DNA of 37,709 bases from a virus (lineage: Duplodnaviria; Caudoviricetes): positions 1-37,709 of IMG/VR virus record IMGVR_UViG_3300037515_000491; one strand, written 5' to 3'. Of the stretch, positions 1 through 37,709 are shown in pieces (within the stretch, counting starts at the first letter, position 1; each line of letters opens with the position of its first letter). Below the pieces are notes generated by a model that was not told the DNA's origin, did no database searches, and saw nothing but the letters and a program-made list of their open reading frames with translations. Made by a program: the position numbers and the translations under genes.

Positions 1-105
1 CATTGGACTAATGGCGCTTTCCGCCATTGGACTAATGGCGCTTTCCGCCATTGGACTAATGGCGCTTTCCGCCATTGGACTAATGGCGCTTTCCGCCATT
101 GGACT
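1..105. repeat. 24-bp tandem repeat CATTGGACTAATGGCGCTTTCCGC (iteron-like, inside rep gene); duplicate of window end
   Basis: Four full units plus a partial unit, no spacers. Confidence 0.95.
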
Positions 106-561
106 ATTGCCGGTTTCCGGCATTGGCAATTCGCCCTGGATACCGGCCCCATCGGACGGCTGTGCCGGGTAAATATCCTTCAACAACTTCGTCACCTGTT
201 TCTCATTCAACGCATACCAGGTTTTGCGGTCGGCTGTCACCCAGTACGAAACCAGCGCCTTCTTGTCCAGGCTGCCCCGCGTCCTGGCCGCAATCCTATC
301 CCGCGCGTTTTCAAATTCCCGGCGTGTCATGCCCAATTCCTCTTGCCAGCTATCGCCCGGCCGGTATGCCTTTTGCCGGCAGGGAGCCGAGTATTTGTAA
401 AACGGCCGTCGTCCCATCTTCACCCATCGGTAAATCATTTGCTGTAACAAAATAGTGGCGTTGATGCTGCCGGTGAAGGCATTCCATCGCGGCCGGTAAC
501 TGACCACGTCCTGGTCATCGGCGATCAAGTCCAGTAAATCTACGCTGTGTCCATCACTCAT
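1..561 (-). CDS. N-terminal half of phage replication initiator (lambda O-like, wHTH), joined across the circular junction to 36991..37707
   Basis: Not in ORF track (runs off the end). ATG at 561 gives MSDGHSVDLLDLIADDQDVVSYRPRWNAFTGSINATILLQQMIYRW...SWQEELGMTRREFENAR...GELPMPETGNSPMAESA, in frame with the 37707 ORF. Confidence 0.85.
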   Translation of the reverse strand, partial: MSDGHSVDLLDLIADDQDVVSYRPRWNAFTGSINATILLQQMIYRWVKMGRRPFYKYSAPCRQKAYRPGDSWQEELGMTRREFENARDRIAARTRGSLDKKALVSYWVTADRKTWYALNEKQVTKLLKDIYPAQPSDGAGIQGELPMPETGNSPMAESAISPMAESAISPMAESAISPMAESAISPM

Positions 562-566
562 AGCGT

Positions 567-1373
567 CTATGTGGCTTCCGATTCAATCTGTTTTCGCCAA
601 TCCTCTAAAAATTCGAGGACGGCCGCAAACTTTGCCTGGGGGACGTGTTTGTAGCCGCTGACACCGAAGCGCCGGTAAAGCTCGCTAAAAACGCCCTGGT
701 AGTAATTCTTGCCCGGCTCGTGCTCAGCCAGCAGGCCGGCCAGAGCCTTAACCCGGCCGGCGATTTCGGCCGCCTGTTCGTCGCTGATGAGATGGCCGGG
801 GGCCACACGCTGTTCAACGGCCTTGACACGCCGGCCCAGGTCGCCCACAACCGCCGCCGCCTGGTCCAGCCGGCTTTCCGTTACGGCCGTGCGCTGCTCA
901 ATGGCGATCAGCTCATCAGCCATCCGGGCGATGGCCAGCCCCATTTCGCGCACCTGGTGCAGCGCTGCGGATGCGGCAGAAACGGCCGTTTCCGATTGGC
1001 CCATGAAGGCATCGGCTGAAATCCGGTAGCATTCGCGCTGGTAGCGGATTAGATTCTGCCTGATTTCATCTTCAAACAGCCAGCCGTTGAGGTAGTCCAG
1101 GGGGAGGGCCAGCATATCGCTGGTACGCGGTCGCTTGCTGGACGGATCGATGTCCGTGTGTGTTACGCATACAGACATCGCCACATCAGACAAAACAGGA
1201 TCGCGGTTAATCCTCTGCTGCTGCCCTGACCAGTTCAAGCCTAGATAGTCGCATAACGGCCGTACAGGGATATAAACGGTTTGACGGCCGTCTGCATCGA
1301 CTAGGACGGCGGCGATCTCGTCACCGTAAAAATCGACAGTTCGTTGTTCAACGGGAACCAATGTATTATTCAT
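567..1373 (-). CDS. Phage antirepressor (P22 Ant N-terminal-like domain + ORF6C-like C-terminal domain)
   Basis: VDFYGDEI...VYIPVRPLCDYLGLNWSGQQQRI...LPLDYLNGWLF...YQRECY; C-terminal ELYRRFGVSGYKHVPQAKFAAVLEFLEDW. Confidence 0.85.
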   Translation of the reverse strand: MNNTLVPVEQRTVDFYGDEIAAVLVDADGRQTVYIPVRPLCDYLGLNWSGQQQRINRDPVLSDVAMSVCVTHTDIDPSSKRPRTSDMLALPLDYLNGWLFEDEIRQNLIRYQRECYRISADAFMGQSETAVSAASAALHQVREMGLAIARMADELIAIEQRTAVTESRLDQAAAVVGDLGRRVKAVEQRVAPGHLISDEQAAEIAGRVKALAGLLAEHEPGKNYYQGVFSELYRRFGVSGYKHVPQAKFAAVLEFLEDWRKQIESEAT

Positions 1374-1409
1374 AGTCAGTCCTGTTGTTTGTCATATAAT
1401 TTATTTGTT

Positions 1410-1440
1410 CGGCCGGGTGGAATGCGACTCCACCCGGCCG
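1410..1440. other. Perfect GC-rich hairpin between divergent antirepressor and integrase genes
   Basis: CGGCCGGGTGGA-7nt-TCCACCCGGCCG; TATAAT at 1395-1400 just upstream on + strand (possible int promoter). Confidence 0.6.
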
Positions 1441-1518
1441 CCGAATTAACGCCCACGATGTTCCGGTCGCGCGCCAATTCCTCAATTCAATCATTCAATC
1501 AAAAAGGGGTAATTACAC

Positions 1519-2523
1519 ATGAAGCTGAATGAAGCGCTGGAAATGTACCTGCTGTCGCTGGAGGCGCGCCGCCTCAGCGCTGCCCACACCAGCACCGTCC
1601 GATGCCGGCTGGCCCGGTTTACTGCCATCTGGGGGGAGAGTGACGTATCGGCCATAGCCGGCGATGACGTTGACGCCCACTTTAGCGACCTGGAAGAAAG
1701 CGGCCTGGCTCACGGCACGCTGGCCGGCTACAAATCGAGCCACCGCGCCTTTTGGAACTGGTGCGCATCTCAACAGTTCATCGCCCAAAATCCGGCCGAT
1801 GCCCTGTTAGTAAAAGACCGCGCTTACGATTACCGCCCGGTTCACTCGCGGGCCGCTCCGGAAAGCGATTTCCAGGCCGTCGTCAACGCCCTGCCTAATT
1901 TCGCCGCCCATCGTGACAACAACCCCCGGGATCTGCGCGATGCCGCGCTGGTCAGCCTGGCCATTGACTGCGCCAAACGACGGAAGGAATTGTGGAATCT
2001 GCGCCGGCGTGACATCGAACGGGCGCTGGATCGGGGCGAGGCCGTCGCCGGCGGCCGCATGGTTTATCATGCGACCAGTCACGGAAAGACCGGGCAGGTG
2101 ACGATGGTTTTCTTTGAAGAAACGGCCGTACTACTCCGTCACTGGCTGGCGGCAATGCCGCCGGAATCCAACTGGCTCTGGGTTAATCTGCGTACCGGTC
2201 AACGACTTAGGGCCGACGTCTTAAACCTGGCCTTTGGCCGATTGTGCGCCTTCGCCGGCGTCAAAACCTTCCGGTTCCACGCCGTCCGCAAGCGGTCGGT
2301 AACGGACATCATCAGGAGTACGGGCGATTGGAAGGTCGGGCAGCTGCTCGCCGGCCACAAAGACCAGCGCACCACGCAGCTGCATTACAACGACGTTGAC
2401 CAGCAGCGAGTCGATGAAATGGCGGCGCGCCTGGCCGACGTACGGCGCGGGCGGTCGATGACGGACCCGGCCGGCGGTGACGGATTGGCAGCGTCGTTTT
2501 TTGGGAAGGTGAACGAAGATTAA
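1519..2523 (+). CDS. int: Tyrosine recombinase / phage integrase
   Basis: Catalytic residues R (KRRKELWNL), K (GKTG), HxxR (FHAVR), H (LAGH), Y (TQLHY); N-terminal SAM-like domain; adjacent attP. Confidence 0.92.
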   Translation: MKLNEALEMYLLSLEARRLSAAHTSTVRCRLARFTAIWGESDVSAIAGDDVDAHFSDLEESGLAHGTLAGYKSSHRAFWNWCASQQFIAQNPADALLVKDRAYDYRPVHSRAAPESDFQAVVNALPNFAAHRDNNPRDLRDAALVSLAIDCAKRRKELWNLRRRDIERALDRGEAVAGGRMVYHATSHGKTGQVTMVFFEETAVLLRHWLAAMPPESNWLWVNLRTGQRLRADVLNLAFGRLCAFAGVKTFRFHAVRKRSVTDIIRSTGDWKVGQLLAGHKDQRTTQLHYNDVDQQRVDEMAARLADVRRGRSMTDPAGGDGLAASFFGKVNED

Positions 2524-2801
2524 CCACCCCTGGGCCGGCGGCTTCCCAGGCCGCCAGCCCACAGAGGGGAAGAGGAGCCGGTAGGCTACCGGCTAAAAAT
2601 TGAATAACGGATAGGTGTCTACTTACATTTTTTTACGTGCTGGCTTTTGCACATGTCCTCTAGCACCACCATCGGCTTTGGAAAGAGCGTCATCCGTTAC
2701 CCTGAAAACGGCCGTAAGAATTTCACAAAAACCGGCCGGAATCAGCATATAATATTTCGATCTCAGGCTAGTATGGCTGATGATCCAGGTGACACAAACC
2801 A

Positions 2802-2845
2802 GCCTGTCAAGCCGAAGATCGCGGGTTCGATCCCCGTCGCTCCCG
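2802..2845 (+). other. attP core: 3' half of a tRNA-Asp(GTC)
   Basis: GC-CTGTCAA-GCCGA anticodon loop/3' stem, T-arm GCGGG-TTCGATC-CCCGT, acceptor strand CGCTCCC + discriminator G; 5' half absent; ~280 bp downstream of int. Confidence 0.85.
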
Positions 2846-2950
2846 AATCGGGCACAAAACGCCCGAAAAATGCCTTTTCAGCTTCATGAGTTGTTAAGGT
2901 GCACATCTCTATTTCGCAAGGTTGACGGCCGGCCGAAATAGAAAGATCAG

Positions 2951-2990
2951 AAAAACCCGCTTGCTATCGGAGCATGGTAGTGAGCGGGTT
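2951..2990 (-). terminator. Intrinsic terminator after RHH gene
   Basis: Long hairpin AACCCGCT...AGCGGGTT followed by a T-run on the minus strand. Confidence 0.65.
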
Positions 2991-3012
2991 CGTCGTCATT
3001 AATTGGGCGGTT

Positions 3013-3207
3013 TTACGCCGGTACTCTCTGTGGCTGCTGTGTGTCCGCCCCGGCGTCTTTTAAATATTCATTGACGGCCAATCGGATGAATGCGGAGCGG
3101 TTTAGCCCCAATTCAGTCGAGATTGCCTCAACCTCTGCCCACCAATGAGGGTGAGCAGAAATGCCTTTTGATTCATACTCTCTTTCAATTTTGTCCTTCT
3201 TAGACAT
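3013..3207 (-). CDS. Small ribbon-helix-helix (CopG/Arc-like) regulator
   Basis: ATG 3207 with GGAGGT RBS; KGISAH...WAEVEAISTELGLNRSAFIRLAVNEYL fits the RHH pattern. Confidence 0.75.
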   Translation of the reverse strand: MSKKDKIEREYESKGISAHPHWWAEVEAISTELGLNRSAFIRLAVNEYLKDAGADTQQPQRVPA

Positions 3208-3223
3208 GGATACCTCCGATAGC

Positions 3224-3264
3224 TTGTTGACAACAACTTTAATACGGTTGTCAACGGTTGTCAA
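3224..3264 (-). promoter_or_regulatory. Leftward sigma70-type promoter overlapped by GTTGWCAAC operator repeats
   Basis: TTGACA (3264-3259)-17 nt-TAAAGT (3241-3236); palindromic GTTG(A/T)CAA(C) at 3226, 3247, 3257. Confidence 0.75.
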
Positions 3265-3315
3265 GTGCCAATTTTCTATTTATCAACAAATTCGTAAAAA
3301 TCAAGGGAGGGAATT

Positions 3316-4059
3316 ATGTTCGGGAAGCGGCTACTCAGATCCGTTCGGGATCGCTATCAAAGTCTTGGCAGCACGCAAAAAACTGCGGCAATTGTTACAG
3401 CGCCAATTATCATAACCTGCTGTTGTCTACTTGCTTATACGGCCGTAACGGGAGGGCCGCAAGTTACCGAAACCCCGTCGGCAGACATGCCGCTCGCTCT
3501 ATCTGAGAATCGATCCGGATCGAGCGCAGAACTAGCCACTTCAACTAGCGAGGCGACGGAAACGGCCGTTCCCACCAACACACCAGCACCAACAGAGACG
3601 CCGGCCCCAACCGATACGGCCGTTCCCACTCCCACCAATACGCCATCACCGACGCCGTTACCTACGGACACAGCCACCCCGCCGCCAACAAATACGCCAG
3701 AGCCAACCCTGCCACCGCCGCCCTCAGTGAATGACGTAAAAATCACCTACGTGAACTTCAATGGCGACATCAACCCCTCGGAACCCGATGAATACGCCGT
3801 TATTACCAATACCGGCGCGGGAACATTCAACCTGAATGGCTGGCGGCTGAACGCAGGCAACCCAGGCCAGGACTTCAATTTCCCAAACATCGACTTGGGG
3901 CCGGGGCAGGCTTGCCGCGTCTACACCAATGAGGTGCACCCGGAGAGCTGCGGCGGCGCTTCGTTCGGATCGGGAGGCGCGATCTGGTCAAACGATGGTG
4001 ACTGCGGTTATCTATTTGACAACACAGGAGCCGAGATATCCCGGTATTGCTACAACTAA
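3316..4059 (+). CDS. Membrane-anchored surface protein: TM helix, Pro/Thr-rich linker, C-terminal lamin-tail domain
   Basis: Hydrophobic N-terminal segment; PTxT repeats; DEYAVITNTG...NLNGWRL...IWSNDGDCGYLFD LTD motif. Confidence 0.8.
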   Translation: MFGKRLLRSVRDRYQSLGSTQKTAAIVTAPIIITCCCLLAYTAVTGGPQVTETPSADMPLALSENRSGSSAELATSTSEATETAVPTNTPAPTETPAPTDTAVPTPTNTPSPTPLPTDTATPPPTNTPEPTLPPPPSVNDVKITYVNFNGDINPSEPDEYAVITNTGAGTFNLNGWRLNAGNPGQDFNFPNIDLGPGQACRVYTNEVHPESCGGASFGSGGAIWSNDGDCGYLFDNTGAEISRYCYN

Positions 4060-4083
4060 CTCCCCCCCCCTAACCGCTGAATG

Positions 4084-4111
4084 AAAGAGACCCCGCAAGG
4101 GGTCTTTTTTG
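4084..4111 (+). terminator. Intrinsic terminator
   Basis: AGACCCC-GCAA-GGGGTCT + T-run. Confidence 0.85.
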
Positions 4112-4143
4112 TTGCCGGTTGAATATAAATCCCTTTACACTTT

Positions 4144-4183
4144 GTTGACAACGGTTGACAACGGTTGTCAAATATGGTAAAAT
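4144..4183 (+). promoter_or_regulatory. Strong rightward early promoter overlapped by three 10-bp-phased GTTGWCAA(C) operators
   Basis: TTGACA (4155-4160)-17 nt-TAAAAT (4178-4183) with extended -10 TG. Confidence 0.8.
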
Positions 4184-4202
4184 CTTAGAGTAAACAGGCA
4201 GT

Positions 4203-4302
4203 AAAAAAGCCCTTCTCGCCTCGAAACCAGAAGGGCCTTAGAAAATAACTTTATAGGAGAAATTTTCATGAATAGCATAAACGAAACCGAAACCACCGTC
4301 AA
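4203..4302 (-). ncRNA. Putative ~65-nt antisense RNA (with its promoter) covering the RBS of the SWIM gene
   Basis: TTGACG (4302-4297)-17-TATGCT (4279-4274); terminator GCCCTTCT...AGAAGGGC + T6 on the minus strand. Confidence 0.55.
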
Positions 4303-4756
4303 GCAGTTGGCCGAAATCGTCTACAATCGCAGCGCCCGGCGCTACGAATGGACTGATCCGCAATCAGGCGAGATGTTTACCGCCCCATCAGGCGCGCAAA
4401 ACAAAGCCGACTTGTTCCGGGCCATCGTCGCCATGCTTGACCCCGACCTCTACGCCGCCGCCGAACGCATGATCGCCAACCAGCCCCAATTAGAACGGGT
4501 GGTCTGGAAAGGCGTGGAACTGGTCATCAACGAAGCCGTCGAAGTGTACGCCGTACCTCACAACACCGTCCTGGCCATGGTTGACAGCAGCGATGGCTAC
4601 GGCCGTTACGCAATCGAAAACATTAACGGCCACATTAGCTGCCAGTGTGAGTCGTGGCAGGGCTTGACGGCCCCCTTAACCACTGGCGGCCGGCGCGTCT
4701 GCAAACACGTATCCGCGATGTACCTCTGGAACTTCACCCGTGAAGTGAGATTTTAA
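4268..4756 (+). CDS. SWIM zinc-finger domain protein
   Basis: CxC...CxH: SCQCES...VCKHV; AGGAG RBS. Confidence 0.75.
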   Translation: MNSINETETTVKQLAEIVYNRSARRYEWTDPQSGEMFTAPSGAQNKADLFRAIVAMLDPDLYAAAERMIANQPQLERVVWKGVELVINEAVEVYAVPHNTVLAMVDSSDGYGRYAIENINGHISCQCESWQGLTAPLTTGGRRVCKHVSAMYLWNFTREVRF

Positions 4757-4815
4757 TTCAGTTTATTATCGGGCGGCGGGGTTAGCCGCCGCCCTTAACC
4801 CAATAGGAGATTATC

Positions 4816-5355
4816 ATGACGAACCAAAACGGAAACAATGCAGTAGCCAAACCCCTGGTATTCGGCCCGACGAATGACGTACCCGACAAGGCCCCGAAGC
4901 CGCAAATGGATTTGACCAATCCGCTCCTGTCCTTTGACGACGTGCTACCCTCGAATTATTTTTCGATGGAAGATTTGCAGATGTGGCTGGAAGAGCGCGA
5001 CGCCGTCTCCCGCGTCCTGACAGTGACCGGATGCACGGTTGAATACGTGTATGATCCGGAGAAGGGCGAGGAAAGCGGCGACTGGAAACCCTGCCTGGGT
5101 TTTGAGGAAACGGCGACGCTGTTGGTGATCAATAAATCGCGCGGGATGCAGCTAAAGAAGTTGACCAGGTCCCCGTTCCTGAAGGACTGGGCGGAGGCCG
5201 GGCAAGTGACTTTACGGCCGGGCATCGCCAACGGCAAGGCGCAGATTGTGATCGAATTCGTGATTGAGGACCCGGAAAGCGACATCGACGCCAAAATGGG
5301 ACCGGCCCGGCAAGTCGTTGACGTGGACGGGCTGAATGACGAGTTGTTTAGCTAG
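4816..5355 (+). CDS. Conserved phage early protein (possibly ssDNA-binding/recombination)
   Basis: AGGAG RBS; LVINKSR...KDWA...VTL resembles a common phage family; acidic C-terminal tail. Confidence 0.5.
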   Translation: MTNQNGNNAVAKPLVFGPTNDVPDKAPKPQMDLTNPLLSFDDVLPSNYFSMEDLQMWLEERDAVSRVLTVTGCTVEYVYDPEKGEESGDWKPCLGFEETATLLVINKSRGMQLKKLTRSPFLKDWAEAGQVTLRPGIANGKAQIVIEFVIEDPESDIDAKMGPARQVVDVDGLNDELFS

Positions 5356-5411
5356 GATTAGTTGATACGGCCGTTCCCGGCAGCGGGGGCGGCCAAAATA
5401 ACAAGGAGATT

Positions 5412-5738
5412 ATGATGGCAAAGAAAACCAAAAAACAACTTAACGAATTAAAAGCGCAGTGGGAAGCGGATCCGTGTTGGGACATCGAAGAAACCGAGGG
5501 ATTCGAGGATTTTCACGACGAACTCGCCAAATTCCGCAAGGACACTGAGAACCGGTGGGACTACGAGCGCATCATGCGCATCGACGCCCAGGCGTTTCGG
5601 CTGGATTGCAGCTTCAAAACGGCGAAATATACGCTGGCTTTGGAGGATAGGATTGCGCAATTGGAGGCTCAACTAAAAGCCAGGTTCGACCGCTTGGAAG
5701 ATAAAATCGCACGCGGGGAAACAAAATACGACTGGTAA
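5412..5738 (+). CDS. Hypothetical phage protein
   Basis: AAGGAG RBS; LKAQWEADPCWDIEETEGFE motif; coiled-coil C-terminus. Confidence 0.7.
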   Translation: MMAKKTKKQLNELKAQWEADPCWDIEETEGFEDFHDELAKFRKDTENRWDYERIMRIDAQAFRLDCSFKTAKYTLALEDRIAQLEAQLKARFDRLEDKIARGETKYDW

Positions 5739-5827
5739 ACAACAAAACGGCCGTTCCTGCCCACTCATCACAGTTTCAGGAACGGCCTCCCATAATGGAG
5801 ATCATCATGGACAAAAGAATTCTAGCA
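5737..5827 (-). ncRNA. Putative ~75-nt antisense RNA covering RBS/start of the 5807 gene
   Basis: Extended -10 TGcTAGAAT (5827-5819); hairpin GGCCGTTCCTG/CAGGAACGGCC followed by a T-rich run on the minus strand. Confidence 0.45.
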
Positions 5828-6073
5828 CAAAGCGAACCGCAAGCCCCGGCAACCGTCGTCGAAATCGACCTGGTTTGCGACGGCGGCATCATTTTTTACA
5901 ATCGGCGTGAAGGCGACCGTCTGGTCATTACCGCCCGGCCCACCAGCCGCAAGCGGGCGCGGCAGATTTACCAGGAAAATGCCGACGAGCCGCAGCAGCG
6001 GACCATCGGCACGGTGGATTTCGGCCCGGAATCGGGCAACTGGTCATGGACGGTGCAGGTGGTGGGGCTATGA
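5807..6073 (+). CDS. Hypothetical protein
   Basis: GGAG RBS before ATG 5807; stop overlaps next ATG. Confidence 0.6.
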   Translation: MDKRILAQSEPQAPATVVEIDLVCDGGIIFYNRREGDRLVITARPTSRKRARQIYQENADEPQQRTIGTVDFGPESGNWSWTVQVVGL

Positions 6074-6291
6074 ACGCAGCATCCAAAATGGCAGGATTCC
6101 CGATGTCCATGGCTCACCCCGTTCTCGGCTGCCAGGCCACGGCCAGCATCGTGAGCAAATGGTACGAGGCCGGCCGCTGGATCGGGTACGAATTGCAATT
6201 CCCCGGCGAAAAAACGACGCGGCACTTAAAGCTGAAAGAGATTTGGGAATTGCAAGGGTACAGCAATGAGGACGGCGGCAATGGCAGATAA
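6070..6291 (+). CDS. Hypothetical protein
   Basis: ATGA coupling with upstream gene. Confidence 0.55.
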   Translation: MNAASKMAGFPMSMAHPVLGCQATASIVSKWYEAGRWIGYELQFPGEKTTRHLKLKEIWELQGYSNEDGGNGR

Positions 6292-6601
6292 TCCCGATCC
6301 CCGCTACGCCCTCATCAACCTAACCACCGGCGAACTTACCGACCTGCCCGTCGGCGAGCTTGCCGACTTGCCAGTGTTCGCGCGCGAACACATGGTCGGA
6401 CGTTCCCCGTCCGCACCGCCGGCCCGGCCCGGCCGCATCGTGAATAACGGCCGTATCGTGGATAGCAACCGCATCCATATCCGATTGGCCACGGTGCAGC
6501 TGCATGAGTACCGGCCGGCCCCCGACGAATCGACGGCCGCCGCCACGCAGTTTTTCGAGAAGGCGAACCGGGCCGCTGCCAACCAGGACATTGACAGGTG
6601 A
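6281..6601 (+). CDS. Hypothetical protein
   Basis: GAGG upstream; overlaps neighbours in operon fashion. Confidence 0.5.
   Translation: MADNPDPRYALINLTTGELTDLPVGELADLPVFAREHMVGRSPSAPPARPGRIVNNGRIVDSNRIHIRLATVQLHEYRPAPDESTAAATQFFEKANRAAANQDIDR
6374..6391. promoter_or_regulatory. parS-like perfect palindrome GTGTTCGCGCGCGAACAC (copy 1)
   Basis: Same 16-bp core recurs at 31657-31672. Confidence 0.5.
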
Positions 6602-6915
6602 ACATCCTCCGCTGTATGATCGCGGCCATGAACGATCTGCTGATCCGTCACCTTTTAGGCCGGGTCGTCACTGTCATCGACGGCCGTAAGCCCCAGGCCG
6701 CGCTGCCCCGCTACCGGGGCCGGCTGGCTTACGACCACACCAGCCGCCGCTACAGTGTGACTGCGGCCGGCGGCCCGGCGGCCCTCATCTTCCGCCTGGC
6801 CGTGGTCGTGGCCGTCGACGGGTCGGTCATTACGCTCGGCAACCCAACTCAACCACCCAAAATGGGGCGGGGGATTGAACCGGCGACCGCTTTCGTGATA
6901 CAATGGCCGGCATGA
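6598..6915 (+). CDS. Hypothetical protein
   Basis: GTGA overlap with upstream stop. Confidence 0.45.
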   Translation: MNILRCMIAAMNDLLIRHLLGRVVTVIDGRKPQAALPRYRGRLAYDHTSRRYSVTAAGGPAALIFRLAVVVAVDGSVITLGNPTQPPKMGRGIEPATAFVIQWPA

Positions 6916-7006
6916 GCATCAACAGTCACTATACGGACGGCAGCAGCCTATGCCGCCCGTCGGCGACCAGGTCGCACACCCCAAGCGCTTCAGGCCCTAC
7001 CCCCAG

Positions 7007-7043
7007 AAAAACGGCCGTTTCCTCACCGGGAACGGCCGTTTTT
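7007..7043. terminator. Bidirectional terminator-like hairpin built from two ACGGCCGT palindromes
   Basis: AAAAACGGCCGTTTCC-TCACC-GGGAACGGCCGTTTTT. Confidence 0.65.
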
Positions 7044-7114
7044 ATTTGCCCGCCGGCGCGCTCGCCTGTTGGCTTGATTCCGGCCCCTGTTTCTCGAGGT
7101 GTACCTTACTGGCT

Positions 7115-7285
7115 ATGCGATCTGTGAAAGAAAAACTAGTTCAATGGCTGGCATGGAAAATGCCGAAACGATTGGTATATTGGGCGGCGATTCGGTTGAT
7201 AAGCGCCGCAACAGTCAACGAATATGCAGATACCGAAGTAGCTGGATTGACAGCCCTTGAGGCCCTTGAGAGATGGCAGGCGTGA
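7115..7285 (+). CDS. Small hypothetical phage protein (56 aa)
   Basis: MRSVKEKLVQWLAWKMPKRLVYWAAIRL...; GAGGTG upstream. Confidence 0.6.
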   Translation: MRSVKEKLVQWLAWKMPKRLVYWAAIRLISAATVNEYADTEVAGLTALEALERWQA

Positions 7286-7307
7286 TTTTTTGAGGAGCTG
7301 GCCAGGG

Positions 7308-7421
7308 GTGATTTACCTGCTATGTCTGGCCGGGGCGCTGATCGGCCTCGCCGCCGTGGTCTGGCTGCTGGATTACCTGGGTTTTGTAGCGTACTGGCGG
7401 GCGCGATTTTTTGAGGAGTGA
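7308..7421 (+). CDS. Small single-TM peptide (37 aa)
   Basis: GAGGAG RBS, GTG start: MIYLLCLAGALIGLAAVVWLLDYLGFVAYWRARFFEE; not in ORF track. Confidence 0.5.
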   Translation: MIYLLCLAGALIGLAAVVWLLDYLGFVAYWRARFFEE

Positions 7422-7513
7422 GACACACCATAATCACCTAAACGGCCGTTTTTGTTGTACAATGGTTGAGCAGCTCATTATGAGTAGCTCACAAACGGCC
7501 CCCGCAACTGCTG

Positions 7514-7546
7514 CGGCCTCACCTGATGGTGAGGCCGTTTTGTTTT
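7514..7546 (+). terminator. Terminator in the late-operon leader
   Basis: CGGCCTCACC-TGAT-GGTGAGGCCG + TTTTGTTTT; TACAAT at 7458-7463 upstream. Confidence 0.7.
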
Positions 7547-7631
7547 CTTGTAGTGAAGATGGTAAACGAATCAAACGAACGCTTTCATGAAATGAAAATT
7601 TCCGGTTTTTCCGGTTTTTCGGGCTTCCGCC

Positions 7632-8105
7632 ATGATTGACACAGAGAACGAACGGTTCAACCAGTCCCCGCTAGGCTTCACTTACTGGTGTTTGCGCGGC
7701 GAGAAGTACGCCCACAATGTCGCCTTGTGGGCGGCCTGGTATGCCCACAAGGCGGATAAGGAATTGATGCAGGCCCTGGGGCTGCCGGTGCATCAATACG
7801 AGTTAGCGGAAATATTGGGGGTAACAGATCGCACGCTGCGTAATTACCGCAAAAAATACAGCCGGGCCATAGAGACGGCGGGTGCGATGATGGTGGACGG
7901 TTTGCTAAGAAAATACGTCCCAGGCGCTCTGGACGCAATGGGCGAGATGGCCGGCAAGAAAGAATCCGCCGGTTACAACGATCGGCGGCTGCTGTTTGAA
8001 ATGGCCAACCTCTACACGCCCAAACAAAAACAGGTGATTGACCTGGGCGTTGACTTGACCAGCCTCAGTGACGAGGAGTTGGATGCTCTCGACAAATCCA
8101 TCTAG
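7632..8105 (+). CDS. terS: Terminase small subunit (HTH)
   Basis: QYELAEILGVTDRTLRNY HTH; C-terminal DLTSLSDEELD; directly upstream of TerL. Confidence 0.75.
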   Translation: MIDTENERFNQSPLGFTYWCLRGEKYAHNVALWAAWYAHKADKELMQALGLPVHQYELAEILGVTDRTLRNYRKKYSRAIETAGAMMVDGLLRKYVPGALDAMGEMAGKKESAGYNDRRLLFEMANLYTPKQKQVIDLGVDLTSLSDEELDALDKSI

Positions 8106-9726
8106 CCTGAGCGATTTAGAACTCGACTACTTGCAGCTAAAACTGCGCATCGAACGCGAAAAGCGCCGCCGCCTACAGCAGCGGGCAGCGGCCGCGCCGG
8201 CCGACTGGCAGACCTGGCTTAAAACCCTCTTCCCCCAGACATTCACCGCCCCCTTTGCCGCCCGCCACGTCGTCCTCTGGCAGTGGCTGGAAAGCATCGA
8301 AACCAACGCCAAGCCCACCCCGGCGGCGTTTGTGGACGTGGAGCCACGCGGCGGCGGTAAGACGACGGCGGCGGAAACGGCCGTTATCCGCCTGGGAGCC
8401 AGAGAGGCCCGCCGCTTCGTCCTCTACGTGCGCAGCACGCAAGAGAAAGCCAACGAATCCATCGGGTCTATCGCCAGCAAAATCGAAAGCCAGAACGTCG
8501 AACGTCATTACCCGCTTCTGTCCCAGCGCAGCCTGGGTAAATACGGCCAGTCCAAGGGCTGGACCATGAGCCTGCTGCGCTGCGCCAATGCCTTCAACGT
8601 CCTGGCCCTGGGTCTGGACGTGGCCGTGCGCGGCGTCAAATTGGGCGATTACCGGCCCGACCTCATCATTTTCGATGACGTTGACGACGAACACGACAGC
8701 CCGGCGGTTATCAAAAAGAAAGTTGATACCATCACCAAAAGCATCATCCCGGCCGGGGCCGTCCACTGCGCTTACCTGGTCGTGCAAAATATGATACACG
8801 TGCGCAGCATCGTCACCAGCCTGGTAGAGGACACGGCCGATTTCCTTCATGACCGCCTGGTATCCGGGCCGCATCCGGCCGTCGAAAACCTGGCCTACGA
8901 AGCGCGGCCGCATCCGGAGCGCGGCTATCGCATTGTAGGCGGTGAGGCAACGTGGGCCGGCCAGGATTTGGCGACGTGTGAGCAGCAGATAAATGAGTGG
9001 GGCCTGTCGTCGTTCCTGCGTGAGGCGCAGCACGAAGTGGAAGAATCAGGCGGCATTTGGGACCATATCGAATTCCGCCACATCGAATTCCGCCAACTTC
9101 CCGACCTGGTGGACGGCGAGGTCTGGGTTGATCCGGCCGTCACCTCAACCGACGAAAGCGACTGCCAGGCCATTGTCGCCGGCGGCATCAGTGACGATGG
9201 TGATATTTACGCCCTCTACGGTTGGGAGAATATCAGTTCACCATTAGAGACTTTGAAACGTGCCCTGCTCAAAGCCATCGAATACGGCTTCCGTTACGTG
9301 GGCGTCGAAACCGACCAGGGCGGCGATACCTGGGTCAGCGTCTACCAATTGGCCTGGCAGGCCATCGTGGACGGTGACGAATACCCCCACGTCGTCAACC
9401 GGGAAACGGCGGCGGCTTTGGGCGTGCCCGTTGACCACCATCCCCACGTCGAAACCTTTATCAATCGCAATGACGAATGGCAGCCGTACGAACGGCCGTC
9501 GCTGCTGACAGCCAAAGCCGGGGCCGGCCACGGCTCCAAAGTCGAGCGCAACCAGCGCATGTTGACCGATTACGAACGCGGCCAGGTGATCCACGTCATC
9601 GGCACGCATACGGCCGTTGAACGTTCGCTGCGCCGCTTTCCGCAAAAGCCGCTGGATTTAGCCGATGCCGCCTACTGGCTGTGGTACCACTTGCAGCGCA
9701 AACGCCGCAAATTTGAGGTGTTTTAA
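8083..9726 (+). CDS. terL: Terminase large subunit
   Basis: Walker A PRGGGKTT, Walker B LIIFDDVD, nuclease VDPA...DLADA; GAGGAG RBS. Confidence 0.93.
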   Translation: MLSTNPSSLSDLELDYLQLKLRIEREKRRRLQQRAAAAPADWQTWLKTLFPQTFTAPFAARHVVLWQWLESIETNAKPTPAAFVDVEPRGGGKTTAAETAVIRLGAREARRFVLYVRSTQEKANESIGSIASKIESQNVERHYPLLSQRSLGKYGQSKGWTMSLLRCANAFNVLALGLDVAVRGVKLGDYRPDLIIFDDVDDEHDSPAVIKKKVDTITKSIIPAGAVHCAYLVVQNMIHVRSIVTSLVEDTADFLHDRLVSGPHPAVENLAYEARPHPERGYRIVGGEATWAGQDLATCEQQINEWGLSSFLREAQHEVEESGGIWDHIEFRHIEFRQLPDLVDGEVWVDPAVTSTDESDCQAIVAGGISDDGDIYALYGWENISSPLETLKRALLKAIEYGFRYVGVETDQGGDTWVSVYQLAWQAIVDGDEYPHVVNRETAAALGVPVDHHPHVETFINRNDEWQPYERPSLLTAKAGAGHGSKVERNQRMLTDYERGQVIHVIGTHTAVERSLRRFPQKPLDLADAAYWLWYHLQRKRRKFEVF

Positions 9727-9911
9727 TGGATGACTTACTTGCCTTGACCGGCGCGGCCCTGGTTTTAGCCGGCATCTATTTATGGGTCGGCCTGGCGGCG
9801 ACCTTGATCGCCGCCGGCCTGGCCCTGATCTACGCCGGCTGGCGCTATGAGCCGGCCGAAGCCGGCTCCGGGCCGGACACCGCGCAGGAGACCAACCATG
9901 AGCCTGATTAA
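9726..9911 (+). CDS. Small two-TM protein preceding the portal
   Basis: Hydrophobic 61 aa; usual position between terL and portal. Confidence 0.65.
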   Translation: MDDLLALTGAALVLAGIYLWVGLAATLIAAGLALIYAGWRYEPAEAGSGPDTAQETNHEPD

Positions 9912-12039
9912 GCAGCTATTTCCCCGCAAGCGGGAAGTCAAATTTTCGCCGGCATCGGCCGACGTGAACTGGTCCCGCATCGAGACGCTGGTCCATGGCC
10001 CCGGCGCGGGCGGGACCAAAGGCGAGGGCGACGCCAACAGCGCCGTCTTTGCCTGCCTGATGGCGATTGCCCTGGCCTATCCGGAGCCGGCGCTGCGGGT
10101 CTACCGCCGGCGCGGCGGCCGGGTGTATCCCATTCCAGAGACGCCGCTGCAAAGGCTCCTCGACAAGCCGACGCCTAACGGCGAATTGAGCCTGTCCGAG
10201 ATGTGGTTTTGGGCCGCCTGGGCCACACACACCGACGGCAACGCCTACTGGCTCAAAGTGCGCAGCGGCAACGCCGAAACCGGCAACGTCGTCGAAATGT
10301 GGCCGGTTTCGCCGGCGCTGATGAAACCGGTCACTGAGCTGGACCGCAGCGGCCGGGCGCGGGAGTGGATCAGCTACTACAGCCTCCAGGTAACGGCCAA
10401 CGAATTTGAGCGCGTGCCGGTCAATAACGTCATTCATTTTCGTTTGGGGATTGACGACCGGGATATGCGCCTGGGTTTGTCGCCGCTCAAACGGCTGATC
10501 CGCCAGATTTCCAGCGACGAAGAAGCCACCAAATTTACCGATGCCCTGCTGCACAATTACGCCGTGCCCGGTCTGGTCATTATCCCGCAAGGCGATGACA
10601 CGCTGACCCGGACGGAATCGGAGCGTATCGAAACCAAGTTTGCCGAAAAGTTTAGCAACGATAACCGGGGCGCGGTAGCCATGTTGAGCAAAAACGCCAC
10701 TGTGCAGCAGTTTGGGTTCTCGCCCAAAGACCTGGACATGGGCGTGCTGCACCGCATCCCAGAGGAGCGCATTGCCGCCGTCATTGGCGTTCCGGCTATC
10801 GTCGCCGGGTTGGGCGCGGGCCTGGACCGGGGCACGTACTCAAACGCCCGTGAACTGCGGGAGATGTTCACGGAAACGCGCCTGGTCCCCTTGTGGCGGG
10901 GCGACGCCGACCGGCTGAACGTGTCATTGAAACCCGATTTCACCAGCGACCGCAACGTCTATCTTGAATTTGACTTATCCGAAGTCCGCGCCCTGCAAGA
11001 GGACGAGGATGCCCGCTATAAACGGCTGAATACGGCCGTTCAGGGTATACGGCCGTGGATTACGGTCAACGAGGCCCGCGCCGAGGTGGGCCGTGACCCG
11101 GTAGAGGGCGGCGATAGGCTGGACGCCCCCGCGCCGCAACTGCCACCACCCACGCCGCCGGGCAATGAGCGGCCGCCGCCCGCAGCGATAGACGACGAAA
11201 CGGAAGAAGGGGAGGGTGAGAAACGCCTCCCTTTCCCGCAAAACGGGCAGCAGCCAACCAAGTCGCAAACGGCCACGAAGTTGACCCAGCGCCAATTAGT
11301 TGACGCCCGCCGGCGCGTCCGGACGCAGGTGGAAAAGCAGGCGGAAACGGCCGTTAACCGCTGGTTTGCCGAGCTGGGCGCGGCCGTGGCTGAGGCCATC
11401 GCCGGTAAATCTGTGACGGTTCCCGAAACCAAAGCAATCAGCCAGCGCGAGGTAGAACGGCTGTTTTCGCAGCTGATGGGCCAGGCCGCGCCGGATTTGG
11501 AGGAGATTATCGAGCGGCATATGTTGGAGGTTGTTCGCGGCTCATGGGATTTGTTCAATATCGAATTGGGGCAGGTGATCCAGTTCGACGAAAACGACCC
11601 GCTGGTGAGAGGAGTGCTGCAAACGGCCGGCGACAACATCCGGGGCATCACCCAGACGACCCTGGACGCGCTGCGGGCCGAACTGCCGTTCCTCTACGAA
11701 GAGGGGCTGGGCATCGACGACATTGCCGAGCGGGTGCGCGGCCTGATTACCGAAACGTACAGCGGGCGGGCTGAGGCAGTGGCCAGAACAGAAATTGGCC
11801 TTGGGCAACAGAGGGCCACTAACAGCAGATACAAAGCGGCTGGTGTGCGACACGTGCGAGTTTTTGACAACGGCTTCGACAACTCGCACGAATTTTGTAA
11901 GGTGGTCAACGGCAAAACCGTGACCCTGGGTTGGGCGGAGCGGAACCCGTTACAGCATCCGAACTGTGTCAGAGCGTTTGGCGCCGTCTTTGATTACGAC
12001 GGCCCCGTGTTTACAGAAGAACGCCCGTTCGGTTCGTGA
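9898..12039 (+). CDS. HK97-type portal protein fused to a MuF/SPP1 gp7-like minor head domain
   Basis: NSAVFAC...GNAYW...VIHFR...GLSPL...ITVNEARAEVG portal motifs; Pro-rich linker; RAEAVARTE...HPNC MuF motifs. Confidence 0.88.
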   Translation: MSLIKQLFPRKREVKFSPASADVNWSRIETLVHGPGAGGTKGEGDANSAVFACLMAIALAYPEPALRVYRRRGGRVYPIPETPLQRLLDKPTPNGELSLSEMWFWAAWATHTDGNAYWLKVRSGNAETGNVVEMWPVSPALMKPVTELDRSGRAREWISYYSLQVTANEFERVPVNNVIHFRLGIDDRDMRLGLSPLKRLIRQISSDEEATKFTDALLHNYAVPGLVIIPQGDDTLTRTESERIETKFAEKFSNDNRGAVAMLSKNATVQQFGFSPKDLDMGVLHRIPEERIAAVIGVPAIVAGLGAGLDRGTYSNARELREMFTETRLVPLWRGDADRLNVSLKPDFTSDRNVYLEFDLSEVRALQEDEDARYKRLNTAVQGIRPWITVNEARAEVGRDPVEGGDRLDAPAPQLPPPTPPGNERPPPAAIDDETEEGEGEKRLPFPQNGQQPTKSQTATKLTQRQLVDARRRVRTQVEKQAETAVNRWFAELGAAVAEAIAGKSVTVPETKAISQREVERLFSQLMGQAAPDLEEIIERHMLEVVRGSWDLFNIELGQVIQFDENDPLVRGVLQTAGDNIRGITQTTLDALRAELPFLYEEGLGIDDIAERVRGLITETYSGRAEAVARTEIGLGQQRATNSRYKAAGVRHVRVFDNGFDNSHEFCKVVNGKTVTLGWAERNPLQHPNCVRAFGAVFDYDGPVFTEERPFGS

Positions 12040-12069
12040 TTGAACGGCCGTACACTTCTGTGCTACAAT
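12040..12069 (+). promoter_or_regulatory. Internal promoter in the head module
   Basis: TTGAAC-18 nt-TACAAT with extended -10 TG. Confidence 0.55.
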
Positions 12070-12076
12070 GTTGGCA

Positions 12077-12208
12077 ATGAACTCAAACCACAACAGTGAC
12101 GATTTACGTGAGTTTTTTTTGATGGTGCGCCGGGCGCTGCTCATGATCGTTCGCTGGATTGAGAGTAAATATAATATCGAGCCGGCCGGGGGTAGAGTAA
12201 CGGAATAA
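12077..12208 (+). CDS. Small (43 aa), probably leaderless ORF
   Basis: ATG 7 nt after -10; MNSNHNSDDLREFFLMVRRALLMIVRWIESKYNIEPAGGRVTE; not in ORF track. Confidence 0.5.
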   Translation: MNSNHNSDDLREFFLMVRRALLMIVRWIESKYNIEPAGGRVTE

Positions 12209-12240
12209 CTCCCCCCTGTTTCCGGCCCCCACGAAAGTCG

Positions 12241-12280
12241 CGGCCAATTCTCAGGTGAGAATTGGCCGTTTTTTGTTTTT
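12241..12280 (+). terminator. Terminator before the glycosyltransferase/capsid genes
   Basis: CGGCCAATTCTCA-GG-TGAGAATTGGCCG + T-run. Confidence 0.75.
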
Positions 12281-13408
12281 ATGGACGCAACAGCGGTTTT
12301 GGCACTGGTAGGCGAATTAGACGGCAGCATCGACGGCTGCGCGGCCTGGCGTGTTTTCATGCCATTCGCCGAATTACAACGCCAGGGCTACCCGGCCGAA
12401 TGGGGTTTCATGGACGACGCGCGCCTGGCCGGCATCGTCCACCTGTTTGACGCTGTGATCATCCCGCGCCGGCATTGGCTGCCGGCCGATTGGGAAAAAG
12501 GCCGCCTATGGTTCCAGGCGCTGCACCGCGCCGGCATCGCCGTCATTTACGAAGTGGACGACGATATGTTCTCCGATGACTTCGTTCGCCGCCTGATTGT
12601 CACTCACGGCAAAGCGCCGGAAAAGGCGGAGGAAGTGCGGCGGTGTGTGCTGCACACGCTCAAGCAGGCCGATGGTGTGACCGTTTCCTCGCAGCGCCTG
12701 GCAACGATTGTGCGCCGGCTGACAGACAAACCGGTCGTCTCCGTCGCCAATTACATTGATTTGGAATGGTTCAGGGCCGTACAGCGCGAATCAAAGCGGG
12801 TTGTGCCTGGCCTGACCATCGGCTGGGCCGGTGGGGCGCGGCCTGACAGCGACGTGGCGCAAATGGCCGAAGCCTGGGGGCGGATTGCGCAGCGGTGGCC
12901 CGACGTGACGTTTGTGGTGCAGGGCCATCAGGCGCAGACGATTTATGACAACGTGCCCCACAACCGCATCGCCGCCGTGGACTGGCTGCCCGTTGACCAG
13001 TATCCGGCGGGCATGGTCAATATCGACATCGGCTGCTGCCCGCTCGGTGACAGCCCGTTCAATCGGGCCAAAACCTACATCAAGGCGCTGGAATACGCTG
13101 CCGGCGGCGCGGCCGTAGTCGCTTCCCCTACCGTTTACGGCCAGATTATCGAAAACGGCCGTGACGGGTACATTTGCCAAACGGCTGATGAGTGGGAAGC
13201 GGCGCTGGCGGAGCTGGTGGCCAGCACCAACCACCGCAAACGAATAGCGCAGCGGCTGCTGGCTAAAGTGGAAAAGCAGCACAGCCTGGCCGGCAACGCC
13301 TGGCGCTGGCCGGTGGCCTGGGGTGAGATTGTGACAGATTTTCGGCGGCGAACGGCGGCGCGGCGGATAGTGACCGCGCCGGGCCGCCGTATGAGGGTAC
13401 AGGTATGA
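12281..13408 (+). CDS. Glycosyltransferase, GT-B fold (GT4-like)
   Basis: VIYEVDDD, ADGVTVSS, IGWAG, DIGCCPL..SPFNRAKTYIKALEYAAGG..VVASP..Y. Confidence 0.88.
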   Translation: MDATAVLALVGELDGSIDGCAAWRVFMPFAELQRQGYPAEWGFMDDARLAGIVHLFDAVIIPRRHWLPADWEKGRLWFQALHRAGIAVIYEVDDDMFSDDFVRRLIVTHGKAPEKAEEVRRCVLHTLKQADGVTVSSQRLATIVRRLTDKPVVSVANYIDLEWFRAVQRESKRVVPGLTIGWAGGARPDSDVAQMAEAWGRIAQRWPDVTFVVQGHQAQTIYDNVPHNRIAAVDWLPVDQYPAGMVNIDIGCCPLGDSPFNRAKTYIKALEYAAGGAAVVASPTVYGQIIENGRDGYICQTADEWEAALAELVASTNHRKRIAQRLLAKVEKQHSLAGNAWRWPVAWGEIVTDFRRRTAARRIVTAPGRRMRVQV

Positions 13409-14253
13409 TTGTAAATTCCCTTAAGGCGATAAGCGACACTGCTGTCGAGCTGGTGGTTGCCAATTACATAATCTTATTTGGCGGCCGCGACCTGGAATGG
13501 GTACGGCGCGGCCCCAATCCCGACGGTAGCCTGGGTGATTATTTCACCAAAAGCACCGCGATAGAAAGTTCTTATACACAGGCGGGAATTTTGTATGTGG
13601 ATTGGGAGCATGGCTTAGGGCCGGACCTTGACGGGGGTGAAGCGCCAAATGCGGATGAGGTTCTGGGATTTGTGAACTGGAAGACGGCCCGCCAGGACGA
13701 ACGCGGCTGGTGGGTCGAGCGCGTGCTCGTCCGGCGCAATAAATACGTCAAGTTTCTGGAAGAGCTAATCCGGGCCGGACTTCTCGGAACGTCATCAGAG
13801 CCTGTTCAAGGAAAGGTCACCAGGGCTAAAGATGGCGAGATTAAAACCTGGCCCTTAATGCGCGACACATTGACCGTCCAACCGGCCGAGCCGCGCATGA
13901 TGACCGAAAATCTAGTGGTTGCACTAAAGAACCTGTCTGGAAAACTTACAATCCCTCAAATGGTCGGCTCTCCCACACTGGCCGAAAAAACCCACGAACT
14001 TACCGGGAAATTAAATCAATTACTCAGCGATACCCGATCTCTAGTCAACGTTGACCAGCGGCCGTTGTCCCAAACAAAGCGGCACGAACTGAAAGAACTC
14101 CTGGAGACGTTCTCCGGGTTGGACGCTGTGCGCTCCGATATATCATCGGTTCTCGCGGCCGCGCCTACCGGACTCGTAGCGGGTAAACGAACCCTCTACG
14201 AATTGAACAGCCGCCGCAAGCGGTTGGAATACATTCTCAAGGAGACAATCTAA
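13405..14253 (+). CDS. Prohead protease / scaffold
   Basis: Directly upstream of MCP; GDYFT...WEHG...LGTSS...TLTVQPAEPR protease-like motifs; helical C-terminus. Confidence 0.7.
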   Translation: MIVNSLKAISDTAVELVVANYIILFGGRDLEWVRRGPNPDGSLGDYFTKSTAIESSYTQAGILYVDWEHGLGPDLDGGEAPNADEVLGFVNWKTARQDERGWWVERVLVRRNKYVKFLEELIRAGLLGTSSEPVQGKVTRAKDGEIKTWPLMRDTLTVQPAEPRMMTENLVVALKNLSGKLTIPQMVGSPTLAEKTHELTGKLNQLLSDTRSLVNVDQRPLSQTKRHELKELLETFSGLDAVRSDISSVLAAAPTGLVAGKRTLYELNSRRKRLEYILKETI

Positions 14254-15575
14254 TGGCTATGACAGTGGCAGAAGCCCGGTCAGAGATTAAAAACCTCTTT
14301 GACCAGGCCGATTTAATCGAAAAAAAGTACCCTGACGGGCTGATCACCGATCAGGAAGACGAAACCGAAGTAAAACGACTTCTGGGCGAAATTGACGGCC
14401 TGGAAGAGAAGCTGGTTGGTCTGGAAGACGCGGAGCAGCGCCGCCAGCGGATTCTGGGCGGCATCGAACGCTATGGCAAGGCCGCGCCCAACGCGCAGCG
14501 CCCCGGCCAGCAGCGTGACGATCAGGAGCGCGGCCGCAGCATCAGCCCCGGCGATCAGTTTGTCCAGAGCCGGGAATATCGTGAGTTGAAATTAGGCGGG
14601 GCGTTCAACAGCGCCCTGGCCCGGGTCCAGTTCGCCATCAACCTCAAAGATGGCACGTCGCTGATTTTCTGGCGGCAGCAGTTGGCGCGGGAGCAAAAAG
14701 ACCTGGTCTATGGCTCGAGCGCCTCAGTCGGCGGCGGCTGGGTGGCCAACGACCGCCTGTCGGGTTATGTGGACATTTTGCAGCGGGAATTGACGATTCT
14801 GGACCTGATCCCCCGCCTGCAAACCGACAGCGACACGATTGAGTACGTCAAAGAGGACACCTTCACCAATGCCGCCGCCGCCGTGGCTGAAGCCAGCGCC
14901 ACGACCGGCACGAGCGGCCTCAAGCCCGAAAGCGCGTTGGCCTACAGCGTGGCCACCTCGCCCATTCGCACGATTGCCCACTGGGTTCCCGTGACGAACC
15001 GCATGCTATCCGACGCGCCGGCTATCCGGGGCATCATCAACAGCCGGCTCCTGTACGGCCTGGACCAGGAATTAGAGGATCAGGTATTAAGCGGCGACGG
15101 CACCGGCGAAAATCTGACCGGCATCCTGAACACGGGCGGCATCAACATTCAGGGCATGGGCAGCGACAACGCCGCCGACGCTCTGTTTAAGGGCCGTACG
15201 CAGGTCCGCGTCAACGGCCGTGGCCGGCCTAACGCCATTGTTCTGCACCCCAACGACTGGCAGGCCATCCGCCTGATGCGTGAAAACGCCGCCAGCGCCA
15301 CCCTGGGCAATTACCTGATGGGACCGCCGTCCATCATGGGACCGGTGACTGTCTGGGGTATCCCTGTGGTTGAATCCGACGGCATTACGGAGAATACCGG
15401 CCTCGTCGGTGATTTCGTCATGGGCGCGTCGTTGTTTGACCGGGAGCAGGGCAGCATCCGGGTGGGCACGATTGACGACCAATTCGTCAGAAATATGCAA
15501 ACGATTTTGGCTGAATTAAGAGCTGCGTTCGTAGTATTTCGTCCCGCATCTTTTACCAAAGTGACCGGGATCTAA
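14253..15575 (+). CDS. Major capsid protein, HK97 family
   Basis: N-terminal coiled-coil delta domain; KPES...TIAHWVPVT..ML.DAP...LSGDG.G.NL.GI...HPNDW...F.RNM.TILAE.R. Confidence 0.95.
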   Translation: MAMTVAEARSEIKNLFDQADLIEKKYPDGLITDQEDETEVKRLLGEIDGLEEKLVGLEDAEQRRQRILGGIERYGKAAPNAQRPGQQRDDQERGRSISPGDQFVQSREYRELKLGGAFNSALARVQFAINLKDGTSLIFWRQQLAREQKDLVYGSSASVGGGWVANDRLSGYVDILQRELTILDLIPRLQTDSDTIEYVKEDTFTNAAAAVAEASATTGTSGLKPESALAYSVATSPIRTIAHWVPVTNRMLSDAPAIRGIINSRLLYGLDQELEDQVLSGDGTGENLTGILNTGGINIQGMGSDNAADALFKGRTQVRVNGRGRPNAIVLHPNDWQAIRLMRENAASATLGNYLMGPPSIMGPVTVWGIPVVESDGITENTGLVGDFVMGASLFDREQGSIRVGTIDDQFVRNMQTILAELRAAFVVFRPASFTKVTGI

Positions 15576-16147
15576 TGATTATCGAACGGGAACGGGGCGC
15601 GGCGGCGGCGCCGCGCCCGTTCCTGAGTGTGCTGACGCGGTGTTACAGACGGCCATCATTTCTGGAGGCTAATGTGCAGTCGTTGAAGGATCAAAGCGAT
15701 CCCGATTACGAACAAATCTTTATCATTGATGACATCGGTCAAGGATTACACGCTGCCAACCGGGCGCTGGCCCTGCCGGCAGTCGAGGGCGCGTATGTAC
15801 TGGTCCTGGACGACGACGACAGACTGGACGATCCGGACGCGGTGGCACTGCTGAAAGAGGCAGCCGAAAAACAGCCAGAACTGCTGTTTTTCCGGGCCGA
15901 TCATGACCAATTGGGCATCCTGCCCGATGACAAGGTTTGGCAGCACCGGCCGTTACATGGCCGGGTGGGTTCGTGTGACTTCATCACCCGCTCCGACGTC
16001 TGGCAGCGGTTCGTTGCCCATTTCGCAATGCCCGAAAGCGGCGATTTTAACTTTTTGCACGCAGTCTGGGAAAGCGGCCCGTCCGTCGCCTGGCTGGATC
16101 GGCGGCTGGCGGCGGTGCAGCGCATATCAAAAGGAGCGCCTGAATGA
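15575..16147 (+). CDS. Glycosyltransferase, GT-A fold (GT2-like)
   Basis: FLSVLTRCY.RP..L..., EQIFIIDD, YVLVLDDDD (DxD), GDFNF. Confidence 0.85.
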   Translation: MIIERERGAAAAPRPFLSVLTRCYRRPSFLEANVQSLKDQSDPDYEQIFIIDDIGQGLHAANRALALPAVEGAYVLVLDDDDRLDDPDAVALLKEAAEKQPELLFFRADHDQLGILPDDKVWQHRPLHGRVGSCDFITRSDVWQRFVAHFAMPESGDFNFLHAVWESGPSVAWLDRRLAAVQRISKGAPE

Positions 16148-16983
16148 TAAAAGTAGCGATACTCTTACCAACAACCGGCCGGCCGGCGCAGATGACAGAC
16201 CGGGTCAGTGAGCTGGTTAACCAGCCCCTACCCGACGGCGTAGAGGCCACGGTCTATCTGTGCATCCCCGAAGTCGACACCCCGACCCTGAACGCGGCCA
16301 AAAAGATGGACGACGGCCCTATGAAAATCAAGATCGTTTTCGATCCGCCCGGCGCAACGGCCGTCAAAGCCTGGAACCGGGCGTATGCCGCCGCCGCCGA
16401 CGACGGGGCTGACTGGCTGGTATTGGGGGCTGATGACGCGGTCTGGCATCCGGGCTGGCTGGCGGCGGCGCTGCAAACGGCCAAAGAGACCGGGGCGGCC
16501 GTCGTTGGCCTGAACGATGGCCACAAGGACCTGGCACGGCAGGCATCGTATTTTCTGATGACAGCCGAATTTGCCGAGGTCGTTCTGGGCGGGGTTTTTA
16601 TCCCGCCTCATTACGGCTCCTGGTCATTTGACCGTGAAATATGCGAGCGGGCAATAGAGGCGGGGGCTTACGCGCCCTGCCATGAGGCGATGATTGAACA
16701 CACTCACCCGGAATGGGGTACGGCCGCGATGGATGACACTTACCGCAAAGGATATGCCCATCACATCAGGGACCGGCAGATTTACGAAACGCGCAAAGCG
16801 GCCGGCTGGCCGATGGATTATGAGCCGGTTGTTAAGCCGAAGTCAAAGCCAGCGGTTTTGAAACAACCAGCGGCGCAATCAAAGCCGGCGCCGGCAAAAG
16901 CTGAAGAATCAGCGACAGAAGAGCCGGCACCCAAACCAAAAGCCGCGCCGCGCAAAAGGAAATCAAAAGGAAAATCGACATGA
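16144..16983 (+). CDS. Glycosyltransferase, GT-A fold (GT2-like) with Lys/Pro/Ala-rich tail
   Basis: VAILLPTTGRP, AWN, LVLGADD, FDRE, IEHTHP..G.A.MDDTY. Confidence 0.82.
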   Translation: MIKVAILLPTTGRPAQMTDRVSELVNQPLPDGVEATVYLCIPEVDTPTLNAAKKMDDGPMKIKIVFDPPGATAVKAWNRAYAAAADDGADWLVLGADDAVWHPGWLAAALQTAKETGAAVVGLNDGHKDLARQASYFLMTAEFAEVVLGGVFIPPHYGSWSFDREICERAIEAGAYAPCHEAMIEHTHPEWGTAAMDDTYRKGYAHHIRDRQIYETRKAAGWPMDYEPVVKPKSKPAVLKQPAAQSKPAPAKAEESATEEPAPKPKAAPRKRKSKGKST

Positions 16984-17327
16984 ACGAAGTCACTTGCGCC
17001 GGCTGCGGCCGGCCGATTAAAAGCATGACGATCCAACCGGGGCAGGCAATGCCAGAGGTTTACCACCCCCAATGCCGCCCGCGCTCCAAGGCGCTGCGAA
17101 TAGAAGAAAACAAGATGCTGGTGACGCCTGAGGACAAGGCCGGCCTTGTAGCATTGCCGGGCATCGACAGCGAAATTGCCACAGCCTTGCACGCTGCCGG
17201 CTACAGCACAGAAGCGGCCGTGCGCGCCGCCAGTGACAAAGAACTGATTGATATTCCCGGCATTGGCGAGAAGCGGCTGGCGGATATTCGCGACGCGCTC
17301 AAAAAAGGGGCAAGGAAAAGTAAATGA
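16980..17327 (+). CDS. Helix-hairpin-helix protein with N-terminal Zn-ribbon-like motif
   Basis: CAGC...HPQC; LPGIDSEIA.AL.AAGY...ELIDIPGIGEKR. Confidence 0.7.
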   Translation: MNEVTCAGCGRPIKSMTIQPGQAMPEVYHPQCRPRSKALRIEENKMLVTPEDKAGLVALPGIDSEIATALHAAGYSTEAAVRAASDKELIDIPGIGEKRLADIRDALKKGARKSK

Positions 17328-17836
17328 GCCTGGTGACGGTAGCTGAAGTGCAGGCGGCGACGGGATCGCCCCTGTCGACCACAGACCTGCAAGTCATCAT
17401 CGACCGCACTGAGGACGAATTGACGGATTTGGCCGGGCCGTATGACGCATCCGCCATGACCGAAAACCTGAAGGGCGGTCGGGAGAGCCTGATGCTCAAG
17501 CGGCCGGTAACGGCCGTTACCAGCGTCACGGAATACACCCTATCTGACATGGTGACCGGCACGGTACTGGCCGCCAGCAAGTATTATCTATTCCCCGACC
17601 ACGGCCTGCTGAAGCGGGCGGGGCAGGTCTGGGGGCCGCTGGTGAAGGTCATCTACACGCCGCAGGACCAGACGGCGCTGCGCAAACAGGTAATTATCGA
17701 CCTGATACGGCTGGATCTGGCCCGGACCGGCCTGAAATCCGAGAGTGTGGCCGGTGAGTACAGCTACACGGCCCTGGACAATTTTGATTCTGACAGAGGG
17801 CGGGTCGCCCGCCGCCTGGTATTTTACGAGGTATAG
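17324..17836 (+). CDS. Head-tail connector/adaptor
   Basis: LVTVAEV..., PVTAVTSV, SESVAGEYSY; position. Confidence 0.75.
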   Translation: MSLVTVAEVQAATGSPLSTTDLQVIIDRTEDELTDLAGPYDASAMTENLKGGRESLMLKRPVTAVTSVTEYTLSDMVTGTVLAASKYYLFPDHGLLKRAGQVWGPLVKVIYTPQDQTALRKQVIIDLIRLDLARTGLKSESVAGEYSYTALDNFDSDRGRVARRLVFYEV

Positions 17837-17839
17837 AAA

Positions 17840-18175
17840 ATGGCACGAACAACAATCGCAGTACAGCAGATTTTACGCAGCGGCCTGGAAGCGGTCTACA
17901 CCGCCGCCAATGCCGACGGCCACGCCTTCCTAAACGACGGGAAGCGTACATTTTTACACGTGGTCAACGGCGACGCCGCCGACAAGACCCTGACCTTTGC
18001 CACGCCGTTGACGGTGGACGGCCTGGCCGTTGCTGATCGCACGGTCGTGGTCACGGCCGCCGAGGAGCGCATCATTGGTCCCTTCCCGACCGAGATTTAC
18101 GGCCAGAGCGACGGGACGATCCACGTGGATTATTCGGACGTTACCAGCGTAACGGTGGCCGCTCTGAGGTTGTAA
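17840..18175 (+). CDS. Virion structural protein (possible decoration protein)
   Basis: Beta-rich; FLNDG...L.VVNG...IGPFP; position. Confidence 0.55.
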   Translation: MARTTIAVQQILRSGLEAVYTAANADGHAFLNDGKRTFLHVVNGDAADKTLTFATPLTVDGLAVADRTVVVTAAEERIIGPFPTEIYGQSDGTIHVDYSDVTSVTVAALRL

Positions 18176-18531
18176 TGCCCGGTCTGGCTGCCCATTTCGA
18201 TCACCGCTGCGACGTGCAGCGCTACAGCCTGGCCGTCGATGCCTATAACAACCAGGCGCGGACGCCTGGCCCGCATCTATCCGACGTACCCTGCCGGCTG
18301 GTCATCAAAGCCCAGCGCGGCTTCAACAGCCTGACGGGCCAGTGGATGGTAACGACGGCTTACAAATTGTTTGTGGTCCACAGCCTCGACGTTAAAGCCG
18401 GCGACCGTATCACGAACCTGGTGGACGAAACCGGCAGCATTAACGCTCACAATTTCGAGGTCGAGGCGGCATTGCCGCACCGGGGCCGCACCGTCCGGCA
18501 CAGGACGCTGGAACTGCGAAAGGTGGAATGA
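18175..18531 (+). CDS. Head closure/stopper protein
   Basis: D.Y...VPCRL...DVKAGDRI; position. Confidence 0.7.
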   Translation: MPGLAAHFDHRCDVQRYSLAVDAYNNQARTPGPHLSDVPCRLVIKAQRGFNSLTGQWMVTTAYKLFVVHSLDVKAGDRITNLVDETGSINAHNFEVEAALPHRGRTVRHRTLELRKVE

Positions 18532-18944
18532 TGGCCGGTAGATTGGACTGGCGAGGCGCACAAACCAGAGAGCAGGTAATAGCCGCCGTGATTGACGGCC
18601 TGACCGAATTCGGGCTAACGCACGAAACGGCGGCTAAGAGCAAGCTCCAGCCGGGCCGGGGCGTCGTCACCAGCACCCTGCGCCGCTCGATTCACGCGGC
18701 CGACCCGGCTTACAATTTTGCCAGCGACGACGTGCCGGCCACGCCGGGCAGCCCGGAACGTTCCGGCAGCGGCGGCGGGGCGGCACATCAGGGCAGTACC
18801 ATTTCTATCGTGGTTGGTTCGGGGATGGTTTACGCCCGCGCTATCGAAGAGCTTTACGCCTACATGATGGAATCATTCCAGGAAGTCGCGCCGCGCCTGG
18901 CCGACATCCTCGGCAAACACGCCGGGAGGCGCGGTCTCAGATGA
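18528..18944 (+). CDS. HK97 gp10-like tail completion protein
   Basis: TSTLRRSI...VGSGMVYARAIE. Confidence 0.7.
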   Translation: MMAGRLDWRGAQTREQVIAAVIDGLTEFGLTHETAAKSKLQPGRGVVTSTLRRSIHAADPAYNFASDDVPATPGSPERSGSGGGAAHQGSTISIVVGSGMVYARAIEELYAYMMESFQEVAPRLADILGKHAGRRGLR

Positions 18945-19396
18945 GTGTAGACGCCATCGAAGCGGTACTGAAGCTGGCCCAGGCCTACAGCGGCCTGGCG
19001 ACGATCACCGGCGGCCGCATCGCCCAGCGCCACCGCTACGGCCAGGACAGCGGCGACTGGCCGCTAAACGGCAGCAGCCTCATCCTGTCACCGGCCGGGG
19101 GCGACGGCCTGCTTTATGTCACCGCGCAAAAACAGCTAATCGAAGCCCGCTGCTATGGCGACACACCTTACGCCTGCGGCCAGGTCTGGCGGGAGTTGGT
19201 GGCCTTCAGCCGCGTCGACGGCCGGCGCACGGTAGTCGTCACCGAGGGCGTGGCTCTGGTGTATTACGTAATCGTCCGGGCGCAGCCCCGGCTGCTGATG
19301 GATGAAGAGATACGGCCCAACGGCGGAATGCCCGCCTATGCCGCCGTGCTAGAGGCCGACGTGGCCGAGACAATTGTGGGGCCGATCCCCACGTAA
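18941..19396 (+). CDS. Tail terminator-like protein
   Basis: Position before tail tube; size. Confidence 0.6.
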   Translation: MSVDAIEAVLKLAQAYSGLATITGGRIAQRHRYGQDSGDWPLNGSSLILSPAGGDGLLYVTAQKQLIEARCYGDTPYACGQVWRELVAFSRVDGRRTVVVTEGVALVYYVIVRAQPRLLMDEEIRPNGGMPAYAAVLEADVAETIVGPIPT

Positions 19397-19405
19397 GGAG
19401 ACACA

Positions 19406-19990
19406 ATGGCACAACACAGCCCCTTTGGGCAACTAATAGGACCGCTGAAAATCTACGTCGCTCCGTTTGGCACGACGGCCGAAGCCGAGCCGGATGTTGA
19501 TGTGGCACCGGCGGGGAATTGGGTAGAACTGGGCGAAACCGATGGCGATCAGGTGATTCAGCACACCGGTACAATGACCTATTTCAGCGACAACAACCAC
19601 ACCGAGGACATTACCGGCGTGCGCGGCGCGGAAGGCGTGATGGTGCGGGCGACGCTGGTCAACCTGACCCTGGAGATGCGCGCCCGCGTTTTGGGATTGG
19701 CCGTTGGCGCGGTCACCACCGACGCCGGCCCGCCGGCAGTCAAGCAGCTGCGCCACAAACGCGGCTTCTACCCGCAGCCTTACTCGCTGCTGCTGCGCGG
19801 CTCGGTCGATTCGCCCTATGGCCAGTTTCCGGGGCAGCGCTACATCCCGAAGGGGCTGATGGACGGTGAACCGGAAGAAACCCGCAGCAAGGCCGGCCGG
19901 GCCGGGCTGGCCTTTGAATTCCACGCATTGGGCGATGACAATCAGGCCGATGACAGTGAGTTGGGCTGGTTGACGGTGCAAACGGCATGA
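19406..19990 (+). CDS. Major tail (tube) protein
   Basis: IGP.KIYVAP.GT...W.ELG.TDG; AAGGAG RBS. Confidence 0.8.
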   Translation: MAQHSPFGQLIGPLKIYVAPFGTTAEAEPDVDVAPAGNWVELGETDGDQVIQHTGTMTYFSDNNHTEDITGVRGAEGVMVRATLVNLTLEMRARVLGLAVGAVTTDAGPPAVKQLRHKRGFYPQPYSLLLRGSVDSPYGQFPGQRYIPKGLMDGEPEETRSKAGRAGLAFEFHALGDDNQADDSELGWLTVQTA

Positions 19991-20379
19991 GTGTCCTGAA
20001 CCTTTCCGAACTCATCCCCGAACGGGACACGCTCGATATGGGCAACGGCGTCAATCTGGAATTTATCAGCCGCGCCGAAATGGACGTGGAAGACCTGGCC
20101 AAAATGCAGAAAATGCGGCGGTCGACAGTGGACGCACAAAAGCGCCTGGAGAAAGCCGAGACGGAACAGGCCGCGCTCGCTGCCGCCAAGAAGGTGAACG
20201 ATGTCCTGGGCGATTTACTGCAATTGATTATCCCCGACCTCACCGATGACCAGCTGGCCGCGCTGCGCATGGGCCAACGCGGCCAGATCATTACCTGGTG
20301 GACCGAACGCCACAAGGAAGCGGATGCGGTACTGGACCCAAACGGGGTGGGGGCCGCTGGCCCACCCGCAGCGAACTAG
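19987..20379 (+). CDS. Tail assembly chaperone (gpG-like)
   Basis: Between tube and TMP; slippery site near 3' end. Confidence 0.75.
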   Translation: MSVLNLSELIPERDTLDMGNGVNLEFISRAEMDVEDLAKMQKMRRSTVDAQKRLEKAETEQAALAAAKKVNDVLGDLLQLIIPDLTDDQLAALRMGQRGQIITWWTERHKEADAVLDPNGVGAAGPPAAN

Positions 20380-20708
20380 ACCTGGCTCGCTTCGTGCGCT
20401 ATTACGGCCTGGACCCGCGCCGGCTGCCGTTGTGGATGGTGGAAGCCCTGGAGCGGTCGATTGAGCCGCTGCGGGCGGAAGAGACAACGCACCGGGCAAT
20501 GGCGGCGCGGATGGCCAGAGCCAGGACTGGCGATTGGCGGTCGATGATCGCCCACCTGGCGTACCTGGCTGAACCGTACGATCCGCCGGTGGATGTGGCC
20601 GGCGACCGGGTCGCAGACACCGAACCCGACCCGGACGCGGCCAGGGCCTGGTTTGAGGCAGCGGGCATCAGGGTTACAGCCGCGCAATCCGGCCACAGCC
20701 CGGCTTAA
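20337..20708 (+). CDS. -1 frameshift extension of tail chaperone (gpGT-like)
   Basis: C-CCA-AAC heptamer at 20337-20343 in the G frame; -1 frame open to 20708 with LARFVRYYGLDP. Confidence 0.75.
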   Translation, partial: PKRGGGRWPTRSELDLARFVRYYGLDPRRLPLWMVEALERSIEPLRAEETTHRAMAARMARARTGDWRSMIAHLAYLAEPYDPPVDVAGDRVADTEPDPDAARAWFEAAGIRVTAAQSGHSPA

Positions 20709-20711
20709 GTT

Positions 20712-20739
20712 GCGGCCCGTAGGGGCCGCTTTTTATTTA
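20712..20739 (+). terminator. Terminator-like hairpin before TMP
   Basis: GCGGCCC-GTAG-GGGCCGC + TTTTTATTT. Confidence 0.6.
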
Positions 20740-20759
20740 TCGCACTGGAATAACGGCAA

Positions 20760-23075
20760 ATGGCAACATTAGGCATCGCTACGCTCGAAACCATCGTTGA
20801 CCTGGACGGACTGAACAAAGGTCTGGTCGATGGCGAGCGCCAGACGAAGGGTTGGACCGACCGCGTCGGCTCACTGGTGACCAGCGGCCTGAAAGTAGCC
20901 GTCACGGCGGCGGCGGCGGTGGCCACGGCCGTGGCCGGCATCGGCGTGGCCGGCGTGCTGGCCTTCTCCGGTTTCCAGGGCAGCATGAACGAGGTGTTTA
21001 CGCTGCTGCCCGGCATCAGTCAGGACGCGATGGACAAGATGTCCGGCCAGGTGCTGGACTTTTCGCGCGATTTTGCCGTCTTACCGGAGCAGGTCGTACC
21101 GGCGCTGTACCAGTCACTTAGCGCCGGCGTGCCGGAAGATAACGTTTTCGCCTTCCTGGAGACGGCCCAAAAGGCGGCCGTGGGTGGGGTGACGGAGTTG
21201 GAAACGGCCGTAGACGGTATCTCCAGCGTCGTCAATGCCTACGGCTCGGAAGTCATCAGCGCCGCTGAAGCCAGTGACATCATGTTCACGGCCGTTCGGT
21301 TGGGCAAAACCGATTTCGGCCAGCTCTCCGCCTCGCTCTTCAACGTCATCCCGGCGGCAAGCTCCCTGGGGGTCGGGTTCGGCGACGTGGCCGCCCAATT
21401 AGCCGTCCTGACCGGCCAGGGCACGCCCACGTCCGTGGCCACGACCCAGATTCGGGCGGCGCTGAACGAGGCGGCCAACAGCAGCAGCAAACTGGCTCAG
21501 GAAATCGAGGCGCTGACCGGTAAATCATTCGTCGATTTGATTGGCGAGGGCCAGTCAACGGCCGAAATCCTCAACACCGTGCGCGAATCCATGCCTGACC
21601 AGGCATTCCGCGAACTATTCGGCAGCGTGGAGGCGATGAATGCCGCCCTGGGCATTACCGGCCCCAACTTCGAGAAAACAACCGACGCCCTGAACGATAT
21701 GGCCGGCGCGGCCGGGGCAACGGACGCGGCCTATGAGACGATGGATCAGGGCATCGGCCGGGCGATGGAACGGCTTAAGGTATTTGGCAACACAGCACTG
21801 ATTGAAGTCGGCGACGCGCTAAGCCCGCTGGTTGACATGGTGCTGAATTTTGCCGAGGGAGCGCTGCCGAAAGTCGAGGACGTGCTCAATAACGCGGTGA
21901 TTCCGGCGATTGAGACGGTGGCCACCGCATTTAGCAATCTATTTGCACAATTGCAAAACGGAGTCGATCCGATAACTGCACTGGTTAGTTTTGTTAGTCA
22001 ATTAATTTTTGGTTTTGGCGGAACGAGTGAGCAAGTGCAGGCGTTCAATAATTTTGTGTGGCAGGCGGTCGAGGCCGTGCAGTCATTTATGGAGCCAATC
22101 GTCACCTGGATTCAAAACAACGTCGAGTTACAAGACATCCTTATTGTCCTGGCCGGGGTCATTGCTGTTACCGTCCTACCTATCCTGTACTCGCTGCTGG
22201 CCACCATCGCCAGCATTGCCCTGCCGGTTGTGGCGGCGATTGCGATCGTGGCGTTGATGAGGCAGGCGTGGGAGAGCGATTGGGGCGGGATTCAGGGCAA
22301 GGTGCAGTCCGCCGTGGCCTTCATCCAGAATATCATCACTACCGTCATGACGGCCGTGCAAACGTTCTGGACCAATCACGGCGCGGCTATCATGGAGAGC
22401 GCTCAGGAAGCGTGGGCATTTATCCAGAGCTATATTGACACGGTGCTAACTGTCGTCAGCAGCATTTTTGCTGCGTTCAAATCCGCCTTCGAGGGCGACT
22501 GGCGCGGTTTCGGCGAGAATCTGCGCAAAGCCTGGGACGCAGCCTGGGGATTCATCACGACGGCATTCACCAATGCCAAGGACGCCATTATCAAGGTTGC
22601 CGCCGGGCTGGTTCTGGACTTGATTGCCAAGTTCCAGGACGTTGATTGGGGCGGGGTCGGGACCAATATCATCCAGGGCATCGCCAACGGCATTACGGCA
22701 GCGGCCGGATTTGTCGCCGACGCAGCGCGGGCGGCGGCGCAAGCGGCCCTGGACGCGGCTAAGGGATTCCTGGGCATTGATTCGCCATCGAAGGCGTTTG
22801 CCGAATTGGGCCGGTTCAGCATGGAAGGCATGGCGTTAGGCGTAGCGGACTCCGAGCCGGTCGTGACAGCGGCGGCAACCAGAGCCATGGGGCGGCTCGT
22901 TGGCAATCTGGCCGACATGGCTCTGTCACCCGCCCTGGTTGGCTCTGGGAACGTCGCCAATACCGACAGGAGCACGAATTTCAACATTTATCCTCAATAT
23001 GCCAACGGGCAGAGCGAAGGCGACTTACGGGCCGATATTCGCCTGCTGCAAATGATGCACGGAGGCGCGGCATGA
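20760..23075 (+). CDS. Tape measure protein (TP901-like)
   Basis: ALYQSLSAG, AVRLGKTDF, Trp-spaced helical repeats, LGIDSPSK. Confidence 0.92.
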   Translation: MATLGIATLETIVDLDGLNKGLVDGERQTKGWTDRVGSLVTSGLKVAVTAAAAVATAVAGIGVAGVLAFSGFQGSMNEVFTLLPGISQDAMDKMSGQVLDFSRDFAVLPEQVVPALYQSLSAGVPEDNVFAFLETAQKAAVGGVTELETAVDGISSVVNAYGSEVISAAEASDIMFTAVRLGKTDFGQLSASLFNVIPAASSLGVGFGDVAAQLAVLTGQGTPTSVATTQIRAALNEAANSSSKLAQEIEALTGKSFVDLIGEGQSTAEILNTVRESMPDQAFRELFGSVEAMNAALGITGPNFEKTTDALNDMAGAAGATDAAYETMDQGIGRAMERLKVFGNTALIEVGDALSPLVDMVLNFAEGALPKVEDVLNNAVIPAIETVATAFSNLFAQLQNGVDPITALVSFVSQLIFGFGGTSEQVQAFNNFVWQAVEAVQSFMEPIVTWIQNNVELQDILIVLAGVIAVTVLPILYSLLATIASIALPVVAAIAIVALMRQAWESDWGGIQGKVQSAVAFIQNIITTVMTAVQTFWTNHGAAIMESAQEAWAFIQSYIDTVLTVVSSIFAAFKSAFEGDWRGFGENLRKAWDAAWGFITTAFTNAKDAIIKVAAGLVLDLIAKFQDVDWGGVGTNIIQGIANGITAAAGFVADAARAAAQAALDAAKGFLGIDSPSKAFAELGRFSMEGMALGVADSEPVVTAAATRAMGRLVGNLADMALSPALVGSGNVANTDRSTNFNIYPQYANGQSEGDLRADIRLLQMMHGGAA

Positions 23076-23959
23076 TTTACGACGTGGCAGTCATCACCAA
23101 TGGCATCGAACACCCCTTGAGCAGCGGCGCCTACTTGTGGCAAGGCGAGGACGGCTGGGCCATGCCGCCGGTACGCCGGCTTACCGAGCGGGGCGGGCAG
23201 CAGCACGGCTCGACCGACAGGGGCTTCCTGTTGGAGCCACGGCCGTTGGGGGCGGTGTTTCGCTTTTTTGCGGAAACGCCCACCGATTTATGGGCGTATC
23301 GCAGCCAGCTCATCACCTGGTTCGCGCCTTACAACAGCCCGGCGCTAAAAGTGACGTTGGCGGGCGGGCTGATCCGCCACATCGACTGCTACTATGCCGG
23401 CGACATGACCATGCCGGCGTCGGACCGCGATTTTCTGGCCCAGGCGGTGGGTTTGCAGCTCATAGCGCCCGATCCGTCGTGGTACGATCCGGCAGGGGCG
23501 GCGGCGACGTTTGCCCTGGGCGGCGGCGGGGATGCGTTTACGATTCCGCATGCGGTTCCGCATGGGGTAGGCGCCTCGACCATCGACCAGGTGAACGTGA
23601 TTGCCTATACGGGGACGTGGTTCAGTTTTCCGCATTTGATTCGGATTACCGGGCCGATTGAGGACGCGGTTATCACGAATGAGGCGACGGGGGAAAAACT
23701 CGACTTCACCGGCGTGACGATTGCCGGCGGCGACTATTACGACATCGACACGCGATACGGGCGTAAAACGGTGGTGGATTCGAGCGGCGTGAACAAAATC
23801 GCCGACTTGACCAGCGACAGTGACCTGGCCACGTTCCACCTGGCTCCGGATTCGGCGGAAGCGCCGGGCGGCCTCAACAGCATCCGGGTGACAGGAACGA
23901 GCGTGACGGAGGCCACGGGCGTGGCGGTGAATTATTACATTCGGGATTTAGGGATTTAG
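23072..23959 (+). CDS. Distal tail protein (Dit)
   Basis: Follows TMP; QHGS, APDPSWY, aromatic-Pro arm, ITGPI...N. Confidence 0.8.
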   Translation: MIYDVAVITNGIEHPLSSGAYLWQGEDGWAMPPVRRLTERGGQQHGSTDRGFLLEPRPLGAVFRFFAETPTDLWAYRSQLITWFAPYNSPALKVTLAGGLIRHIDCYYAGDMTMPASDRDFLAQAVGLQLIAPDPSWYDPAGAAATFALGGGGDAFTIPHAVPHGVGASTIDQVNVIAYTGTWFSFPHLIRITGPIEDAVITNEATGEKLDFTGVTIAGGDYYDIDTRYGRKTVVDSSGVNKIADLTSDSDLATFHLAPDSAEAPGGLNSIRVTGTSVTEATGVAVNYYIRDLGI

Positions 23960-23987
23960 GCGACTATCGTCGCATGGAGATTGAATC

Positions 23988-24812
23988 ATGTCAGAATTTT
24001 CATATTGGTGGACTACAAGCGGTACACCATCAGGTGATCAAGTAGCAAGTTACACGCAGGCGCATCTGGCACGGATTGCGGCGGTGCTGGCGGCGTGCAG
24101 CGGGTTCGAGGGGGTGGCGCCCGGCTACCTGAACAGTCTGGCCGGCACAGTGACCGGGGCCAACACGGTGCAAATCAACACCGGCGGCGCGGTGGTTGAC
24201 GGCAAGGTTTATGACAGTGACTCGGCGGTAAACGTCAACATTCCGTCCGCTTCCGGCGGCGGTAATACGCGCATTGACCGGATTGTGCTGCGGGTAAGTT
24301 GGAGCGCCTTCACGGTCCGGATTACGCGCATTGCGGGCACGGACGCGGCCAGCCCGGCCGCGCCGGCGATTACGCAGACGAGCGGCACGACGTATGACAT
24401 TACGTTGTACCAGGCGCTGGTGAACACGAGCGGCACGGTGACGCTGACGGATGAGCGGACAGTGGCCAGCCTATTTACACATCGGCAAGGTGCGGATGCA
24501 ACAGATTGGGAAGAGGAAGGCGCGACGACGTACATCCCCGCCAATATGAGGATTCAAATGGGTGTGGCAGTCGTCGGGGTATTGGCCGGCGGAGCGGACT
24601 CGGGGAATATTGATGTTACATTCCCTATTCCTTTTGGAGGTACCAATGCCCCGCTGGTGGTTGGCAGTCCTTTTAGTGCTTTGTCAAGTAACGCGCATTT
24701 TTCTTACGGCATTGCAAGCTCGCAGGCGACGAAATTCACTGTGCGGGTTTACAACAACAGCGCATCTTCGTTTGAAGTGAACTTTTCATGGATAGCAATC
24801 GGACCCAGATAA
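23988..24812 (+). CDS. Minor tail / fibre-like protein with variable C-terminal domain
   Basis: RIDRIVLR N-terminal domain; C-terminal IQMG...VTFPIPF...WIAIG. Confidence 0.75.
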
Positions 24813-25189
24813 TGCAGATTTCACGGCGTGGGTTCCTGGGCGGTTTGGCAGCATTGGCAGCGGTAACGGCCGTGTCCCTACGCCGGGCCGGGCGCTATCT
24901 GTTGACGGCGGCCGGCCTGTGGGAAGTGCCGATGACAGTCCCGGTCGAGGTAGCGCATGGGGTTGTTGTACCGATTCCGACGAATACGGCCACGGCTACG
25001 CCCACGGTGACGGCCACGGCTACACCCACATTTACGCCAACCGCAACGGACACGCCCACAAGCACCCCCACTTCGACAAGCTCAGCGACCGCCACGGCTA
25101 CGGCGACGAATACCCCATCGGCCACCCCCACCCCAACGCCCGTACCGACCTACGAAACATATCTCCCCCTGGTGACAAATGGCGACTGA
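24812..25189 (+). CDS. Tat-signal, Thr/Pro-rich protein ending in a YLPLV motif
   Basis: [17 protein letters not shown] twin-Arg signal; TATATPT repeats; TYLPLV. Confidence 0.7.
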
Positions 25190-26264
25190 TTACAAAATCC
25201 GCATCTATGACACCAGCGGCGTTCTCCAGGCGGAGTTTGTCGATTTCCTCACCCTGGCTTACAGCAAAGTCGTCAACGACCCCGGCCTGGGCACATTCGT
25301 CATAAGCGGCGAAAATCCGGCCATCGACCTGTTGACGGATAAATCACAGGTCGAATTCTGGCGGCGCAACCGGGAACAGGACATCGACTGGACCTGCGAC
25401 TTCTACGGCCTGTATCGGGAACCGGACCGGCGCGGGGCCAGGCCCGGCGTCTTTACCGCCACCTGCCCCGGCCAGATGAGCCTGCTGTCGCGGCGCATCG
25501 TGGCCTGGAAGGCGGGCACGAACAACCGTTCTAAATTCATTGCCGCCCCGGCCGAAACGGTGATGAAGACGCTGGTAGACTACAACGCCGCCGCCAACGC
25601 CACGACCGCCAACGGCCGTGAGCGGGCCGGGGTCATTGGCGGTATCACCGTCGAAGCCGACGGCGGCGGCGGGAATACCGTTGACTGGTACTGCGCTTAT
25701 GAGAATTTGCTGGAGTCGCTGCAAGGGCTGGCCAGCATTGGCGGCGGCGATTTTGACCTGGTGAAAACGGCGGCGGCGGCCTGGCAGTTCCGCTGGTATA
25801 CCGGGCAGCTGGGAACCGACCGCAGCAGCAGCGTCGTTTTTTCTCTGGGCTATGACAACATGAGCGATCCCCGGTTCCGCACCCGGCGGCTGGGCGAAAA
25901 ATCGGCGGCCATCGTCGGCGGGCAGGGTGAGGGCGCGGCGCGGGCCATTGCCGTGCGTACCGGGGCCAATTACAGCGCCGCCAATGACATCGAAGTGTTT
26001 GTGGATGCCAGGGACGTGAGTACGGTCGAGGGCCTGGAGACGAGGGGCGATCAGGCGCTGGCAATGCTGCGGGCGCTGGATGAATTCGATTTCGACGTGC
26101 TGCAAACGGCCGCTTCCGCCTACGGGAAACATTACGGTTTAGGCGACCTGGTAACGGCCGTTTCGCCGTACAGCGGCCTGGGCATCGTGCGCAAAATCAG
26201 GCGCGTGACCGTCGCCGTGAGCCGGCGCGGCGAACAGATAGGAGTGGAAACGGCCGATGTCTGA
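25179..26264 (+). CDS. Baseplate hub/Tal-like protein (siphovirus Gp37-like)
   Basis: GTDRS..VVFS...[31 protein letters not shown]. Confidence 0.85.
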
Positions 26265-27066
26265 TGACGTGAACCGGCGGCAGATAGAGCGCCAGAAGGC
26301 GCTGGAGCAGCGGCTGGCGGCGCTGGAGCGGCTGGAGACGCCGGGCGGGCAGGTGGACGCCTGGGCGCGGGCTGTGGGTATGCTTCAGATGTTTCCGGGG
26401 GTTCGTGGCATCTGGCCGATGTCGGCACAAAATTCGAGCGGACAGGTTATTGATGTCAGCGGGAATGGAAACCATTTGACGCAGTCTGGTTCGCCCTTAA
26501 TCGTAGCGGCGACGACCAGTTTGTTTCCGTACGTCTCTTATGCGACGACGGGCCGATACCATTTTCACACAGACAGTGCCGAATTCGATATTTTAGGCAA
26601 TGAACCATATGTCTTTTCTGGCATACGCGGTTTGACGATGGGCTGTTGGGTCAGGCGACAGAACGTATCTGCTGCGCAGGAAGGTTTTCTCAGCAAGAGA
26701 TCGACAGGCAACAGCGGCTATGCTCTGTACGGAATCACGACCGGCGCGGTTCGCGGAATAATTGGCAGCGGAGCAGTGGAGGGCATAGTCACAAGCGCGG
26801 CGGTTGCAGCCAATAACGAGTGGCGTTTTTGTGCTTTGAAATTCGTTCCGGCTACGTCTGTGTCGGTCTGGCTGGACAGCGAAAAGACAACAGTGGCAAC
26901 AGCTATCGCCACCATAGACAACAATGCGGCAAATTTTCAAATAGGCAATCTGGCCGGATTGTATTTGAATGGGTTCATCTCCCTGGCCTTCCTCTGCGCC
27001 GCCGCCGCGCCCGACCTGTTTATCAATTCGTTCTATGGATATTCGCGGGGGTTGTATGGGGTATAA
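26257..27066 (+). CDS. Tail protein with LamG/concanavalin A-like domain (candidate receptor-binding protein)
   Basis: N-terminal coiled coil; DVSGNGNHLT, LTMGCWV, WRFCA, FQIG. Confidence 0.75.
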   Translation: MSDDVNRRQIERQKALEQRLAALERLETPGGQVDAWARAVGMLQMFPGVRGIWPMSAQNSSGQVIDVSGNGNHLTQSGSPLIVAATTSLFPYVSYATTGRYHFHTDSAEFDILGNEPYVFSGIRGLTMGCWVRRQNVSAAQEGFLSKRSTGNSGYALYGITTGAVRGIIGSGAVEGIVTSAAVAANNEWRFCALKFVPATSVSVWLDSEKTTVATAIATIDNNAANFQIGNLAGLYLNGFISLAFLCAAAAPDLFINSFYGYSRGLYGV

Positions 27067-27088
27067 GTAGAGTGGAGAGTGATGAGTG

Positions 27089-27187
27089 ATGAGTAGGAAC
27101 GGCTGCCGGGCGCTGTTTTGGGGCGCTGTTTTGGGCGCGGCGGCGTGGGTGGTTTTGATTGCGATTTTGATTAACTACTGGAGGTAA
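27089..27187 (+). CDS. Small single-TM peptide (32 aa)
   Basis: MSRNGCRALFWGAVLGAAAWVVLIAILINYWR; TAATG coupling to next gene; not in ORF track. Confidence 0.5.
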   Translation: MSRNGCRALFWGAVLGAAAWVVLIAILINYWR

Positions 27188-27564
27188 TGATGTTTATTTC
27201 AATGATGTTATCTGTTTTGTTCCAACCGGCCGATTGGGGCGACCTGCCGGCCGTTCTGGTCTGGCTTTTTGCCGGGGGTGGCGGCACGGCCGTTCTGGCC
27301 TGGGCCATCAGCTATTTAGCCGAGCATTGGCCGGGCTGGCACGCGTTACCGGCGGTGGTGAAGTTTATTGTGCCGATTCTGGTTTCATTCGGCCTATCGG
27401 TGGCTGCTAACTACGCGCTCAATTACACCGAGCTTTTGGACCAGATCCAGCCCTACTGGCTCATGCTCGTCACGGCCGTGGCCGGTTGGATTGCGACGCA
27501 ATCCGGGCACGAGACGGCAAAAATCAGGGGCGTGAGCGCCCGCGCAAAGGCGCGGCTGCGGTAG
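27187..27564 (+). CDS. Holin-like multi-TM protein
   Basis: About three hydrophobic helices, basic C-terminus, GGAGGT RBS, post-tail position. Confidence 0.6.
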   Translation: MMFISMMLSVLFQPADWGDLPAVLVWLFAGGGGTAVLAWAISYLAEHWPGWHALPAVVKFIVPILVSFGLSVAANYALNYTELLDQIQPYWLMLVTAVAGWIATQSGHETAKIRGVSARAKARLR

Positions 27565-27566
27565 GA

Positions 27567-27866
27567 ATGCCCGACAGCAGCGACGCCGGCATTGACAGAG
27601 TTGTTCAGGAGTTGGAGCACCTCTGGATTCGCCTCGGCATGATTATGGCCATGCAAAGCCTGATCAATGCCGGCGTTGACGTCACGCGCGCGTTGGAGAA
27701 ATTGGGCGGGGAGCCGCCGCGCGACAATGAGGAATATCAGCGGCGGCACAGTGTCGTGATGGAGCGTGTCCGTTCTCAGTACCAGCAAGAGGAGCAGGAA
27801 ACGAAAAGGGCCATAGACGCCGCGAAAAAGATGCTGAGTGAGCGGGTGCGTGAGGCGAATGAATGA
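27567..27866 (+). CDS. Hypothetical helical protein
   Basis: In-frame ATG just after the holin-like stop; charged helical composition. Confidence 0.55.
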   Translation: MPDSSDAGIDRVVQELEHLWIRLGMIMAMQSLINAGVDVTRALEKLGGEPPRDNEEYQRRHSVVMERVRSQYQQEEQETKRAIDAAKKMLSERVREANE

Positions 27867-27869
27867 CCG

Positions 27870-28445
27870 GTGGAGCTGCAACTAGCGGCCATTCTGGTTA
27901 TCGCCCTTTCGCTGGTTGTTGCCGTCGCCGTCCGGCGTGGCGGGCCAAACCTCAGCGACCTGACCGAGGCGTACAATTCGCTGTCGCGGCGGGTGCGCGA
28001 GCTGGAAGCCGAGGGCACGGCCGACCGGGCGCAAATCCGCATCCTGGAAAAGCGGATTCAGGGGTTGGTGCGCATCCTCTCCCTGCTGGGCGATGGCCTG
28101 CGGGCGCTGAGCCATCAAATTATCGAATCGGGCGATTTGCCGCGCTGGGAGCCACCCAAAGAGGCCGAGGGCTGGCTGCATGGCTCACCGACCATACACG
28201 ACGAACTGGACAGCAATGGTCTGGCCGTGGCCGCGCATCAGATTCTATGGAAATCGTTTAGCTATGACGAGCTGGCCCAGCTGTGCTTCGAGGCCGCCAT
28301 CAACGCCGACGATTTGCCGCCCGGCCACCAAGCCAGGGCCAGGGAGATGGTTCTGCTGTTTAAGCGGGAGTGGCGGCTGCCGGAACTGGTCGAGATGATT
28401 AAAACGAAACGGCCTCACGTGCCATGGCCGATTATGGATGATTGA
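27870..28445 (+). CDS. TM + coiled-coil protein with C-terminal effector-associated domain (EAD7-like)
   Basis: N-terminal TM; heptads; FSYDELAQLCFEAAINADDLP...AREMV....R..RLPELV......RP.V.W matches my recollection of the EAD7 consensus. Confidence 0.7.
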   Translation: MELQLAAILVIALSLVVAVAVRRGGPNLSDLTEAYNSLSRRVRELEAEGTADRAQIRILEKRIQGLVRILSLLGDGLRALSHQIIESGDLPRWEPPKEAEGWLHGSPTIHDELDSNGLAVAAHQILWKSFSYDELAQLCFEAAINADDLPPGHQARAREMVLLFKREWRLPELVEMIKTKRPHVPWPIMDD

Positions 28446-28677
28446 CTACATAGCCGCGTTTGAGTTTCCTTTCTACTAATTTGCCGGCCAGTTCCTGCGC
28501 CGCCGCTTCCGATTCGGCCGGCCACGCCCGCACCTGCTGCGCCCCCGTCGTCCGACTGCCCCAGGCATAGACCACTGCTACGGTATCAAACAACGTCGGC
28601 TGCACCGTCACCATGTACCAGCGGTTCATATTCGTGTCAGGATCGACCTTCTTTAGCAAGACCATTGCCGTAATCAT
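28432..28677 (-). CDS. Stand-alone WGR-domain protein
   Basis: DP..NMNRWY...QPTLF......WG......K.KRGY. Confidence 0.8.
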   Translation of the reverse strand: MITAMVLLKKVDPDTNMNRWYMVTVQPTLFDTVAVVYAWGSRTTGAQQVRAWPAESEAAAQELAGKLVERKLKRGYVVNHP

Positions 28678-28979
28678 TCGGCGCCGGCCGGCGCGTCATC
28701 ATCCAGCGCGATCGCGATCACCTTGTCGGCCATCCAGTTGTCCTGGTTCGTCGCCGGCCGGCGGCTGAAATAGACAAACAAGGTGATTTCGGTCGGTGGG
28801 AATTCACGGCCGTTCAGGGTAACGGCCGTATCCCTGTATCTGGTGGTAATCAAATCCACCAGGTCACCCACATCCTCATCGGCCTCGATTGCGCCGGCGG
28901 TGGCCAGGTCTATCCAAATCGTGTGGCCGAATGTACCGCCGCCGCCATAGTCCTCGCGTCGGAAAATATCAAAAATCAT
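28674..28979 (-). CDS. Hypothetical protein
   Basis: AGGAG RBS; ATGA coupling. Confidence 0.6.
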   Translation of the reverse strand: MIFDIFRREDYGGGGTFGHTIWIDLATAGAIEADEDVGDLVDLITTRYRDTAVTLNGREFPPTEITLFVYFSRRPATNQDNWMADKVIAIALDDDAPAGAE

Positions 28980-28994
28980 GTTGTCTCCTGATGG

Positions 28995-29096
28995 TCATTT
29001 GTTTTGGAAACGGCCGTTTCCGCAACCGCTGCATCCCAATGCCATGACGCCTGGGCCGTTGACGGGGAGGGAGCGGAGGATGGTGGTTAGTTCCAT
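28995..29096 (-). pseudogene. Short ORF / possible gene remnant (33 aa)
   Basis: TGATG coupling; MELTTILRSLPVNGPGVMALGCSGCGNGRFQNK; ends just after a GAAACGGCCGTTTC palindrome. Confidence 0.3.
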
Positions 29097-29362
29097 CAGT
29101 CGAGCCACTTGTCGTATGCTTGCATCAAGTCAGCAAGAGCCGTTTTTGTTTCGCGGGCCTCTCCTCCGCCCCTTGCCCACTTTTCATACAAGCCCCCCAA
29201 CCCCTTTAGTACATCATCCCAAGCGCCTGAATAGGAGGACAATGTATACTCGATGTCATCTTCGTAGACTTTATCCTCACACCACATGATGCCGTCGTCA
29301 AGGCTTTCGGAGTGATTCCATTGTAAATAAATCGTTCTGGGTGGTTGTTGGTTTACCATCAC
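29096..29362 (-). CDS. Hypothetical phage protein
   Basis: P.TIYLQW...WCED.....DIEY motif; strong RBS in junction repeat. Confidence 0.7.
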   Translation of the reverse strand: MMVNQQPPRTIYLQWNHSESLDDGIMWCEDKVYEDDIEYTLSSYSGAWDDVLKGLGGLYEKWARGGGEARETKTALADLMQAYDKWLD

Positions 29363-29586
29363 ACCTCCTCAGAAACGGCCGTTTCGTTTGCCAGCAGTTC
29401 CGCAACTGCGGCGATATCATCATTGCTCAAAATAATGAACATGTTAGGGTTAGTTGGGCTTCGGGCAACGAATGACAATTTGACCCCCGAAATCCCCCTG
29501 TCTTCCAGCATTCCCTCAATATCGAGCATTTGAAAGCCTATGGCATTTTTTAGTTTCTCCAATGGGTTCCTTTGCGTTTTCATCAA
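29359..29586 (-). CDS. Hypothetical protein
   Basis: Bounded by junction repeats; ends ETAVSEEV. Confidence 0.65.
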   Translation of the reverse strand: MMKTQRNPLEKLKNAIGFQMLDIEGMLEDRGISGVKLSFVARSPTNPNMFIILSNDDIAAVAELLANETAVSEEV

Positions 29587-29786
29587 TCCTCCTCAGAAAC
29601 GGCCGTGTATCGCACAACTACCGCTTTTTCCAGCGTGACCATGTGCCCAGTTTGGCGGACGTGTCGCCTGATTTCGAGCCGTCCCTGCACCCTGTCCGCG
29701 CTATCCTCGTAACACCACTCGCAATCACAGCAAGCTGCTAAAAAATGAGGTATACCGATGTATTCGACCGCAACCTTTACCATCAC
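29583..29786 (-). CDS. Small C2H2-like zinc-binding protein
   Basis: CxxC (CCDC)...HVRQTGH. Confidence 0.6.
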   Translation of the reverse strand: MMVKVAVEYIGIPHFLAACCDCEWCYEDSADRVQGRLEIRRHVRQTGHMVTLEKAVVVRYTAVSEED

Positions 29787-31633
29787 ACCTCCTCAGAAAC
29801 GGCCGTTTCCACCGCTTCCAACTTATCACCCAACACCATTCGAATATCCCGCGCCGCCCGGTCCAGTTCCACACTCAAATCCAACATCTCCCCGGCCGGC
29901 AGCCCCGCCGCTTCAAACTCATCCCGCAGCGCGCTAATGGCCCGCCATGACGCCAGATGCTTATGCGTTGACCAGGTCCATTCCCGCGCCTCGTACCAAA
30001 AGCTCAGCCACAGCACCGCCCGATCCGCCAGGCTCAATTCCAGCACCGCCCGGGTAATGCCGCTGCGGTCCAACATGGCGGCGATTGTTTCAATTCCCTT
30101 CACCGGATCATCTGATGTGTACCCCAACCAACTGCCACGATCCCACAGCCATTTGGTGAAGGCGGTCAGCAGCTGCTCCTGATCGTCGGTCGTTTCAGCA
30201 TCGGCCGGCTGGACCAGCGCCATGATGACCCGAAATTCAAAAATATCATCGGCCAGGCATTCTTTGACGGCCTGACGGGCGCGGCGGCGGCACTGTGTCA
30301 ACAACTGCCCGCTGCGCTTTTTCCATCCCTTGATAGCGGCCTGGTCAGCAATATCCGGCGGCGGCGCGGCCTCGCCCGACTCGTCCACGTCGGGGATGAT
30401 GCCGGTTTTGTGGCCGATGCCTACCCCGCGACGGCCGTCACCATCATACAACTCGCCCACATAAACCCAATCGCTGTTATGAAACGGCCGTAACTGATTC
30501 CCAGCCGGCTGCCAACCAATGACCAGGTTATCGCGATGGCCCGCCTCATAATAGGCCCGCAATTTCTGGCGCAGCCTGTGGCTATCGAATAGGTCGAAAT
30601 CGGTAGCAGCGTCGCTGTAGGGCAGCCCCACTTCAGCCGCCGCCGCCCGCGCCGTTCGGACCCCATACCAATTCTTTTTAACCTTCAGGCAGCGAGGAGA
30701 CAGGCACGTCTCATTGATCCGGTTGGGGCAACCCTTGCAGCTCGTCAACTGGCCCTCTGGGATATGCTCAAATCCGGACTGAGTTAAATTAGAGCAGTCA
30801 AAATCAGCAATCGCGCCCGGCAGCGTTTGGCCGGCGTGTTGCAGCATCCGGTTCGTCATCTTGCGGACGTCGTCACTACTGACGCTTTCGCCGTTCTCGA
30901 TGACGTGCGCTATGTACACATCCGGCGCCGGCGGATTGCCATAACTGTGATCCGGCATGTGGCCAGCCCATTCAACGGCGCTACCATTCGCGATCTCCTG
31001 GATTTTAGCCACCCGGCCCAGATCCTGACACTGCCGGGCGCTCAATTGGCCGTGCCGGTTAGCCTCCTGGATTTCCGCCGGCAGCTTCAACAGCGCCATT
31101 GCATTGGCCACCGTCGCCCGCGCCAGGCCCCAAGCATCGGCCACGTCGCGCTGGCTGCCGCCGCTTGTTTTAGCCCGTTCATATTTGGTGGCAATGAGCA
31201 GTGCCCGATCCACGGCCGTGATGTCGCTGCGATCCTGATTTTCTGACCAGACCGAATCCAACATCTGATCATCGGTCAAATCGTCGATGTCCAGCGGCAT
31301 ATACCAGAACACGGCGTCGTACATCTGGCCGAACCGATTCAGGTGCTCAAATGCCCGTTTGCGGCGATGGCCAAACGCCAACTGGACCCGCCAGCCGGGC
31401 TTGAGATGATTGATTTCCTCCAGCCACTCATCCGGCTCCAGATTAGCCGCCGGAACCAAAAAACCATCGTCCCCGACCAGCCGGCCGCGCGGGACCTGCA
31501 TCAGGCCGCGCGTTTCCGGGTAATTGGGTTTGGCGGCGAGGATACGGCCGGCCAGTCCGGGAATGTCGTCGTAATCGCTGCGCTGCTGGTAGGGGTTGTC
31601 GTCAATTTGGTTAAGCGGTACATAAATTCTCAT
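29783..31633 (-). CDS. ParB/Spo0J-family protein with extended C-terminus
   Basis: IDDNPYQQR, GHRRKRA (GxxRxxA), ENQDRSDI, HTH SQRDVADAWGLARATVANAMALLKLP; later Cys cluster. Confidence 0.85.
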   Translation of the reverse strand: MRIYVPLNQIDDNPYQQRSDYDDIPGLAGRILAAKPNYPETRGLMQVPRGRLVGDDGFLVPAANLEPDEWLEEINHLKPGWRVQLAFGHRRKRAFEHLNRFGQMYDAVFWYMPLDIDDLTDDQMLDSVWSENQDRSDITAVDRALLIATKYERAKTSGGSQRDVADAWGLARATVANAMALLKLPAEIQEANRHGQLSARQCQDLGRVAKIQEIANGSAVEWAGHMPDHSYGNPPAPDVYIAHVIENGESVSSDDVRKMTNRMLQHAGQTLPGAIADFDCSNLTQSGFEHIPEGQLTSCKGCPNRINETCLSPRCLKVKKNWYGVRTARAAAAEVGLPYSDAATDFDLFDSHRLRQKLRAYYEAGHRDNLVIGWQPAGNQLRPFHNSDWVYVGELYDGDGRRGVGIGHKTGIIPDVDESGEAAPPPDIADQAAIKGWKKRSGQLLTQCRRRARQAVKECLADDIFEFRVIMALVQPADAETTDDQEQLLTAFTKWLWDRGSWLGYTSDDPVKGIETIAAMLDRSGITRAVLELSLADRAVLWLSFWYEAREWTWSTHKHLASWRAISALRDEFEAAGLPAGEMLDLSVELDRAARDIRMVLGDKLEAVETAVSEEV

Positions 31634-32319
31634 GATCGTTTCTCCTCTGGTTGCGATGTTCGCGCGCGAACATCAGCGCATTGGCTGCACAAGTCGGGTT
31701 CGACCCAATAACAGCCGCCGGGGCAACCATAGTCATCGGTGCAGCCGCAGACGCGGCAGGTTGGTACATCGTCATCATAACAAGTACAGGTTGACCAGCC
31801 GTCGCCATATTCACCACCGCAGGTTTCGCAGGTGTAGGTACGGCCGTATTCATCATCGTCGTCAAATTCGTCGTAATCGTAGATGTGGTCGTAATCGTTC
31901 ATCACATCGAGACATCTATCGCAAACACCCCGGTTCAACTCCTCGCCATACAGCGGATTCATGCAATGACTGCACACCGAGCCATCCTCATCCTCATCTA
32001 TGGCGCTCAATATCAGCCCCAGCTCATCGGTCGAGGCGCTCACGTCGCCGATGGGGATGGCCACGCCGTTTTCGTAGAATTCGCGCCGGGCCGCTTCGTC
32101 GTTAGGGGTGTTGAACTTCTGGCACAGGGCCGCTAACAGGTCGGTCCGCTGCTGGTCGGTAAGTTTGGCCACGTCCAGAACGTAGACATAGGACGCGGGT
32201 CTGTCCGGTAGACCGGCCCGCGTCGGGACAATGGAGCGAATGGGCACGGTGTCCGTGCCCAACACCGCCAGCCAAAACTCCCGCCGCTCCGGATCGTGAA
32301 TCGTTGCTGTTGTGGTCAT
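31630..32319 (-). CDS. Cys-rich multi-zinc-finger phage protein
   Basis: Several CxxC; CRVCGCTDD..C.GGCYWV..DLCS.C. Confidence 0.7.
   Translation of the reverse strand: MTTTATIHDPERREFWLAVLGTDTVPIRSIVPTRAGLPDRPASYVYVLDVAKLTDQQRTDLLAALCQKFNTPNDEAARREFYENGVAIPIGDVSASTDELGLILSAIDEDEDGSVCSHCMNPLYGEELNRGVCDRCLDVMNDYDHIYDYDEFDDDDEYGRTYTCETCGGEYGDGWSTCTCYDDDVPTCRVCGCTDDYGCPGGCYWVEPDLCSQCADVRARTSQPEEKRS
31655..31674. promoter_or_regulatory. parS-like perfect palindrome GATGTTCGCGCGCGAACATC (copy 2), just upstream of ParB start
   Basis: 20-bp perfect inverted repeat ~20 bp before ATG 31633. Confidence 0.55.
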
Positions 32320-32633
32320 TCTTTACCCCGCTCGTGGCCGGGCACAATGTCATGATCGCGCCGCCACTGGCGAAATTCAAAAAGTAATCCGCCCGCGTCC
32401 TGAAGCGACATACCTACCCCTTGCGAAAATTCGATTAAAAACGCATCACTAAGCGCCGCTTCGGCCGCTGCCAATAAATTTAGTGCCAGCGCTCGCGCAT
32501 CTTCCACGCGCATCTGCACTACTTCACTGCCGACACTCACCTCGACGTATGGCAGCCGTGTATGGGCGCCATAACCAGATTCAACTGAGAGCACAGTACC
32601 TTCATTCAACAAACAACCTTCCTTGCTCCCCAA
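32316..32633 (-). CDS. Hypothetical protein (start uncertain)
   Basis: EDARALALNLLAAAEAA.SDAFL; ATGA coupling downstream. Confidence 0.6.
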   Translation of the reverse strand: MGSKEGCLLNEGTVLSVESGYGAHTRLPYVEVSVGSEVVQMRVEDARALALNLLAAAEAALSDAFLIEFSQGVGMSLQDAGGLLFEFRQWRRDHDIVPGHERGKE

Positions 32634-32985
32634 AATAAACTGAGTATCTGATAACGTGATAACGGCCGTTCTCCAACACCACCCGGCCCCTTTCGATTTC
32701 CTTGAAGGCCAGCACCGGCCGCCCGGCAGCTTCGGCCGCTTCCTTGAATTCTCTCAGCAGCCGGCTTACCTCCGCCTCCGATGGCGCTTTCGCGTAAATC
32801 GGCCGCGACAGCGTCAACAGGCCGCTGTACGCATTGCCGGCATAGGCCAGGCCCAGGCCGTCCAATTTGGCACGCCGGATTTCGCCGGCCGCGCCGTCGA
32901 GGAGCTGCTGAAGCTGTATTTGTCGGGCCGTTTCGTGGGCTGGTTTTTCTTCCATCGCATCACCGCCTTCTGTTTGTTGCTCCAA
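32602..32985 (-). CDS. Hypothetical protein
   Basis: Operon context. Confidence 0.55.
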   Translation of the reverse strand: MEQQTEGGDAMEEKPAHETARQIQLQQLLDGAAGEIRRAKLDGLGLAYAGNAYSGLLTLSRPIYAKAPSEAEVSRLLREFKEAAEAAGRPVLAFKEIERGRVVLENGRYHVIRYSVYFGEQGRLFVE

Positions 32986-33010
32986 GTAACTTAGTTAGAG
33001 CAACAAACTA

Positions 33011-33241
33011 TCAAAAAAATAAATCACCCAGCGCCTCAGCCACGTCCGCTTCATCAATCTCGACCACGGCCGGCGCGGCCGCAATCCCGCCCCGCATCGC
33101 CGTTACAACGGCCTGGGCCAGTGACAGGCCGCTTTCCTGCGCCCGTTCCAGGAAGGCGATCAGATCGTCATCCTCACCCGGATACAGGCGCAGGGAAGGT
33201 TTCATGCAGACAGGGCGAACGTCAAAGCGCGGCCGGGCCAT
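33011..33241 (-). CDS. Small ParR-like adaptor candidate
   Basis: Directly after parM-like gene; beta-helix-helix N-terminus (SLRLYPGEDDDLIAFLE...AQAVVTAMR), acidic tail. Confidence 0.55.
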   Translation of the reverse strand: MARPRFDVRPVCMKPSLRLYPGEDDDLIAFLERAQESGLSLAQAVVTAMRGGIAAAPAVVEIDEADVAEALGDLFF

Positions 33242-33244
33242 CGT

Positions 33245-34222
33245 CTATTTCGCCTCGCTTCGACGCTGCGCCTGCATCAACCCCAACTTGTACAGCCCGC
33301 GCGCGATACTCATTACCGGCTGCTCCGGAACAACCGCCCGGCCGGCAAAATCCAACTGGCCGTTCAGAATCAACGCGCCACCGCCAACAACGACGATGGA
33401 GGCAAATCGCCGCCAGGCCCGGCCCCAGGTTCGTTCAATCGCCCCTGAAACCTCTCTGGCCCAAACAGGAACGGCCGTTTTAATATCCAGGCTGCCGGCG
33501 CGTAACTGGCCGTCCAACTCACCCAAACTATACAACCCGTCCCCGTTGACCAATTCTAACAGCCGCCGCGCCCCGGACGTGGACCCGGCCGTGAACCGGT
33601 TGACGGGCCGCGTGTCCTGGACTACCAAAAGTTCGACCGTGTTGAATCCCACGCTGACGATACCAATTTCTTTTTTGATGTGGGCCTTGCGTTCGGGGAT
33701 AAAACGCCCGTCGCCATCGAGCAGATAATCGAACAACGCCCCGGCCGCCTGGCTCGTTACCCGCGCCTCGTCGACCACCAACCGGTACGGCTCGCCATCG
33801 GCCAGCCATTCATGCCCGCCCACCATCCAGCTCCGCACCGCTGCCACCGTCTGCCCGGCATCCTCACCGGTCAGCGGCTCTAACGGCATCCCTACCAGGA
33901 GTGTGACCGGTTCAAAGTTGGAGCCGCCCTGCTGGAGGTAACGGGTCAGTGCCCCGTAGAAGATGGCCAGCATTTCCGGGCTGCCGGTCAAGCGGTCATA
34001 ATCCACGCTCTCGATAGGACGCCCAAAATCATGCGCCCCATCGCCCACGTAAAACGAATGCCCGCCCACCGCGATTTTCAGCGGCGGCTTGCGGCTGCGC
34101 ATTCCGGCCAGCCGGCCGACGATACGGCCGTCGGCTATTGATACGTGAGATGGTAAATGGACCATCCCGGCCGGGCCGGCTAATTTGCAGGCCCCCATTC
34201 CTAAATCTACGCCGATAAACAT
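33245..34222 (-). CDS. Actin-like ParM/StbA-family ATPase
   Basis: Phosphate-1 GVDLGMGACK, connect-1 SQAAGA, phosphate-2 VSVGFNTVE, adenosine VVGGGA, ARGLYK. Confidence 0.88.
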   Translation of the reverse strand: MFIGVDLGMGACKLAGPAGMVHLPSHVSIADGRIVGRLAGMRSRKPPLKIAVGGHSFYVGDGAHDFGRPIESVDYDRLTGSPEMLAIFYGALTRYLQQGGSNFEPVTLLVGMPLEPLTGEDAGQTVAAVRSWMVGGHEWLADGEPYRLVVDEARVTSQAAGALFDYLLDGDGRFIPERKAHIKKEIGIVSVGFNTVELLVVQDTRPVNRFTAGSTSGARRLLELVNGDGLYSLGELDGQLRAGSLDIKTAVPVWAREVSGAIERTWGRAWRRFASIVVVGGGALILNGQLDFAGRAVVPEQPVMSIARGLYKLGLMQAQRRSEAK

Positions 34223-34276
34223 TTCATTTACTCCTTTGGGGCGGGCGCGATGCCCGCCCCAGTTGACTGGTCTCTA

Positions 34277-34612
34277 CTACATCCCGCTGGCCAAAACCAG
34301 AAGGGCAATACCGATAACGATAAGCACCGGCAGCAACCAGCGCCATCCGCCGCTATCCATCTCCACAGCCTCATCCGACTTGGTCAGATACGCTCGCTGC
34401 ACCGCAACGTGTGTATATTGGTCACTCCCCATGTCCAACATACCGGCAGCAGTATCAGCGTCTCGAAACGATTTAAACTTACGTTCACGCATCGATTGGT
34501 ATGTTGTTTCCCTTCGATGAAAGCCCTTTCTTACCACGCCATAATCATCATCAAAATCAACCATCCCCCACCCGCCGCTGCGCTTGTAATTCCTCTCATC
34601 TTTTTTACTCAT
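34277..34612 (-). CDS. C-terminally anchored membrane protein
   Basis: AAAGGAG RBS; C-terminal TM. Confidence 0.65.
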   Translation of the reverse strand: MSKKDERNYKRSGGWGMVDFDDDYGVVRKGFHRRETTYQSMRERKFKSFRDADTAAGMLDMGSDQYTHVAVQRAYLTKSDEAVEMDSGGWRWLLPVLIVIGIALLVLASGM

Positions 34613-34651
34613 GGTTACACTCCTTTGAGGCGGGCGATAGGCCCGCCTCGA

Positions 34652-34840
34652 TTACCGCTTCCGTGGCAGCGTCCGGCTTGACGGCGGCTGCGGCGGCGGT
34701 TTGGCCGGTCCGACCGTGTACGGAACCTCTATCGCCTGATTCTGCCCAGGCGTCCGAACCTCGCCTGTCGGACGTCCGTTTCTGTCAATGATTGCGGCGG
34801 GTAGGTCGCGCTCGTCAATTCCCAATAATTTGTAAATCAT
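34652..34840 (-). CDS. Small hypothetical protein
   Basis: ATGA coupling; GGAG upstream. Confidence 0.5.
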   Translation of the reverse strand: MIYKLLGIDERDLPAAIIDRNGRPTGEVRTPGQNQAIEVPYTVGPAKPPPQPPSSRTLPRKR

Positions 34841-35325
34841 CGTCCGCTCCCCAGAAGTGCGGCCTCGTCACCCGGACACCGTGGCGACACCCGCCGCCCA
34901 TCCTGCCGGGCCGTCCAACAGGCCAGCAGAAATTCGGCGTCGTATTCTCCCGTGGCCGTGAAAACATTCAGCTGCTCCTGCTCAGGAATCACCGCGGGGG
35001 CGACCACGGCCGGAGCAGCCTGGCCATTGCCGGCCGGCGGCGCAGAGCGGGCGCTGGTTCCTGTGTCCGCAGCTGCGGCCGGCTGGGGGATTGCTGGCGG
35101 CTGGGGAACGGCCGTTGCGGGTGGGCTAACCAACGAATTGGTTAGCGGGGCAGCCGGTAGCGCAGTTGCGACCATCGGCAGTGCCGGAGGCTGCGCGCTG
35201 CGCATCTGCCGCAGCATTTCCGCGCCATCAAATGCCATCGGGGCCAATGCCAGGCTGATTACCAGCAGCACGGCCGTGACCAAAAACCAGAATAAGAGGG
35301 GGATTCTTTCGCGTTTACTGTTCAT
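34837..35325 (-). CDS. N-terminally anchored Pro/Ala-rich membrane protein
   Basis: AGGAG RBS; TM helix; C-terminal Cys pair. Confidence 0.65.
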   Translation of the reverse strand: MNSKRERIPLLFWFLVTAVLLVISLALAPMAFDGAEMLRQMRSAQPPALPMVATALPAAPLTNSLVSPPATAVPQPPAIPQPAAAADTGTSARSAPPAGNGQAAPAVVAPAVIPEQEQLNVFTATGEYDAEFLLACWTARQDGRRVSPRCPGDEAALLGSGR

Positions 35326-35445
35326 TTATTTCTCCTAAAAACTATCTGTTGTCCAATAAAAATTCCCACCCCCCTACTCCGAAAAGTTGCCCGATCATCG
35401 CCGTCGTACCACGAGACGACGACGGACGACGGCCATTTTTCGTGC

Positions 35446-36420
35446 CTATTCGGCCGCGGAGTAGGGGAGTGTTTGCATACCTAAAAAATCTTGCAGGCCC
35501 ACCCGCGTCCAGATGTGGGCGCTGCCCTGCGCCGTCACGTAGCGGCGTCTTCTCATCTCGTCCAAAATCTGGCTGAATAACGTGCCGTTCCTGAGGCCGA
35601 TCAGCGTATCCAGGCCGTCGCCAACGCTGCTTGTATCGCGCCGGAATCCGGCATCGCCGTTCATGATGTTGATTTCCAGCGCATCCAACTGCCGGCCGCT
35701 AAATTCGTAAATCAATTCACCCTGGACATTCCTCAATTGCTTTGGCTGCCGGTACAGGTTGAAGCCGTGCGCCCCGTTCCGGTCGTGCATCGTCGCAAAT
35801 CGGTCATTGTTGGCCGCCGGCGCTGGGATGGTATCGGCCGGCAAGAGGAACTGATGCCGGTAGATAACTACCTCGCCGTCTTTGTCTCGAACGGTTGATG
35901 CGTTACGGTGAATCAGTTTCACCAGCCCGTAAGCCGCGCCGGCCAGAAACGCCAGGAGTACGGCAGCCATCAAATTCCAAAACCAGTACGCGCGGTTCGA
36001 TTTATCAATGTCGCTCTGGGTCCGCATGAATACGGCCGTTGCCGTCGCGTCCGTTTCGAGTTTCATCCTCGTCCCCTGCGCCGCCAGCGCGATTTCTTCC
36101 TGGCTGGCCTGGTACGCCGCCGCCGTGGCCTGAGAAACGGCCGTTTCCTGCGTCTGCACCGCCGCCGTCGCCTGGGCACTCTGCGCGGTAGCCTGCACGG
36201 ATACGGCCGTTTCCGTGATCCGCGCGTTCTGCGCAGCTACCAGCGCCTGACCTGTCGCCATGCCCGCCGCCGCAGTCGCCGCCACATCAGCCGCCGCCCG
36301 CGTGCCCGTGGCCTGGGCCGCAATTCCGGCGAATTCGGGGTCGGTGACAGGCTGGTACGGCGGGACGGTGCAGCCGGCTATGAGGAGCAGGGCGAGGGAA
36401 AGCAGGGCGAGTCGGTTCAT
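35446..36420 (-). CDS. Lipoprotein with Ala/Thr-rich stalk, internal TM and cytoplasmic C-terminal domain
   Basis: Lipobox LIAG-C; ATA repeats; TM WFWNLMAAVLLAFLAGAAYGLV; wHTH-like end. Confidence 0.7.
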   Translation of the reverse strand: MNRLALLSLALLLIAGCTVPPYQPVTDPEFAGIAAQATGTRAAADVAATAAAGMATGQALVAAQNARITETAVSVQATAQSAQATAAVQTQETAVSQATAAAYQASQEEIALAAQGTRMKLETDATATAVFMRTQSDIDKSNRAYWFWNLMAAVLLAFLAGAAYGLVKLIHRNASTVRDKDGEVVIYRHQFLLPADTIPAPAANNDRFATMHDRNGAHGFNLYRQPKQLRNVQGELIYEFSGRQLDALEINIMNGDAGFRRDTSSVGDGLDTLIGLRNGTLFSQILDEMRRRRYVTAQGSAHIWTRVGLQDFLGMQTLPYSAAE

Positions 36421-36421
36421 G

Positions 36422-36583
36422 TTAGCGCGTCAGCTTTATGGCCACGGCCGTGCCGACGACAGTCAGCACAATCTCAATCCAGGCTACGCTGCTAGCCGCT
36501 CGGTGTAGATACCAGATTGCAAAGTCTGGTACGTCCGCAATGGGCAGTGCGCCGCTTTTGATGTCTCGCAAGATATTCAACAT
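36422..36583 (-). CDS. Small membrane protein (53 aa)
   Basis: AAGGAG RBS; MLNILRDIKSGALPIADVPDFAIWYLHRAASSVAWIEIVLTVVGTAVAIKLTR; not in ORF track. Confidence 0.6.
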   Translation of the reverse strand: MLNILRDIKSGALPIADVPDFAIWYLHRAASSVAWIEIVLTVVGTAVAIKLTR

Positions 36584-36607
36584 GATTAAACTCCTTGGAA
36601 ACGGCCG

Positions 36608-36714
36608 TTGCCCTGGCTGACAACTGTTGCTACAATGCGGATACGGCCGTTTCCTGATATTGGTTACTGGTCTACTTGCCCGCTCTCCCCTAACTGAGGA
36701 GCGGGCATTTTTTT
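36608..36714 (+). ncRNA. Putative ~70-nt antisense RNA (with promoter) opposite the leader of the membrane/ParM operon
   Basis: TTGCCC-17-TACAAT with extended TG; terminator TGCCCGCTC...GAGCGGGCA + T7. Confidence 0.55.
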
Positions 36715-36722
36715 ATCTGCTG

Positions 36723-36974
36723 TCACCAGCCATACTTCCATTCCCAACCTTCATCATTCCCCAATTCCCAAGCGTCCCATTCGATCAACCAATGAGGGTA
36801 TGGATTGCTTCTCCCGCAATGCGCACCGGCTTTAAATCCTTCTTCGTAAGCTTTTTCCGCAAATCCGATTCGTTGCAGCCTTTCCTGTGCGCTCAATCCG
36901 TTGATAATGGGCTGCGAATAACCGGCAAATAGGCGTCTATGTAATTCGTGTTCTAACTCGATTGTCACTATCAT
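36723..36974 (-). CDS. Hypothetical protein
   Basis: GAGG RBS; AYEEGFKAG...NPY...W.AW..G...G motif. Confidence 0.6.
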   Translation of the reverse strand: MIVTIELEHELHRRLFAGYSQPIINGLSAQERLQRIGFAEKAYEEGFKAGAHCGRSNPYPHWLIEWDAWELGNDEGWEWKYGW

Positions 36975-36990
36975 TGCGTTACCTCAGCTC

Positions 36991-37709
36991 TTAATCGGAC
37001 TCCATGTCCTCAACATCCGGCAGCAGCAGCCCCGGCGCCACATCCCCGGCGGTCACTGCCCACAACTCGCCAAAAACTGTCATTATGCGCTCCGAAACCC
37101 CTAACTCTTCCAGTGCCAGCGTCAAATTAATCCGGCTTCTGTACTGCGAGCGTTGGCCGGCCTCAATAAACTCAGAACGGCCGTCGTCATCCAATCGCAG
37201 CCAAATTCGGGCCAGATCGACCAGGCCGCCGCCCGGCCCATCGCCCCGCCGCCAACTGGCGCGGGCAATGCCGACCGGGTTCTTGCCTTTTTCGACCAGC
37301 GCCGGCCCTTCCAGCCTCACCCAGTAGGCCCAGGCCAATAATAATTCCGCCGAAGGCCGGCCGTCTTTGGGAGTTAAACGGCCGTTAAAACCCATCCAAT
37401 CCAAAATAGAAAGAGAAAGAGAAGCAGCATCAACAGCAGCATTTTGCATGTTCTTGTTGTTGTTGTCTTTGCTGTAGTCTATGTTGTTGTCTTTGTTGTT
37501 GTCTTTGTTGTATCTAATGGCGCTTTCCGCCATTAGACTAATGGCGCTTTCCGCCATTGGACTAATGGCGCTTTCCGCCATTAGACTAATGGCGCTTTCC
37601 GCCATTGGACTAATGGCGCTTTCCGCCATTGGACTAATGGCGCTTTCCGCCATTGGACTAATGGCGCTTTCCGCCATTGGACTATTGCCGGTTTCCGGCA
37701 TTGGCAATT
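36991..37709 (-). CDS. C-terminal half of phage replication initiator (continues from 561..132 across the junction)
   Basis: In frame with 1..561; (S[P/L]MAESAI)n repeat followed by NKDNNKD low-complexity linker typical of O-like proteins. Confidence 0.85.
   Translation of the reverse strand, partial: LPMPETGNSPMAESAISPMAESAISPMAESAISPMAESAISLMAESAISPMAESAISLMAESAIRYNKDNNKDNNIDYSKDNNNKNMQNAAVDAASLSLSILDWMGFNGRLTPKDGRPSAELLLAWAYWVRLEGPALVEKGKNPVGIARASWRRGDGPGGGLVDLARIWLRLDDDGRSEFIEAGQRSQYRSRINLTLALEELGVSERIMTVFGELWAVTAGDVAPGLLLPDVEDMESD
37441..37684. repeat. Probable replication origin: ~7 x 24-bp iterons (37514-37684) next to an AT-rich TTGTTG tract (37441-37513)
   Basis: Each unit contains the dyad GCCATT(A/G)G-A-CTAATGGC; located inside the rep gene as in lambda ori. 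Confidence 0.75.

Follow-up and report, generated by a model that had tools for sequence, protein, structure and literature searches.

The last gene of the late operon of a phage genome encodes a 191-aa protein in which two parts of known kinds appear to be joined in a new way: an anchored coiled-coil scaffold, likely a holin partner with a LysF1b-like role in lysis, carries at its C-terminal tip the immune adaptor domain EAD7. Our leading reading, a tentative one given less than even odds, is that this lysis-cassette protein sequesters EAD7 sensors or effectors of the host through its tip late in infection. The window, by which the whole stretch of DNA analysed is meant, is the whole IMG/VR virus record IMGVR_UViG_3300037515_000491, a linear sequence of 37,709 bases that is about 90% complete. 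Pfam and PHROGs searches identified an integrase gene as well as genes for terminase, portal, capsid, tape measure and tail proteins, and by this gene content the phage is tailed and temperate. The EAD7 gene closes the + strand block running from terminase to tail, as had been read from the letters alone, and is presumably expressed late; its GTG start lies three bases past the stop codon of the preceding gene, and GC skew switches sign near 28 kb (coordinates in Table 1). Next, on the - strand, comes an ORF for a protein with a WGR domain only (28432-28677), convergent with the EAD7 gene and overlapping its end by 14 bases.

Table 1. Positions in the window of the EAD7 gene, its parts and its upstream neighbours.
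Feature	Position	Strand	Basis or remark
Gene for anchor, coiled coil and EAD7	27870..28445	+	191 aa, last gene of the late operon
Hydrophobic segment, aa 3-21, then RR	27876..27932	+	Hydropathy 2.83; single; predicted N-out/C-in anchor
Long predicted helix, aa 28-86, coiled-coil-like scaffold, known also without EAD7	27951..28127	+	AlphaFold2 model
Conserved scaffold end motif Q-x4-G-x2-P-x-W, aa 83-93	28116..28148	+	Alignments
EAD7 domain, aa 123-182, four long helices in model	28236..28415	+	Pfam PF19960, E 3.7e-11, 43.1 bits
99-aa charged protein, immediately upstream (longest frame from 27486)	27567..27866	+	No family above cut-off
125-aa hydrophobic protein, holin-like by hydrophobicity and position only	27187..27564	+	No family match
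33-aa hydrophobic ORF overlapping start of holin-like gene; gene status doubtful	27086..27187	+	Hydrophobicity

EAD7, which the sequence-only reading had placed in the C-terminal part, was confirmed by HMM search: the Pfam model (PF19960) matched at 43.1 bits against a cut-off of 32, over model positions 2-62 of 62. A six-frame search of the phage record returned the same single EAD7 match (44.5 bits), and the same search on 14 control genomes returned none. Besides EAD7, the protein had no family match in Pfam, PHROGs or PADLOC, and NCBIfam gave a weak coiled-coil match alone, far under cut-off. The AlphaFold2 model of the full protein (27-row alignment; mean pLDDT 84, pTM 0.46) consists of a helix at residues 2-22, a helix at 28-86 and a confident C-terminal bundle at 111-180, which agrees with the proposed order of membrane anchor, coil and EAD7. 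Residues 23-95 are 30% KRDE, and oligomerisation through the coil would be expected. By the positive-inside rule the predicted topology is N-out/C-in; more K/R residues follow the anchor than precede it in 30 of 32 family members, so the EAD7 tip is predicted to be cytoplasmic, the side on which the sequence-only reading needed it.

The isolated EAD7 domain was modelled as an all-helical, C-terminal unit of four long helices (pLDDT 88). In a VIA fold search with this domain (48,161 chains), the 11 best matches were to domains of the CARD, pyrin or bacterial death-like kind, with Z 7.0-7.9, rmsd 2.3-3.2 and 69-79 residues aligned (by the tool's guidance, Z below 8 may reflect a common arrangement). 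Among them was a bacterial death-like domain, 8ss1, from the work of Wein et al. 2023 (PMC10312443; Z 7.4); SAP domains followed at Z 6.2-6.9. Foldseek gave no match under E 0.001, its top match being a CARD chain (probability 0.80, E 0.49). The best VIA matches belong to the death-fold superfamily (CARD, PYD, DD, DED; bDLD1-3), from which the model differs in having four long helices where the death fold has six, and in its Z scores below 8. EAD7 has been described as all-helical and distant kin of EAD1 and EAD6 (Kaur et al. 2020, PMC7159879); the passage of that paper naming Death-like members gives bDLD1/EAD3 and bDLD2, a list from which EAD7 is absent, and the corresponding part of Kaur et al. 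2021 (PMC8195603) speaks of structural parallels. The label death-fold-like that had been given to the tip is fair as a statement of moderate resemblance, with CARD and pyrin domains as nearest folds at Z up to 7.9, and is not carried further to superfamily membership.

The phage domain resembles described EAD7 in matching 61 of the 62 model positions and in being terminal, all-helical and free of enzymatic features. In the copies described so far, EAD7 is joined to core components, effectors or signalling domains of cellular conflict systems, often in pairs (PMC7159879, PMC8195603), whereas the phage copy is the lone EAD7 of its record and sits on a lysis-cassette membrane scaffold. With a single EAD7 match in about 90% of a genome, the phage does not by itself make up an EAD-coupled conflict system in the sense of Kaur et al. 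(2020), and any EAD7 partner would be the host's; such hosts exist, as described below for genome G135.

The scaffold is found without EAD7. A profile search with the N-terminal part returned 15 proteins (five of them in the query), nine with EAD7 and six without. The EAD7-less relatives known from all searches include P0126, P0154, P0158, L001, L139 and L140, and several EAD7-less relatives terminate shortly past the Q-x4-G-x2-P-x-W motif. At EAD7-less loci L001, L139/L146 and L140/L145 the gene directly adjoins a holin-like gene, and at L145 an M23 endolysin is encoded further along. EAD7-less relatives also match PHROG lysis families (e.g. phrog_739, E 3e-6), matches that coiled-coil composition could explain. 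By topology and setting, not by sequence homology, the scaffold can be likened to LysF1b of mycobacteriophages, which is required for efficient lysis and has one N-terminal segment, N-out/C-in topology and a charged cytoplasmic helix (Pollenz et al. 2026, PMC13056207). Common to both are a single N-terminal membrane segment with basic residues behind it, the predicted N-out/C-in orientation and a long charged helix (PMC13056207). LysF1b-type genes adjoin a 2- or 4-pass holin-like gene in a lysis cassette, and the EAD7 gene has a candidate for such a small multi-pass membrane gene nearby. They differ in that one gene separates the EAD7 gene from the holin-like gene, so that the hydrophobic gene of the window stands two places upstream and has no holin family match, whereas relatives adjoin matched holins; in the window cassette there is also no recognised endolysin, EAD7 is extra and the host phylum is another. 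Because anchor and coil are also found next to holin-like genes in forms lacking EAD7, and share the LysF1b topology, EAD7 is best seen as an add-on to a likely lysis protein. For the same reason the earlier comparison with adaptor-only proteins of the vFLIP or phage CARD-only type was given up, since anchor and coil make up a lysis-cassette family of their own.

The two neighbours upstream are less well placed. The 125-aa holin-like protein was without match in Pfam, PHROG and NCBIfam and was also unmatched by a profile built from five holin-like neighbours in related loci; no relatives of it were found in the viral contigs searched. The 99-aa protein had a weak match to the PHROG 'Rz-like spanin' (E 0.0025) and none in the ESM Atlas.

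Fused relatives were collected by several searches. Using phmmer against 1.84 billion representatives, 639 matches were obtained, and among the best 150 at least 25 others combine coil, Q-x4-G-x2-P-x-W motif and EAD7; these further members are about 25-40% identical. P0071 and P0072 were left out of the family, as their N-terminal parts differ; P0005 has no anchor. The ESM Atlas returned three mostly viral clusters with EAD7, of 53-79 members each. Word-index homologue searches gave two relatives only, a tblastn search of the whole protein against 50,697 GenBank phage records gave none, chance matches made up 10 of 14 matches in one pattern search and 26 of 62 in another, and further searches found EAD7 in only 5 of 242 loci, one of them previously found.

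DNA was available for eight other intact fused loci (L004, L008/L141, L070, L111, L112, L147, L167 and L247). With the window included, a small membrane-protein gene is adjacent or at most three genes off in at least eight of the nine, L070 being the ninth; holin families were matched above cut-off at L111 (Phage_holin_9) and L247 (Phage_holin_6_1). Phage helical proteins carry EAD7 in three layouts in total, the other two being coil-EAD7 without anchor (L074, P0104) and EAD7-coil-anchor (L006). The L006 protein (L006:9965-10390, +), with an N-terminal host-like EAD7, a coil and a C-terminal anchor, is flanked by a holin-like gene on one side and a gene for a C39-type endolysin on the other; this reversed layout is likely an independent capture. 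At three loci the EAD7 gene is separated from the holin-like gene by one for a beta-helix-type protein of 480-540 aa (L004:10174-11622, L141:5797-7272 and L111:13316-14944), and a related N-terminal part belongs to a 1384-aa PKD protein of L147. It is likely a polysaccharide-degrading enzyme; as a candidate substitute lysin (cassettes of L004, L008 and L111) it was set aside, since L147 has the related beta-helix-like protein together with a GH25 endolysin.

EAD7 is out of frame at L012, L074 and L149, and P0180 is truncated within the domain. At L012 (5702-6144, +) and L074 (7865-8340, -) EAD7 lies in the -1 frame relative to the coil, and the sole in-register slippery heptamer of each gene sits where a -1 shift enters EAD7; at L012 a stop follows three codons past the heptamer, and a heptamer of this kind is absent from 12 other genes. 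A programmed frameshift yielding forms with and without EAD7 is possible at both loci. Since the slippery site of L074 consists of a run of A, it could stem from misassembly, and the hairpin behind the L012 site was not significant (z -1.5).

The host of the phage is presumably a member of the Chloroflexota, a placement taken from the EAD7 protein family and not from the phage itself, whose terminase had distant matches only and whose capsid, searched against 201 class genomes, went unmatched at E 1e-60. In a GTDB pattern scan, 36 of 62 loci held true EAD7, and all 36 were from Chloroflexota by title, as against none of the 26 chance matches. Five Chloroflexota genomes contained 8-44 EAD7 matches each, so the likely hosts do carry EAD7 proteins, as the sequence-only reading required, and many of them. 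The distribution is patchy, with EAD7 in 6 of 151 genomes of the phylum and 22 of 201 of the class (for the class, any match at E 1e-16, with at most 29 candidates scored per genome).

Genome G135 has 24 EAD7 matches, three of them in genes of the fused family, which belong to three different prophages with one member each (C1 near 2.59 and 3.81 Mb, and C3; loci L111, L112 and L141). Fusion partners of its other EAD7s are nSTAND1, TIR with FGE-sulfatase, EAD8, SH3 and HhH, and the EAD8 fusion adjoins an EAD8-trypsin gene; among 78 other EAD7 proteins, taken without genome context, the partners of EAD7 included STAND NTPases, CHAT, TIR, trypsin, SAVED and Roc-COR. All three genomes with an EAD7-fused prophage gene hold at least 11 other EAD7 matches each, and the two with an EAD7-less scaffold hold 0 and 1 (Fisher p 0.10 for three versus two genomes). 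Set against the 9 of 200 class genomes with at least five EAD7 copies, the fused hosts gave p 1.6e-4, the genomes being few and not independent. This correlation may reflect opportunity, because EAD7 can be captured only where it is present, and kin are not independent.

For comparison of the domains, 39 phage-type and 374 other EAD7s were labelled by architecture, the P entries being without context. The phage-type domains keep the host-type core (F 97%, E 97% and R of the RP motif 100%) and cluster on the tree (17 changes versus 34 when shuffled); a single origin of the fused domain was not rejected (p-AU 0.44), and the 69-column tree cannot separate one capture from several. The EAD7 of the window shares 46-49% identity with the host-type domains closest to it; with its near-copy P0002 set aside, the closest phage-type domain reaches 40%, a hint of re-capture that lies beyond the resolution of the tree. 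On the tree it falls near host-type rows, the nearest of which were added on purpose.

As to how the protein might act, the scaffold would do its lysis job as a holin partner, and EAD7 tips, made late and clustered on the membrane, would soak up the sensors and effectors of the host that carry EAD7. Such a sink would keep abortive death of the host from pre-empting the lysis clock while capsid, portal and terminase proteins accumulate. Viral decoy adaptors are known, vFLIP being one. The precedent for the sink is pCARD, a phage CARD-only protein by which a gasdermin system of bacteria is inhibited (Wein et al. 2023, PMC10312443). Binding of phage EAD7 to host EAD7, with inhibition rather than triggering as its outcome, is putative. 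Like pCARD, viral pyrin-only proteins and vFLIPs, the protein is a virus-encoded death-fold-like adaptor without an enzyme and akin to immune adaptors of the host. pCARD differs in being a single-domain protein, encoded beside the defence-triggering gene rIIAB, for which inhibition was tested (PMC10312443), whereas the 191-aa protein is membrane-anchored, belongs to the late operon and to another adaptor family, and has a scaffold that is likely functional in its own right. Among the points against the sink, the known phage decoy is a small single-domain protein and not a lysis-cassette membrane fusion, and the prophage EAD7s of G135 are no closer to the copies of their own host than to others (mean identity 0.28 versus 0.27, 0.30 versus 0.30 and 0.33 versus 0.32). 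Homotypic binding and anti-phage function of EADs are themselves predictions in the source papers (PMC7159879, PMC8195603).

That phage EAD7s do not track those of their host would also suit a captured self-assembly module, whose tips would attach to one another and gather the lysis protein in the membrane with no host partner, an account that we regard as a minor but real possibility. The filament-forming CARD and pyrin domains among the nearest folds favour it, as do scaffold and EAD7 identities, which correlate over the 26 members compared (Mantel rho 0.25, p 0.004), and the compatibility of the tree with a single origin. The scaffold without EAD7, present in many phages, already has a long coil, and the fused forms were found in EAD7-rich hosts only, with the host-type core fully kept, which argues for a host partner and against self-assembly alone.

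Fusion to a late-operon lysis-cassette protein is needless for a pure decoy, and this speaks for a coupling of lysis to immunity, in which activated EAD7 assemblies of the host would cluster the lysis protein and bring lysis early, or the tips would switch on TIR or protease effectors of the host at lysis. Membrane clustering is the usual route by which death-fold adaptors activate effectors. LysF1b-type proteins take part in triggering (PMC13056207), and the two split loci, L012 and L074, could yield forms with and without EAD7. Coupling of this kind would help holin and endolysin, not replace them. We give it slightly less credit than self-assembly; reliance on a host system as variable and patchy as EAD7 would be risky, and activation of TIR or protease effectors before assembly is done would reduce the burst.

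The integrase of the phage, the presence of three such genes in one lysogen and the existence of host-type EAD7 proteins with membrane segments (P0071, P0151 and P0065) would fit a protein made in the lysogen as a membrane effector of the host EAD7 network against superinfecting phages. The gene is, against this, tightly coupled to the late genes with no gap for a promoter of its own; a consensus scan, weak for Chloroflexota, gave no promoter-like site just upstream, and PADLOC had no match. Defence in the lysogen is improbable.

The sequence-only reading had also proposed that the protein sets off timed cell death as a stand-in for an endolysin, and no endolysin family (Pfam, PHROGs) was recognised among the 52 window ORFs scanned. 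Only one of nine intact fused loci has a recognised endolysin among the chosen ORFs scanned (three loci being short contigs). At that one locus, L147, the fusion and a holin-like gene occur together with a GH25 endolysin that has modules in common with the M23 endolysin of EAD7-less L145; L006 has an EAD7 protein with a C39-type endolysin, and mraY is kept in all five Chloroflexota genomes tested, so that the wall likely still must be cut. The fusion is therefore no general endolysin substitute, replacement as a rule is contradicted by L147, and this reading is very improbable. Just as little credit is given to EAD7 as a passenger without selected role: the scaffold does exist without it and the domain is disrupted at the three out-of-frame loci and in P0180, but dozens of members keep its core intact although their mutual identity is only about 33%, and in one pair EAD7 is 100% identical beside a linker of 57% identity.

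Signs of selection on the domain were otherwise mixed. In some close pairs EAD7 and coil are conserved to about the same degree (91 versus 92%, 100 versus 91% and 99 versus 98%), in others EAD7 is the less conserved (90 versus 95%, 51 versus 80% and 40 versus 46%), and no consistent sign of an arms race emerged from the pairs compared, a further point against the sink.

Beyond the sink, it can be speculated, as a chance well on the low side, that Chloroflexota phages have wired their lysis clock into death-fold signalling of the host, with a holin partner that displays EAD7 and reads or jams STAND, TIR or protease assemblies, and with some phages tuning the dose by a -1 frameshift. If true, the control of lysis by phages would here meet inflammasome-like immunity of bacteria directly, and the junction would offer a natural way of probing whether EAD networks serve against phages. 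In multicellular bacteria, conflict systems wired by EADs have to date been described as genome-based predictions (PMC7159879, PMC8195603); the keeping of EAD7 by phage proteins only about a third identical, in EAD7-rich hosts, is indirect evidence that EAD networks act on phages. The family is also a ready reagent for EAD7-EAD7 binding, G135 alone holding three phage and about 20 host copies. In the openly accessible papers searched, an EAD7 fused to a lysis-cassette protein of a phage was not found described; the available parts of PMC13581612, bioRxiv 2024.11.07.622273 and PMC10910872 mention EADs in passing only, and two supplementary files of PMC7159879 do not contain 'EAD7', while its source-data files may list phage EAD7 neighbourhoods.

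Several further features of the window were recorded. Three glycosyltransferase genes and a helix-hairpin-helix gene lie inside the head module (12281-13408, 15575-16147, 16144-16983 and 16980-17327), and glycosylation of the capsid is possible on this gene content. Amid the tail genes, the protein encoded at 24788-25189 has a TAT-like signal (below cut-off), Thr/Pro repeats and a C-terminal YLPLV, an ending that we take to be typical of secreted proteins of Chloroflexota. A membrane-anchored protein with a lamin-tail domain is encoded near the integrase in two phages (window 3316-4059; L006:6209-7042), with lysogenic conversion or superinfection exclusion as possible roles. ParB-like and actin-like partition genes are present alongside the integrase (29783-31633, 33245-34222 and 1519-2523), a combination that suggests both plasmid and integrated states.
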